From Sedimentisphaerales bacterium (lineage in GTDB: Bacteria; Planctomycetota; Phycisphaerae; Sedimentisphaerales; SM23-30): a stretch of DNA of 64,000 bases. The notes beneath the pieces are model-generated. The model searched no databases, was not told the DNA's origin, and was given only the letters and a program-made list of their open reading frames with translations. Location of the stretch: the NCBI GenBank assembly GCA_963663965.2, contig CAXXFK010000012.1:31043-95042 (forward strand). Reading direction: 5' to 3'. Shown here one piece after another: positions 1 through 64,000 of this stretch (the stretch's first letter is position 1; every line of letters starts with the position of its first letter). Both the position numbers and the translations under genes were made by a program.

Positions 1-192
1 CAGCCGATAGCGCAGCGAAGGGATTGGCAATGGCTGCGCATGCAGGATGACATCGGTCTGCTTGACTTCAACTTGAGGTGGCGCTTTCTCGCCACCTGAG
101 GGCTTTATTACGTTCACCTGCCCCATCAAGCCATTCCAGGCAAAAACCGAAACTAACAGAAAACTCCATAAATATCTATGCTTGTTGTTCAT
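1..192 (-). CDS. N-terminal part of a probable secreted protein (runs off the window edge)
   Basis: Manual translation MNNKHRYLWSFLLVSVFAWNGLMGQ...PIPSLRYRL from ATG at 192, GAGG RBS upstream, signal-peptide-like N-terminus, no stop before position 1. Confidence 0.7.
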   Translation of the reverse strand, partial: MNNKHRYLWSFLLVSVFAWNGLMGQVNVIKPSGGEKAPPQVEVKQTDVILHAQPLPIPSLRYRL

Positions 193-384
193 AAGAAATA
201 ACCTCTTTCTTGTTTAATCTGAACGCTCTATCAGGATATCAAATTATCCCGGCAGTATTGTCAACATCAACGACTATTGATTGCATTTTTCAATGGGCTG
301 ACTATCAATCAATCTTTATTAAAATTCGTCATCAATCCCGGGAGTTTTATCGATAACGTATCCGTTTACTCATTGGTTTTTATG

Positions 385-807
385 TTAAAGCGTATTGGTT
401 CGCAAGCAATAAGCTCTGCTGCTGCCGTTCGATTCCGGCAGATCGTCCATATTCCCATCAATAGCCAGTTCCCGCTGGGCCAGGTAGGTAAAAGGACTGT
501 CATCGCTATTCAAAATAACCGGTTCGCCCTGAACGGTCTTTGGTAATGGATGAGTATTCTCCTGCTGTGCGATAGTATTGACTTCCGATCCGGGGACAGG
601 CGTGATAGGATGGCTCCGTCCCATCAGTGACAATGATAAACACACCAGCAAAATGGCGCTGACGGCGACACTGCCTGCCTGCCACTGCCTCAAGGCGCGC
701 CGGCCGGCCTGATAACCGGCCTGATAAATCAACGGCTCCAGTTTTAATTCGGAAGCGCTCGGACGCAGGGCGCTTAACGCACTTTCAAATTCACTGATCG
801 GTTGCAT
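385..807 (-). CDS. Single-pass membrane protein, putative anti-sigma factor
   Basis: 140 aa with one hydrophobic helix; overlaps the 3' end of the ECF sigma gene. Confidence 0.65.
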   Translation of the reverse strand: MQPISEFESALSALRPSASELKLEPLIYQAGYQAGRRALRQWQAGSVAVSAILLVCLSLSLMGRSHPITPVPGSEVNTIAQQENTHPLPKTVQGEPVILNSDDSPFTYLAQRELAIDGNMDDLPESNGSSRAYCLRTNTL

Positions 808-1286
808 GGTTGAATCTCCATTTGCTTACGCAAGATTTCCAAGGTATTCTGATAACTGCGATGCACGGTCGAAAGCGGCTGACCGGTCAACTCTGCGATT
901 TCGCGAAAGTTCATTTGCCCCCACAATCGCAAGGTCACAACTTCTCGATCTGCCACCGGCAACTGCTCCAGTTTCTTCTGCAACAATTGTGCATCCAGTT
1001 GGTCATCGACAGCCGGCTCAAACCAGCTTTGCTGACCTGTTTTCAAATTTGTCACCGCGTTATGGTTAACGCGTTTTCGCCGTAACCGGGACAGGCATTC
1101 ATTTCGAACCGTACGATAAAGCCAGCTTTTGATTTCGGTTGGCAACACGTTTTGTCCAAGTAGCCGGACAAAGGCCTCCTGTACCGCTTCCTCCGCCTGA
1201 TTGGAGTCCAGCCATTGCCGGGCATACAGGCATAACGGGCTTGCCAGAAGTCTGAAAAATTCGGTGATTTCGTCGATACGCTTCAA
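774..1286 (-). CDS. ECF (sigma-70 family) RNA polymerase sigma factor
   Basis: Region 2 AEEAVQEAFVRL/SWLYRTVRN and region 4 REVVTLRLWGQMNFREIAELTGQPLSTV. Confidence 0.9.
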   Translation of the reverse strand: MKRIDEITEFFRLLASPLCLYARQWLDSNQAEEAVQEAFVRLLGQNVLPTEIKSWLYRTVRNECLSRLRRKRVNHNAVTNLKTGQQSWFEPAVDDQLDAQLLQKKLEQLPVADREVVTLRLWGQMNFREIAELTGQPLSTVHRSYQNTLEILRKQMEIQPCNRSVNLKVR

Positions 1287-1582
1287 TCAATACCTGGTCA
1301 GTTTATTGTCATCAGTTTTAACGGGATAACTCATAAGTCTTTCACTTTATATGATGAACAAACCAACCACTTTTCTAAAAGAAAATCATATTTTTTTTAT
1401 TCTTTAGGGCTTCCTCTAACACAATTATACATAACCAACCATTCACAATGTAGTTATGGCATCATCCACAAAAACGTAACAGTGAATAATGCGTGTTAAC
1501 CAAACCGTAACCAGCTCATTGAATCACACCCTTTTATACAAAAAATCACCTGTCTTATCATCTCCTGACGATAGGGTCATAT

Positions 1583-2776
1583 ATGCAATCTGAAAACCCA
1601 ATATCACCATCAGTTAACCCAAAGTCCGATAAAAAGCTGGCTGCCTGGCTCTTTCTAATCGGCCTGGCAATCGCCTTACTCTGGCAACCATTTTTCCGTT
1701 TTATCTATCCCATCAAAAACGATTCACTGGTTCTGATCGGTTCTCTGGCGCTGCTTTTCTGGTTCTGCGCGCTGGTCTTATGGTTTCGCGCCGGGAAACC
1801 GGGAATCCGGGCCAGCCTGCTATTCTTCAGTTCTCTGATGATTTTCATGTTTATCCTCCTGGAAATCATCTGCCGGCTCTGGATCTGGGGTCCCACCGGC
1901 CTCAATCCCGCCAAAATGGCCAACCTCCATGAATACACCTACAACGCCGTTCTCGAAAAAGTAGAGGATCCTCAAATCCGCTTTCAAAACAAACCGGGAT
2001 TCCATCATCAATACACCAATGCGACTGTCGATATCAGCGATCAGGGTCTGCGTGACCGCCATTACCGACAGTCAAAACCGGACAATACCTTCCGGATCGC
2101 CTGTATCGGCGATTCGTTTACCTTTGGCCTGGGCGTAGAACAGATCGACTTCTATCCCGCCCTGCTCACCGAATTATGCAAAGCGGATTCCAGCGATACG
2201 AACTATGAATGCATGAACTTCGGCGTAATCAGTTATTCGCTCGACCAGTATCTGGCAACCATACAGAAGAAAGCCATGGCTTTCCATCCTGATCTGGTCA
2301 TCGTCGGTTTCTGCTCCAACGATGTCTCACCGGTCGATTCCATGGTCGTGCAGGAAAAATGCGAACTCATCTATCCCTACCAGTATTTCCACGCCTTTAA
2401 ATGCTACAGCATTCAACTGGTAAAACGCGCCTTGTATCCCATCCTGGTTAAAAGCCGCTATTACGATGTCGATTCACCCGAAAAAGTATCTCTGCTGCAA
2501 AATGCCTTTCATGACTTCCAACAACTCTCCCAGGATACCGGTATCCCGATTGTCTTTTTCTACCTGTCCCATTACCCCGTCGACGCCCAGGGTGTCCAGA
2601 CCATCGCCGATGAAAAGAATATCCCATTCCATGACCTCTCCCAGTTCTTCACCGGCCAGAATCCCATGCAATTCTGCATCAGCCGCGTCGACCCCCACCC
2701 CAACGCCCTCGCCCACCAGATCTACGCCAACCAGATGTTTCGATATCTCAAAGACAACTATCTACTGGCCCAATAG
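1583..2776 (+). CDS. Membrane-anchored SGNH/GDSL hydrolase
   Basis: Three N-terminal TM helices, GDSFTFG block I, ND block III, DPHPN block V. Confidence 0.85.
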   Translation: MQSENPISPSVNPKSDKKLAAWLFLIGLAIALLWQPFFRFIYPIKNDSLVLIGSLALLFWFCALVLWFRAGKPGIRASLLFFSSLMIFMFILLEIICRLWIWGPTGLNPAKMANLHEYTYNAVLEKVEDPQIRFQNKPGFHHQYTNATVDISDQGLRDRHYRQSKPDNTFRIACIGDSFTFGLGVEQIDFYPALLTELCKADSSDTNYECMNFGVISYSLDQYLATIQKKAMAFHPDLVIVGFCSNDVSPVDSMVVQEKCELIYPYQYFHAFKCYSIQLVKRALYPILVKSRYYDVDSPEKVSLLQNAFHDFQQLSQDTGIPIVFFYLSHYPVDAQGVQTIADEKNIPFHDLSQFFTGQNPMQFCISRVDPHPNALAHQIYANQMFRYLKDNYLLAQ

Positions 2777-3007
2777 CCAGAAAACCTGGATGATATAGCG
2801 CTTCTCCTTAATCCGAATTTCAAAACACCTCAAAAGGTCCTATAATATTAACATAAATTAATAACTGACCATAAATCCAACTGGTTTTTTACTTGGTCAT
2901 ATAGTTAATTTTTGTTAAAATATATTATTAATCCCGCTGTAAATCTCGGCGGGTTCCCCTGTTTGAATTTTAAAAAAACAGCTTATTTGTTCCATGGAGT
3001 GTAGAAA

Positions 3008-6000
3008 ATGACCAGAGGTTTGCTATTTTTATTTTCACTATTTGTTATAACGGTCGTCGCGTCCAGCGCCTTATGGGCCCAATATTCCGGCGGTAGCGGT
3101 CTATCAGACGATCCTTGGCTGATCGCTAACGCGGTTGACCTGATTTTGTTGGGCAACAGCCCTGATGATTATGGTGACCATTTCAATCTGACCGCGAATA
3201 TCGATCTGGCCGGCCAACCATATACTAGAGCAGTGATCGCACCGGACACCAACGATAGCAAACCGGGGCATCAGGGGCCGGTTTTTACCGGGCGTTTCAA
3301 TGGGATGGGACACTCTATTTCCAATCTGACCATTACCGATGATGGCTCCAACCGCGACTGTCTGGCATTATTCGGTAAAACTGGCGGCGGCGGACAGGTC
3401 TGGAGCCTGACCTTGACTGGGGTAACGATTGCCGGCAGCGATGATTCCGATTTCGTGGCCGGTTTGTGCGCCGATAACGAGGGTGAAATCAGTTGCTGCC
3501 AAAGCTCTGGTAGCGTAACCGGCAACGATTATGTCGGGGGGATGACTGGAATAAGCCAAGGGAGCCTGACCTTTGCTTCTGTAGAGGGCAATGTGAGTGG
3601 CTGCGATAGTTCGCAATATGTCGGCGGTTTGTGCGGCCTGAATACCGGCGATTGGATCGATGGCTGCCAGGCGATAGCAACGGTGACCGCTGGCGACCAG
3701 TCGCAGTATGTGGGCGGATTGGCGGGCTGCAATCGTGAGGCCGATATTTTCAGTAGTTTCGCGCACAGCGATGTCACTGGCAGCAGTCATATAGGTGGAT
3801 TGGTGGGCTATAACGAGATCGGGCGCATCGGCGCTTGTTACTGCGTGGGCCAGGTGCAGGGTGATATCAAAACCGGTGGGTTATGCGGCCAGAACTACCG
3901 GGGAGTGGTTTATTGTTCCTATTGGGATCGCGAGGTGTGTGACCTTGAATACAGCGCCGGCGGCTGGGCCTTGACCACCGCACAGATGAAACAGGAATCC
4001 AGCTATCTCGGCTGGACGAGCGGAACCTGGGGCATTAACGAAGGCGTCGATTACCCCATGATCGATCTGATTAACCAGCCAATCGATTACGAATATCCGC
4101 AAACCTATCCGGGTGACGGCCAGGATGAACCCTTTGTATTAGACAGCGTCGATGACCTGATCAGCTTCAGCCGCCGGCCCCGAGACTGGAATAAACAAGT
4201 CGCCCTGGGCGCTGATATTGATCTGACCGGCGTGCCGTTCCGCCCGATCGATTTGTTTGAAGGGCAATTCGACGGCCGGGGCCATACGATTACCGGCATG
4301 ACGATCGATGCGGCGGAACTGGGATGCAATAACAATTTGGGGTTTTTCTGCGTGATGTACGGCGCCGCCGTTATTAAAAATACCATTTTCGATCAGGTGA
4401 CGATTACGGTTGGCGATGACGCTGAAACCATAGCCGGAATCTGTGCGGGAAATAAGGGCGCTATTATGAATTGCAATATATCCGGCGCCATCACCACTGG
4501 AAACGAATCTTACTATATCGGCGGCATTGGCGGAGGTTCATCCGGAACGATAATCGACAGCTTTGCGGATGTAGATATCACTGGCAACGGCAATACTTAC
4601 TGTGTTGGGGGGGTAATTGGCGCCAATACCGGTGAATTAATCAACTGTCATGCCGAGGGCGCAGTGTCGGGCTCTCTGCTTGTGGGCGGATTGGCCGGAG
4701 TTAGCAGTGGGCCTGTCAGCAATTGTTATGCGACAGGCTCCGTTACGGGCAGGGCGATTGTTGGTGGTTTATGCGGAAAGAGTATAAGTTCCATAACCAA
4801 TTGCTATGCCACCGGAACCGTTTTGGGCGAGGAGGGCAGCGTCGGCGGCTTATGCGGTCAGAATGCGGAAGAAACCGGCGTGATTACATCTTCTTACTCT
4901 AACAGCAATGTGACTGGAGGAGGAAATGAAATAGGCGGTCTCTGCGGGGCCAACTTCAATGCGATCACGCAGTGTTATGCGACAGGTTCTGTCGAGGGCT
5001 ATGATTATGTAGGCGGCTTCTGTGGGGATAATAACGGTGATATTACTGACTGTTATGCTAGCGGTTCGGTAAATGGATTCAGCGATAATGCAACGGGATA
5101 TTTCTGTGACAAAGTCGGTGGTTTTTGTGGAAGAAATCGTTTCGGCTCTGTAATCAATTGTTACGCGGCTGGACCTGTCAGCGGCAGTGACTATGTTGCC
5201 GGTTTCTGCGCGGTAACCGATGGCGGACCCGTACTGAACTGTTTTTGGGACAAACAAGTATGCAATGTTTTCAATGCCGATGAATTAGGTATGGGATTGA
5301 ATACAAGGCAAATGCAAACAACCGCGTCATTCACCTATGCCGGTTGGGATTTTTCCGATTCCGATGGCGACCCGGCCGACTGGCTGATGCCATTGTATAG
5401 TTATCCCCGTCTGGTCTGGGAAGATATGGACATCAACCCTCAAACCCCCTGGCGTCTGCTGACCCCCATGCAAATTGCCCGCGATCAATTTGCCGGGTGT
5501 GTGATTGACAACGCTATTTACGTCTTCGGCGGTAACGGCAATCCCGACGGTATGAATCTGCGTAGCGGCGAAAAATACGATATCCAAACAGGTACCTGGT
5601 CTCACATCGCCGATAACCCGCATATCGAACCCGGCTGGGGCGTCGAAGAAATCTGTGGTGTCGCCTTAAATGGCAAATTCTATGTCTTCGGCGCCTGGGG
5701 CGGCATCGGCGATAACGGCTACTACGGCGTTTTCAATTTTAACGAAATGTATGACCCCGCTACCGACACCTGGACCACGCTGGCGCAAAAACCCACCACC
5801 GCCGCTTCAGTCACCCCGGCAGTCTATAACGGCCGAATCTACCTATTCGGCGGCTATTACGAAGATGAAGATCCCACCGGCCGGCGATACGACTACACCG
5901 TCGTCGAAGCCTACGATCCAGATTCAAATACCTGGCAATATATTACAAATATGCCCGGATTACTGGTAGGACCGGTAATCGCCGTCTACGAAAATAGCGC

Positions 6001-8023
6001 TTATATTATCGGCGGATACGATCCCGCCCTGGGCGCCATTAGCGATAAAGTATCGGTTTATGACTTCACCACCAATACCTGGACCAATGATTATTGCCCA
6101 ACTCCCGCAGAAGCCCGCCGAGTCTATCCCTACTCGGCCCCGGTTCCCGTTATCAATGGCAGGGTGATTCTGACCGGTGGTGTCGAAGGCTCAGAAGCGG
6201 CTCACTGGCCCAGTGATCGCCTGACCGTGTTTGATATCCCCTCCCAGACATTTACCTCAAAAGAACCAATGCCTGAACCACGCGATGGCCATCTGGTGCT
6301 CACTCACAATAGAGACCTGTATGTCCTGGGGGGCTTTATTGATGAAGAAGAGATCGACCGGACCAGTAATAAAGTCTTTATTTATGACAACCTGCTTGAT
6401 ACGTCCGCCCTGAACCTGCCGGTCGTCAATATGGAAGCGTTTGCCGACATTTCCCGTTACTGGGGTATGGACGCCTGTCAACCCGGCCAGCCTTGCAGTC
6501 AGTTCGATAAGAATCACGATGGCCGCATCGATATCTACGATCTGATAATGATCGCATCTGAATGGGATACCCCCATCAAAATCACAGATCATGTCTTTCG
6601 CGTCGCAATCGACAGCGGCATCGATTACGGCCGGCCGGATAACGATTCCGATACCAGTTGGGATTTCTACCTCGCTGTCAATACCGATGAAACCGTTGAA
6701 AAAATTTACTTCCAGACACCTGCCGGCAATGAATTTGGCATTTCCCCGGACTATGTTTCCCAAAGTTATCCACACGGCGAATTTGAATCCGAACGCAACT
6801 GGAATGACGACACCGGCCAGTACGAATGGGAATACGAATGGGACTTTTTCGATCCGCAATACTTGAATGCTTACGGCGATGGCTGGTATCGACTCACCAT
6901 CATTTATCAGGATGGCCGCTCCCAGCAGACAGCAGCCTGGTTTGGCATTCCCAACAGCGCCAATCCAATCCCTCAGGCCGTTCAGGTTCCGGTGATGACC
7001 AATATCGAGCAGGGCGGCGTCTATTCCTCCCCGCTGACCGTTGCCTGGCAGCCGGTGACCGATCCCGCCATCGAACTGATTCATATCGGCTTTGAAAACC
7101 AGACGACCGATGAATGGATCGAAATGCTATATCCCGTTGACCTTACTGAAATGCCTACCCCGCAAGCCCTGCTACCCGGCAACTGGGGTGTCGAACTGGG
7201 CTTTGGGGCCTTATATGATTCCGTCAATAGCGACGGAATTCCGCTGGAAGTAATAAAATACACTCTAAGCACTTATGACATCCAGATCGCCCCAACCGAT
7301 ACTGTATCCGATCATGTCTCTCAGATCCTCATCCAAACCTGGAAAAACTTTGCCAACCCGGCTCTCGCCGAAGATGATCATATCGGTTTCGAAGTTGAAA
7401 TTCTCACGGATGACCTCATCAATTCCATCGAAATCCTCACTCCCTTCGGATCCACTTATACGATTCCCAACCAGCCGGTTTCTTCAGTTCCTATACCGGA
7501 TGGCGCTCTGGAACGTGGCCGCGAATATGATCCGGATGATGACCTTTATGAATGGACTTTCGCCATCCAATTCAATCCCGACTACGAACCCACCGTCAGC
7601 ACTCATGGTCAATATACCCTAACACTGACCTATACCGATGGCCGCACCGCCCAGACCACCGCCTGGTATGGCGTCCCGGATACCTCCGATCCCATCCCCT
7701 ATCCCACTCAGGCGCTACTGCTGACCAGTTTCGACAATAACGCCATACTGAACTCACCCATCAACCTGGCCTGGACTCCCTGTACCGACGAAAACGCCAT
7801 CGATATCTGGATCAACATCGATGGAATTGATCATCCTTATTGGGATGTCTGGAATTTTGAATCCACCGCCACGGCATTGAACGAACCAGTCGACCTTCAG
7901 GATGGAAATTATGAACTCCTGCTGGGCTATACCATCGGGTATATCAGTACCAATCCCGACGGTATCCGCCTGCTCGCCGGCCGCTATAGCGAAACCGACT
8001 ACGTATTCAGTATCGTACCCTGA
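3008..8023 (+). CDS. Large secreted protein: GLUG repeats, Kelch propeller, dockerin-like motif, two tandem C-terminal domains
   Basis: Signal peptide; many (V/I)GGLCGxN repeats; Kelch motifs IYVFGG...YDPxTxTW; DKNHDGRIDIYDL motif; GGAG RBS. Confidence 0.85.
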   Translation: MTRGLLFLFSLFVITVVASSALWAQYSGGSGLSDDPWLIANAVDLILLGNSPDDYGDHFNLTANIDLAGQPYTRAVIAPDTNDSKPGHQGPVFTGRFNGMGHSISNLTITDDGSNRDCLALFGKTGGGGQVWSLTLTGVTIAGSDDSDFVAGLCADNEGEISCCQSSGSVTGNDYVGGMTGISQGSLTFASVEGNVSGCDSSQYVGGLCGLNTGDWIDGCQAIATVTAGDQSQYVGGLAGCNREADIFSSFAHSDVTGSSHIGGLVGYNEIGRIGACYCVGQVQGDIKTGGLCGQNYRGVVYCSYWDREVCDLEYSAGGWALTTAQMKQESSYLGWTSGTWGINEGVDYPMIDLINQPIDYEYPQTYPGDGQDEPFVLDSVDDLISFSRRPRDWNKQVALGADIDLTGVPFRPIDLFEGQFDGRGHTITGMTIDAAELGCNNNLGFFCVMYGAAVIKNTIFDQVTITVGDDAETIAGICAGNKGAIMNCNISGAITTGNESYYIGGIGGGSSGTIIDSFADVDITGNGNTYCVGGVIGANTGELINCHAEGAVSGSLLVGGLAGVSSGPVSNCYATGSVTGRAIVGGLCGKSISSITNCYATGTVLGEEGSVGGLCGQNAEETGVITSSYSNSNVTGGGNEIGGLCGANFNAITQCYATGSVEGYDYVGGFCGDNNGDITDCYASGSVNGFSDNATGYFCDKVGGFCGRNRFGSVINCYAAGPVSGSDYVAGFCAVTDGGPVLNCFWDKQVCNVFNADELGMGLNTRQMQTTASFTYAGWDFSDSDGDPADWLMPLYSYPRLVWEDMDINPQTPWRLLTPMQIARDQFAGCVIDNAIYVFGGNGNPDGMNLRSGEKYDIQTGTWSHIADNPHIEPGWGVEEICGVALNGKFYVFGAWGGIGDNGYYGVFNFNEMYDPATDTWTTLAQKPTTAASVTPAVYNGRIYLFGGYYEDEDPTGRRYDYTVVEAYDPDSNTWQYITNMPGLLVGPVIAVYENSAYIIGGYDPALGAISDKVSVYDFTTNTWTNDYCPTPAEARRVYPYSAPVPVINGRVILTGGVEGSEAAHWPSDRLTVFDIPSQTFTSKEPMPEPRDGHLVLTHNRDLYVLGGFIDEEEIDRTSNKVFIYDNLLDTSALNLPVVNMEAFADISRYWGMDACQPGQPCSQFDKNHDGRIDIYDLIMIASEWDTPIKITDHVFRVAIDSGIDYGRPDNDSDTSWDFYLAVNTDETVEKIYFQTPAGNEFGISPDYVSQSYPHGEFESERNWNDDTGQYEWEYEWDFFDPQYLNAYGDGWYRLTIIYQDGRSQQTAAWFGIPNSANPIPQAVQVPVMTNIEQGGVYSSPLTVAWQPVTDPAIELIHIGFENQTTDEWIEMLYPVDLTEMPTPQALLPGNWGVELGFGALYDSVNSDGIPLEVIKYTLSTYDIQIAPTDTVSDHVSQILIQTWKNFANPALAEDDHIGFEVEILTDDLINSIEILTPFGSTYTIPNQPVSSVPIPDGALERGREYDPDDDLYEWTFAIQFNPDYEPTVSTHGQYTLTLTYTDGRTAQTTAWYGVPDTSDPIPYPTQALLLTSFDNNAILNSPINLAWTPCTDENAIDIWINIDGIDHPYWDVWNFESTATALNEPVDLQDGNYELLLGYTIGYISTNPDGIRLLAGRYSETDYVFSIVP

Positions 8024-8189
8024 AAGATCTTGTAACCGAACAAGTTCATTCTGACCAGAGATATGACATCGTAAAAAATAAATAGATATTTGCCATATTC
8101 ATCCATAATTATCGTTCCTTAAATATAGATAAATCCGTTTCACTGTAATATTTCGGTCATTCAGACCGCTAATTTAAGGATACGATTCG

Positions 8190-9354
8190 ATGAAAAAAAG
8201 CACTAACTTATTAGTTGTTCTGACTTTAACTTTAATCCCCACTGCGGCCCTCTTCGCCGAGCTCTGTGTCGGCAATTACCAGACCGAAGATCAGGCCAAA
8301 GCCCAACTGGCCCGCTTCGCCGCCTCCTATCTCAACCGCGCGGACTGGCAAAAACGCGCCGCCACCATCCGCCAGGGTATCCTCAATGGCGCCGGCCTGA
8401 ATCCGCTCCCGGAAAAAACACCCCTCAATCCCATCATCCGCAAAAAACGCCTTTACAATGGTTACTCCCGTCGAAAACGCCGCGTTCGAATCCTCCCCCG
8501 GCCTGTTCGTCACCGGCAGCCTCTATCGCCCCAACACCCAACCAGACCAGCCTCACTCCCGTCCCGCGGTCCTCTGCACCCACGGCCATTGGTCCAAATC
8601 GGATAATTACGGCCGCTATCGCCCCGAAATGCAGGCCCGCTGTGCCGCGCTGGCTCGTATGGGCGCAGTCGTCTTTGCCTATGATATGGTCGGCTACGGC
8701 CAGATGGCCGAAGAACTCGGCTGGCAGCATAACTGTGATGAAGTACTCAAGTTGCAACTCTGGAACAGTATTCGGGCCGTCGATTTTCTGCTGACTCTCG
8801 AAGATGTCGATCCCAAACGCATCGCGATTACCGGCGCTTCCGGCGGCGGCACCCAGACCTTCCTGCTCACTGCGGTGGATGACCGCATTGCGGTTTCCGT
8901 GCCCTGCGTTCAGGTTTCCGCCCATTTCTTCGGCGGTTGCGTTTGCGAAAGCGGTATGCCCATACACAAAAGCGATCACCACGAAACCAATAATGTCGAA
9001 ATTGCCGCGCTCGCCGCGCCCCGCCCCATGCTCATGATCAGCGATGGCCAGGACTGGACCAAAAACACTCCCAAAGTAGAATACCCCTATATCCGTGATA
9101 TCTACCGTTTCTTCGATGCCGAAAAAAATGTCCAGAACGCCCATTTCCCCGAAGAAGGCCACGATTACGGACCCAATAAACGTAATGCCCTCTATCTCTT
9201 CCTGGCCCAACATCTGCAACTTAACCTCAAAGCCATCACCAACACCGACGGCCAGATCGATGAATCCTTTGTTACCTATGAAAAACAAAAAGACATGTAT
9301 GTCTTTGACAAGGACTGTCCCATCCCCGCCCATGCCCGCCGCGGAAATGGTTAA
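8190..9354 (+). pseudogene. Acetylxylan-esterase-like alpha/beta hydrolase split by a +1 frameshift (or sequencing error)
   Basis: ORF 8190 has the signal peptide; ORF 8458 has HGH, GASGGG and HDY. Removing one C of CCC 8467-8469 joins them as [11 protein letters not shown]. Confidence 0.8.
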
Positions 9355-9463
9355 TATAACATGCTGACAAAATAAATTTGCTGATCGTTTTCAAGAAGAT
9401 ATAATATTCTATTAGTACTTTGATTAAACTTATTTTCTTCATCTTTTAGAAAAGGACAGGACC

Positions 9464-10417
9464 ATGATCAATCGCAGGGCATTTCTGGGTAGTTCCGTTG
9501 TCGCAGGATTAGCAACCGCCAGTGCCGCTCAAGCCCAACAATCCGAATCTCAAGACCGCCCCAATCGTCCCTCTCGAGGCGGCCGCCGTGGCAATCCCAT
9601 CGCCATTTCAACCTATTCCTTCTGGCGCTTCATGCCTGATCAGAAAATGGGCATCGCCGAATGCATTCGCAATGCGGCCGAACTCGGTTTCGACGGCGTC
9701 GACGTCCTCCAGATTCAGATGGAAGGCGATGACAACAAATACCTCCAGGAACTGAAACGAACCGCGCTGATTAACGGGGTAGACCTGTGCAATATGAGCA
9801 CGCACCAGGGCTTTGTCACCCCCGATAAGGCCAAACGCCAGGAAAACATCGATCACACCATCCATTGTATTGAACTGGCCTACAAACTGGGCATACCATG
9901 CCTGCGCGTCAATACCGGCCGCTGGGGCACATCCAAAGATTTCGATACCCTTATGGCCAATCGCGGCATCGAACCCCCACTCGAAGGCTATACCGAAGAG
10001 GATGGCTTCCCCTGGGTCATCGAGAGCCTGGAAAAATGCCTCCCTATCGCCGAAAAATGCGGCGTCCTGCTCGGCCTCGAAAACCACTGGGGACTCGGCC
10101 GCACTCCCGAAGGCGTCATGCGTATCGTCAAAGCCGTCAATTCCCCCTGGCTCAAAGTCCTGCTCGACACCGGCAACTTCCTCGAAGACCCCTACGATAA
10201 ACTCGAACAACTCGCCCCCGAAACCGTATTCATGCAGGCCAAAACCTACTACGGCGGCGGTCTGTGGTACTCCCTCGATCTGGATTATCCCCGCATTGGC
10301 GAAATCATGAAAAAAGTCGATTACCGCGGCTATATCAGCCTGGAATTCGAAGGCAAAGAAGACTGGAAAACCGCCATCCCCAAAAGCCTCTCAGTCCTGC
10401 GCCGTGCATTCAGATGA
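9464..10417 (+). CDS. Tat-exported sugar phosphate isomerase/epimerase (xylose-isomerase-like TIM barrel)
   Basis: NRRAFL Tat motif; LENH, DTGN and SLEFEG metal motifs. Confidence 0.85.
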   Translation: MINRRAFLGSSVVAGLATASAAQAQQSESQDRPNRPSRGGRRGNPIAISTYSFWRFMPDQKMGIAECIRNAAELGFDGVDVLQIQMEGDDNKYLQELKRTALINGVDLCNMSTHQGFVTPDKAKRQENIDHTIHCIELAYKLGIPCLRVNTGRWGTSKDFDTLMANRGIEPPLEGYTEEDGFPWVIESLEKCLPIAEKCGVLLGLENHWGLGRTPEGVMRIVKAVNSPWLKVLLDTGNFLEDPYDKLEQLAPETVFMQAKTYYGGGLWYSLDLDYPRIGEIMKKVDYRGYISLEFEGKEDWKTAIPKSLSVLRRAFR

Positions 10418-10462
10418 GGCACTGACTCCTAATTAGATATATTTTATCTATATTTAAATTTC

Positions 10463-10495
10463 ATTAGCGTCCGATAGTCAGGGCGCTAATTTTTT
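10463..10495 (+). terminator. Intrinsic terminator
   Basis: ATTAGCGTCC...GGGCGCTAAT stem followed by a T-run, downstream of 10417. Confidence 0.7.
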
Positions 10496-10909
10496 GCCAA
10501 GTTTAGCCCACACCGAATTTTTTTTGACATAATTGTCATTTCAAACACTTTTTTTACCAAATTTTAAAAAAAGCGCTTTTAAATCCGACATTTTTATTTT
10601 TTCTTCTGGAATCACTTTCCGATTCATGTTAGGGTCAGGTTGTCAAATAATTATTGTTTACGCTCTTTGAATTCAGAATACAGAGATCTGTAAGCCGCTC
10701 TTATCTGATAACGGCTGTCAGATTGAGTAAACTCAGGATGATGACCTTTTAAAACATCGCAAGAAGCTCTCATCCTTGTTGTGTCCATTCTTTCCAATTG
10801 AATTTTCGGGTATAGCATTTTTCCATTATCTTGGATATCCAATCCGCAGAGATAATGTTGTTATTCCGTTAATGGCATCTATTTCTACTCTTACTTCATA
10901 CATTTTATC

Positions 10910-12508
10910 ATGCACAAACAACGCGTTATCATCATCGGCATCGACGGTGGCACCTGGGATGTTTTTAATCCAATGATCGAACAAGGCCTCATGCCTGATC
11001 TCTTGTCATTAAAAACAACCGGCTGCTCTGGAATCCTGATGTCAACCGATCCCCCTTCAACCCCGCCCGGTTGGACCACCCTGATGACCGGTATGCTCCC
11101 CGGCAAGCATCGTGTCATTGGCTTTGATGAATACGACCATCTCACCGATACCATGCGCTATACCAATTCCAGCTCAATCGCGGTTGAAACCATGTGGAGT
11201 TACTTAAGTCGTCTGGGTTATCGCGTGGCGTCTCTAAATATGCCCCAGACCTACCCTCCTTTCCAGGTGAATGGAATAATGGTTTCTGGTTTCGGCTGTC
11301 CGGGTATGGATTGTCAGTTTAGTTGGCCCCCTGCTTTTAAACAGAAAATTCTTGATTCGATTCCAGACTATGACCTTACCCTCGGCTGGAATGGCGGCCA
11401 GGATATGATCGACCCTCAGGCCTTTTCCCGGGCAATCACTACTACGATAAAAAGACTCGATTACGAACGGCAACTTTTCGATCTCGCCTGTCAGGAATGC
11501 GATTGGGATATCCTGCTTTTTCAATTGCACCAGATCGACTCCTTTCTGCACCGCGGCTGGGGCTATACTATTCCGGGCGCGTTATCCGATCGCCCCCATC
11601 TGCAAAGCCAACTGCATAAAATGTTTCAAGCGTTCGATAAACTGATCGGTTATCTCGCCGCCTCCTGCCAGCCCAACGGCTCAGTAATGATCGTCAGCGA
11701 TCACGGCCACGGACCGGCCCCCAAAGCCCAGATCAAACCCAATGTCGCCCTCCGTCAGACCGGCTATCTCAAAACCCGGCGCAGCTTAAAAAGAATCGGC
11801 AACCGGATTATTAAAAATTGCCGGAAACTGACAGGGAAAACTACCCACTTCCAATCCGGCGAGACCAGGATTCGCGAAAAATTGATGATCGATGCTCGCC
11901 ATACCCGGGCATTCTGTATTAACGCCGTCGGTTATTGCTCGGTGGTCATCAATCTCAAAGGCAGACAAAAAGAGGGTATCGTAGAGCCGTCCGATTATCA
12001 TGAGACGATTAATAACCTAAAACACTTGTTTGAATCTATTGAAGATCCTGATTCCGGCAATAAAATTTTTCAACGCGCCGTCACGCCCGCCGAACTATAT
12101 GGGATCGACGCCCGCAATGACTGCCGTTTTGGCGATGTTATCTTCTTCCCATATCCCCAATACGGATTGAGCCGCTCAACCAAAGGCGATTCAATCCTGA
12201 AATATTCATCCAATCCCTATAAGGGTTGCCATCGCAAAGAAGGGATGTATGTCCTGAACGGCCCTTCTTTCAAATCCGGTCTGAACCTGAATGCCAGTAT
12301 TGCCGATATCGTTCCAACACTATACGGCATCATGCAGGTCGACCTTCCAGAAAATCTGGACGGCCGGATTCTTCACGAAGCGCTGAATTATAAACTGGAA
12401 ACCCAATACACCAACTCTGCTCCAGTCACAGATACCGGCACCAAACGGTTGAGCGAATCGGATGAAGCGCTGATCCACCAACGCCTGGTAAATATGGGAT
12501 ACCTCTAA
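10910..12508 (+). CDS. Alkaline phosphatase superfamily (type I phosphodiesterase-like) protein
   Basis: IGIDG, PPSTPPGW, SDHG, GCHR, DIVPT motifs; C-terminal RLVNMGYL. Confidence 0.85.
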   Translation: MHKQRVIIIGIDGGTWDVFNPMIEQGLMPDLLSLKTTGCSGILMSTDPPSTPPGWTTLMTGMLPGKHRVIGFDEYDHLTDTMRYTNSSSIAVETMWSYLSRLGYRVASLNMPQTYPPFQVNGIMVSGFGCPGMDCQFSWPPAFKQKILDSIPDYDLTLGWNGGQDMIDPQAFSRAITTTIKRLDYERQLFDLACQECDWDILLFQLHQIDSFLHRGWGYTIPGALSDRPHLQSQLHKMFQAFDKLIGYLAASCQPNGSVMIVSDHGHGPAPKAQIKPNVALRQTGYLKTRRSLKRIGNRIIKNCRKLTGKTTHFQSGETRIREKLMIDARHTRAFCINAVGYCSVVINLKGRQKEGIVEPSDYHETINNLKHLFESIEDPDSGNKIFQRAVTPAELYGIDARNDCRFGDVIFFPYPQYGLSRSTKGDSILKYSSNPYKGCHRKEGMYVLNGPSFKSGLNLNASIADIVPTLYGIMQVDLPENLDGRILHEALNYKLETQYTNSAPVTDTGTKRLSESDEALIHQRLVNMGYL

Positions 12509-12513
12509 TCCAG

Positions 12514-13836
12514 ATGAAATCTAATCACTCAAAATTAATGGTATTGAGCCTCGATGGGGTACCTTTCGATTTTTTGCTCGAACAAACCCGCTCAGGCATG
12601 ATGCCCAACCTGGCAGAACTCATAAAAAGTTGCCCATCCCAAAAAATGCGTTCGGCACACCCAACCGTCTCTTCCGTCGCCTGGTCAAATTATATGACCG
12701 GACGAAACCCCGGCAAACATGGCATCTTCGGTTTTGTCGAACGGCGCCCGGAAAGTTACGAGATCTATTTTCCTAATTCTTCCAATATGTCCGGCCCTCA
12801 TATTTGGGAAATCCTCAGTCATGCAAAAAAACGTGTGATCGGATTAAACATTCCCGTCACATACCCACCTCGACCCATCAATGGGATTCTCGTTGGCGGA
12901 TTCCTGGCGCCTGGACTGGAAAAAGCGGTCTATCCGCTGGAATGTCTTGAATTCCTGCGCCAGATGAATTACCGGATTGATATCGATACCCAATTGGCAC
13001 GTCAGGATAAAACCGCCATGCTGCGCGATCTCCATACCGTTCTGGATAGTCGCATAAAAACCACCCTCGCATTACTGCGTAACGAAGAGTGGGATTTCTT
13101 CCATGTCCATATCATGGGAACCGACCGGATCAACCATTTTTTCTGGCACGATAAAGACAATCCTGACTCACCTTATCACCCGTCATTTTACGAATTCTAT
13201 CGTGAATTGGACCTGCAACTCGCTCAAATTCTCGATGAACTCCCTCAGGATACCGCTCTCATGTTATTGAGCGACCATGGTTTTTGCCCGATTCGTTACG
13301 AAGTGATGCTGTCACGTTTTCTGGTAGAAACCGGCTGGACGACACCAGGGACGCCAGTCGTCCAGCCATTATCGATTATCCCCGAACAATCACGGGCGTA
13401 TTGCCTGATTCCCGGACGCATCTATCTCAATGTTCAGGGACGTGAACCCCATGGGATCGTTGCCCCTTCAGATTATGACAGCACGCTCGAACAACTCTCC
13501 AAAGACCTGACGGCATTAACCGATCCAGATACCGGCCAACCTGTTATTGACCGAATCTACCGCGGAGAAGAACTATTCAGCCGGGCACATCTGGATGTTC
13601 CTCAACCACCCGATCTCCTGGTCTGTCCTCATAATGGTTACGACCTCAAAATGGGACTGACCGCGCCCCAGACCTTTGTACGCACTGAATTGCAGGGGAT
13701 GCACACCTATGATGATGCGTTCTTAATGACTCGCGGATTCAATCCCGAATCGGATAATCTCGAAATCAAAAACCTCGCTAAACTGATTTTAAAATTTTTC
13801 AACATCACCCCACCTCAACAACTCGATGAACGATGA
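12514..13836 (+). CDS. Alkaline phosphatase superfamily (type I phosphodiesterase-like) protein
   Basis: SLDG, PTVSSVAW, NPGKHGIFGF, DRINH, SDHGF, GMH motifs. Confidence 0.85.
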   Translation: MKSNHSKLMVLSLDGVPFDFLLEQTRSGMMPNLAELIKSCPSQKMRSAHPTVSSVAWSNYMTGRNPGKHGIFGFVERRPESYEIYFPNSSNMSGPHIWEILSHAKKRVIGLNIPVTYPPRPINGILVGGFLAPGLEKAVYPLECLEFLRQMNYRIDIDTQLARQDKTAMLRDLHTVLDSRIKTTLALLRNEEWDFFHVHIMGTDRINHFFWHDKDNPDSPYHPSFYEFYRELDLQLAQILDELPQDTALMLLSDHGFCPIRYEVMLSRFLVETGWTTPGTPVVQPLSIIPEQSRAYCLIPGRIYLNVQGREPHGIVAPSDYDSTLEQLSKDLTALTDPDTGQPVIDRIYRGEELFSRAHLDVPQPPDLLVCPHNGYDLKMGLTAPQTFVRTELQGMHTYDDAFLMTRGFNPESDNLEIKNLAKLILKFFNITPPQQLDER

Positions 13837-14636
13837 CAATGCAACGATTAGACGAACTCGAAAACCAGAGTATTTATATCATTCGCGAAGCCTGGTTCCA
13901 TTTTAACAAACCAGCGCTTTTATGGTCCATTGGCAAAGATTCAACCACGCTGTTATGGCTCTGTCGTAAAGCGTTTCTGGGCAAAATCCCCTTCCCGGTA
14001 CTCCATATCGACACCGGCTACAAATTCGACAAAATGTATGCTTTCCGCGACACCTATGCGAAACAATGGGATCTGGACCTGATCGTGGCTCGCAATGAAT
14101 CAGCTATGGCCGCCGGTATGGCCCCCACCCAAAAACTCCAATGCTGTTCCGCTCTCAAAACCGAAGGCCTTAAACAAGCGGTACGGGAGCAGAACTTTGA
14201 AGCCTTATTGCTGGGTATTCGGCGTGATGAACACGGCGTTCGGGCCAAAGAACGTTATTTCTCGCCGCGAAACGATAATTTTGAATGGAACTATATGGAC
14301 CAGCCCCCCGAATTGTGGGATCAATACCGGCAATCGCTGGGAAGTGAAGACCATATCCGTGTCCACCCCCTGCTGCACTGGCGCGAACTGGATATCTGGC
14401 GTTATATCAAGCGCGAACAAATCCCAATTACGGACCTCTATTTTAGTCATCAGGGACAGCGCTACCGCAGTATTGGATGCGTGCCTGTTGCCAACCGGTC
14501 ACCATCGCAAGCCCGGACAGTGGATGAAATCATCGCCGAACTGGAGCAAACCCGGGTTGCCGAACGATCCGGCCGGGCTCAGGATAAAGAAAACGCTTAC
14601 ACCATGCAAAAATTACGCGCGCTGGGTTATATGTAA
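13833..14636 (+). CDS. cysD: Sulfate adenylyltransferase subunit 2
   Basis: SIGKDS PP-loop, HIDTG, RAKERYFS, HPLLHWRE, YRSIGC. Confidence 0.92.
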   Translation: MTMQRLDELENQSIYIIREAWFHFNKPALLWSIGKDSTTLLWLCRKAFLGKIPFPVLHIDTGYKFDKMYAFRDTYAKQWDLDLIVARNESAMAAGMAPTQKLQCCSALKTEGLKQAVREQNFEALLLGIRRDEHGVRAKERYFSPRNDNFEWNYMDQPPELWDQYRQSLGSEDHIRVHPLLHWRELDIWRYIKREQIPITDLYFSHQGQRYRSIGCVPVANRSPSQARTVDEIIAELEQTRVAERSGRAQDKENAYTMQKLRALGYM

Positions 14637-14663
14637 TCCGACACGCCGGCAGAGGATATTCAT

Positions 14664-15918
14664 ATGAGACAAGAAACGTACCCGACTCGTTATCACCGGA
14701 CATGTCGACCATGGCAAAAGCACACTCATCGGACGCATCCTTTTCGATACCAATTCCCTCACCCTTGACAAAAAACAGGAGATAGAATCGCTTTGCAGCA
14801 CACCCGATAACGACACCCCGGAATTTGCCGCGGTCATGGACAGCCTCAGTGAAGAACGCGAACAGAAAATCACGGTGGATAGTTCTCATATCGATTTCAG
14901 TTATCAGGGACATGAATTCTCTATTATCGATGCGCCCGGCCATAAACAGTTCATCAAAAATATGATCACCGGCGCTTCACAGGCAAATGCCGCTGTTTTA
15001 CTGGTCGATGCCCGGGAAGGGATCCAGGAACAGACCTATCGCCACCTTTACCTGCTCAACATTCTGGGAATTGATCGTATTATCGCTGCCGTCAACAAAA
15101 TGGACCAGGTCAATTATGATTCGGCCGTTTATGATCGCATCAAACACCAGCTGCTGGAAATTGCCAAAAAGCTCGATTTCGAATTCGTTGCGATTATTCC
15201 GATTTCAGCGTTAAAAGGCGATCTGCTTGTCAATCCCAGTCCCAAAATGCCCTGGTATCGAGGGACTCCCTTAATCGATCAACTGGTTGCTATCGATATC
15301 CAAACCAGGCCGCTCGGTGAGTTCCGGCTGCCAGTTCAGGGGCTTTTCAAACTGGATGATACCGAGTATATATTAGGAACGGTTGCTTCTGGTGAAATCG
15401 CTCCGGACACTTCTGTCGCGATTTATCCAGGCAAACAATCGGCTCGAATTAAATCGATTCAACAATGGCATCGCCAACTCTCACAGGCAACTCCGGGAAT
15501 GGCGGTCGCATTGAATATTGAATTGGCCGATCCCGATGCGTCTCTGCCACAACGCGGGAATATTATCGGTCCTATTGACAATTCCCTGCTTTTAACCAAT
15601 GTCTTTGATGCCACTCTATTCATCATGGACAATACCTTTATTAACGTGGATGAACCGCTCGAACTCTGCTGCTCCACCCAGAAAGTAAACTGCCGAATCG
15701 TTCGAATTACCCGTAAACAAAACGCCGCTAACCTGGAAATTATCGAAAACCCTGGCACTCAACTGGCTGATGCTGATATTGCCGGCGTCGAAATCGCCAC
15801 AGATCAAAATATCTGTATCGAAGACTTTCAGGATATCCCCACCATGGGCCGTTTTACCCTGCTAAAGAGCGACCATACCATAGCCGGCGGAGTCATCAAT
15901 AAAACGAGCGGACTGTAA
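14664..15918 (+). CDS. cysN: Sulfate adenylyltransferase subunit 1 GTPase (no CysC domain); apparent +1 frameshift right after the ATG
   Basis: GHVDHGKST (from 14698) is in frame with ORF 14836 (DAPGH, NKMD, SAL, GRFTL). The RBS-linked ATG at 14664 is one base out of that frame. Confidence 0.85.
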
Positions 15919-16003
15919 ATAACCAATATGTTTCATAACCTTCTTTAAAATAACAAGTTATCTAATCAAATGGATACTTGCATGGAAATGATCCTGTTTT
16001 CTA

Positions 16004-16032
16004 TTGACCACAAAACTTGCGCCATCTAAGAT
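16004..16032 (+). promoter_or_regulatory. Putative sigma70 promoter of nadB
   Basis: TTGACC-17bp-TAAGAT. Confidence 0.5.
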
Positions 16033-16066
16033 TAATCATTTCTAACCATATATTAAGTAGCACTTT

Positions 16067-17683
16067 ATGGAAGATAAACCCATACCTCCCCGCCGTTATC
16101 TGCCCCGCATCGACAGCGACTTAATGGGCCAGCTATACACCGATACCGTCATTATTGGCGGTGGTATTGCCGGTTTGCGCGCGGCGATTGCCGCAGCAGA
16201 AACAGGCCGGGTCATTATCCTGGTCAAAGATAAAGTAAATCGCAGCAACACCTGGCTGGCCCAGGGCGGCATCGCTGCGGTCATTGAAGAAACCGACACG
16301 TTTGAGAGTCACATCGAAGACACCCTGCGGACCGGATGCGGTTTATCTGATCCCGACGTTGTGAATGAAGTCGTCCGGGCAGCGCCTGACCATATCCGTC
16401 AACTTCAGAACTGGACCGCCCCGTTCGATACCCTCAATGGCCGGCTCGCCACCGGACGAGAAGGCGGTCACAGCCAGTCTCGCATAATCCATGCCTATGG
16501 TGATGCCACCGGCCGCGCTCTGGCAGAATGCTTATTGAATCAGGTCCTCAACCACAAAAATATCAAAATATTCGAAGATTGTTTCTGCATAGATTTACTC
16601 ACCGCGGAAAAGGATTGTGTAGGCGTCTGCTGCTGGCATCCCAAACACCGCATGCAATGCATCTGGTCGCGCCAGACGATTCTGGCCAGTGGAGGCGCCG
16701 GTCAACTATGGCGCGAAAGCACCAATCCCTCCGGAGCCACTGCCGATGGACTGGCCATGGCCTGGCGCGCCGGGGCGACTCTCGCCAACCTGGAATTCAT
16801 GCAGTTCCACCCCACCACACTCTACATCGCCGGGGCCGACCGCTCCCTGATCACCGAAGCGCTCCGCGGTGAAGGTGCACGCCTGGTAGATACCCACGGC
16901 CATCGTTTTATGTCCGATTTTCACGAGCAGGGCGAACTGGCCCCTCGCGATGTCGTCAGCCGGGCTATCTATCACCAGATGCATCATACTGAAAGCACCC
17001 ATGTCTACTTGGATGTTCGCCATCTCGGCAGCAAACTCATGCAGGAACGCTTCCCCACAATCAGCGCCTTGTGTCAATCATTCGATATCGATGTTGACCA
17101 CGATCTGATTCCCGTTCGGCCCAGCGCCCATTATATGATCGGCGGCGTCAAGGTCGACCGGCTTGGCCAGACCAGTATTCCTAATTTGTATTGTTGCGGC
17201 GAAGCGGCCTCCACCGGTCTTCACGGCGCCAATCGTCTGGCCAGCAACTCCTTGCTGGAAGGGCTGGTCTATGGCAAAATTGTCGGCCAGCAGGTTGCCC
17301 GGATTCTGCAATCGAATCCCGGCCGCGCCGAACGCTATTCGATTGTGTTTGAAGTCCCCGAATCACCCCGTACCCGGTTGGATATCGTCGATGTCTACAA
17401 CTCATTGCGCGCCGTGATGTGGCGCAACGTCGGATTGGTCCGTATCGGCGAACGCCTGGATGAAACCCTCGAAATCATCGATTTCTGGCGACGCTATGTC
17501 ATGGACAAAGTCTTCGACGAACCCGCCAGCTGGCAATGTCAGAACATGCTGACCATCTCACGCCTGATCACTTCAGCGGCCTTGACGCGCCGGGAAAGCC
17601 GGGGCGTCCATTTCCGCAAAGACTTCCCGGATAACGATGATGCCAGATTCAAATACTCGATCGAAATGCAACTGCCGCAATAA
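16067..17683 (+). CDS. nadB: L-aspartate oxidase
   Basis: GGGIAG, AQGGIAA, REGGHS, QFHPT, ELAPRDVV, HGANRLASNSLLEG, ESRGVH. Confidence 0.95.
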   Translation: MEDKPIPPRRYLPRIDSDLMGQLYTDTVIIGGGIAGLRAAIAAAETGRVIILVKDKVNRSNTWLAQGGIAAVIEETDTFESHIEDTLRTGCGLSDPDVVNEVVRAAPDHIRQLQNWTAPFDTLNGRLATGREGGHSQSRIIHAYGDATGRALAECLLNQVLNHKNIKIFEDCFCIDLLTAEKDCVGVCCWHPKHRMQCIWSRQTILASGGAGQLWRESTNPSGATADGLAMAWRAGATLANLEFMQFHPTTLYIAGADRSLITEALRGEGARLVDTHGHRFMSDFHEQGELAPRDVVSRAIYHQMHHTESTHVYLDVRHLGSKLMQERFPTISALCQSFDIDVDHDLIPVRPSAHYMIGGVKVDRLGQTSIPNLYCCGEAASTGLHGANRLASNSLLEGLVYGKIVGQQVARILQSNPGRAERYSIVFEVPESPRTRLDIVDVYNSLRAVMWRNVGLVRIGERLDETLEIIDFWRRYVMDKVFDEPASWQCQNMLTISRLITSAALTRRESRGVHFRKDFPDNDDARFKYSIEMQLPQ

Positions 17684-17686
17684 AAC

Positions 17687-18232
17687 TCATTTATCCAGAT
17701 ACCAGTTAAAATCACGCGGTGAGTCCCTCCAGCTTTTCTTCTCGTGCAATGCCCGCCAGGTTGATACAAACTCACGGCCGGCCTGATTGACCTGTTCCAA
17801 AGCATCTCGAAATGCCACAGGAAAACCCTGCCGGCCATCGGCCATCCGCTGATAACTGCCTAGCAATACCCGATACTTCTTTCGAATGCTCATCGAATAG
17901 GAATAAAGTTTGTTCAGCTCCTGGACCTGGCTGCGTGACAGGTTAAAGTTTGAACTCGCCCGGCTGCTGAAATAAGCGACTTGAGTCTGATCAATATTAT
18001 GCAATGCCGTTAAATACTCCTCTTCAGGCTGCCCCGCCACTGGTAATGCCAGCATATAATTAATACGGTTGACTAAGGGCTCCCAGAGCAGGAGTTGCTG
18101 TTGATACGCCTGATACTGGGCACGATTTATCGGCCCTTCCGACATCTCCTTCTCCGCGGTCGTTTTACATCCTGATATGACGATAACCAGAATAATTAAT
18201 CCCGTCAGCAGACCATATTTTCGCGTCATCAT
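17687..18232 (-). CDS. Hypothetical lipoprotein
   Basis: Start moved to ATG 18232 (AGGA RBS); lipobox IISGC after a hydrophobic stretch. Confidence 0.65.
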   Translation of the reverse strand: MMTRKYGLLTGLIILVIVISGCKTTAEKEMSEGPINRAQYQAYQQQLLLWEPLVNRINYMLALPVAGQPEEEYLTALHNIDQTQVAYFSSRASSNFNLSRSQVQELNKLYSYSMSIRKKYRVLLGSYQRMADGRQGFPVAFRDALEQVNQAGREFVSTWRALHEKKSWRDSPRDFNWYLDK

Positions 18233-18589
18233 AACTTGATTCCTGATCGTTAATGTCATCATAATCGATACCAGTATTATAGTTTGACATATTTTATCGG
18301 TCCTGACAAGAATCGATTCCCTTACCCCTGCCCTGATATAGGACGAACCGGCTGGACACACCAAACTTTTTATTCGCTAATCCCCTTACCTTCATCCAGT
18401 TACGAAAATGCTGAGATAATATTTACAAATCACTTATCACCGGTTTTTATCTGCCCGAATACAGGTAACATGAGATCAAAATGGAAATTTAATAAAGACC
18501 GATAATAGACTCATCATTTAAATTTAAGTGTTACGCTCTCATAAAACTTTCTGCGAAAAAACGCATACACACACCCCCCTCATAGACGT

Positions 18590-18636
18590 AATCCGATCTT
18601 GCCGGAGTGTATCGGTGAGATCGGGTTCGTTTTTTG
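18590..18636 (+). terminator. Intrinsic terminator-like hairpin
   Basis: CCGATCTTGCCGG...TCGGTGAGATCGG stem then a T-run. Confidence 0.6.
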
Positions 18637-18691
18637 GGTCATCTCACCAGATTCGATCAATTCCACCTAGGCGATCCCCTCTTCCATTGCA

Positions 18692-19288
18692 TCACGGCCC
18701 GATCAGATAGCCGTTATCTACCGCTTTTTGGATCAAATCGACGGCAAACTGCCACAAGGCCGGCGCTCCTGCCGCCATATGCCGGTTTCTTTCACGAACC
18801 TGTTCCGCCCGGATCCCATGCTCTTGCCAGGCCCGGCCTTGAGTATGAAAATTATGCATCATTGGCATCAACCGGTCTACCGCCGCGGCAAAACGCGATT
18901 CCGGTGTCGAACGCGACTCAAACTCTTCCCAGAGCGCCCAGATCTCCCGACATTGATCTGATGGCAATAAGGCAAATATCCGCTCTGCCGCCTGTCGTTC
19001 TCGCTCCGCCTTGTCCTGATACCCTTTCTCATCATAACAGAACGTATCCCCGGCATCGATCTCGACAATATCATGAATCAATACCATCTTCAATACCTTG
19101 AAAATATCGATTGGCTCGGCGGCGTGTTCATGCAGAAACATAACCATAATCGCCAGCTGCCAGGCATGTTCCGCGTCATTTTCATGACGATCGGTCCCCG
19201 GAACATATGTCCGACGAAAAACATTCTTTAACTTATCCATTTCCAGAATAAAGTTGATCTGCTGTTGCAACCGTTCGAAAGCTGCCAT
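18692..19288 (-). CDS. HD-domain hydrolase (HD_3/HDDC2-like)
   Basis: LKNVFR, ENDAEH, IHDIVE, WEEFE, DRL motifs. Confidence 0.9.
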   Translation of the reverse strand: MAAFERLQQQINFILEMDKLKNVFRRTYVPGTDRHENDAEHAWQLAIMVMFLHEHAAEPIDIFKVLKMVLIHDIVEIDAGDTFCYDEKGYQDKAERERQAAERIFALLPSDQCREIWALWEEFESRSTPESRFAAAVDRLMPMMHNFHTQGRAWQEHGIRAEQVRERNRHMAAGAPALWQFAVDLIQKAVDNGYLIGP

Positions 19289-19652
19289 AAATTGCCCCCT
19301 GAATTAATGCCGGGAGTTAAATGGGTACCTGAATTACACGGATACCCAGTTTTATCACTGTGAAATAAGGCTGTCCAGACCAAAATGCGGATTATAACGA
19401 TTTTATCTGGGGTATCAAAAATCCGTGGCGATATCCGATTAGGATACTTTTATCCATAATAACAGTCGTATCGATTATAACAAATATGCCGATTCTCCTG
19501 ATGATCGTTGAACGGATGATCACTTGGAGGATAATTCAAAAAATTGCTCTGGAGGCGCCCTAAAGTATTAATGCGATTAATAGGATAATAGTATATGGAA
19601 TCAAGGGGTTGGGGAATGCCTGTCTGTCAACATGGAGTAAGACAAATATCCC

Positions 19653-22600
19653 ATGTCTAATCCGATAACAAATTATCGACTGTGTGCCGGACGAACAGGA
19701 CTGATCGTGACAGTCATTTCGCTCAGCTTCCTGACCGTTGCCATGATCGGGTGGAACTGGCTGATCAGGGGAATTTTTACCGGCATCGACCATAATAACG
19801 CTCAGCAGAATATGGTCCGCATCCAGAACCATATCCAGGATCGAATGAATGCTCTGGACCAGATCTGTGACCACTTGGCCAACTCAGCAACAAGGACACC
19901 CACACTTACGGATCAGAATATCGATCATATCCTGACCCATTTTAGAACGGAATCCTTTATCGATGGATGCTATGATTACGTGGCAAAACTGAATTCGGAC
20001 CTTACGATTGCCTGGAATCACATCCCTGCCAATCAATCGATCCCGGCAAACGAAACCCAATGGGCGGACTTGATCTACAGCCAGAACAATCTGACCGATT
20101 TAATCCAGCGACATCGAACCGGGTGCCATGGTATTTTCCCTCAAAATAATCATCTTTTCATTTTATCGTTCCGTCCCGTCATTAACGCCACAGAAGATTT
20201 GCCAGATCCGGAAATATTAATCGTTGGTCAGTTCCTTAATCCAAAAACCATCGCTCATTTATTGCCTGAACAAAGCAATATCGCGATTCTGACAGAAGAT
20301 CAGCTTGAAATGGAAACCGTCCGGCAACTGACGCCGGCAACGTCCACGGTGATCGATGACCTTCCGGATAACCGACTGTGTACCACCGCGCTATTAAATC
20401 AAGTCTCCGGGGATAAACAACTCTATTTGCAATTACAATCGCCGGCCACGATTACTTTACACTATTACCGGCCCTTACCAGGGATCCTCTGGACCTTCTG
20501 GTTTGCCTGGCTGTTATTAACCGCGTTGCTGGGATGGATTATACACCGGCGAATACTGGCTCCCATGCACGCTTTGGCAAAATGGTCTGGCCAGACTATC
20601 GATCCCAATGTCTCCGGCGATCTGATGCCGGTCCCCACTGAGCCGCTTGAAGTATTCCAAACCGCGCAAAATTTTGCCGGCCTGACAAAAAAATACCGGC
20701 AACTCGCGCGCAACTGGCAAATTGTTTCGGATAATGTCAATGTGGGTATTGTCCTGTTTGATCGCGATATGAAAGTCATCTGGGCCAGCGAACGCATCTG
20801 CCAGATTACTGAAAAAACCATTGACCTGTTGATCGGCGCTTCCTGCCATAATGCTTATGGGAAATGTCAATGGCTCTGCCCGGGCTGTGATATCGTCAAA
20901 AGCGAAGCCTTCCGGCAGGAAGGTTATCAATTGGAAAAGGAAATTCAAAGCGGTCAATATTACCGGATCGTTTACAGCCCGGCCCTCTCAGCCAAAGGGT
21001 ATTTGACTGGTTTTATTGCCTGTTTTTATGATATTTCAAAACAGGTGCTCCTGGAACGGGAACTCCGCGAAAGCGAAGAAAAATTCAGATCCCTGGTTGA
21101 AAATTCTCATGCGGCCGTCATTGTTGCCACCGATAAAATCGAATATTGCAATCACGCTTTCGCCTCAGCGATAGGTCATGACAGCAACGAACTCATCGGC
21201 TATTATAGCCTTGCGGATCTGGTTCATCCCGATATGCGCAGCTTTGTCGAACACATCCAGACTCATCAGTTGAAAAAACCTGGCGATACGGTCGATTGTG
21301 AAATTGAATGTCGCCATCGGGATGGTTCAAGTGTCTATTTCAATATTCACGGCACTCTGGTAATTCTCTACGATGAACCCTGTATGATTATCAGCGGTGT
21401 GGATATTACCCGTTTAAAACGTTCGCTCAAGGCCCTGTCCAGCCAAAACCTCCTGCAAGGTATCGTATTCGACATATCACGTCAGTTTTCCTTTATTACA
21501 CCGGATAATATCGACCATACCATCCAGAAAGCGCTGCAGAAACTCGGCGAACATTTCAAAGTCGACCGCGTCTATCTCTATCGTTATCTCGAACATAAAA
21601 ATATTCTGGTCAATTCTCATGAATGGACCGCCGGTGGGATTATCCCTATGAAACAGGCCAGCCCGGAATTTCTCTGCGAGAATATTCCCTGGTGGTTTAA
21701 CCAGATGAATATCGGGCATACGCTTTGCTTGAGTCGACCGGACGAAATCCCTCAGGCCGCCACCGGAGTACATAAACTCTTTGCTGAACAGGGAATTACC
21801 TCTCTGATGGCTATTCCTGTCCGTAGCGCTAATACACTGATGGGCGTTATTGGATTTGATTGTATTAAGCGCGAACACCTGTGGGAAACCCGGGAAGTTC
21901 GCACGCTCAATCTTATCTGCGACATGGTTTTTCGCGCCCTCGAAATGAATGAAAATGAAATGCGCGCCCGCGACCGGTTCCAGCAGCTCGAACAGGCCAA
22001 TCGCGAACTGAGCCTGTCAAATCGACAGATGGATCATGGTAAGCCAATCGTCACAATGACCCCGGATTATTTCGTTCGACTGGGACATGAAATTCAAGGC
22101 CCTCTGAATGCCATGGTCGGTTTCAGCAACTTATTGGCAGACCTGAACGACCAGCCTTCTGATGAATCGGAATATATCGATCAAATCCGGGCGAATGGCC
22201 GTAAATCCCTGGATCTGGTCAATGATCTGCTCGATCTGTCTCGTATCGAAATCGGCGACTCTCTGATTCGTAAAGATCATTTCTCGGTTCGTGAATGCAT
22301 CAGGGAGATCGAATTAACTATTCAACCCGAAATCCAGATGAAAGGGATCGCATTCATATCGGTGATCGATGAACACATTCCCGATCTGATCTATTCCGAT
22401 ATCAACCGCCTGCGCCAATGCCTGCTCAATTTACTGCGGTTTTCTCTGGCGGATATGAAAGTGGGGATCATCAGACTCAATATTCGTCCGGAACTCAACC
22501 GGCGCGTCCGTTTCGATATCGGTGACAACGGACCCGGAATCGCATTGGAACGGCAGAAAACACTGTTTGATCCCCAGCGATCTCAACCGGGTAGACATTA

Positions 22601-22787
22601 CGAGTCCAGCCTCAAAATGCTGGTTACCCGAAAACTGGCGCAACTCTTGGGTGGCAATCTCTCCGTCATCAGCATGCCGGGACGGGGCGCCTCTTTTTCC
22701 CTGACCATTCTGGCCCAATCTCAGGACAGCCAGGTTCATGACACCTCTCCCCTTGAAACAGAAGTCGGTTCCATCACCGCTCTTTGA
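19653..22787 (+). CDS. Membrane sensor histidine kinase-like protein (CHASE4-like, PAS x2, GAF, HisKA, degenerate HATPase)
   Basis: Two TM helices, SEEKFRSLVE PAS linker, GAF region, H-box GHEIQGPLN, DNGPGI G1 box. Confidence 0.85.
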   Translation: MSNPITNYRLCAGRTGLIVTVISLSFLTVAMIGWNWLIRGIFTGIDHNNAQQNMVRIQNHIQDRMNALDQICDHLANSATRTPTLTDQNIDHILTHFRTESFIDGCYDYVAKLNSDLTIAWNHIPANQSIPANETQWADLIYSQNNLTDLIQRHRTGCHGIFPQNNHLFILSFRPVINATEDLPDPEILIVGQFLNPKTIAHLLPEQSNIAILTEDQLEMETVRQLTPATSTVIDDLPDNRLCTTALLNQVSGDKQLYLQLQSPATITLHYYRPLPGILWTFWFAWLLLTALLGWIIHRRILAPMHALAKWSGQTIDPNVSGDLMPVPTEPLEVFQTAQNFAGLTKKYRQLARNWQIVSDNVNVGIVLFDRDMKVIWASERICQITEKTIDLLIGASCHNAYGKCQWLCPGCDIVKSEAFRQEGYQLEKEIQSGQYYRIVYSPALSAKGYLTGFIACFYDISKQVLLERELRESEEKFRSLVENSHAAVIVATDKIEYCNHAFASAIGHDSNELIGYYSLADLVHPDMRSFVEHIQTHQLKKPGDTVDCEIECRHRDGSSVYFNIHGTLVILYDEPCMIISGVDITRLKRSLKALSSQNLLQGIVFDISRQFSFITPDNIDHTIQKALQKLGEHFKVDRVYLYRYLEHKNILVNSHEWTAGGIIPMKQASPEFLCENIPWWFNQMNIGHTLCLSRPDEIPQAATGVHKLFAEQGITSLMAIPVRSANTLMGVIGFDCIKREHLWETREVRTLNLICDMVFRALEMNENEMRARDRFQQLEQANRELSLSNRQMDHGKPIVTMTPDYFVRLGHEIQGPLNAMVGFSNLLADLNDQPSDESEYIDQIRANGRKSLDLVNDLLDLSRIEIGDSLIRKDHFSVRECIREIELTIQPEIQMKGIAFISVIDEHIPDLIYSDINRLRQCLLNLLRFSLADMKVGIIRLNIRPELNRRVRFDIGDNGPGIALERQKTLFDPQRSQPGRHYESSLKMLVTRKLAQLLGGNLSVISMPGRGASFSLTILAQSQDSQVHDTSPLETEVGSITAL

Positions 22788-22810
22788 TTACGGCTTCGCG
22801 ATCATCGGGA

Positions 22811-23776
22811 TTATAAATGACTGAACATCCCTTCAAACAACGGACCCGTCAGATATCGTTCCGCCGCGTCTGGCAAGATGACAACAATCGTCTTTCCCGC
22901 AAATTCCGGTAAATTCGCGATTCGCTCCGCCACACAGACTGCCGCGCCGCACGATATTCCCGCCAGGATCCCTTCTTCACTCGCCAGCCGGCGGCCATAA
23001 TCTATCGCCTCGGCATTGGTCACGGTTTCCACCCGGTCGATCAGAGACAAGTCAAGGACATCCGGGATAAATCCGGCGCCTATACCCTGTATCTTATGTG
23101 GTCCGGGCCGTAACTCCTCTCCGGCCAGTTTCTGAGTAATCACCGGGCTATCCGCAGGCTCTACGGCAATCGCGGTGAGGGTTTTTCCTTTGGTTGTCTT
23201 GAGATAACGGCTGATCCCCGTAATCGTACCGCCTGTGCCGACGCCCGAGATCAGGACATCAACTTCACCATCGGTATCCTCCCAGATTTCCGGCCCCGTC
23301 GTCTTCTCGTGGATGGCCGGATTGGCAGGATTCTTAAATTGCTGCGGCATAAAATACTTCTCAGGATTGGACGCCACCATTTCTTCCGCCCGGGCTATTG
23401 CGCCGGCCATCCCTTTGGTGCCGTCTGTTAAAATAAGATCCGCCCCCAAAGCAACCAACACCTTGCGGCGTTCGACACTCATTGTCTCCGGCATCGTCAG
23501 ATGCACTTTGTAGCCGCGCGCCGCACCGACAAACGCCAGCGCGATTCCCGTATTCCCGCTGGTGGGTTCCACCATCTCCTTGCCCGGCTTCAATTGTCCG
23601 GACTTTTCAGCCTCCCAGACCATATTGGCGCCTATCCGACACTTGACGGAGTAAGCCGGATTCCGGCCTTCAATCTTTGCCAAGATTTTGGCGCCGCCGG
23701 TTGCACCGATTCGATTCAGCTTCACCAGCGGTGTCCTCCCAATCGAAAATGAATTGTCTTCGAAATATTTTGGCAT
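22811..23776 (-). CDS. cysK: Cysteine synthase A
   Basis: [33 protein letters not shown]. Confidence 0.95.
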
Positions 23777-24256
23777 GACTGTACTCCGTCAAATATCGGA
23801 TTTTTTTAATTTATCAACTGAGTATGTCTTCGCGGGTACAACGCTCACCCTGATTAAGGATATCCTCATCACAATGGGCTAACCTGATTAACATAGATAC
23901 ATACTCTTTCAGGCTAATCCAGCTTGATCGTACCTGCTGGCCGAACCTGGCAACTCAGCATTATTTGATAGTATTTATCAAATTAACTGACTATGTTCTC
24001 ATACTAAAAAATAGTCACGGGCTTTATTCAAGTCAAGTGCTATTCACCCCATCTCCACCTTCACCCATTTCCATCCTATCCCCCATTCTTATATACACAG
24101 TGTTAATTATTTTGTTGACAACCAAACAACCTTTACCTAAACATCTATTTTGCAATCAGTTACATTTTATTTCCATAATGCCGACCGTATTCAGTTCCGC
24201 TTAACAATATATCATTCTCTATTCACCAAATTGGTATGCCCAAACCGCCTTTCCCG

Positions 24257-25198
24257 TTAGATTTCTTTTCCTGTAATCAACGTTCCCCATCCACCTCGAC
24301 CACTATTCCGGCCAATATTCCTGACAGTTCTCTCCATAGTGCTATTTTTATACCTCTCCACGGCCTTTTCCGGGACCATATTCACTAACTCGACCCGGTT
24401 GAATTCCTGCCATTCCTCCCGCGGCCTCAGCTCATCATCACCGGTCACCTCCCCCTCACGACAATAGGGACACGCCTCCTGGCAGATGTCACACCCGTAT
24501 CCTCGCTTTTGCATCCATATCCGATATTCTTCCGGACAATCCCTCAACGCTTCTGTGGTCCAGTACGATATACATTTTCGCGCATCCAGTTCTCGCTCTC
24601 CAACCAGAGCGCCGGTCGGACACGCCAGCATACACGCCTGACAATCCCCGCAGCGATCCAGGCCGGCCTGATCCACCTCCAATTCCAGATCCGCAACAAT
24701 CTCACCCAGCAATATCCACGACCCATACCGTTCATTCAACAACAGCGAATGTTTTCCTATCCATCCCAATCCCGCCTGCCAGGCGTAATATTTCTCTAAA
24801 ATCGGCGCGCTATCGACATAACACCGCATTTGAACCGGCCGGCTTTCTTCAGCACGGATCCTGTCCGCCAACCGTTTCAAGCGCTCTTTGATCACCACAT
24901 GATAATCGCGAAACCGCCCATATCGCGCCACCGCCCACTCGCCCGCCAATTCCCGATCATGATAATAATTCAAGCCAACACAGATCACACAACACCCCCC
25001 CTCAATCAGTCGTCCCGCCTCCAATCGCTTATCCAGATTTCGCCCCAGATAGCCCATTTCCCCATGATAACCCCGCCCCAGATACTCCCGCATCGCTTTT
25101 GCCACCTTATCCTGAACGGGCCCCGCCGAGGCAATGCCGCACATACTGAAACCGGACTCCAGCGCCAGGTTTTTTATCGTTTCACTGGTTATCGTCAT
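24257..25198 (-). CDS. queG: Epoxyqueuosine reductase
   Basis: YHGEMGYL, DYH, VDSAPILEK, CGDCQACMLACPTGAL, GCDICQEACP. Confidence 0.88.
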   Translation of the reverse strand: MTITSETIKNLALESGFSMCGIASAGPVQDKVAKAMREYLGRGYHGEMGYLGRNLDKRLEAGRLIEGGCCVICVGLNYYHDRELAGEWAVARYGRFRDYHVVIKERLKRLADRIRAEESRPVQMRCYVDSAPILEKYYAWQAGLGWIGKHSLLLNERYGSWILLGEIVADLELEVDQAGLDRCGDCQACMLACPTGALVGERELDARKCISYWTTEALRDCPEEYRIWMQKRGYGCDICQEACPYCREGEVTGDDELRPREEWQEFNRVELVNMVPEKAVERYKNSTMERTVRNIGRNSGRGGWGTLITGKEI

Positions 25199-25201
25199 AC
25201 G

Positions 25202-25306
25202 TATACTGATTACAATTGAAAATGCTCGCTGGGCCGTGATATAAGTTCTTCATGAGTAAATACTTATCTTGCGAGCGATCGGGAATTTTCATACCCATTG
25301 GGTATA
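25202..25306. mobile_element. 105-bp MITE-like repeat, copy 1
   Basis: TATAC...GTATA ends, imperfect ~22-bp terminal inverted repeats, colinear with 40952-41056. Confidence 0.65.
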
Positions 25307-25464
25307 AAGGGTTCGCTTCCTCTCAGGGTATCATAGCCATATCCGGCATCCGGCAACGAATACCACGCCAAAGATTGGATCTGAATATAGATTGTATCAT
25401 ACCCTGATCCCGTTTCCCACCGTTAAAGCCGGAATCTCGCCAGCCAACCATTTCCTCCGGAAAA

Positions 25465-26109
25465 TCACGGAAGTGTTCGCCCGCCTTCTCTGACCCGCCG
25501 TCTTTGCCTGACTATCCCTGCCAGGCCCAGCGTCAATAGCCCCGCCGGTTCCGGCACATAAGCCATTGCGGCAATACCGTGAGGATAAATGGCATCTCCC
25601 GTAAATCCTTCCCCGATGACACCCCCACGCAATTTATCTCCCGTGATCGTTACTTTAACTTCTGTAGATTCATGATCCGGGCTCACCCGGAATCCAATCA
25701 AGCGCCGGTCCAGTCCTGGCGCCGGCTCTCCAGGGATAGCATCCCCATCTTCATCCAGATACCCCATGCACACCCCAAAATAACGGCTGGGCAATACCGC
25801 AACGCCTGGACCATCCGGCGAACTCAATGGATGAGCGCCCTCACCCGGTAACTCCGTGGGAGTCCCAAAATCAATGTAATAGTCGATATACGCGTTAAAT
25901 TCACTGTTCAGATAGGTCAGATCACTCACGCTTTCCAATACACCGCCTTGCAACGCCACCGTCAGCGCCACGCCGCGCAAATGTTCTCCGCCGGTAACTT
26001 CATAGAAAATCGTGACTTCATCACCCAACGCCTCTGCTTTGATATAAACACTCCCATACAATGGACTCGTAGAAAACAGAAATGTGATTATTGCCAGGAA
26101 ACGTTGCAT
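25465..26109 (-). CDS. PEP-CTERM sorting domain protein
   Basis: Signal peptide from ATG 26109 (AAGGAG RBS); C-terminal VPEP, hydrophobic helix, RQRRR. Confidence 0.8.
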   Translation of the reverse strand: MQRFLAIITFLFSTSPLYGSVYIKAEALGDEVTIFYEVTGGEHLRGVALTVALQGGVLESVSDLTYLNSEFNAYIDYYIDFGTPTELPGEGAHPLSSPDGPGVAVLPSRYFGVCMGYLDEDGDAIPGEPAPGLDRRLIGFRVSPDHESTEVKVTITGDKLRGGVIGEGFTGDAIYPHGIAAMAYVPEPAGLLTLGLAGIVRQRRRVREGGRTLP

Positions 26110-26526
26110 AAATCGACTCCTTTCTTGACTGACCACTCACCAGTATTCGGCGCTGCCGGGCCCAACTCCAATATGTTATCCAATCCCCTGACATCGAATT
26201 TCAACCACAATCCCCGAACGTTACTATTATCGTACGGTCCATCAATTATCCCTGAATTTTTCCCCATATTCATCCGTGAAATGAATAGGCTTGTAACAAT
26301 TATGCGGATAAATACAAACATCAATATGGCGTCTCTCCAAATCAGAACATTCTTTGATTTCTTGCCTGTTATTCCTGAATCGGCCCGGACTGTAAACCGA
26401 TAAAACTTGATAGATAATTGAGCCTATCCTGTTTCGTGACCGTTGCCAGGCAGGCCCGATAACGTCATAACCAATAATGAGTTTCCAGACGATTGTATTC
26501 GCAATTAACTTACAAACCCGGCACAA

Positions 26527-27966
26527 ATGAATATTGGCGCTGATTCTACTACTGAAATGATTTCAAACGAGCAGGCGGTTGCAAACAAAGCCTGCTTCCA
26601 GGAAGGCTACCTGCCTGTTCCCCTGCCTTATATCGCGCCTGAAAGCCTGCAAGGCCTCAAAATCTATCTCTACAACCCACCGGTCTACAATCTCTATAAA
26701 AGCCTCGATCTCAATTTTAGCCGCAAGGATTATAACCGCCTGATTGACGGTGGTATCGAAACCGTTTATATCCCCACCAGCGATCACCAGGCCTATTATC
26801 AGGCTGTCAGTGGACATCTGGATGACATTCTGGAAGACCGCAAAATCATCAAACAGAAAAAAAGCGATATCCTCTACGCCACCACCCTCTCCCTGGCCAA
26901 TCAACTGCTCACCCAGCCCCCCGGTAAAAAACAGATCGATCAGGTCCGCCGGCTCACCGCTGCCACCGTCCGATATCTCTTTAAAGACCCCCGTTCTTTC
27001 AACCATCTCTTTGAAATCTCCAACCACGACTTCTATACCGCCACCCACATGACCAACGTCAGCACCATCATGGTCGCCTATGCCAACTACCTCGGCATCG
27101 ACGACCCCGATATGCTCAACGACCTGGGAACCGGCGCGCTGCTGCACGACGTCGGCAAGATGTTTATCCCTCAGGATCTGCTCAACTGCAAAGATAAACT
27201 CACCCCCGAGCAGATACTCATGATCCAGAGCCATGTCCAGAAAGGCGTCGATCACCTCTCTTCGGTTACCGATCTGTCCGATAACATTATTCGCATGGTC
27301 GCCGAACACCACGAAAAAAACGACGGCACCGGTTATCCCCGCCATCTGTTGTGTGATGATATTTCACTCATTGGTAAAATGACCTCAATGGTCGATTGTT
27401 ACGAAGCCATGACCTCTGTCCGGCCCTATCGCAACCATGGGCTCTCCACCGATGAAGCGCTCGAGATCATCCAGGGCATGGCGCCCCATTGCTTCGAAAG
27501 CGAACTGGTCGAATCCTTTTCCCGGTTCGTCATGGATTCCATGAACAACCGCCCGGCCCATGATGTCTCCTCCGAGCATAATATTAAAATCCTCAAACGG
27601 CTGGGTCTGCTTAACGACCGCGATAATCCATCCGGCCGCCAGTTTCCCAGGTATTATCTCCGTGTCCGCTCCACACTCAGCATCATGCACAAAAACAATG
27701 GCAAATGGACCACCGGCCCGGAAGAAATCGTTATCGTTCATAACATGTCCCAGGGCGGAATGGGTATCCTGAGCCCCAAAGCCTTATCCAAAAACGCGAT
27801 CGTCCGCATCCGGATCGCCTCCCGGCAACTCGACCGCCACGTGGACTACCTCGCCACCGTCGTCCGCGTCGTCAACCACGCCGATGGCTGGTACACCCTC
27901 GGCACCCGCTTCCTCCAATCCCAGACCTCCGACCACATCCAGACCCTCTACCAGACCCTCAAATAA
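26527..27966 (+). CDS. HD-GYP c-di-GMP phosphodiesterase with C-terminal PilZ domain
   Basis: HDVGK, HHE..DGTGYP, RPYR; PilZ RQFPR and NMSQGG. Confidence 0.88.
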   Translation: MNIGADSTTEMISNEQAVANKACFQEGYLPVPLPYIAPESLQGLKIYLYNPPVYNLYKSLDLNFSRKDYNRLIDGGIETVYIPTSDHQAYYQAVSGHLDDILEDRKIIKQKKSDILYATTLSLANQLLTQPPGKKQIDQVRRLTAATVRYLFKDPRSFNHLFEISNHDFYTATHMTNVSTIMVAYANYLGIDDPDMLNDLGTGALLHDVGKMFIPQDLLNCKDKLTPEQILMIQSHVQKGVDHLSSVTDLSDNIIRMVAEHHEKNDGTGYPRHLLCDDISLIGKMTSMVDCYEAMTSVRPYRNHGLSTDEALEIIQGMAPHCFESELVESFSRFVMDSMNNRPAHDVSSEHNIKILKRLGLLNDRDNPSGRQFPRYYLRVRSTLSIMHKNNGKWTTGPEEIVIVHNMSQGGMGILSPKALSKNAIVRIRIASRQLDRHVDYLATVVRVVNHADGWYTLGTRFLQSQTSDHIQTLYQTLK

Positions 27967-27996
27967 TCCCCTCATCACCTGGTTTAGCTACCCATT

Positions 27997-28287
27997 TCAT
28001 ATCTCACCTGCCAGCCGCCGTTTCCGCTCTGCCGTAAACGACCACCATTCCCGCGTCTCACCCGTATCCATAAAATGGACCGCCGCCATCAGCACATCCA
28101 GCACACACGGATCCGGCCGCTTCCTCATCCGCTTGCCCAGCTTCTCATACAGCCGCACCGCATCCTGCCCCGCCAGCTTCCCCGGCCGGTCAATCCCAAT
28201 CAAACGCAACGCCCCGGCCATCGCCCCCCCCACATTCGGAATATCCTCCAGCTTCGTAACCGCGTCTCGATCAACAGCTTTCATCAC
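27997..28287 (-). CDS. Cdd1-like (pathogenicity locus) helix-hairpin-helix protein
   Basis: LEDIPNVG...GI...L.GQD...LY...DPCVLDV...WW pattern. Confidence 0.75.
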   Translation of the reverse strand: MMKAVDRDAVTKLEDIPNVGGAMAGALRLIGIDRPGKLAGQDAVRLYEKLGKRMRKRPDPCVLDVLMAAVHFMDTGETREWWSFTAERKRRLAGEI

Positions 28288-28351
28288 ATTGCCACTCCAC
28301 CATAGTTTGAATAATCCATCTCCAACGGAACATTATAAACAAACACCACCA

Positions 28352-29755
28352 TCAATCCAACACCTTTTCCGCCTTGACAATCGCCACCCCCTCCTGAAAC
28401 GGCTCCACCGCTACAATCCCCTCCACTTCCGTCTCAAAAGGAGTTTCGTTACCCAGGGTATCCACCACATATGACTTCCCTTCCCGCTTCCCCCAGGCCT
28501 TGCCCTCACTGAACGTCCCCAAGTACTGATAAATCGGCCGGATAACATCCTTTCGATCAAAATCACACACCCCATAACACCCATCTTTCCGGTATCGAAT
28601 AAATTTCCCCTCCACAATCCCGCAGCAAAACATCCCATCCTCCCCTTTAAAAATAAGCTTCCCCTTCAGGTCAAATACCAGACTTTCCAGTGGCTCATCT
28701 TTAGCACATAAGATTCCCCATTCTGTCAATAATACCCGGTTATAAACAGGCTCAACAATATAATGCCCCTTTTTATCGATAAAACCGCGTCTGGCCATGG
28801 CTCCAATTCCTGTTGACATTGTCAGTGGACTTGGCAAATCCGGCCGGTCCACCAAGACCTCCGCCACGCCATATCTAAAAATTGGAACAAGTATGACCCG
28901 GTCTTTCAATTTGACAACCTCAAGCGTTTCGCAATTAATAAAGCCGGAATAATGCTCATTGGGATCATCCCCATGATCTTTTGCATAAAAAGCAATCCCA
29001 TTCTCGATAGTATGGATATAGGAATAGAACGGTTTGATCACCATTTTTCCCGTTTTATCCATCAAGCCCCAATCCCAACAGGTTTCGTCAAAAAGACGTT
29101 CTTCCGGGGCATCGGGATGCAAATAGCCCACCGGACACAGCCCCGCGGAAAAATACCCGCTGGAATCCCAATCTCCCCTCAACACCACATTGCCTTTGGT
29201 ATCCAGATATACGAGTTTCTCATCAATTGCTCCTAATGCCAATCCATCCTGAAATGGCTCAAGCCAATCATAAATAAAATCAACGATCTCTTTTCCCGTT
29301 TTATCGATTATGCCCCACTTACCCCCCTCCTTTTTAACCGGAGCAAAACCTTCCGAAAAGGATCGCGCTTCGTCATACAACAAAGGAATAATCAATTTCC
29401 CCTCGGTATCGATATACCCACAATACCCACCTCTACCTACTAACGCCCGGTCTTCGATAAATCCTAACGCAGAGTCATATGGTAGCGAAACCACCACACT
29501 ATCACGGACCATCATACAATTTTTCTTCCCACCCATAACTACATTGACTATGCCACCTTCTAAAAATCGAATAGAATCGTATTCTAATGGCAATACCCAA
29601 TGCCCCCCGCTATCGACGATTCCATAACGATACTTACTGACATAGCGGGGCCGCGGCGGGGTATAGTCGTTTTTTTTGTCCGCATTGTCGCCCCCCGGCA
29701 ACAAGCCAAAACATGACAGCAAGATATATTGAACGATTTTCGTTGTACTGTTCAT
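28352..29755 (-). CDS. WG-repeat (beta-repeat) exported protein
   Basis: Repeated FSEG.A.V...(W/Y)G.ID..G units; ATG 29755 with AAGGAG RBS. Confidence 0.85.
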   Translation of the reverse strand: MNSTTKIVQYILLSCFGLLPGGDNADKKNDYTPPRPRYVSKYRYGIVDSGGHWVLPLEYDSIRFLEGGIVNVVMGGKKNCMMVRDSVVVSLPYDSALGFIEDRALVGRGGYCGYIDTEGKLIIPLLYDEARSFSEGFAPVKKEGGKWGIIDKTGKEIVDFIYDWLEPFQDGLALGAIDEKLVYLDTKGNVVLRGDWDSSGYFSAGLCPVGYLHPDAPEERLFDETCWDWGLMDKTGKMVIKPFYSYIHTIENGIAFYAKDHGDDPNEHYSGFINCETLEVVKLKDRVILVPIFRYGVAEVLVDRPDLPSPLTMSTGIGAMARRGFIDKKGHYIVEPVYNRVLLTEWGILCAKDEPLESLVFDLKGKLIFKGEDGMFCCGIVEGKFIRYRKDGCYGVCDFDRKDVIRPIYQYLGTFSEGKAWGKREGKSYVVDTLGNETPFETEVEGIVAVEPFQEGVAIVKAEKVLD

Positions 29756-29833
29756 GATAAACTCCTTCGGCAACAGTCTCTATCTCACGCGCTAATCGAG
29801 TACTTTCCATTAACTCCGATTGGCATAATCCCG

Positions 29834-31240
29834 TTATTTTGATCCATATTTTTGAAAGCTGTATTGATACAGCGGCAAATACGGATTCGCAGCCTGCCGC
29901 AACATCAACTCCACCGAAACATTCATTTTACTCAGATTCATAACAAAATCCGCCCGCTTCCGCGCTTCGTAGATTTCGACTGGATTAAGAGCCGCTTCGA
30001 GATCTTTGATAGAAATATTTTTTTCCTGTGCCCGGGCCATCAACTTGTCTGTTTTTAATCGATCCCGCTTGTCATCATCCATAATGACATAGTACCATTT
30101 AAGCAATTCTATGGCATCCTTGGGTGGATATTTATACTCTGGTATTTTTCGAAACAATTTGTCAACATCAACCATATTGGGGAGTAGATATTGCCACAAC
30201 ATTTCATATTGCGCTTTTTTATCCCCCAAGTGGGCCCCAAAGTATTTGGCCTCTGTCACTAGTTGTTCATAATATTTCGGTCCTGCCAGATCAATTAGCA
30301 AATCGGGCCGTCTCGCCATCAAAGTATCCACATCATCCATGGAAATCGAGGTATTCGACAACGACACATAGCGTAGATTTTTCATTTTTTCCAACTGATC
30401 CAGTATCGCTGGAGTAATCATGGTATGGTCCAGCGTGAGCACCTCAAGACGATCCAGCAGAATAATATTCTCAAGATGATTATCGGTAATATTACTGTTG
30501 GTCAGTAGCAATCTTATTATACCGCTTCCTGTCATATTATTTACAAAATCAGTTACCAGCGTTGTATGCTGCAAATCCAGCGTTTTCAATGCCCCCATAT
30601 CCTTGACAATATTGAGGCCAGAACCTGTAATTTGCGTATCACTGCAATTGAGATATTCAAGCTGGCGTAACGACCCTATCGCTCTCAAGTCAACATCATT
30701 ACAATCTTGAGGCAATCCCAGATAGCTTAAGCCTTCAAGCAATCCGATATCCTGCCAGGTCAGAGATGACATGGGAATGCTAAACAAATCCAGATACTGC
30801 ATACGCTTGAAAGCTGCCAATGTTTGAATTGCCGGCATAGGAACTTTGTCAACTGGGCATTTCTGAATAAATGACCAGTCATCTCCGGCGCTGATATGTA
30901 TTGAATAAATAAATGACTCGATATGCCGTTGAGCAGATTCTTCTATTGGAGATAGCTGCACAAGAAGTATTTTGTCACAATCTAGAAATATTTCATTAGT
31001 AACCTTCTGGAACTGCTGCAGAACTGCCACTTCTTCATTATCCAAGCCAGATTCAGCCAATTCATTCGGTGCTCCATAAGGTGATATGCGAACAAATTCT
31101 CCGCACTCTGGTGTGACAACACCTCGTATATGATATTTTCTTTCAGGCGCATTCCAGTCCTCAACCCCATTGAAAACAATAGCGGACCAGAGAAATGATG
31201 GAGACTGAATAATTATGATCAATAATAGCATCAACCTCAT
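29834..31240 (-). CDS. Exported leucine-rich-repeat protein with Sel1-like helical C-terminus
   Basis: Signal peptide; LxxLxLxxTxIT repeats; paralogous to 33923-35383. Confidence 0.8.
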   Translation of the reverse strand: MRLMLLLIIIIQSPSFLWSAIVFNGVEDWNAPERKYHIRGVVTPECGEFVRISPYGAPNELAESGLDNEEVAVLQQFQKVTNEIFLDCDKILLVQLSPIEESAQRHIESFIYSIHISAGDDWSFIQKCPVDKVPMPAIQTLAAFKRMQYLDLFSIPMSSLTWQDIGLLEGLSYLGLPQDCNDVDLRAIGSLRQLEYLNCSDTQITGSGLNIVKDMGALKTLDLQHTTLVTDFVNNMTGSGIIRLLLTNSNITDNHLENIILLDRLEVLTLDHTMITPAILDQLEKMKNLRYVSLSNTSISMDDVDTLMARRPDLLIDLAGPKYYEQLVTEAKYFGAHLGDKKAQYEMLWQYLLPNMVDVDKLFRKIPEYKYPPKDAIELLKWYYVIMDDDKRDRLKTDKLMARAQEKNISIKDLEAALNPVEIYEARKRADFVMNLSKMNVSVELMLRQAANPYLPLYQYSFQKYGSK

Positions 31241-31242
31241 AA

Positions 31243-32295
31243 TTATCTCCTTATTACTCTAAATAAGATTTTTTTTCTACTGACACCAATCATATCATTA
31301 TATTTTGACCAATCTTCTTCCCTACCAGTTCGATTATTACGGCCACCAGCATCGGAATAATCAACATTGCTAATAATAGTTGCATCGATTTCTTGATTAC
31401 AATTCCATGATATTTTGACTTTAAAATAACCTTCCGATATTAATTTACCTCCAAAATCAGGAACATTCCACTTTGGATATTTATAATCCGGATGAAGATA
31501 TTCTGGGGTAGACAGAATTTCGGGGTATTCTTGATATGCATAGTCTTTATTAAGATAATCGGCATCACCAAATACGGTATAATCCCCAGTAGAATACAAA
31601 GAAAATCGAGTATTTATTAAAATTGCGCCTTTCGAACAGCAATTGGATTGATTAACAAAATTTTTATCAATGAGAGCTGCATAGTAAGGTGATCGATAAC
31701 TATTTTTCCATTTATTATCATTTTGACGAGTACTAATACGAACACCCGTAGGACCAGCCGCTTTATTCTCTTGAATCGTAATTGGAGGCAGATCATCAAA
31801 CATTTCTTCAAATGTACTTGTAGTTCTCTCGAGCTGGCGAACAAAGGATACATTTTCATATCGAGGTGATATTATGTAACTACTATCTTTACAATCCTTA
31901 ACATACCAATATGCTGTTTTATTCATAACAGAATAAAGGCCTGCATTGTTATCAACATCATCTAATACTGCCTGCTCTTTTTCATCCATTCTAAGGGCAG
32001 TACTCATCCAATATCCACTAATACACTTTTTCCCATCAGAACACTCAGTTAAATTAGCAACCGGTGTTCCAACCGCTTCAATCGTAAAAAATCCTAATGC
32101 ATCCAACCGATTCAATGGCCGCTCTTGGACATAGCCATACAAATCCATCCCGTCACGATACCCCATCTTGTCCCGCTGCATAAACCGGCCCTGCTCGGGA
32201 TTGTACATACCATAACACCAGCCCTGACAGATCAACAGGACCAGAATAAGCCTGATCGCGGTTTTGCTTAATATCTTCATCTTCTGAATATCCAT
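31243..32295 (-). CDS. Signal peptide + RHS-core stub + variable C-terminal domain (putative toxin)
   Basis: YNPEQGRFMQRD..G...LYGYV...P.N..DALG motif directly after a hydrophobic leader. Confidence 0.75.
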   Translation of the reverse strand: MDIQKMKILSKTAIRLILVLLICQGWCYGMYNPEQGRFMQRDKMGYRDGMDLYGYVQERPLNRLDALGFFTIEAVGTPVANLTECSDGKKCISGYWMSTALRMDEKEQAVLDDVDNNAGLYSVMNKTAYWYVKDCKDSSYIISPRYENVSFVRQLERTTSTFEEMFDDLPPITIQENKAAGPTGVRISTRQNDNKWKNSYRSPYYAALIDKNFVNQSNCCSKGAILINTRFSLYSTGDYTVFGDADYLNKDYAYQEYPEILSTPEYLHPDYKYPKWNVPDFGGKLISEGYFKVKISWNCNQEIDATIISNVDYSDAGGRNNRTGREEDWSKYNDMIGVSRKKILFRVIRR

Positions 32296-32410
32296 TCATG
32301 CCTTCCTTAATATATCTGTTTTCAATACTTGACTTTGAACTATTTTAGAGGCCACACCCCACATATATCAACGAGGCCGCTAGGCCGCCTTTTGCCCACG
32401 CAACCTTACT

Positions 32411-32809
32411 TTACCAAGTAAAATCAACATCATTTCTGACTTTTTCCGATAATTCCTTATAACTTAAAATCGAACGCCTACCATCACCCCATGTTACCAT
32501 GTACTTTCGGATAAAATATCTATTTATACTTCCAGGAATTTGGGAACATAATAACACTTGATCATTGGATTGCCATGCATCAGGGTAATACAAAATCTTT
32601 TTACTTGAAATATCTTGAAGCTGGTCAATGCTTTCGGGTACGCTTCCATTATTATCAACAAAAAGCCTGATACCTGATACAAGTAAAGAATGATAAGCAG
32701 ACATTGAATTGTAAATATTAGTTTGCAGTATAGGTACAATAAGTGCTCCAACAATTATTATCACGATCAAACAAAAAATACTTTTTTTAATAACGCTATT
32801 CATATACAC
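32411..32809 (-). CDS. Small membrane-anchored hypothetical protein (candidate immunity)
   Basis: 132 aa, N-terminal TM helix, AT-rich, next gene downstream of the 33004 RHS-stub gene. Confidence 0.55.
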   Translation of the reverse strand: MYMNSVIKKSIFCLIVIIIVGALIVPILQTNIYNSMSAYHSLLVSGIRLFVDNNGSVPESIDQLQDISSKKILYYPDAWQSNDQVLLCSQIPGSINRYFIRKYMVTWGDGRRSILSYKELSEKVRNDVDFTW

Positions 32810-33003
32810 CTTGAACTTTTGTATAATTATCCTACTATATCATTATTCAGAAGTACTTTTGGGAATATTTCGAATCAATAACATGTCCTAATTCCAACAA
32901 AAGTTACGATAAACTGCATCGCCCCAGCACATCAATAATATCGTATTTCTTTTTTTATAGAACTAATAATTTATTCTTACAATAAAATCCGGGTTAAGAA
33001 CAG

Positions 33004-33843
33004 TTAATCGGGAGGCCCACACCAAGGATAACGATCATCATCAACAAGCCATTTACAACCATTTTCTCCTCCTGTAACACCGCATTTAACCAATGGTTCC
33101 TTCGCGATATCCGTAAATACCCATGGATCGAAGTTTACATCTGAAGTAGAGCTTTTATTACATTCATGAAATATTCCAACATATTGATGATAGGTTTCTT
33201 CATCGCCGCCGTAAAATACCGTCGCGACTATTTTAGAGTGTTTTTTGGTACGATGCCCCATCCTTGTTCGCCAACAAAACAATTGATCTGCCAAATGCAT
33301 ATCCCAGATTGCAACAGCATACTGATCACACATAATATAACAACGCTCAAAGGGAAGCCCCGCAATATACTTAGATAAACCATCCTCTAGGGTCCAATTA
33401 TTTACAAAATCATCCAATTTATTAAAATAACTTCTTAATAACTGAGAAGCTTCATTCTTGCACTGCTGAATCGACATGCAACCACCGCATGGACACTTAT
33501 ATTTTTCGCAAATTCGGTGTAATCGAGCTTCATTATCTCTAAAATAAGCACTTGGTCTATCTCGCGTTGCAAGCTTATATTCATATTCAAATAACGCTCC
33601 AAATCCTTCACTATCATTTCCGTTTATAGGGTCACATTTCACATATTGAAAAATATTCTTTCCATCAAGATATTGCCCTAACGGATTAAATCCATTCAAA
33701 TATCCCCCCGATACCATACCCAGCGGATCCCGCTGCATAAACCGACCCTGTTCAGGATTGTACATACCCATACAATAACCGCCATAAAACCAACCCACAG
33801 ATAACATTAACAGGAAACGTAATGTAATTATTTTTTGCATCAT
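33004..33843 (-). CDS. Signal peptide + RHS-core stub + Cys-rich variable C-terminal domain (putative toxin)
   Basis: YNPEQGRFMQRDPLG...DGKNIFQYV...PINGNDSEG after a hydrophobic leader. Confidence 0.75.
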   Translation of the reverse strand: MMQKIITLRFLLMLSVGWFYGGYCMGMYNPEQGRFMQRDPLGMVSGGYLNGFNPLGQYLDGKNIFQYVKCDPINGNDSEGFGALFEYEYKLATRDRPSAYFRDNEARLHRICEKYKCPCGGCMSIQQCKNEASQLLRSYFNKLDDFVNNWTLEDGLSKYIAGLPFERCYIMCDQYAVAIWDMHLADQLFCWRTRMGHRTKKHSKIVATVFYGGDEETYHQYVGIFHECNKSSTSDVNFDPWVFTDIAKEPLVKCGVTGGENGCKWLVDDDRYPWCGPPD

Positions 33844-33922
33844 TTAGCCGCCTTCTTAAAATCCAACAAGAACATTTTGTTGGTAATCTTATTTATAGAT
33901 TCTAGTAATATTTAAATTCCTC

Positions 33923-35383
33923 TCACTTGCTTTCAGCTCCAAATTCCTTAAAACTATACTGATACAATGGTAAATATGGATCCGCTGCCTGCCGCAACAT
34001 CTGCTCAACTGAAAGATTCAATTGACTCAAATCCATTACAAAATCCGCTCGCTTTCGCGCTTCAGATATTTCAACCGGATTCATTGTTTTTTTTATATCA
34101 TTAATTGTATAATCCCTTTCTTCAGCCCTTTTCAATGACCTTGCAAGCGATTCCTGATCGCATCGGTCATTTTCTAAAATACAATAATACCATTTTAGCA
34201 GCTCAATATTATCTTGTGTGGAATGTTCATAGGCTATCAGGCTCGGATCGCTGTAGTCCATCTTATAAAGATTGGCCATATTAAATTCATACCATAATTC
34301 TAATTGAGCCTTAAAATCTCCTAGATGCGCTGCCTGATACGTTGCATTTTTTATCGCCTCTTTCAGATACGGTGGCGAGTTTAGATTTACCTGCAAATCA
34401 GGACGCTGAGCTTGCAGTTCTTTGATATCAGCTTGCGTTATCACAGTTCCCGCCAGTGATACATATTTCAATGACTTCATTCTAGCAAGACAATCTAAAA
34501 TTGTCGATGTCACCTTCGTTTGATCCAGCGATAACACTTCCAGATTTTTCAATGTCTCAATCCCAATTAAATGAGCATTTGTTACATGACATCTATCCAG
34601 CAATAAACGTTTTAGGCCGCTACTCTTAAATTGGATTGCAAAGCCTGGTTTCAGAGAATTTCGCCCTAAATCTAAAGTTTCCAGCGCCGGCATCTTTTGT
34701 ATAACACTCAACCCTTCTCCTGTAACCTCAGTATCATAGAGATTTAAAAAAGTAAGATGAACTAATGGAGCAAGTACAGCAAGATCTTGATCGCTGCAGT
34801 CATAAGGTACCCCCAAATAGTGCAATTCTCCTAGTGTACTAATCTTGTGCCATGACAGTGCTGATATCGACCAACTGAATAACTCTAGATACTTCAATTG
34901 TTTCAATTTAGCCCAGGCGGGTATTTCAGGAATTACTCTTTCAGTAATGGAACTTTTATCAAAATAATAACCTTCTATCCATGGTCTGGTAGGATAAAAA
35001 TCCCCTTGGATTGAGAACGAAAAAGACTCAACATGCCGATGCCGCGATTCATTAGGGGGGGTCAGTTGGATTAATATTACCTTAATACGTTCTCCCATAA
35101 ATACATCAGGAATCTCTTGGCTACTTATATCACGGAATTGTTGTATAACTGAGAGTTCTTCTTGATCAATATCTAAATCATTAAGCTCTTCTATCTCACC
35201 ATACCTCGGAATAAGTATGAATTCGCCTCTCTCCGGCAAAACAATATCTCGTTCTCCCCAATCATTTGGTCGGGAAAAGTTTAATGGATTATGGTGTTCT
35301 ACACGATTGGAAAAAAATGTCCACTCACCAAAAACCGGCATTATAAACACTAACAATACAATCAGAATTTGAACGTTCCTCAT
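33923..35383 (-). CDS. Exported leucine-rich-repeat protein with Sel1-like helical C-terminus
   Basis: ATG 35383 with GAGG RBS; LRRs; C-terminal EARKRADFVM...MLRQAA.PYLPLYQYSF shared with the 29834 paralog. Confidence 0.8.
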   Translation of the reverse strand: MRNVQILIVLLVFIMPVFGEWTFFSNRVEHHNPLNFSRPNDWGERDIVLPERGEFILIPRYGEIEELNDLDIDQEELSVIQQFRDISSQEIPDVFMGERIKVILIQLTPPNESRHRHVESFSFSIQGDFYPTRPWIEGYYFDKSSITERVIPEIPAWAKLKQLKYLELFSWSISALSWHKISTLGELHYLGVPYDCSDQDLAVLAPLVHLTFLNLYDTEVTGEGLSVIQKMPALETLDLGRNSLKPGFAIQFKSSGLKRLLLDRCHVTNAHLIGIETLKNLEVLSLDQTKVTSTILDCLARMKSLKYVSLAGTVITQADIKELQAQRPDLQVNLNSPPYLKEAIKNATYQAAHLGDFKAQLELWYEFNMANLYKMDYSDPSLIAYEHSTQDNIELLKWYYCILENDRCDQESLARSLKRAEERDYTINDIKKTMNPVEISEARKRADFVMDLSQLNLSVEQMLRQAADPYLPLYQYSFKEFGAESK

Positions 35384-35917
35384 AATCGATCTTACCTCTG
35401 ATAACGGAACCCAAAGTACGGTTTTCAAAATCATCACCCCAACAAAACTGATTCAAATACGATCGTATTCAAAACAAGAATAAGCGTCATACCCGATAAA
35501 ACAGTACAACCCCGTCGTACTCTGCTCAACTTCCACCTGGTCCATCCCATATTTTTCATAAAACCGGACATCCTCACAAATTCAACATCTTCGATACCCA
35601 CAGGGTATAGTTCAAATTCCACACCTTTTTAAACGCACACCTCAAACCATTTATAACAGAATAATTCTAATTCAACCCGATTCCCCGAACCGCGACTGAA
35701 CACATCAAACTCCCAAAACCCGCTCTAACCTGCATAATTTCCTTCAAACATCCCTCAAAAACGCCAAATGCGGCGCCAAAACCGGATAAAATTAACATAA
35801 CCAACAACATATCAACAACTTACAACTCCATAAACATCCTGCCACCCCAGCCAAAACCCATCTCAACCCAACCAATCCCCCAAATATTTAAAAATTATCT
35901 GTAATCCCACAATACCC

Positions 35918-35956
35918 TTGACGACATGATATCATAGTGATATCATATTAATATCA
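35918..35956 (+). promoter_or_regulatory. Sigma70 promoter overlapped by three T(G/A)ATATCA boxes
   Basis: TTGACG-17bp-TATCAT; boxes start at 35927, 35938 and 35949. Confidence 0.65.
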
Positions 35957-35979
35957 ACCTCAATACAGGAGATTTCAAG

Positions 35980-36915
35980 ATGGAAGAAAAAGTAAAAAAT
36001 GTGCACAGCGGTTGGATCTTCTTATGGATCGCGATTATCGCCTGGCTGCTCATCCCTGCCCTGTTCTATTGGGGCATCACCCACAGATCAGCCCCCCTGA
36101 TCATCCTGGCCATATTGGAAATCCCAACAGCCTTTCTGATCACCTGGGGCCTTTTCGCCCTTCAGCCCAACGAAGCCCGCGTCCTGGTCCTCTTCGGCAA
36201 ATACGTCGGCACCGTACGCAGCGACGGCTTCCACTGGGCCAACCCCTTCACCGTCTATCGCCCGGTCGAAGTCACCGTCAAGGACGACAAAATCGAAAAG
36301 AAAATCACCGGCATGCATTACCGTATCTCATTGCGCGCCCGCAACTTCCAGACCGGCATCCTCAAAGTCAACGACCTGCGCGGCAACCCCATCGAAATCA
36401 GCGCCGTCGTGGTCTGGTGCGTTCAGGATACCGCCAAAGCCCTGTTCGACGTCGATCACTACGAACAATACGTCCAGATCCAGAGCGAAACCGCCGTCCG
36501 GCATCTGGCCGGCAACTACTCCTACGACCACGGCGACGATTCGGATGAAGAAGGCCTCACCCTACGCGGCAACAGCGACACCATCAACGACGCCCTGAAA
36601 CAGGAACTGCAAATTCGGCTCGACAAAGCCGGTGTCCGGGTCGAAGAAGCCCGCCTCACCCACCTGGCCTACGCCCCCGAAATCGCCCAGGCCATGCTCC
36701 GCCGCCAACAGGCCGAAGCCATCATCGCCGCCCGCAAAAAGATCGTGCACGGCGCCGTCAGCATGGTCGAAATGGCCCTGTCGGAACTATCGACCAAAGA
36801 AATCATCCAACTCGACGAAGAGCGCAAAGCGGCCATGGTCGGCAACCTGCTGGTCATCCTCTGCGGCGAAAGCCAGGCCGAGCCGGTCATCAACGCGGGC
36901 ACGCTCTATCACTAG
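35980..36915 (+). CDS. SPFH/band 7 domain membrane protein
   Basis: Two TM helices, [33 protein letters not shown]. Confidence 0.9.
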
Positions 36916-36927
36916 TCAGGAATTATC

Positions 36928-37119
36928 GTGGCCGCCAAAAAAGAATTTCTATTACGCATCGACCCGGATTTATGGCGCGAACTGCAACGCTGGGCCGAAG
37001 ATGAGTTCCGCAGCGTCAACGGACAGATCGAATTCCTACTCCGAGACGCCCTGCGCCAGCGCCGCAAAATCAACCTCCCCCAGGAATCCGCAAACGAAAA
37101 GGAAAGCGCTTCGGAATAA
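36928..37119 (+). CDS. Arc-like ribbon-helix-helix DNA-binding protein
   Basis: FLLRIDP...WA..EFRSVNGQIEFLL. Confidence 0.85.
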   Translation: MAAKKEFLLRIDPDLWRELQRWAEDEFRSVNGQIEFLLRDALRQRRKINLPQESANEKESASE

Positions 37120-37191
37120 TTCTACCTGAGAGAGACCATACGCCGGTTTTGCTTTAATTCCTGATATTGGCTATCATCAGCGATAAAGAAT

Positions 37192-38460
37192 TCAACGACA
37201 CACTCGAAAACCGCGGTCATCATTCGCACCGTCCGGCAATCGATTGTCTCTGAACGTAATAGTGCAATAAGGAGCCGTCTCCCACCAGGCGCCCCCGCGC
37301 ACGACATAATCAATCTCTTCCGATGGCTCATAAGGACTGCTGGTCCATTCATACACATTACCTGCCATATCGTACATGCCATAGTCATAACCAGGATAAT
37401 ATCCCACCGGCGATGTATATGGATAACTGCTCAGGCCCAGAGGATTAGCGTCATCGTAATTTGCCTTTGTTGTGTCGATCGTCATGCCGCAGCCATAAAT
37501 ATTCATCCCGTCAATCCCATCAGCCACCGCTTGCCATTCCCACTCCGTCGGCAACCGCCAGCCGTAGTAACTGCAAAATGCCCAGGCGCCATACCAGGTC
37601 ACCATCACCACCGGATGCCGGTCCATACTGACTCCATCCCGACTGATCACACTGAATTGACCTTCGCTATAAGAAATCTGGCTGGATGAAAACAGATCGT
37701 GAATAAAAAAATAACGTTCTACATAATTCTCATCATTCGACGCGTACACGACACCTTGATAGACCGTAATCCGGTCATGTTCCATCGCCGAGTTAAGGAA
37801 TTCGCAGTACTGACTGTTCGTTACCTCATACTTGCTCATATAGCCGGTAAAACCCTCGTGCCTCGGCACACCCGGATCATTAATATAAGCCCATTTCAGC
37901 CCAAGCGCCTGATGCAAAAGATCAAACTTGGCTCCAAATGCAGGCGCAAGCGCACGAGTAGTTTGAGTTTGCAGATCCCAATACCAGTCTCGCCCGGGAA
38001 AAGTTGCCAGTTCCAGTCCTTCATCCAGGTCGCAGCCATAAGTGCCTCGTATCTCCAACCCATAGCCCTCGGAATATACCGAACCGTCTGCATTATAAGT
38101 GGTCCATTGAATAGTCAGTCGATGATTGGCATCGGGTTCATAATTTTCCACCATAAACCGGCCAAACCGGCCTTCATTGGTCTTGTAGATAAAATAAGTA
38201 CCCAGGATAAAAGCATTGTCACCCGAGGCATCAATAGCAGAAGTGCTGAGACGGCTTTCCATGGTCGAAATCAGATCGTTGCTCAATTCCGCATAGTCAT
38301 AACTCCCCTCCTGCAGCCACTGCCCGGCCATCACCGCAAAATCATTCAAATCTACCCGGCAGTCACCGGTCAAATCCGCGGATGGACACTCCGCCCAGAC
38401 CGGAAGACTGACACCCAATAGTACCCCAAGCAGCATTAAAGACAGCAATCCACGTTTCAT
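37192..38460 (-). CDS. Secreted SUMF1/FGE-sulfatase domain protein with dockerin-like N-terminus
   Basis: ADLTGDCRVDLNDF; YEVTN, RLPTEWEW, DMAGNVYEW, RGGAW, GFR. Confidence 0.88.
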   Translation of the reverse strand: MKRGLLSLMLLGVLLGVSLPVWAECPSADLTGDCRVDLNDFAVMAGQWLQEGSYDYAELSNDLISTMESRLSTSAIDASGDNAFILGTYFIYKTNEGRFGRFMVENYEPDANHRLTIQWTTYNADGSVYSEGYGLEIRGTYGCDLDEGLELATFPGRDWYWDLQTQTTRALAPAFGAKFDLLHQALGLKWAYINDPGVPRHEGFTGYMSKYEVTNSQYCEFLNSAMEHDRITVYQGVVYASNDENYVERYFFIHDLFSSSQISYSEGQFSVISRDGVSMDRHPVVMVTWYGAWAFCSYYGWRLPTEWEWQAVADGIDGMNIYGCGMTIDTTKANYDDANPLGLSSYPYTSPVGYYPGYDYGMYDMAGNVYEWTSSPYEPSEEIDYVVRGGAWWETAPYCTITFRDNRLPDGANDDRGFRVCR

Positions 38461-38852
38461 GATAGTCTCCTTTGTGAAATAGAATTAATATTCATGCATG
38501 ATCCCTGCGACAATAGACATAGATAACCTCAAGTTAATTTTAAAGATAGGCTTATTAGTTAATAGTACTCAGAATCAGCAAATTTCCACTGATTAATTCA
38601 TTTAATAACTTACAAACTGCTAGGCGCCAATGTACATCGGACCAATCCAGTCCGACAACTCCCGGATAGGTCGAAATGGCTGACACAAGTCATGCGTCCA
38701 AAGATTAAACCAGTTACAGAGTCAATAAACAGGATACTCAACCGTTTATCCGATATCCAGATAACTGGTCCTGGGCAGGTTTGATGGTATTAAAGCAAAC
38801 CAACCGGAACACCAATTTCACTATAATGACTTATAAATTAAGGACTTACACT

Positions 38853-40928
38853 ATGTCAACTCGAACCATCGGTTATTTGATTTCGGCGTTCCTTCTGTTA
38901 TCATTACCCTTCCTCGCAATAGCCCAGGATCTGCCCGACACCATCACCACCCGCGAAATCGTCTATAAAACCATCGGAGATGTTGAATTAAAGCTGTATC
39001 TATATGAACCCACGGCCAAAGCCGCCCATCCCCGGCCGGCTATCGTCTTCTTCTTCGGCGGCGGCTGGGTTGGCGGCAGCCCATCCCAGTTTTTCCCGCA
39101 ATGCGAACACCTGGCCCAGAAGGGTATCGTGGCCATCTCCGCGGAATATCGTGTGCGAAATCGACATCAGACCACGCCCTTTGAATGCGTCAAAGATGGC
39201 AAAAGCGCCATTCGCTGGGTACGGGCACACGCTGGCGAACTGGGTGTCGATCCACGCCGCATCGCCGCAGCCGGCGGATCGGCCGGTGGACACGTCGCGG
39301 CCTGTACCGCTACCATCCCCAATCTGGAAAATGAAGGTGAAGACCTCTCCATCTCTTCAATCCCCAACCTGCTGGTCCTGTTCAATCCCGTCCTCGATAC
39401 CTCCAAACTCGGCTACGGCAACGACAAACTCAAAGACCAGTGGCAACGCCTGTCTCCCGCCTCGCATGTCAAGCCCGGCATCTGCCCAACCATTATTTTC
39501 CATGGCATCGCCGACAAAACCGTCCCCATCGAAAATCCCCGCCGCTTTGACCGGCTGATGTACGAAAACGGCAATCACTGCGAACTGATCCAATACGAAG
39601 GCCAGGGCCACGGCTTCTTCAACAAAGGCCGCGGCGGCGACGTCTATTACCACCGGACCCTCGCCGAAATGAGTGACTTTCTGGCCGGCCGGGGCTGGCT
39701 CGCCTTCGACAACCCGCTCGATCCCGACGCCATCCAGCAGCGTATCAATCGCTACCGCACCACCGATGTGACACTCACGCTAACCGACAGCCAGGGCCAA
39801 CCGCTGCCCGACACCGATGTCACCATCGAAATGACCCGCCACCAGTTTCTCTTTGGTTGCAATGCTTTTGCCCTCACGCTCGACGCCGAAAGCGATTACA
39901 ACCGCCGCTACGCCGATCTGTTCAACTTCGCCACTCTGCCCTTTTACTGGGCAACCTACGAACCCAGGCCCGGCCAACCCAACACCGCCAAACTAAACGC
40001 CATGGCCAACTGGTGCAAAAACCACCGTATCATCACCAAAGGCCATCCCCTCACCTGGCACCAGACCATGCCGCGCTGGGCCAACGCGCTTCCGCTGGAT
40101 GAATTTCAGACTACCCAGATGAACCGCATCACCCGCGAAGTCAGCGCTTATGCCGGCCTCATCGATACCTGGGATGTTATCAACGAAGTGGCCGCCACCC
40201 CCAATTACCAGCGCGACGAAAACAATCTCAGCAAGCTCTGTAACAAGATCGGCCAGGACCCGCTCGTCGCGGCCGTCTTTGCCGCCGCTCGCCAGGCCGG
40301 TCCCAACGCCCACCTGATCATCAACGACTTCAATACTTCAGAACAGTGCGTCAATATCGCCGAACGGGCCTTAAACACCACCGTTCCCATCGACATCATC
40401 GGCATCCAATCGCACATGCATACCGGCTATTGGGGCCTGACCAAAGCCTGGGATGTCTGCGACCGGTTCGCCCGCCTCAACAAGCCATTACACTTTACCG
40501 AACTGACCATTCTCTCCGGCGAAATCAAAAAAAATCCCAAATGGAACGAACCCAATCCCGACTGGAACACCACCCCCGAAGGCGAAGCGCAACAGGCCCG
40601 CCAGGTCGAAGAGTTTTATCGCCTGCTCTATTCCCATCCATCCGTCCAGGCCATTACCTGGTGGGATCTGGCCGATCACCGCGCTTGGATGCAGGCCCCG
40701 GGCGGACTGCTCCGCCGCGACCTCAGCCCCAAACCGGCCTACGAAACCCTGCAACGCCTGATCAAACAGGATTGGTGGACACCCACCCGGACACTCAAAA
40801 CCGATGACAACGGCCAGATCACCTTCAAAGCCACCCCCGGCGACTATCTCCTCAAATCCGCCGCCATCAATACCCCATTCAATCTCAACCACGCCGGTAA
40901 ACTATCTTTAACCGTAAGCTTAAAATAA
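38853..40928 (+). CDS. Secreted alpha/beta-hydrolase esterase fused to a GH10 (xylanase-like) domain
   Basis: GGGW, GGSAGG, D..V, HGF; GH10 KGH, WDVINE, QSHM, FTE; ATG 38853 with AAGGA RBS. Confidence 0.85.
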   Translation: MSTRTIGYLISAFLLLSLPFLAIAQDLPDTITTREIVYKTIGDVELKLYLYEPTAKAAHPRPAIVFFFGGGWVGGSPSQFFPQCEHLAQKGIVAISAEYRVRNRHQTTPFECVKDGKSAIRWVRAHAGELGVDPRRIAAAGGSAGGHVAACTATIPNLENEGEDLSISSIPNLLVLFNPVLDTSKLGYGNDKLKDQWQRLSPASHVKPGICPTIIFHGIADKTVPIENPRRFDRLMYENGNHCELIQYEGQGHGFFNKGRGGDVYYHRTLAEMSDFLAGRGWLAFDNPLDPDAIQQRINRYRTTDVTLTLTDSQGQPLPDTDVTIEMTRHQFLFGCNAFALTLDAESDYNRRYADLFNFATLPFYWATYEPRPGQPNTAKLNAMANWCKNHRIITKGHPLTWHQTMPRWANALPLDEFQTTQMNRITREVSAYAGLIDTWDVINEVAATPNYQRDENNLSKLCNKIGQDPLVAAVFAAARQAGPNAHLIINDFNTSEQCVNIAERALNTTVPIDIIGIQSHMHTGYWGLTKAWDVCDRFARLNKPLHFTELTILSGEIKKNPKWNEPNPDWNTTPEGEAQQARQVEEFYRLLYSHPSVQAITWWDLADHRAWMQAPGGLLRRDLSPKPAYETLQRLIKQDWWTPTRTLKTDDNGQITFKATPGDYLLKSAAINTPFNLNHAGKLSLTVSLK

Positions 40929-40951
40929 ACGCCGCAGTTCTCACCAGCAGT

Positions 40952-41056
40952 TATACTGCTTGCAATTAAAAATGCTCGCTGGGCCGTGATAGTAGATCTA
41001 CACGAGTAAAAACTGTTCTTGCGAGCGATCAGGATTTTTCATGCCCATTGGGTATA
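40952..41056. mobile_element. 105-bp MITE-like repeat, copy 2
   Basis: Colinear with 25202-25306, same length and TATAC/GTATA ends. Confidence 0.65.
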
Positions 41057-41493
41057 TCCCCGGCCAGAAATGCCTGCATCCCTTTTTCCCGGATGACCCG
41101 GATGTTTTCCAGATGCCCCCCGCAATGCACCGGCTCCAGCCAGGCCAGCGTCTGGCAGGTTTCAAACCCATCACACTGCCAGCAGCCGTCATACCCCTTC
41201 GTCCGGCAGCAGGCCCGAATCGCGCAATGGGTCGAGCCGCCCCCCGCCCGGCAGACTTGTGTGCAATCCAGGAACATCATCGCCTTTAGCACCCGCATAC
41301 AGACTGGATAGTCTTTCAGGTCCGCGCAAACCTCAGGAAATATCTCCGGCAATCCACGCGCCATCTTATCGAATTCCACCGTCTGTATACTCGCCAGCAA
41401 CCGCCCGGCCACCGAAGCCAATTCACCCTTGCGAATCACACAATCCCCGCAATACAAACCACAATAGGCAACATCCTGATTTTCAGCCATCAT
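41029..41493 (-). CDS. DUF3795-like cysteine-rich protein
   Basis: AYCGLYCGDC...C...CR...CAIRACC...CWQC...C; GAGGA RBS. Confidence 0.75.
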   Translation of the reverse strand: MMAENQDVAYCGLYCGDCVIRKGELASVAGRLLASIQTVEFDKMARGLPEIFPEVCADLKDYPVCMRVLKAMMFLDCTQVCRAGGGSTHCAIRACCRTKGYDGCWQCDGFETCQTLAWLEPVHCGGHLENIRVIREKGMQAFLAGDIPNGHEKS

Positions 41494-41718
41494 TCCAGTC
41501 CTCAATAAATTGACAAACGTATCATCTACACTCGCTTTTTCGCCAACAGCCCTTCCTGATGATTTTCGTATTTTTATTTTCGTTATTTCATTGCACAGCA
41601 GGGCTTTTATTGCCATGTTGAATAATAATCATGTTTTAATTCCAGCTCAATCATGCCATAATTTCACTCTTCTGCATCCTAACAGCCCTGCAATTATATC
41701 TCACTGAATGTTTCACAA

Positions 41719-43044
41719 TTAACACGTACGAAGTACTTCCCCCTGCGGATTGCGAACCATCAACGCTGGCGCCAGCAGCGACAACGGAATCAGACACGCC
41801 GCCAGCATCACCATCCGATACCCTCCTACCCAGTCATGCAGCCGGGTAAAGCTGAACGGCCCGATCGCGCTGGCGCACACCAGCACTGACATCGTCACCC
41901 CGCTGATCGAGCCCAGATGTTCCCGGCCGTAATAACGCGGCCAGACAATCGTCAGCATCAGCCCGAACAGGCCCGCCGAAATGCCATAGCCGCCCACAAA
42001 CAGACCCACTCCCAGCGGACTGCCAATCTGCATCATTCCAAACGCCGCCACCGCCTGACAGACAATCGTCGTCAGCAGCAGATATTTCAACCGGACATGA
42101 TCGCTGATAATACTGGCGACAATGGCGACAAAAATTCCGAAAAATCCAATATAAGCGAACACGCCAAACGCCCCTTCCCGATCCAGCCCCGCCTCTGCCC
42201 CGATCGAGCTCATATGGAACGGCACCGCCGTCATGAACAAAGCCTGCCAGCCCAGCGCCGCCGAATAGATCCAGAACGGCAGCGTTCGCAACGCTTCACC
42301 CCGGGTATATTGCCGGATCGTCGCCGGTACCTTATCTCCTTTGTTATCAGGACCCGGTTCGGCCGCCCTCCCATCCATTGTCAAACCGCACTGTTCCGGA
42401 TTATCCCGAAAGAAAATCCAGCCCAGCGCCGCCATGCCCATACCCACCGCCAGTGCCATATAGAGATAGGACGCCCGCCACCCCACGCCTTTCACCACTT
42501 GATTCAATACCGCCGGCGACACATTAAACGCAAACGAAACAAAAACATTCGAGATCCCCGTCGCCAGGCCCCGCCGCCGGTCAAACCATTTACCCAGCGT
42601 TACCCGCGAGACCATCGTCAGACACCCCTGCCCGAAAAACCGGATCAGCAGAAAACAGACCGCCATCAATGTAATAATCAGCCACGGACTGCCCACCAGC
42701 CGCGGGATCCACACTGTCTGCGACATAATCATCAGACTGATACTGAGCCCGATCGAACTGATCACCACCATGATCCGGGCCCCCAGCCGATCCACCAGAC
42801 TGCCGGCATAAGGCAATATAAAACTGCTCGCCAGCGTCCCGAACATGTACGCCAGGGTCAGATCGTTACGCGAAAGCCCCAGCGCCTCGATCAGACTGTC
42901 GGTAAACACCCCCACCCCCACCGTCTGACCCGGTATACTGGCTATCATACCAATAGCCGTAGCCGCTACAATGACCCAGCCATAAAAAAAAGGAACTCGC
43001 GCCGGATCAAACGGAATCCGCGCCCATTGATCAGAATGTCTCAT
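41719..43044 (-). CDS. MFS transporter
   Basis: About 12 TM helices, G.LVDRLG.R motif A, WF.RRRG.A.G. Confidence 0.9.
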   Translation of the reverse strand: MRHSDQWARIPFDPARVPFFYGWVIVAATAIGMIASIPGQTVGVGVFTDSLIEALGLSRNDLTLAYMFGTLASSFILPYAGSLVDRLGARIMVVISSIGLSISLMIMSQTVWIPRLVGSPWLIITLMAVCFLLIRFFGQGCLTMVSRVTLGKWFDRRRGLATGISNVFVSFAFNVSPAVLNQVVKGVGWRASYLYMALAVGMGMAALGWIFFRDNPEQCGLTMDGRAAEPGPDNKGDKVPATIRQYTRGEALRTLPFWIYSAALGWQALFMTAVPFHMSSIGAEAGLDREGAFGVFAYIGFFGIFVAIVASIISDHVRLKYLLLTTIVCQAVAAFGMMQIGSPLGVGLFVGGYGISAGLFGLMLTIVWPRYYGREHLGSISGVTMSVLVCASAIGPFSFTRLHDWVGGYRMVMLAACLIPLSLLAPALMVRNPQGEVLRTC

Positions 43045-43089
43045 ATGTTATATACCATTAACTATTAAAAAATGCCCGTCAGCCCCCCG

Positions 43090-43114
43090 GTAGAGACGCG
43101 ATGCCTCGCGTCTC
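43090..43114. repeat. GTAG-type REP-like palindrome
   Basis: GTAGAGACGCGATGCCTCGCGTCTC (GAGACGCGA / TCGCGTCTC stem). Confidence 0.6.
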
Positions 43115-43491
43115 AATTTATGCGAGCGATCGAATTTCATCCATACCCGATGGGCATATCTTCAGGCAGGCCGGAGAACCATAATCCCCCGGTGATAAGT
43201 CGTCTTTTCAACATCAATTACAGTATAAACCACCCCGCCCAATATAACAACCACTCCCTTCAAAATCACCGTTTGTCAAAATTACCATATCCCCAACTTC
43301 TGACAATCGCCTCTCAAATCCCCTCCCATAACTCCCATAACTCCCATAATTCCCATACCCCACCCACCACCATATCCATCATAACTACATACATTTCAAC
43401 CCCTTAAAGACCCATACGTCCCATCGGTCCCATTGGCCTCATATTTTACGATAACATCACTGCATGTTACTTATGTTTTTACAGAATCAAT

Positions 43492-43520
43492 TTGGCCGCC
43501 TCATAACACTGTTCTATAAT
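43492..43520 (+). promoter_or_regulatory. Sigma70 promoter, copy A
   Basis: TTGGCC-17bp-TATAAT at the position homologous to 47728-47756. Confidence 0.6.
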
Positions 43521-43526
43521 ACCTAA

Positions 43527-43592
43527 GTCGACCCAATAGCTTTCGAACCACCCACCAAACCGGCCACGCCCGCAGAGATCCTCTGCGCATAG
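43527..43592 (+). ncRNA. Putative C-rich small RNA, copy A
   Basis: Follows the promoter; conserved with 47763-47855; ends in a GCAGAG/CTCTGC hairpin. Confidence 0.4.
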
Positions 43593-44421
43593 ACTGTGAC
43601 GCCTCTCAAGCGTAGCAAAGCGCAGCTTGTGGGTGCATTCGTCGCCTTGTGAGTTCCAAATTGAATTGAGCGTAACGAAAAGTATAAACTCATCCGCCGA
43701 ATGGCGGATTCAAATAATATCTCGGAGAGATCAAAAGCGCATAGCCCGCCAATTCATTGGCGGGAATAGCCGAACCCGAAACGTATTTTTTAACCACGCC
43801 TCGCAGAGGCGTACCGGCAGGATTTCGCACTGGAGGCGAAAGATAACGTAGATGGGCAACCCCCGGTTGCCCATGCTGGTCTAATCAGCCATGAGCGCAG
43901 CGAATACTAAAACAAAACGAAACGTTGAGCACAGCGAAATCCCGATCTATCGGGAAAGCCAATAATGAAAATAATAACTCTAACCTAAACAACGAAATGA
44001 GCTTAACGAAAAATAAAAACATCATCCGCCTCAAGGCGGATACAAATAATATCTCGGAGAGATCAAAAGCACATAGCCCGCCAATTCATTGGCGGGGATA
44101 GCCGAACCAGAGTTTGAAAATTTTGAACCCAACGCCTCACCGAGGCGCTACCGCCAGGATATCTCGCAAAAAAGATAGATAAAACCAAACATGAGCACCG
44201 CGAAATCCCGATCTATCGTGAAATCCAACATGAAAAAACATCGCCCTGACCCCACCCATGCTCGCATTTCACCCCATTTGTTATAATAGAGTTCTCGTGG
44301 TGCAGAAATCTGTTGTAATTAAGTTTCCTGACGAAGGTTTTTCCTGTAAAATACGAATATAACCTTTCATTGTCAAAAGCAGAAAAAGCAAAAGCTGATA
44401 ATCATTAAGGAGAAAGCTGTC

Positions 44422-45642
44422 ATGTCGAAAATCTCTCGTAGATCATTTCTGGCCGTTTCCGCTGCGGCATCGGGGAGTTCCATGCTCCCTTCTGCTCAGG
44501 CGGCCGAAGTCATACCCGGTTTTGACCAGACAAAGACCGACTATGACGCGGAAAAAGTCTGGAAGCCTTTTAGCGATCGCAAGATTCGGGTTGGAATTGT
44601 CGGCCATGGTGTTTGCCAATTCGGTCTGCAATTTGGACTCCAGCATCATCCCAACGTCGAACTGGTTGCGGTAAGCGACTTATTCCCGGATCGTTGTGCC
44701 GATATGGCTCAAAAAGCAAAATGTGCTAAGACGTACCCGTCGCTTGAGGAGATGGTCAAGGACGATTCAATCGAGGCCATCTACTGCGCCACGGATGCTC
44801 CGGCCCATGCCAGGCATGCGATCCTCTGTATGGAGCATGGCAAGCATGTTGCAACGGCTGTTCCGGCATTTCGCGGCGATATCGAGGATGCCGAAAGACT
44901 CCTCGAATGCTGTAAGAAGAACAGGGGACTGGTTTATGCCATGTTTGAGACATCGTGTTTTCATGACGATCTATTTGCCATGGAAAAGCTCTATGCCGCC
45001 GGAGTCTTTGGCCGTATCGTTTATTCCGAGGGGGAATATTGTCATCCCCATTCTCTGGGAACCCCTTCGCTGGATTCATACAAAGACTGGCGAAAGAAGG
45101 GATGTCCAATGTGGTATCCGACGCATGCGACGGCTTACTATGTTGGCGTTACGCATAAATCCCTGATCGATGTTTCCTGTCAGGGCACCCCCCTGTTTGA
45201 CAAAGACCAGCGTGTTCCCAACGCAATCGGGAACCTATTCAAGTCGGAGGTCGGCCTGTTCCGGACCACCGAAGGCGGGCTTTCCCGCATGATCATATGC
45301 AGCTCGCAGGGGGAATACCTCGAAGCGGGACGCATCCGGGGCGAATACGGCGGATTCAACAAGGCATTTGTCGGCGACCGGGTGGGCAACGAACGCTTCT
45401 ACGAGGCTATCAAGGGCGGTTTGCAGATGAAGAAGTACGCTTTGCCGCCGGGTGTGTCGCCGGGAGGACATGGCGGCTCTCATGGCTACCTCGGTGACGA
45501 CTTTATCGACGCCATCCTGCGCGGCCGCAAACCGAGGGTTGATGTTATCGATGCGCTGAACATGACCGTTCCCGGCTATTACGCGCACCTGTCCTCGATC
45601 AAGGATGGTGAAACGCTGAAGATTCCGCAGTATTCACTCTAA
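44422..45642 (+). CDS. Tat-exported Gfo/Idh/MocA oxidoreductase
   Basis: SRRSFL Tat motif, IRVGIVG, GKHV, YPTH, GGHGGS. Confidence 0.88.
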   Translation: MSKISRRSFLAVSAAASGSSMLPSAQAAEVIPGFDQTKTDYDAEKVWKPFSDRKIRVGIVGHGVCQFGLQFGLQHHPNVELVAVSDLFPDRCADMAQKAKCAKTYPSLEEMVKDDSIEAIYCATDAPAHARHAILCMEHGKHVATAVPAFRGDIEDAERLLECCKKNRGLVYAMFETSCFHDDLFAMEKLYAAGVFGRIVYSEGEYCHPHSLGTPSLDSYKDWRKKGCPMWYPTHATAYYVGVTHKSLIDVSCQGTPLFDKDQRVPNAIGNLFKSEVGLFRTTEGGLSRMIICSSQGEYLEAGRIRGEYGGFNKAFVGDRVGNERFYEAIKGGLQMKKYALPPGVSPGGHGGSHGYLGDDFIDAILRGRKPRVDVIDALNMTVPGYYAHLSSIKDGETLKIPQYSL

Positions 45643-45903
45643 AGCCGGAACTGCAAACCAACGGGTCTGATCCAGTTGAAAAACGTGAAAAACGTGAAAA
45701 ACGTGGGAAAAACGTGGGACAGTCACCATTAAATTGACAAGAAACAAAATGGATGAAATAGAAAAAGTGACTGCCCTTAGTTCCTGTTTTAAGCTATCGG
45801 GATCAGTCTTTCAGAACAAACTCCATTAGAAAACACTTGTCTCGCTATTCACGGAGCATCCCGCTTGCGGCTCTGGATTGGTTTTCTAGTGTCACCCTTA
45901 AAA

Positions 45904-46443
45904 TTAACACATCAACCGGCTGATCAGATCATCCATCTCTTTGGCATCCATCGGAACCATACCTTCCGGACAGTCGCATTTCAGTTTATGCGCGATTAAT
46001 TGAATCAAGGTATCCAGCGGATATTTCTGCATCGATCCATCCTTACCGGCCAGATAAGGGTTCAACTGCATCCTCAACCGGATCAGTTCATCCAGAAAAG
46101 GTAAATCCGCCATGCGATACAACACCGCATACGCCACCCGTCCGGCCTCATCCGGCGCCTCGGCAATAACGAATGGGTCATAAAGCAGCGCCAGATTCAA
46201 ATACCGGTATCGTGCTGCGCCATACTTGAGCGCCCCGTCTTCCTCCGCCTGGTCCGGGGTAAATAACGGCCCGCCCCCACAGGGCAGATCATAATAACCC
46301 GTTTGCAGCAACTGCCGGATCAACCCCGGCATCTCTTCCGTTACCGGATGACCATACCGCCCCGCAAAAAAAGATCCCGCCACCAGGCCCACTCCCAGAC
46401 ACACCACACCTGTCAGACACAAAATGATCAGATTTTGATTCAT
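45904..46443 (-). CDS. Hypothetical membrane-anchored protein
   Basis: 179 aa, N-terminal TM helix, GAGG RBS. Confidence 0.55.
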   Translation of the reverse strand: MNQNLIILCLTGVVCLGVGLVAGSFFAGRYGHPVTEEMPGLIRQLLQTGYYDLPCGGGPLFTPDQAEEDGALKYGAARYRYLNLALLYDPFVIAEAPDEAGRVAYAVLYRMADLPFLDELIRLRMQLNPYLAGKDGSMQKYPLDTLIQLIAHKLKCDCPEGMVPMDAKEMDDLISRLMC

Positions 46444-46535
46444 ACGTTTGCCTCATCCTATCGTTTTCAGTAATATTGCTTTCGCCGGGGTACCGCAGAG
46501 GCCCTATGTCCAATCCGGCATGACAACCTCTCCTT

Positions 46536-47432
46536 TTAAAATCGCCGTCTGTCAACTTCCCAGATCCCCAACTTCTCACGATATTGTGATGTCGACCAGA
46601 CCTGACTATCCCAGAATTCTTTGACAACCAGATCATCATTATCACCATGCTCAATTGCCCAGTGATAATGCATGGTTGGCTGAACACTGTCATCATATCC
46701 AATACGCACACATCGGCCAATAATTGTGCTTGAACCACTGGCATTCCAATATATCTCAGCGTTGCCATAGACCGGCGAAGGCAATAAATAGTCGTCAAAC
46801 AGATCATTATAGGTTTGCACAAACATGCTGGCCCGATCTTGGATAACCTCATCCACCTCCCAGATATATTCATATTTCGGTATCTTAGCGCATCCCGCGA
46901 CAGGTACGGCATACAAAACTACTGATTCACGTAATGCCGCTAGAATAACAGCATCACGCGATAAAGCTGCCGGTGCCACAAGTGAGAATTCATCTCGGTT
47001 CATTGCCAGATCCCAGGCAGCATTGACGATAAAATCAATATTCCAATTATTTGGGGTATTGTTTTCTAAAACAATTGTAAGAATATCCTTATTTGCATTG
47101 AGCAGTGATTTTCCCTCAGGTTTCCCAAATAATGGAGATTCAGCAACCTCTTTAAGGCGCCAGAACTCATCCACTTTTTCAAGTTCAGATTCACGACTTT
47201 CGGACTCCCGCTGTAATGCCCGGATTATTCAAAAATATTCTGTCAATTCGTCATCTTCAGAATAATACCCTTCGACCGGTACATCAGCCGGTTCCAGTGA
47301 CAGGGCTTTTGCAGTAATTCTGGCACACGCCAAAAGCTCGCCACGCTCATTCTGTTTCATCGCTTCACGATACAGTTCATCTAGCCCAAGCAGAAAAATC
47401 CGATTCGTAATAACTCGTCGTTCTATTGCCAC
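46536..47432 (-). pseudogene. Hypothetical gene interrupted by an in-frame TGA at 47229-47231
   Basis: ORFs 47229-47432 and 46536-47174 share a frame: ...LTEYF*IIRALQRESES... Confidence 0.65.
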
Positions 47433-47727
47433 AGTCTACCCCTTTTAACAAGCATAACTCTTTATAAAACACACAAAACATTATTGTACTGTCTTCATAA
47501 ATCACAGTGAATACTATTTTACAGACATTACCTGAAAATCCCCTTCCATAATTCCAATAATTCCCATAATTCCCATACCCAATCCCACCACCACATCCAT
47601 CATAACTACATACATTTCATGGTCTTAAACACCCACATTAGCCCCATCAGTCCCATTCGTCTCATGTTTTTTAATGACACAACTTAAATATATTTATGTT
47701 TTTATTGCACAATATTACATTTTTTAT

Positions 47728-47756
47728 TTGACTATTTAGCAACTTCGATCTATAAT
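47728..47756 (+). promoter_or_regulatory. Near-consensus sigma70 promoter, copy B
   Basis: TTGACT-17bp-TATAAT with an AT-rich upstream region. Confidence 0.75.
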
Positions 47757-47762
47757 ACCAAA

Positions 47763-47855
47763 GTCGACCCGATAGCCCTCGAACCACCCACCCAACCCCG
47801 GCGCGCCCCGCACCAAACCCGGCCGCGCCCGCAGAGACCCTCTGCGCATTTTTTG
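47763..47855 (+). ncRNA. Putative C-rich small RNA, copy B
   Basis: Lies between the promoter and a GCAGAG-ACC-CTCTGC hairpin followed by a T-run; no ORF. Confidence 0.5.
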
Positions 47856-49094
47856 GGGTAGGCTGTGTGCTGGGTGCCACCCTTCAAGCTTGTGGGTGGA
47901 TTTGTTGCCTTGTGAATTCCAATATGAAATCTGGTATCCAACCAGCCAATTTGTCGTGGCTGTTATAACAATACGAATGAAATGGAAATCAACAAACTAA
48001 AACAACCTGACATGCTGATTGTAAAAGGCCCGAAGGTCGAAGATCCGCCTCAGGAGGAGCCGACCGTTTCTAGCCGGGGTCCGTAAGGCCCCGGATAGCG
48101 ATGGTAATTTAATTTTTAACCCACGCCTCGCAGAGGCGTACCGACAGGATTTCGCACCGGAGGCGAAAAATAAAACCAACCATGAGCGCAGCAAATACCA
48201 ACACAAAACGTTGAGCGCAGCGAAATCCCGATCTATCGGGAAAGCCAACATGAAAAATCACTCTATCCTTATCAATATCAAATACTTATACCGAAATGGG
48301 TGCCACCTTCAAGCGCAGCTTGTGGGTGGATTCGTCGCCCTGTGAGTTCCAATTTGAATCGAGCTTAACAAAAAATAAAAAAATCATCCGCCTTGGGGCG
48401 GATACAAATAATATCTCGAAGAGATCAAAAGCGCATAGCCCGCCAATTCATTGGCGGGTCCAAACGAACCCGAAACGTGATTTTTTAAACCCACGCCTCG
48501 CAGAGGCGTACCGACAGGATTTCGCACCGGAGGCGAAAAATAAAACCAGCCATGAGCGCAGCGAATAACAACAGAAAACGAAACAAAGCCAATGATGAAA
48601 ATAATGGTCCTAACCCCAACAACGAAACGAGCTTAACGAAAAATAAAAAAATCATCCGCCGAATGCCGCAGGTCCGCCTCAGGAGGACGGATACCCAAAG
48701 CGGCCCAACGGGCCGGCATAAAATAGCCCAGAAAGAATACTGATATTAATAATAACATATACTCTAAGGATTAGTATAACCTATGAGGGCAGAGCGAGTC
48801 CCGATCCATCGGGACGAGCGCCACCCTGGGTAACGAACATGAAAATAATATTTTAAACCACGCCTCGTAGAGGCGTACCGACAGGATATCTCGCAAAAGA
48901 GATAGATAAAACTAACCATGAGCGCAGCAAATACCAACATAAAACGAAACAAACCCAACATGAAAAAATATCACTCTAACCACAACGAAGAACTGAACTT
49001 AACCAATATAAAACCAACATCCGCCCCAAGGCGGATACCACAATTTTGCATTTTAAATTCTAAATTTTAAATTTCTAAACAGGAGGTACCAACC

Positions 49095-49934
49095 ATGTCA
49101 TCGTCACTAAGAAGACTCAGAGCCAACCGTCGCAACGCCCAGAAATCCACCGGCCCCAAAACCCCCGAAGGCAAGGCCATCTCATCGAAAAACGCCATCA
49201 AACACGGCCTCAGCGGCCAGGACCCCGCCCACCTTATCGTCCCCGGCGAATCCGAACTCACCTACCTCGAGTTCCGCGCCGCATTGTTGCAGGACCTCAA
49301 ACCAACCACCTACCTCCAGCGCCACATCGCCGACCAGATCGTCTCGGCCGCCTGGCGACTGGAACGGATCGGCCGCATCGAAGCCGAAATGATCGACGCC
49401 CGCGTCTATCAACTCCGCCTCACCAACGAAGAAATCCGCAAAGACACCGTCATCGACCAGCCCTTCGCCCATTCGAGTATCTATCTCCCACGTCACAACG
49501 AGGTTGGTACCGCCTTCACCCTCGAAGTCCCCGCCTTCAACTGCCTGGCCCGCTACGAAGCCCACCTCAACCGAACCTTCCAGTCAAATCTTAAGCTACT
49601 GCAACAGTTGCAATTACAACAAAAACCAAACGAACCCAACGCCTACCCCCAAGAGTACCCATTTCCCGATTTACCCCGTATCCACATTCCCGACCCCCCC
49701 AGAATCCCCACGCACCCCAGCGAAGCCAAATTGGCCCCCGAATACATCAAAGACCGCCTGCCTGAGTTGATGAAAGACCACAGCGTAACTGACGACCAGG
49801 TCTTCAGTTACGCCTGCAACCGCTACGAAGCCCTCAACACCTTCTCCCAGCAGAACGGCGAAGAAGCCCTCCACGCCCTCGGCATCCCCACCAAACCCCC
49901 GGCCGATATCCCCATCCAGGAGGATAAGAAATAA
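49095..49934 (+). CDS. Uncharacterised ANRxNAQKSTGPKT-family protein
   Basis: AGGAGG RBS; ANRRNAQKSTGPKTPEGKAISSKNAIKHGL, WRLER, RYE..L.R, NEPN motifs. Confidence 0.8.
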   Translation: MSSSLRRLRANRRNAQKSTGPKTPEGKAISSKNAIKHGLSGQDPAHLIVPGESELTYLEFRAALLQDLKPTTYLQRHIADQIVSAAWRLERIGRIEAEMIDARVYQLRLTNEEIRKDTVIDQPFAHSSIYLPRHNEVGTAFTLEVPAFNCLARYEAHLNRTFQSNLKLLQQLQLQQKPNEPNAYPQEYPFPDLPRIHIPDPPRIPTHPSEAKLAPEYIKDRLPELMKDHSVTDDQVFSYACNRYEALNTFSQQNGEEALHALGIPTKPPADIPIQEDKK

Positions 49935-50043
49935 GGTAACCTCAGCGAATATAAATACTCCGATTCACTCAAGGATTAGCCCAACCAGCCAATCCAACCA
50001 ATATCGCTGCGCATTGATCAAACTTTTCAAACCCAATGGCAAT

Positions 50044-50077
50044 AAAAAAACGGACCTGGTTTTAGGCAGATCCGTTT
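50044..50077 (-). terminator. Intrinsic terminator of the polysaccharide cluster
   Basis: On the minus strand AAACGGATCTG...CAGGTCCGTTTTTTT. Confidence 0.65.
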
Positions 50078-50108
50078 GGATTTACGTTTCTAATAGACTG
50101 TGAGTCAA

Positions 50109-51167
50109 TTAGATAGGTGCCGGGTATTTGATTCCAGCATGTGTTGGCTGATTAAACGGGTATGATTGAGGTAACAGATCATGCAGGCCGGGCATTGGAT
50201 AAATATCCGGATTGCGATACCATTGGACCATGGTGCGCAGGCCGGTTTCCAGTGAAAATGGCGGGGTAAAACCAAGGTCACGAATATAGTCGGCCTGATA
50301 ACGAGTGGGAATAGCCAGTTTACGAACCCGTTGGGTGGAAACGCGTAGCGGTTTGCCAGTAATCAGGCTGACGAAATCAAACAAACGCCCCACAGCCAGA
50401 CCAAGCCACTGAGGTAGATCCGGCAAGGGAGTGCGCCGACCCAGAGATTCTGCGATAATAATTGCCATTTCTTCAACAGTCAGGTCAGGACTATCCACGT
50501 AATTACAGGTTTGCAGACCGGGCGCCATAAGTTCCAATAGAAAATGGGTAGCGGCAATCAGATTATAGACATAGCAGGTGCCTTTGATCGTATGGCGTGA
50601 ACCGAAATAGGCAAACAGTCGCCGGTCGATCTGCCGGATCAGGCTGTACATATTGGCCTGGTTCCCCGGACCAAAGACCAGGGCGGGCCGAATGACTAGG
50701 GCCGAACGCATAAAGCTGTCTTCCGTCCATTGGGCAATGGCCTGTTCGGCGGCCAGTTTAGATTGACCATAGGGTGAGATTGGCCGGGGACTCGTTTGTT
50801 CATTGCGGACCTGGGTGGCGTCGCCATAGACCGCAACGGAACTGTAGAAAATAAAAAAATCGACCTTGAACTGGGCCATGCCGTCCAGCAAACATTGGGT
50901 CCCGTTCTGATTGGTGTCGAAGTATTCATGCTCTTCGATACCAAAGTCATGGTGCTTGGCGGCCAGATTGATAACACAATCAGCGTCCGCTATAACGGGC
51001 CAGACCTGTTCCTTGACACGGATATCGCCCTGGACAAAACGAACCAGGTCGTCAGGGTTGATGGGCCGGACCAGATCAAAACCGGTAACCTGATGTCCCA
51101 CGCGATTGAGATAACGCGTCAGGTGGGTACCGATAAAACCGGAGCTGCCACAGATCAGAATATTCAT
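50109..51167 (-). CDS. NAD-dependent epimerase/dehydratase
   Basis: GSSGFIG, SSVAVYG, YGQSK. Confidence 0.9.
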   Translation of the reverse strand: MNILICGSSGFIGTHLTRYLNRVGHQVTGFDLVRPINPDDLVRFVQGDIRVKEQVWPVIADADCVINLAAKHHDFGIEEHEYFDTNQNGTQCLLDGMAQFKVDFFIFYSSVAVYGDATQVRNEQTSPRPISPYGQSKLAAEQAIAQWTEDSFMRSALVIRPALVFGPGNQANMYSLIRQIDRRLFAYFGSRHTIKGTCYVYNLIAATHFLLELMAPGLQTCNYVDSPDLTVEEMAIIIAESLGRRTPLPDLPQWLGLAVGRLFDFVSLITGKPLRVSTQRVRKLAIPTRYQADYIRDLGFTPPFSLETGLRTMVQWYRNPDIYPMPGLHDLLPQSYPFNQPTHAGIKYPAPI

Positions 51168-51207
51168 GATATGCTCCCCGGAGAGATGATTAAATTAAAT
51201 GTAGAAT

Positions 51208-52621
51208 CACTGCTGTCCAAAATAAATTGAAATCTCTAACATGTTGTCTCTAAACCGGCCTGAAAGGGTTGTTTCAGACAGATTTTTCCATTTTCTGAGT
51301 TCAGGTTACCCTGTTTTTTTATACGGTTATATTTCATGCTGTCCAAGTTACAGTTCAAACAATAAGGGCTGGTTGACAGGCGGCCCTAATGCCGCCGTTT
51401 GATACGGATTATCCAGCCATGTCCACAACTCACGATAAGTCATCAAGTTAAGCCTTAACAGGGCGGCCAGGTTAGACAGGCTCCAGCCAAAACGGGAACG
51501 CATCTGCATGATCTTCAGTATTAAGCTACATATCAATGCTGTCCAAATCTGTGTCTTGACGGCATTTTCGCTGGTACCCACAAAGGTCTTTACTTTTAAA
51601 TTCTGCTTGAGCGCCTTGAAAAACAACTCAATCTGCCAGCGATCTTTGTAGATCGAACTGATCGTGCTGGCGGCAAATGTCAGATGATTGGTCAGCAAGG
51701 TAATCTCACGCTCATTTTCCGCATCCCATACCACAATCCGCCGCATCACACGAGGGCATCTTTTTTGGGCTTGATAACCGGTAAATTCGATCAACTCATC
51801 GGACAGAATATTGCCTCTCTCAGGAACCTCCCGAGATTCGACCACGCGGTAGTTCATATTACTTTTGGCTTTGGTGACAAACCAGACACCGGTTTCAGTC
51901 CAGTGGTCAAATAATTCGTAATCGACATACCCTCGATCCATCGCTACGATCGTTCCCGGCTCTAAATCAAGCATTCTGGCCGCTTTGACATCATGAACCT
52001 TGCCGTCGGTGATCCAGGCCCAACTGGGCAAACAGCCCTGGTGATCAAGCATCATGTGGAGTTTCACCGCTCCTTTACGCTGCCGAAATCTGGCCCAGTC
52101 AAACACCTTAAGGCACAAGTCAATGGTGCTGGCATCTATGCTGAATAACGGGTTCTTGAATCGGAAGCGCCGCTTCTGCTTACCGGCGATCTCAGCGCCA
52201 TACTGATAAAGCTGATAGAAGGTCGCTTCATACAACTGCCATGGCCGCTGAGTATTCGCGTAGCTCAGGGTGGAACGGGAGGGCGCCTCTTTCATGCCCA
52301 GATGGGTCAATTTGCCCAGGGCCGTGGATAATCCACCACAGATCTCACGCAGGGAGTTCGCACCGGCCAACTGGCAAAACATCATTGACACAAACTGATC
52401 CCAGCAACGGAAGCCCTTGCAATGCTTTTCCGCCCCAAATCGATCTACAGATCGGGCAAATTCATTACGATCTACCAGAGAAAGTACTTGCGTAAACAGA
52501 CTGCCTGACTTTATCATGGGTTTATATCTCCAGCTGAGTTTTTTATTTTTTTGCAACTTTAATATAACTCATCCTGGAGATATCTCTATTTAATTGTCAA
52601 AATTTATTTTGGACAAGAGTG
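51208..52621 (-). mobile_element. Complete IS4-family insertion sequence (1414 bp)
   Basis: Inverted ends CACTGCTGTCCAAAATAAATT / AATTTATTTTGGACAAGAGTG; 9-bp duplication ATGTAGAAT at 51199-51207 and 52622-52630. Confidence 0.92.
51348..52517 (-). CDS. IS4-family DDE transposase (DUF4372-type N-terminus)
   Basis: IDAST, DRGY, Y.DRWQIELFFK signature. Confidence 0.93.
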   Translation of the reverse strand: MIKSGSLFTQVLSLVDRNEFARSVDRFGAEKHCKGFRCWDQFVSMMFCQLAGANSLREICGGLSTALGKLTHLGMKEAPSRSTLSYANTQRPWQLYEATFYQLYQYGAEIAGKQKRRFRFKNPLFSIDASTIDLCLKVFDWARFRQRKGAVKLHMMLDHQGCLPSWAWITDGKVHDVKAARMLDLEPGTIVAMDRGYVDYELFDHWTETGVWFVTKAKSNMNYRVVESREVPERGNILSDELIEFTGYQAQKRCPRVMRRIVVWDAENEREITLLTNHLTFAASTISSIYKDRWQIELFFKALKQNLKVKTFVGTSENAVKTQIWTALICSLILKIMQMRSRFGWSLSNLAALLRLNLMTYRELWTWLDNPYQTAALGPPVNQPLLFEL

Positions 52622-52654
52622 ATGTAGAATGACACATAATAAACAAAGCTATTA

Positions 52655-53659
52655 TTAATTCCGGATCATCGTATAGTTAGTTTGAGAAACTTGATCGGCA
52701 AGGCTCTGGACCTGAATATTAATCCATTGATAGGTGTGGGTCATGCCGAGTTGCAGTGGATATTGAGGGCGCCAGTTGAGTTTTTGCCGGATGAGCCGGT
52801 TGTCCGAGTTGCGGCCGCGGACACCCTGGGGACCGGGAATGTGATTCAGATCGAGTTGTTTGCCGGCAATGTTCATAGCCATCCGTGCCAGATCGTTGAT
52901 CGAAATCATTTCATCAGAACCGATATTGACCGGACCGGTGAAATTGCTGTTCATGAGTCGGCGGACACCTTCCAGGCATTCATCAATATAGAGAAATGAT
53001 CGGGTCTGGCGGCCGTCGCCCCAGATGTCGATAGTGCCGCCGTCGGGCGCTTCGGCCACTTTGCGGCAGATGGCGGCGGGAGCTTTTTCCTTGCCATTGT
53101 TCCAGGAGCCTTCAGGCCCGAAGATATTGTGAAAGCGGGCAATGCGGACCTGGAGGTCGTAATTGCGATGATAGCTCAGGTAGATACGCTCGCTGAAGAG
53201 CTTTTCCCAGCCATATTCGCTGTCGGGCGCGGCGGGATAAGCTGAGGCCTCTTCACAGCGGGGATTATCCGGATCAAGCTGGTTATATTCGGGATAGATA
53301 CAGGCGGATGATGAATAAAACACGCGCTGGACCCGGTGTCGTTTGCATAACTCGACAATATTGAGATTAATGAGAGCAGAGTTGTGCATGACATCCGCAT
53401 CGTGTTCACCAGTGAAGATATACCCGGCGCCACCCATATCAGCAGCCAGTTGATAGACTTCATCGAAAGGCCGGTCGAGAGCATCGCGACAGAGATCAGG
53501 ATCCCGTAGATCACCGATCATAAAGTCATCGGCCGCGGTCTGGGAGTATTCGGGGAATTTCAGGTCGACCCCGCGTACCCAGAAACCTTCGCGTTTCAGA
53601 CGTTTAACCAGATGAGAGCCGATGAAGCCACCGGCGCCACAAACGAGCGCTTGTTTCAT
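52655..53659 (-). CDS. GDP-mannose 3,5-epimerase-like SDR
   Basis: GAGGFIG, LAADMGG, SSACIYP, YGWEK, EKAPAA, GVRGRNSDN. Confidence 0.88.
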   Translation of the reverse strand: MKQALVCGAGGFIGSHLVKRLKREGFWVRGVDLKFPEYSQTAADDFMIGDLRDPDLCRDALDRPFDEVYQLAADMGGAGYIFTGEHDADVMHNSALINLNIVELCKRHRVQRVFYSSSACIYPEYNQLDPDNPRCEEASAYPAAPDSEYGWEKLFSERIYLSYHRNYDLQVRIARFHNIFGPEGSWNNGKEKAPAAICRKVAEAPDGGTIDIWGDGRQTRSFLYIDECLEGVRRLMNSNFTGPVNIGSDEMISINDLARMAMNIAGKQLDLNHIPGPQGVRGRNSDNRLIRQKLNWRPQYPLQLGMTHTYQWINIQVQSLADQVSQTNYTMIRN

Positions 53660-53669
53660 GAGTCTGTCC

Positions 53670-54914
53670 TCATTGAAAGATGATGTTATGGATTAATTGC
53701 GTTGCTTGTTTCAAGTTAAGTTGTGTTTGAATGGCCTGTAAACCGTTGTGGCCGAGGGCCTGACCGAGTTGACGGTCATGATAGAATTCGAGAATGGCAG
53801 TGGCCAGGGCCCGAGCGTCGCCGGGGGATATGACCCGGCCGCATTTCTGTTCGTGAATGAGCCGGGCAATTTCCGATTTTTCGGACATAATAGCCAGAAC
53901 CGGCCGGGCCGCCGCCATGAGCGCCATGGTTTTGGATGGTACCGAAAGGCCTTCCTGACCGGCTTGCAGACTGACCAGACCAATATCAGCGGCCGTCAGA
54001 GAATAACCGAGTTTCTCGCGCGCAACATAGGTCTCAAAATGGCAATTATTCAGATTCCAGTTGGAAACGTATTCCAGCGCCATGGCTTTTTTGTGGCCTT
54101 CGCCCACAAAAAGAAACAGAATATCATTAAATTCACGCAACTGGCGGGCGGCTTCCAGAATAGTTTCGATATCGTGAAAGCGGCCCATATTGCCGAAATA
54201 ACCGACAACGAATTTCCCTTTTAGCTGCCAGTTTTCCAGATAAGGATTAACAGTAGCTTGAGTAGACGCAATAAGGCGGTCATCAGTCCAGATATGGATT
54301 CGTTTGATCTTTTTTTTGTATTCTGGATGACCGGATTCATCAAGTTTTTGGCTGATCAGATCAGCCATACAGCGTCCAATGACGATGATTGTCTGACTGT
54401 AGCACCAGGAAAGTTTATTGGTCCAGTTCCACAGTCGGGTAAGCAACCCGTTGTCTTTGAGCAGGCCGAGTCGAACAGCTGTGTCGGGATAGACATCAAA
54501 AATCAGGTAATGATAAGGCCCGATCCAGCGCAAGGCGCGCAGCATGGCACAGGCCAGGGCCAGAAACGGCGGATTGGTCAGCACCAGAATAGGTCCGCGC
54601 GGACGATGGACCAAAAGGTAGAGGAGTACGGACACGGCAAAGGTGATCTGGTTGATGATGCGGCCAATCAAATTGAGTTTGGGAAAACGCGTGGCCCGAA
54701 CGCGATGAATCTGAATATTCTGATAAACCATATCGCGTGGGACACGGCTGCGATGATCCATAACTGTAGGCGGGCCGCAGACAACCTGTACCGATACTCC
54801 GGAGGCGGCGAGTTGTTCGCCCAGTTCCGTAAGAGTCTGGCCGGTCGATATCAGCTCGGGATAGAAAAGCTGGCAGAGCATGAGCAGATGAGGTTGACTG
54901 TCGGTTTGGGTCAT
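53670..54914 (-). CDS. GT4 glycosyltransferase (WbuB/WcaI-like)
   Basis: FYPE, TNPP, DVYPD, GNMG, VPSK. Confidence 0.88.
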   Translation of the reverse strand: MTQTDSQPHLLMLCQLFYPELISTGQTLTELGEQLAASGVSVQVVCGPPTVMDHRSRVPRDMVYQNIQIHRVRATRFPKLNLIGRIINQITFAVSVLLYLLVHRPRGPILVLTNPPFLALACAMLRALRWIGPYHYLIFDVYPDTAVRLGLLKDNGLLTRLWNWTNKLSWCYSQTIIVIGRCMADLISQKLDESGHPEYKKKIKRIHIWTDDRLIASTQATVNPYLENWQLKGKFVVGYFGNMGRFHDIETILEAARQLREFNDILFLFVGEGHKKAMALEYVSNWNLNNCHFETYVAREKLGYSLTAADIGLVSLQAGQEGLSVPSKTMALMAAARPVLAIMSEKSEIARLIHEQKCGRVISPGDARALATAILEFYHDRQLGQALGHNGLQAIQTQLNLKQATQLIHNIIFQ

Positions 54915-55996
54915 AAGCGGTCATGGATCGGCTCGGTTAGATGGTGAGACGATTTTTTTGCGATGAGGATCAGATTATCGCCGCTGTTGTCAAGGGCAAG
55001 CGGAAGCCGGGCATCAGATGTATGACCATAGTCCGGTTGAGTGAGTGTCTTGCGAATGATTGCCTCGATAGCGGCCTGGGGATGAAAAGCTTTTTCCTGC
55101 TGAGTTTGCAGCCAGGAACGAAACTGGCGTCTGGCTGTACGAATCAGGTTAACGCCGGGCCACGATTTCCACTTGGCTTGACAGGCAGGTTGTGTAGCCA
55201 GGGCGTTATGGTATGAGAATAGTTGTTCGATGACCAGGCCGGCCTGTTTAGCAAGTTGTGTCAGGTGTTCCGCGTTAAACAGGTGGATATGAAACGGATT
55301 AAACCCGTTCCAGTTTGATCCGAGTTTTGGGATATTCGCGGAACCGGCGTTGGGGGTATCGATGATCATGATACCGTTATCGCAGAGACAGGAAGCGGCG
55401 GCTTGGATAAAAGCAGCGGGATCAGGAACGTGTTCAATAACGTCAATAGCCAGAATCAAGTCGAATGATTCGGTATGACCGGAAGCGAATTGTTCGATGG
55501 TGCCGGTGGTAATATCGAGATTGAAATACTGTCTGGCCCGGTTGGCAGCTGTTGTGGATAGTTCAACTCCCTGGGTTTGCCATCCGAGTTTCTGAAGCAA
55601 GGCTAATAGAAATCCACGCGCGCAGCCAATTTCAAGTGCGCGGCCGGGATGTTGAGTCCGCAGCAGACGAACTGTTCGATTATAGCATTCACGCGCCCGG
55701 CGGCATTCATCGGCGATAGAGCGATGGAAAATATAATAATTATCGTTGTATAAATGCTGGATGGCAACATCGGAGAGCCTCGGCGCGTGGTAAAGAAGGC
55801 CGCAGTCCTGGCATTGGCAGTAATTGATGGCGTGATCCTGGCGATAGCCGGGAAAACGTATTTTGTGCAGGCAGATTGATGCATCCGAATGGCAAAATGG
55901 ACAGACTGTGATCGCAGAATGATCGAGGGTACTATCGGTCGTATCGATCATGACGTTTCTGACTGGATTTGATAGGATTTTATCTTTGATCTGCAC
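54911..55996 (-). CDS. Class I SAM-dependent methyltransferase with N-terminal Zn-binding motif
   Basis: CPFC...CQDCG; LEIGCARG; VIEHV.DP; TPN. Confidence 0.85.
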   Translation of the reverse strand: MQIKDKILSNPVRNVMIDTTDSTLDHSAITVCPFCHSDASICLHKIRFPGYRQDHAINYCQCQDCGLLYHAPRLSDVAIQHLYNDNYYIFHRSIADECRRARECYNRTVRLLRTQHPGRALEIGCARGFLLALLQKLGWQTQGVELSTTAANRARQYFNLDITTGTIEQFASGHTESFDLILAIDVIEHVPDPAAFIQAAASCLCDNGIMIIDTPNAGSANIPKLGSNWNGFNPFHIHLFNAEHLTQLAKQAGLVIEQLFSYHNALATQPACQAKWKSWPGVNLIRTARRQFRSWLQTQQEKAFHPQAAIEAIIRKTLTQPDYGHTSDARLPLALDNSGDNLILIAKKSSHHLTEPIHDRL

Positions 55997-55998
55997 GC

Positions 55999-57135
55999 TT
56001 ACGAATTTATTTTAAAGGGATAGAGTGATGAATCGGAGCTGGATTGACGGGGTGACGAATATCTGTTGATGAGAATTTCATCTGCCAGTGTCCGACAGGC
56101 AGTGAGGGCCTGTTGGGTGGAGATGGCCTGCAAACACCCCTGATCACCCCGGGCGCACGTGGTATTCATACATCCCCGGCAGGGAGTAGTGTGACGCAGG
56201 ACGACATGGCCGGTTCCACCGGGATGCCACTTGCCGTTACGATCGCGATTGGAAAACAGGGCTACACAACGCAAGCCAACCGAAGCGGCCATATGCATGG
56301 GACCGGTGTCATTTCCAATAAAAAAGCGGCAGCGTTCCATAGCCGCCAGCGCCAGCCTGACCGGTAACTGGCCCGCGGCGTTAGTGCCGCAATGCCAATG
56401 GTGAATCAATTCCTGGCCGAGGGCTTTATCTTGAGGACCGCCAAAGACGACAGGCCAGATGTTGTATTCCTGAATCAGGGTTTGGCCAAGTTGCGCGTAT
56501 CGCTCTGGTGGCCAGCGTTTGGCCGGCATATTGGCTCCGGGTGCAAATGCGACCAGCGGACGTTTAACCGGAGTGTGAGTGTTGGCCCAACGTTCGATGT
56601 AATCCCGCTCGAAAGGCTGGAGATTGATATCCCAGCGTAATTGATCTGAGGGTGGACTGGGAATGCCGGAGCGGCTCAGCTTACCCAGTAGCAGTTCCGA
56701 TTCCGGCCGGGAGTCCTGATCGGAGGGCAGGAGAACCGTTTCGAGATGAAAACCCAGCCGATGACGGATCCCTGCGATTCGAAAGAAGGTTTCATCGCGC
56801 CGAATCTGATAGTGACGCCGATTACTGGGCGGCAGGTAAATAACCTGGCTGAAATTACTGCGTTTTATCCGATGGAGCAGGATCAACATTTCGGCGGCGC
56901 GGGCGAATGAATTATCCAGATAGCGATAGTGAATAAATTCATCGATCAGGTCAGCGCCGGTCAGCAGATCGGCAACAGTAACCAGCGCCGGATCATTGTG
57001 TCTTTCAAATAGCAAAGTTAATCGGGCATTGGAAAAATGCCGGCGTATGGCCCACAAAGCCGGCATACTGACCAGGGTATCGCCAAGCTGGCCAATACGA
57101 TAAATGAGAATGTTTTGTTGGGTGGGTTCGGGCAT
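55999..57135 (-). CDS. GT9 (heptosyltransferase-like) glycosyltransferase
   Basis: LGD, PGA..PAKRWP, NDTGPMHMA. Confidence 0.88.
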   Translation of the reverse strand: MPEPTQQNILIYRIGQLGDTLVSMPALWAIRRHFSNARLTLLFERHNDPALVTVADLLTGADLIDEFIHYRYLDNSFARAAEMLILLHRIKRSNFSQVIYLPPSNRRHYQIRRDETFFRIAGIRHRLGFHLETVLLPSDQDSRPESELLLGKLSRSGIPSPPSDQLRWDINLQPFERDYIERWANTHTPVKRPLVAFAPGANMPAKRWPPERYAQLGQTLIQEYNIWPVVFGGPQDKALGQELIHHWHCGTNAAGQLPVRLALAAMERCRFFIGNDTGPMHMAASVGLRCVALFSNRDRNGKWHPGGTGHVVLRHTTPCRGCMNTTCARGDQGCLQAISTQQALTACRTLADEILINRYSSPRQSSSDSSLYPFKINS

Positions 57136-57150
57136 AAGCGAACAATTGCT

Positions 57151-58338
57151 TTATTCAATTAAACCGGCGAGTTGGAAAATCTGGGACCAGCGTTTTTCGT
57201 AAGTATGGTCTTCGAGCGCGCGGCGACGGCCGGCTTGGCGAATGGCGTCAGCTTGTTGAGGATTGTCCAGCATCATACGGATCATTGCAATGCATTCGTC
57301 AGCAGTCCGCCAGGCGAGGATTTCTTCGCCAACACGATAGACATGATCCAGATCGCTGTGGTATTGGGTCAGATAAAGCCCGCCGGACATGGGAATTTCG
57401 AAGTCGCGTGCTTTAAGGCAACAGATTTTACGAGTATGGGCAACGGCTGAAAAACCCAGATTGATGCGGCTACGGGAATAAATGTCGATCATCTGTTGAT
57501 CGGAAACTGAGCCGTTGGGCCATCCACGCCCGAAACAAGTGACACTGATTCCCGAAGCGGCTATTTTTTCGATCAATTCGGCGCGCCAGCCATAGCGTGA
57601 TCCAATAAAGCTGACATCGTATTGAAACAGACCAGGCACCGGACGATGGTGATCGGGATGGGCCGCTTCAGGCCAGAAAAGGGCCAGGCCGTCATGAACT
57701 GCGTATTTTACGACGGAATCGGGCGCGTTGGTCAGGTTGAGATCGACGGCATGGGCAATTGCCGCCGGGCTATGGTAGCGACCACCCCGCAGATGGCCGG
57801 GAAAATAGACTTTGTCATCCCAGCAGAAATTGAAGATGACCGCCCCGGCGCCGGCCATTTGTTCCAGTACCTGGGGATGGGTATTATTGCCGGATAGGTA
57901 TCCCACCACCACATCGACCGGACGGTGATGTCCGGCTTGTTGAAATGCACTGAGCATATCCTGATTCATGGCATCGCGGCGCGCCAGCCAGTCGGAAGAC
58001 CGGTCGTCAAAACCATGTTCTCGCCAATCATAAAAATGAACCTGCCCGAACGGGGCCAGCGATTCGGGCAGGATTCGTTCCCAGTTGGTCACAGTGCAAG
58101 TTAAAAAGATATTGAGTTGTCCTTTGATTGACGGCAGTTTGTTAGCGCGTCGGACGGCGATACGCCGTCGTAACAATTCGGCGATAGAATCAACATCGGG
58201 AACAACGATACCCTGGCGACATGCAACCTGTTGATAGTTTTGCAGACTGCTGTGTGCCTGATGTTCCTGGAACCAGCCTTTCAGATTGTTGTTTACCTGG
58301 ACAATGGCCGGCGACTTTTTTAGCAGGAATTTAATCAT
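57151..58338 (-). CDS. CgeB-like glycosyltransferase
   Basis: DVSFIGS, G.GW, SRINL, R.FEIP..GG, HTY..R. Confidence 0.8.
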   Translation of the reverse strand: MIKFLLKKSPAIVQVNNNLKGWFQEHQAHSSLQNYQQVACRQGIVVPDVDSIAELLRRRIAVRRANKLPSIKGQLNIFLTCTVTNWERILPESLAPFGQVHFYDWREHGFDDRSSDWLARRDAMNQDMLSAFQQAGHHRPVDVVVGYLSGNNTHPQVLEQMAGAGAVIFNFCWDDKVYFPGHLRGGRYHSPAAIAHAVDLNLTNAPDSVVKYAVHDGLALFWPEAAHPDHHRPVPGLFQYDVSFIGSRYGWRAELIEKIAASGISVTCFGRGWPNGSVSDQQMIDIYSRSRINLGFSAVAHTRKICCLKARDFEIPMSGGLYLTQYHSDLDHVYRVGEEILAWRTADECIAMIRMMLDNPQQADAIRQAGRRRALEDHTYEKRWSQIFQLAGLIE

Positions 58339-59285
58339 GGGAATGGGTGGCAAGTTGTTGATGGTACCAGTGTTGCTGGCGGGCCAGATCGATCTGAGAA
58401 TGGACGATATCGACGATTTTTTTTAGACCGCCGACTTTGAACGTTTTCCGGGTCCAGAAGTCCATGGGAGGCGGGGTCTGGCCGGATTGCCATTGGCGGG
58501 CGGTCCACCAGGGCATACGCCGGGCCGGCCGCATACAGCGGAAATCGATTTCATCGCCGGTACGGAACCAGCAGATTTTCAACGATTCATGTTCGATCAG
58601 ATATAAAGCCTCATGAACGATCCGGCCATGAGTTAATGTCTGATTGAGTTTTTTTTGAAGCCGATTACGGAAAATGGCATAGAATTCAATATGCGGGTCA
58701 AAATCATCAGTGATATCAACTCCCTGATAGAGCAGCTGGTCTGGCTGAGGATGTTCAAAATCTGGCTCAGCCAGCATGGCCGACGGTACATTCATAGGTA
58801 GCGATGCATCAAAGTCATCCAGGCCCCAGATCAGTTCCATCAGGTCGACAGGCCCAAAACAGAACAAATCGGGAAAAGAACTGAGCCAGTCCGGATTGAT
58901 ACTCAGGTTGCGAAATCCAGTCATGACCAGGCGCCCGGACAGACCGTGCTGGGGCTGATATTGGGCTTTCGTGATCAGATCTGCCAGGTCGAAGCGGGGT
59001 GGGCAGCAGGTCGGGCCGCCACTTGAGGACAAAATCGCAGCCAAGTTCACGGGCACAGGCCAGACCGGCAGCACTGCTGACCCGCTGGAGATTGCGGTTA
59101 ATTAATCCAGTATGCTCGGGTGGATCAGAAAGAATCAGTTCATAATCACCAGCTGGGACACGGTCTTTTTCACTGGTCCAGGTGCTGATGATGACCCGGT
59201 CGAAATGATGAGCCATTTCATGCAGGACCAGGTCCGCACCGTTACGAATATTGCCTTGAATGACACAAGCAGTTTTAATCGTCAT
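58331..59285 (-). pseudogene. WavE-like LPS synthesis protein split by a +1 frameshift (or sequencing error)
   Basis: VIQG, IISTW, N.NLQ..S..GL, KWRPD in ORF 58815; continues in ORF 58331 if one G of GGGG 58996-58999 is removed. Confidence 0.65.
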
Positions 59286-59319
59286 AAGAAGAGTACCAGT
59301 TTGTATTAATAGTCAACGT

Positions 59320-60882
59320 TTAAGATTGGGTGATGGCAGAGTTGGGCGATGGGTGTTTGAAAGAGAATTTTTTCTGGATCAGACGTAAAACCATATCGCG
59401 CAGATCTCTTTCAACCCAAAGTACAGCCAGGCATCCGGTGATGAAGTAAGCGGTTGAAAACAGGCTGAATTGGATCAGGCTCTGCGGCTGCCAGAGCCGA
59501 TGAATCATGGCAAACAGGGCGACCGGGATCATACTGCGTACCAGAGTTCCTGTCGCTTTATGGAGCAGGTGTTGGGGGGACAGGCGCAGGGTCTGGCAGA
59601 TCATACGAATCTGAATAGTCAGGGCAACGATCAACAGGCTGATAATCGTCGCGATGACGACCCCGATAATACCCCACCAATAGCAGAATAATAATGTCAG
59701 GGGCAACCGGACAATGACTTCAAGTATCATCATGCGGGAAGTAAGTTCGATTTTTCCATGAGCGAATAAGATCGTATTAAGCAGATTGCTGCATGTCAGG
59801 GCCAGCGCCGAAATGGCGATCAGGCCGGTCAGGGAAGCGCCGCCGTAATGTTTGCCGGCGGCCTGGTCGGCCAGCCAGAGTTGAATGAATTCCCGATTCA
59901 TCAGGCAAAAACCGCCCAGACCGATCACTGCCATCCAGATGATAACGCGGGCGATCTGATCGATGCGATTTCGAACCCGGCCCGGGTCAAACGATTCGCC
60001 AAACAGATGGGCGATGCCCGGAGTGCAGGCCGTCACCGTGCGATCGATGAAGATCCGGATAATATCGGAGGCTTTCTGGGTGATGGTTAGCATAGTCGTC
60101 TGAGCTGGTCCGGCGATGGTGGCCACGATCAGGGCATCGGAACGGCGGGCGATATTACCGGCTGAGCGTGACAGGAAAACCCAGAGAGATTTTTTTAGAA
60201 TGGCTTGGAGGATCTGTCGATCAAAATACAAGGCGGGCGATTCTTTGCGGGTTATCCAGTAGATGAAATAGAGCGCATGGCCCACGGCGACGAAGAGCGC
60301 GCGGGCGAGCATTCCCGCGGCGATGGCCAGGATCGATCGACCCTGATAGAGCAGATAAATCGTGACAACGATACCCAGCACCGTGGCGATGATATATTGG
60401 ATACTGATCACGCCGGCCCGTTGCAGTCCCAGGAAGATTCCGCCGAAACCACAGGCAACTATCATAGCGGCTGTGGCCAGGGTAGCCAGGAAAAAGGCCT
60501 GACTGAGAATAGATGAACTGTCAGGCAGGCCAACCCAACCGGCAATATAACTACGTAAACAAGCCCCAAGAATAATAATGCACAGGGCTGGAACCACACT
60601 GACCAGCAGGCCGGTGGCGATAACCGGTGCGAGCTCCTTCGTATCACCTTTGCCGGCATAAGCGGCAACTTGCTGGCTGATGACACTGCCCAAGCCCATA
60701 TCCAGCAGACCCAGATAACCAATAATACTGCCCGTAGCCAGCCAGGCTCCGTAGAGTTCTTCACCGGCGAAGCGGATATAGAGCGGGACCAGAACAATGC
60801 CCTGGACGATCAGGAATACCGTGGTCGAATAATGAGTGAACGCCGAAATAATGGCCGCTTTTTTGCGAGATGGATTTTTCAT
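59320..60882 (-). CDS. Polysaccharide flippase (Wzx/MOP family)
   Basis: About 14 TM helices, G.E.YG.W...LD.G motif, cluster context. Confidence 0.82.
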   Translation of the reverse strand: MKNPSRKKAAIISAFTHYSTTVFLIVQGIVLVPLYIRFAGEELYGAWLATGSIIGYLGLLDMGLGSVISQQVAAYAGKGDTKELAPVIATGLLVSVVPALCIIILGACLRSYIAGWVGLPDSSSILSQAFFLATLATAAMIVACGFGGIFLGLQRAGVISIQYIIATVLGIVVTIYLLYQGRSILAIAAGMLARALFVAVGHALYFIYWITRKESPALYFDRQILQAILKKSLWVFLSRSAGNIARRSDALIVATIAGPAQTTMLTITQKASDIIRIFIDRTVTACTPGIAHLFGESFDPGRVRNRIDQIARVIIWMAVIGLGGFCLMNREFIQLWLADQAAGKHYGGASLTGLIAISALALTCSNLLNTILFAHGKIELTSRMMILEVIVRLPLTLLFCYWWGIIGVVIATIISLLIVALTIQIRMICQTLRLSPQHLLHKATGTLVRSMIPVALFAMIHRLWQPQSLIQFSLFSTAYFITGCLAVLWVERDLRDMVLRLIQKKFSFKHPSPNSAITQS

Positions 60883-60961
60883 AATCAGCGTGATATTTTG
60901 CTGACATAAAATAAATGCCTGAACGGCAAGGTTTTAGCTTACGTTTGACAATAGACCTTAA

Positions 60962-61726
60962 TCAGATTCTTGCAGCTGATCCAACCGGGCGTTCCTGGCT
61001 GGGCATGGCTTCAAAACGATCCAGATCGGATGGAATTCCCAGACCGCACATGCCGATATATTCGTGCCCGACGTTGTAGAAACCCAGCCGTGCGCCATTT
61101 GCCAGCATCTGGTTATAAGCCGGCGCCACGTAGAATTCGCCATTGACGCGGAGGTCAGCGGTAATCATGGCCAGGGCGGCTTTGACAAAATCACGGCCAC
61201 GGGCATAATTGTAGATCCCCACCGTGGCTTCATTGGAAACAACCTGTTTTTCCACGACTTCAATGATTCCATTTTGTTCATTGAGACGCACATACGAACA
61301 TTTCGGATCGTTTGTCCACATGGTCATGATATAACCATCATAGCCCCCACGCGCCATGGCGGCGAGGTAATCATCGATATCAACATCGACCCACTGATCA
61401 CTATTGGCGATCATAAGCGGTTGATCGTTATCAATCAGATGCCGGGCGAGCAGAACCGTACAGGCCGCGCCTTCGGTAACTGTTTCAATCGAGACGATCT
61501 GGGCGGTGGGTTCCAGCTTGAGCAGAAACTGATCGATCTGATGCGCTTCGATATGTTCCTGTAAGCATAGAAAGGTGAACTGGCAGGGCCGGGTAGGCCG
61601 CAGGTTTTCGATGACCAGTTGGATCATCGGGATTCCTCTGACCGGTATCAGGGGTTTGGGCAGACGATAACCCGCCTGGGTCAGGCGACTGCCGCGACCG
61701 GCCATGGGGATTACGATATTGAGCAT
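60962..61726 (-). CDS. GT-A fold nucleotidyltransferase
   Basis: IPMAGRGSR, PKPLI, TEGAACT, NSD, VNGEFYV. Confidence 0.85.
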   Translation of the reverse strand: MLNIVIPMAGRGSRLTQAGYRLPKPLIPVRGIPMIQLVIENLRPTRPCQFTFLCLQEHIEAHQIDQFLLKLEPTAQIVSIETVTEGAACTVLLARHLIDNDQPLMIANSDQWVDVDIDDYLAAMARGGYDGYIMTMWTNDPKCSYVRLNEQNGIIEVVEKQVVSNEATVGIYNYARGRDFVKAALAMITADLRVNGEFYVAPAYNQMLANGARLGFYNVGHEYIGMCGLGIPSDLDRFEAMPSQERPVGSAARI

Positions 61727-61887
61727 GATGATTCTCCTGCCTTAATGGCAATACGATCTAAGGATGTTATCAGTAACTTGATCATTAACGATTCAAAAGA
61801 TCCGCTTGCCCGCAAGAAGAGACGCGATGATTCATGTCTTTATTCATGAGGGTGATCGGATGTTGCTATACCCGATGGGGCAAACTA

Positions 61888-62217
61888 TCAGATTTTATCG
61901 GTAAGGTATTTGTCCTGGGGAGCAGAGGGTAATTTTACCACCACATTAATAGTATCGGTAACCGCCTGAAAATCGGTGCTTTCACCCGGTTCCAGCAGGA
62001 TAATATCGCCGGCGTGGCGGGTCTGGCCGTTCATTATGACAGTGCCTTCGATAATCACGGTGATTTCAGTCGATATTTTATGCAGGTGACGGGCTTCGGT
62101 GTCCCCGGCGCTGTAGCGCTGAACGGCGACTTCCACGCCCTGGGTGCGAAAGATATTTGGTTCAAAATCACCGACAAACCAGCCGCGAATCATGTCTTTC
62201 AGTTGTGCGGTTTTCAT
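61888..62217 (-). CDS. Cupin domain protein
   Basis: GWFVGDFEP, HLHK..E, GDII. Confidence 0.8.
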   Translation of the reverse strand: MKTAQLKDMIRGWFVGDFEPNIFRTQGVEVAVQRYSAGDTEARHLHKISTEITVIIEGTVIMNGQTRHAGDIILLEPGESTDFQAVTDTINVVVKLPSAPQDKYLTDKI

Positions 62218-62223
62218 AATATT

Positions 62224-63867
62224 TTAGGATTCAGTTGAATGCGTTCTGGATTGGTCTGAATTTTGATTGGATGGCATTTCGAACAGTGTGGTCAAGGCTT
62301 GTTCGATATTAAAATCCAGTAATTGGCCGGGCAAATTGGGTAGTGGATCAAGGGCCGTGCGCTCGGTTGGACTAACAAACGAATTAGTCCGAAAGCGGCA
62401 CAGGATATCATATCCCTGTTTATATATTTTGGTTAAGCGGGTGCGCAGCGTCAGTAAATAAATCGAGTATCCGCAAAACCAGCGAAAAGGGGCAGTCAGC
62501 GGATTAAATACGATCAGACGACTGGTCAGGATTCGATGAATCCGATCCGGAATCTGATAGCGGCTGGAAATAAGGAACAGGAACCAGGCGTAGGTAGGAT
62601 AAATATCGTCGTGATACATTTTATCGCAATCGATATCCGGTCCGGGGATGATCGCTTCGTCACAGGCGCGTCGGGTCAGGTTGGTGCCGGGAAACCATGT
62701 CAGCGAATAGAGCATGATATGGCGCGGACGTGGTAAAGCTGAGAGCAATCTCAAACTGGCCAGCCAGTCCTGTTCGCTCTCGTAGGGATTATCCAGAATA
62801 AAACCATAGGTGATTTTAATACCCCGATCTGAATATTGATGAATCGTCTGGGCGGCATTAATGATATGGTCGGGGGGGACCGGTCGATGATAAATCTCTT
62901 TGAGAATGCGTTCGGAGCCGGTTTGAACCCCCATGGCCACTTCACGCAATCCATAACTGGCCAGCAGGTCGATTTTTTCAGGGGTAACATGGCGCGGTGT
63001 GGCATTGATATTAAAGGTGATATGCAGATTATCTCGCAGATACCGGCCGATTTCCCGCAGTTCTTCGATATCACGGTCAAGAAAATCATCATCATTGATG
63101 GTAATGTGACGCACCCAGGGCATGAAATTCATATGGTCGCGTAACTGCTCTTTGATCCGCGCTACCGTCAGGGTCCGGTACCAGCGCTGGCTGGACTCCC
63201 TGAGCAAATCGCGATAAAGCGAATTGGAGCAATAGGTGCAGGCCAGTCGGCAGCCCCGTTGGCTGTAGAACATAAAGCCTTTGTTGTGGAAAAACCGGGC
63301 ACGCGCCACTGGATCAAGCGGGATCTTAACCAGCCGTCGCCCTTCTTTATAGGAAGTCAGCAGAAAACTGTTGAGCATGCGGGTATCCGGCGTGGGCAGT
63401 TTGTCCAGATCCTGGGGTGACCAGGTCACCGGTTGAATAACCGGTCCGTCATCACTGTGATAGCCGATATTGGGAATTTCACGAATATGGCCCAGTCCGC
63501 ACAGCATTTCGTACAATAGTCGCAGGGGTTCTTCACCTTCACCCCGGCAGATATAATCCACCTGTTCCAGACTATCCTGAGGTAGGGCCGTGGCATGGAT
63601 TCCACCCATGATAACAGGGATATCCTCCTGTCGAATCCGCCGGATCAGGGGAGTAAAGATACGAACATCCTTGCTCATCAGCGAGAAGCCAACCAGGACA
63701 GAATCCTGTATCATGGAAACAATATCCCGGATCAGGGCGGGATAGAGCGACAGGGTATGGCTCAGGTAAATGGCTCGAACCGGAATGTAGTGATCTTCCA
63801 GATAGCCTTTCAGTGATTTGATCGAGCCTTCACTCAGAGGATGACCATTGGTAATAAGAGTAATCAT
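62224..63867 (-). CDS. B12-binding radical SAM enzyme
   Basis: GGIHAT and GEGE cobalamin-domain motifs; RGCRLACTYC; G.QTGS. Confidence 0.88.
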   Translation of the reverse strand: MITLITNGHPLSEGSIKSLKGYLEDHYIPVRAIYLSHTLSLYPALIRDIVSMIQDSVLVGFSLMSKDVRIFTPLIRRIRQEDIPVIMGGIHATALPQDSLEQVDYICRGEGEEPLRLLYEMLCGLGHIREIPNIGYHSDDGPVIQPVTWSPQDLDKLPTPDTRMLNSFLLTSYKEGRRLVKIPLDPVARARFFHNKGFMFYSQRGCRLACTYCSNSLYRDLLRESSQRWYRTLTVARIKEQLRDHMNFMPWVRHITINDDDFLDRDIEELREIGRYLRDNLHITFNINATPRHVTPEKIDLLASYGLREVAMGVQTGSERILKEIYHRPVPPDHIINAAQTIHQYSDRGIKITYGFILDNPYESEQDWLASLRLLSALPRPRHIMLYSLTWFPGTNLTRRACDEAIIPGPDIDCDKMYHDDIYPTYAWFLFLISSRYQIPDRIHRILTSRLIVFNPLTAPFRWFCGYSIYLLTLRTRLTKIYKQGYDILCRFRTNSFVSPTERTALDPLPNLPGQLLDFNIEQALTTLFEMPSNQNSDQSRTHSTES

Positions 63868-63882
63868 GATCGTTTTATGGAT

Positions 63883-63999
63883 TTATAGATTGAATTTTTG
63901 ATTGAATGCTTGGGTGTCCTGTGGTTCGTATCTGATCATATCTGCCACTAGAGTCAGACAGAGACCGGGACCGGTAATCCGAAAAAAGTACAGGCCTGT
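63883..63999 (-). CDS. C-terminal end of an upstream cluster gene (partial)
   Basis: Open frame TGLYFFR...NQKFNL* ending 15 bp before the radical SAM start. Confidence 0.45.
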   Translation of the reverse strand, partial: TGLYFFRITGPGLCLTLVADMIRYEPQDTQAFNQKFNL

Positions 64000-64000
64000 T

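Follow-up and report, generated by a model that had tools for sequence, protein, structure and literature searches.

Two exported RHS core fragments in an AT-rich island

The stretch of Sedimentisphaerales DNA analyzed here (64,000 nucleotides; the window) contains two genuine open reading frames, stub 1 (33004-33843, 279 aa) and stub 2 (31243-32295, 350 aa), which lie on the minus strand, as do all window features given below. Both are preceded by a purine-rich stretch resembling a ribosome-binding site (RBS), and both encode a signal peptide joined to the last 40-55 residues of an RHS core and then to a variable C-terminal tip. The leaders, assessed by hydropathy and the -3/-1 rule, combine a basic N-region with a hydrophobic core, and MYNPEQGRFMQRD follows immediately after each of them. 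The original prediction of two genes with RBS, start codon and a 26- or 29-residue leader ending in CxG is thus confirmed for both frames. For stub 1, the signal peptide (33766-33843; 26 aa, ending C-M-G) is assigned to the Sec/signal peptidase I type from its sequence, hydropathy and the -3/-1 pattern of the family; that of stub 2 (32209-32295; 29 aa, ending C-Y-G) is assigned from sequence and hydropathy. A lipoprotein reading was discarded because Cys occupies position -3 instead of +1.

The RHS core end spans residues 27-80 of stub 1 (33604-33765; Asp39 and Asp77) and residues 30-68 of stub 2 (32092-32208; Asp42 and Asp65), where D-K-x-G replaces the first DPxG. In both proteins TIGR03696 covers model positions 37-75 of 76 only, not its whole length, with scores of 34.5 and 27.5 bits against a cut-off of 32.5. 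The core end of stub 1 holds a 15-residue insert also found in canonical RHS of the same genome. No RHS-repeat Pfam family matched either stub protein, so neither carries a recognizable YD-repeat shell. YD repeats and VgrG had been reported as lacking, and indeed a YD-repeat regular expression found nothing in the whole window, and VgrG (TIGR03361) gave no match in the whole genome (94.6% complete). With no VgrG match and with leaders present, the stubs do not fit the pattern of T6SS-delivered RHS effectors.

Beyond the core end, stub 1 has a Cys-rich tip of about 199 aa (33004-33603) and stub 2 a tip of 282 aa (31243-32091). Pfam, NCBIfam and ESM Atlas searches returned no match for either, nor did one aimed at longer proteins. 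The stub 1 tip bears a weak likeness (H...DPW; hhalign probability 20%) to a tip family that occurs on a stub as well as on a canonical RHS orphan, and the stub 2 tip is 30% identical to that of another signal-peptide stub protein, P0030. A 44-nt block across the leader/stub junction of stub 2 (32171-32214) is identical to 33728-33771 at 38 of 44 positions, in agreement with the near-identity over about 40 bp noted originally.

The stubs are interleaved, as first described, with exported leucine-rich-repeat (LRR), WG-repeat and small membrane proteins: two LRR genes, one PF14903 gene and one encoding a 130-aa protein. LRR1 (33923-35383; 486 aa from an RBS-preceded ATG), identified as exported by sequence and domain match, is 42% identical to LRR2 and is possibly an orphan immunity protein; its LRR part is 32% identical to an LRR gene on another contig of this genome, C15, which likewise precedes a stub. 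Directly 3' of stub 1 lies the gene for the 130-aa membrane-anchored protein (32411-32803), a candidate immunity protein given its position and the alternation of stub and single gene in homologous arrays. LRR2 (29834-31240), an exported LRR protein by sequence and domain match, starts 2 nt past stub 2 and is a candidate for the same role by position. One LRR homolog was detected among 30 relatives, on a 6.5-kb contig without a stub, and none in metagenome contigs. The WG-repeat gene (28352-29755; PF14903, E 2e-55), whose lipoprotein-like product carries a lipobox-like LLSC, is a neighbor at the island end and at most a candidate member of the system. The proposed AT-richness is borne out by GC contents of 0.32-0.41 in the five genes from LRR1 to LRR2 and 0.46 in the WG gene, versus 0.486 for the genome. 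A promoter and terminator scan gave signals no higher than in shuffled sequence.

The leader junction lies one residue past a core arginine

The residues of RHS autoproteolysis are R650, D663 and D686, according to a passage of PMC8455502 citing Busby 2013. When the stubs are aligned to YenC2 (4igl_B 647-690), D663 and D686 fall on their two Asp residues, which together with the TIGR03696 match upholds the original identification of the motif as an RHS core end with both autoproteolytic Asp. R650 falls on the last residue of the leader. In both window stubs the -1 Gly therefore takes the place of this conserved Arg, which precedes the first Asp by 13 residues, and the core end of stub 1 begins one residue past the Arg position. 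Neither the missing Arg nor the dedicated transglutaminase-fold enzyme encoded on C15 figured in the earlier prediction.

The same arrangement is seen across the family. Among 124 signal-peptide stubs, drawn from the best 150 representatives, the R650 position holds Gly in 59, Ala in 55 and Gln in 1; the other 9 still carry Arg. Canonical RHS matches keep Arg in 19 of 20 cases. In a set picked by the associated enzyme (TG, below) rather than by the stub (n = 40), the position is Ala in 32, Gly in 5, Ser in 2 and Cys in 1. The -3 leader residue is Ala, Val, Ser, Thr or Gly in 81 of 86 leaders, and this family-wide pattern, along with hydropathy, favors the earlier view that the leaders are signal peptides and not remnants. 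Signal peptidase I probably cleaves at the leader/stub junction. With the site one residue after the core Arg, the stub would keep both catalytic Asp residues without that Arg. Autoproteolysis reportedly requires that Arg, and a stub on its own is predicted not to cleave itself after D-x-x-G.

Stub genes form a widespread family of tip-bearing arrays

This architecture occurs three more times on C15 and, in the database search, in 124 of the best 150 representatives; the anticipated homologs thus exist, and the arrangement in the window is not a chance one. Stub arrays were found mostly in Planctomycetota and Verrucomicrobiota, and stub genes apparently constitute a large, widespread and undescribed family of planctomycetes and their relatives. 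A constant N-terminal module is combined with variable C-terminal domains, as in polymorphic toxins, and arrays alternate between a stub and one gene for an exported or membrane protein. The gene after the stub encodes a hydrophobic N-terminus in 33 of 47 cases, and none of these 47 matched a named immunity family. On C15, paralogous tips have partner genes behind them that are paralogous in turn (45% and 29% identity). At several loci the array lies directly behind a canonical RHS gene, and some tip families are common to stubs and canonical RHS. One sequence, in G149, was classed as a canonical core and left out of the stubs.

Recognizable tip domains include Tlde1, SLT, cell-wall hydrolase, M35, M76, TGL, Tle1-like and PLA2; no nuclease domain appears among the matches, and a Pfam match is lacking in 107 of 119 and 46 of 50 tips. 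The tips of the window stubs are putative toxins. Some homologous tips match known effector domains; the two window tips match none. Cys makes up 3.4% of stub tips versus 1.4% of RHS tips. Stub residues 15-39 are conserved, including Tyr24, Pro31, the second Asp and Gly, in a set chosen in part by these very residues.

A transglutaminase-fold enzyme is encoded next to stubs

No gene for the partner enzyme was found in the window's island; the copy in this genome is on contig C15 (178132-179151). TG is membrane-anchored, with a transglutaminase fold, a Cys-His-Glu triad and TPR-like helices. Of 201 genomes of the order, 12 contain a strong TG match, and the next gene is a stub in all 12; a stub also comes next in 13 of 13 further TG loci, and in 0 of 18 loci of a weak TG paralog. 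Of 55 evaluable metagenome TG loci, 49 have a stub immediately downstream of TG (46 by rule, 3 by eye), and 4 others have an Arg-bearing core there. Minimal units of TG, stub and partner occur amid housekeeping genes. Among 22 genomes of unstated completeness with no TG at the stub locus (one such locus lacking a clear leader), TG is encoded elsewhere in 8 and was not found in 14.

Both fold and triad place TG among transglutaminase-like proteins: C128 is conserved in 147 of 148 sequences, H154 in 148 of 148 and E169 in 142 of 148, and the structure model has a pLDDT of 97. An alternative model built from four sequences (pLDDT 42) was discarded. The closest folds are menin (Z 14.8, rmsd 4.5, 226 aligned residues), TglA (9.0), TGase (8.7) and PNGase (8.0); Foldseek returned no match at E 0.001, and no sequence relative with a solved structure was found. 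The TG clade comprises at least 2264 clusters, mostly unnamed, and PF13369 fell below its gathering cut-off in 3 of 4 TG proteins tested.

Folded together, TG and a C15 stub (not a window stub) gave a complex score of 0.83, and the best of 3 controls 0.01; among solved complexes, 116 of 157 reach the mark applied to such scores, as against 2 of 215 for mismatched pairs. The predicted interface sets stub residues 1-14 against TG residues including C128 and E169, the stub residue at Cys128 not being specified. Runs had at least 78% of contacts in common, with a partner pLDDT of about 50 that makes the stub fold uncertain. These models predict that TG binds the start of the stub at its active site. 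From triad, fold and predicted binding, TG is a putative acyltransferase or protease.

Similarity between stub cores and RHS cores within a genome

The original prediction proposed loading of the tips into an RHS cage in trans, with a tip-less RHS shell encoded elsewhere. Indirect support for the former comes from core similarity: stubs score 0.625 against the best RHS core of their own genome and 0.454 ± 0.027 against shuffled genomes (14 genomes, p 5e-5; five stubs from three genomes with no RHS core at hand omitted, and some sequences missed by the regular expression used for core extraction). With four having a stub near RHS removed, the values are 0.64 versus 0.46 (11 genomes). For own-genome core similarity, the two window stubs reach no better than ranks 16 and 18 among 40 genomes, and ranks are also poor for G251, G163, G128, G072 and one G013 stub. 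Kinship, or exchange of DNA with rhs genes of the same genome, could also produce such similarity.

A canonical core is present in 18 of 18 genomes searched that have TG and stubs, and in 12 of the 18 it lies in a frame of at least 1300 aa. In G048, a single stub and a single 2757-aa signal-peptide RHS are both of one rare subtype. G072 (97% complete, 4 contigs) encodes TG and two stubs, with RHS only as orphans of 341-627 aa, and five fragmented genomes with TG and stubs yielded no long RHS. The expected tip-less shell did not materialize: all three YD-rich frames of the own genome carry their own core and tip, and none was found among partial core matches in four other genomes. PF25023 proved too insensitive as a shell probe and was dropped.

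A possible route for post-translational exchange of tips

We propose, with a probability of roughly 0.45, that toxins are swapped at the protein level: TG would cleave an exported RHS shell behind the core Arg and join a new tip to it. The window genes would then encode separately exported tips of a PVC polymorphic toxin system. Sec export and signal peptidase I would expose an N-terminus one residue past the core Arg position, and stub residues 1-14 are predicted to sit at the active site of the periplasmic, membrane-anchored TG. Acting as a transpeptidase, TG would cut a Sec-exported full-length RHS after its core Arg, where the sequence that follows is that of the stub start, and pass the shell to the free amine of the stub. 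Ligation would restore the Arg-Asp-Asp set, allowing the new tip to be caged and then to self-cleave after D-x-x-G like any RHS tip, by known RHS chemistry. One shell gene could thereby serve many tips with no need for recombination of DNA, and the gene after each stub would protect against that stub's tip.

The linkage of TG to stubs and their predicted binding require no shell, and a tip might instead go out alone, with TG clipping the stub or attaching the stub N-terminus to a carrier in the envelope, and the core remnant serving only as a TG tag. We find this doubtful, though it merits serious attention. G072 lacks an intact shell, the minimal units sit amid housekeeping genes, Cys is commoner in stub tips than in RHS tips, and the recognizable stub tips mostly attack wall, membrane or protein and could act outside the cell. 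However, export of this kind does not account for conservation of stub residues 15-39, beyond the predicted TG interface, for stub cores that follow the RHS subtype of their own genome, or for a stub start fixed one residue past the Arg. Linkage, junction and co-variation also fit noncovalent loading in trans, in which TG, whose fold type includes the proteases LapG and PNGase, only clips the shell's tip or chaperones a stub that plugs the shell by strand complementation. This is unlikely, as no tip-less shell gene was seen in the genomes searched. Moreover, the conserved C-terminal region winds into the cocoon in a spiral that seals it, as a section of PMC8765631 describes, and an empty folded shell would therefore presumably be hard to refill.

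It is quite improbable that the stubs are ordinary orphan tip cassettes kept for recombination, with a leader acquired by accident. Their likeness to local RHS cores, the 44-nt block common to both window stubs and the arrays behind rhs genes are compatible with such reservoirs, and orphan rhs-CT/immunity cassettes, as treated in portions of Zhang et al. (2012, PMC3482391), similarly form arrays of a tip and one gene behind full-length rhs. The stubs differ in having their own RBS and export signal, and in retaining only about 40 codons of shell homology, whereas true orphans in the own genome keep 100-415. In addition, the -3/-1 pattern is conserved on otherwise unrelated leaders, and an enzyme with a conserved triad adjoins the stubs. 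To judge from sequence, then, stubs are evidently meant for expression and export, unlike orphan cassettes. Slighter still is the chance that the system diversifies surface or signaling proteins and not toxins. Most tips lack a known family and no nuclease is among the matches, but antibacterial effector domains are, and both the alternation of a stub with one gene and the pairing of paralogous C15 tips with paralogous partners speak against this explanation.

Relation to known systems

The diversity of RHS tips is generally attributed to recombination, at the DNA level, of silent orphan cassettes. The stubs' own export signal and dedicated enzyme point to a different route, by which a single cage might be fitted with many toxins simultaneously. 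RHS/YD-repeat toxins, especially Sec-exported ones such as WapA and the bacterial teneurin-like proteins (PMC13018210, in part), share the bipartite DPxG...DPxG Asp pair, a variable C-terminal tip, a downstream partner gene and some tip families with the stubs. The stubs differ in lacking a YD shell, in a chain that begins after the core Arg, in a signal peptide fused straight onto the core end and in the dedicated enzyme upstream; T6SS-delivered RHS effectors, with VgrG/PAAR linkage, have no signal peptide. TG shares its papain/transglutaminase fold, Cys-His-acid triad and TPR-like helices with SirB1-type (PF13369) proteins, LapG-type periplasmic cysteine proteases and menin, and differs as a distinct clade tied to RHS stubs. 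The portions of Zhang et al. (2012, PMC3482391) that deal with transglutaminase domains mention only inactive ones, fused N-terminally to RHS.

In the literature searched, mostly outside subscription journals and without supplements, neither signal-peptide RHS stubs nor the TG that accompanies them were found described. Even without a shell, the TG-stub pair would constitute an export and processing module new to that literature. Sortases and other cysteine transpeptidases form an acyl-enzyme on Cys and pass the acyl group on to a free amine in another exported protein. The chemistry proposed for TG would be alike, with a different fold and an RHS core fragment as acceptor. If ligation holds, TG would be a new natural protein ligase with a 14-residue tag, potentially a tool for protein ligation and encapsulation, and the system a protein-level counterpart to rhs cassette recombination. 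These findings provide a testable candidate function for more than 2000 unnamed transglutaminase-like proteins, an entry to interbacterial conflict in Planctomycetota and Verrucomicrobiota, and many tips of unknown fold.

A second TG subfamily (5 loci) is paired with a shorter stub from which the first Asp is absent as well. Somewhat more tentatively than for ligation itself, we suggest that PVC warheads are swapped after translation by TG transpeptidases, with the self-cleaving site rebuilt only in the joined product, and that this second subfamily acts likewise at a second core site.

Exported RHS core stubs in the window and beyond

The island (28352-35437, minus strand) contains, in order, LRR1, stub 1 (33004-33843, minus), a small membrane gene, stub 2 (31243-32295, minus), LRR2, and a WG-repeat gene. 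Its flanks carry an HD-domain/PilZ protein gene (26527-27966, plus), a Cdd1-family gene (27997-28287, minus), and a divergent SPFH/band-7 gene (35980-37119, plus) followed by a small ORF. Both stubs have an RBS-like stretch and a hydrophobic leader ending in C-x-G, followed by MYNPEQGRFMQRD; their junction DNA is identical at 38 of 44 nt, and their TIGR03696 match is confined to model positions 37-75. We found no YD-repeat motif across the window and no VgrG in the source genome (7.2-Mb assembly, 94.6% complete). The window spans C12:31043-95042 of that assembly. Database searches assigned an activity to neither window tip, and the LRR genes are immunity candidates by position only. Nearby, 25465-26136 (minus) encodes an exported protein whose tail (VPEP, a hydrophobic stretch, then basic residues) resembles a PEP-CTERM sorting signal.

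The main locus of the system in the source genome lies on another contig, C15 (C15:174191-189339; L031:3191-18339), which holds all three further leader-stub genes. Here, three rhs orphans (tip cassettes without a full shell) with partner genes and an LRR gene related to those of the window accompany the stubs, which lie behind the orphans and are interleaved with two genes for a transglutaminase-like enzyme (TG), one intact and one cut short beside insertion-sequence genes. A paralogous pair of tips (one TGL-like, PF20085) is followed by paralogous partner genes. The intact TG is the only one in the source genome. Because the window island lacks a TG and its stubs rank only 16th and 18th of 40 when scored against own-genome RHS cores, the island is perhaps a satellite, or else was imported recently.

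Leaders fused to RHS core stubs recur in other genomes. A profile built from the five leader-plus-stub ends of the source genome retrieved 361 representatives with E 1e-10 or better, and among the best 150 the leader-stub form accounts for 124 (median leader, 25 aa). A DNA pattern (Ala/Gly-x-Tyr-[DNH]-Pro..Gly-Arg-[FW]..Arg-Asp-Pro) matched at least 144 stretches; Planctomycetota and Verrucomicrobiota supply most of the 80 matches listed. Also present there are Kiritimatiellia, Poribacteria, several assemblies labeled Bifidobacteriaceae, a few records of unassigned origin, and a single Anaerolineae record, which has no stub. Loci labeled Bifidobacterium or Bifidobacteriaceae (L109-L113, L129, L130, L143, L152) carry stub arrays with Verrucomicrobiota-like leaders and cores, and the label or binning of these assemblies may be wrong. 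A hydrophobic leader is present on 87 of 96 distinct motif ORFs. Arrays alternate stub, single other gene, stub, and in one Chthoniobacteraceae contig at least seven stubs, their leaders nearly identical, lie in tandem; the gene directly after a stub has a hydrophobic N terminus in 33 of 47 cases.

Mature stubs are predicted to begin just after the core arginine position

In an alignment to YenC2 (4igl_B 647-690), the stub Asp pair corresponds to D663 and D686, and R650 coincides with the final leader residue. PMC8455502, citing Busby 2013, names these three as autoproteolysis residues. Arg is kept at this position by 19 of 20 canonical RHS matches, whereas stubs have Gly/Ala (114 of 124; Arg in 9), a residue choice toward which both the profile and the DNA pattern are biased. 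In a set selected by TG, and so free of this bias, the position is A in 32, G in 5, S in 2, and C in 1. At leader position -3, 81 of 86 have a small residue. Together, these residues suggest that signal peptidase should free the N terminus here, so that the mature stub is predicted to start exactly one residue after the Arg position. A stub by itself should not self-cleave.

A transglutaminase-fold enzyme is encoded beside stubs

TG is membrane anchored, 300-450 aa long, and has an invariant Cys-His-Glu triad. Its model (pLDDT 97) has a transglutaminase-plus-TPR architecture; the nearest fold is menin (Z 14.8, rmsd 4.5, 226 aligned), followed by TglA, TGase, PNGase, and an amide synthase, and we found no solved structure with sequence kinship. 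There are at least 2264 relatives, mostly unnamed; the closest named homologs of the source-genome TG are labeled Phycisphaerae, from which the source is probably a planctomycete. Of 70 stub loci mapped, with each overlapping locus counted on its own, 38 contain TG; none of the 25 loci with canonical cores (L041-L065) does. A search of 201 genomes from the order gave strong matches in 12, each with a stub as the next gene (counting one degenerate stub and one frameshifted locus); at a weak, housekeeping-like paralog, the next gene is a stub in 0 of 18 loci. This paralog (L229-L246; about 450-700 aa) is single-copy across most of the order and has no stub near it; none was found in the source genome or most of its family. 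In a phylum sample, with 7 candidates scored per genome, TG was found in at least 7 of 301 genomes, and the gene after it is a stub in 13 of 13 loci. Among 64 distinct metagenomic TGs, 9 were too short to judge; in the remaining 55, TG is followed by a leader-stub in 49 (46 by rule, 3 by eye), closely by an Arg-bearing RHS core without a leader in 4 (L408, L412, L425, L435), and by neither in 2.

A divergent TG subfamily occurs in five loci, and its stubs all lack the first Asp: in four the next gene fuses a leader to the second core half only, and in the other a spacer intervenes. Loci of the second subfamily with shorter stubs are L324, L328, L330, L331, L333, and L254. Enzyme type and junction type thus go together.

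We folded TG with the mature stub of C15 gene 180233-181264 in three runs with three controls. The complex scored 0.83 (runs 0.83, 0.85, 0.83) versus 0.01 for the best control; the score mark was attained by 116 of 157 solved complexes versus 2 of 215 mismatched pairs. Runs shared at least 78% of contacts, with partner pLDDT about 50. The predicted interface joins stub residues 1-14 to TG residues including C128 and E169, which supports binding of the stub N terminus by TG. The sequence predicted to be bound is the same one found downstream of Arg in full-length RHS.

Stubs, shells, and a possible ligation

Stub cores are more similar to RHS cores from the same genome than expected under shuffling (0.625 versus 0.454 ± 0.027, 14 genomes, p 5e-5) in a test that takes no account of the tree, and kinship or DNA exchange can give the same similarity. 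Values were 0.64 versus 0.46 (11 genomes) after removal of four genomes with stub and RHS close together, and 0.60 versus 0.42 in a separate run over 10 genomes. In G013, the stubs start with an unusual Leu, as does the shell; in G130 and G048, stub and RHS belong to one rare subtype on different contigs; and in a Poribacteria pair both carry a 2-aa deletion. G048 (97%, 20 contigs) has only two core matches, the stub and a 2757-aa RHS with a signal-peptide-like start. A canonical core was found in 18 of 18 TG-stub genomes searched, with a frame of at least 1300 aa in 12. A search for a tip-less shell gene in YD-rich source-genome ORFs and in incomplete core matches from four further genomes found none; all three source-genome RHS proteins of this length (2129, 2285, and 6482 aa) carry their own tip. 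Candidate shells are two very large RHS proteins, one of 6481 aa with a signal-peptide-like start (C21:30744-50189) and one of 2276 aa behind a 3876-aa exported protein (C11:99935-118274).

Our best reading, at a probability of roughly 0.45, is that TG cuts the shell after Arg and joins the stub tip to it. TG would read the sequence on the downstream side of the Arg bond in full-length RHS, cleave after Arg, and hand the cleaved shell to the free stub N terminus, yielding a full-length RHS that carries the new tip and has its Arg-Asp-Asp site whole again. This mechanism would explain why stubs start exactly where they do, why TG carries an active triad, why the second stub half is conserved beyond the TG interface, why stubs track shell subtype, and why tip-less shell genes are missing.

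The system would work like a polymorphic toxin system, but stubs differ from the RHS family in lacking shell and Arg, and from orphan rhs cassettes in having their own export signal. If ligation holds, the stub/TG system is categorically new. The core motif, sealing, and self-cleavage of full-length RHS are treated in PMC13018210, PMC8765631, PMC10684867, and bioRxiv 2024.02.26.582050. PMC3482391 treats standalone rhs cassettes as well as RHS fusions to inactive transglutaminase domains, and the accessible part of it does not cover the leader-stub/TG arrangement; our literature search of article texts found no report of the leader-stub architecture.

TG might instead process stubs without any shell, a doubtful but serious alternative that draws support from G072 (97%, 4 contigs), where TG and two stubs coexist with RHS as orphan pieces only. 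Counting against the ligation reading, 14 of 22 genomes whose stub loci lack TG, of unstated completeness, showed none elsewhere. Non-covalent loading of stub tips into a shell is unlikely, as no tip-less shell gene was found.

We consider it improbable that stubs are silent cassettes, and marginally more so that the tips are non-toxin proteins. Pfam matches (12 of 119 tips in one set, 4 of 50 in another) name TGL, Tlde1, SLT, cell-wall hydrolase, PG-binding, M35, M76, VWA7_N, DUF6765, AMOP, Tle1-like, PLA2, and DUF922, with no nuclease domain among them. In one Poribacteria genome, stub and canonical RHS tips are 45-62% identical. A G072 stub (L070:9181-10122) and a C15 RHS orphan (L031:16264-17100) share a tip family (35% identity) with conserved Cys, His, and DPW, presumably an unnamed papain-fold toxin domain.
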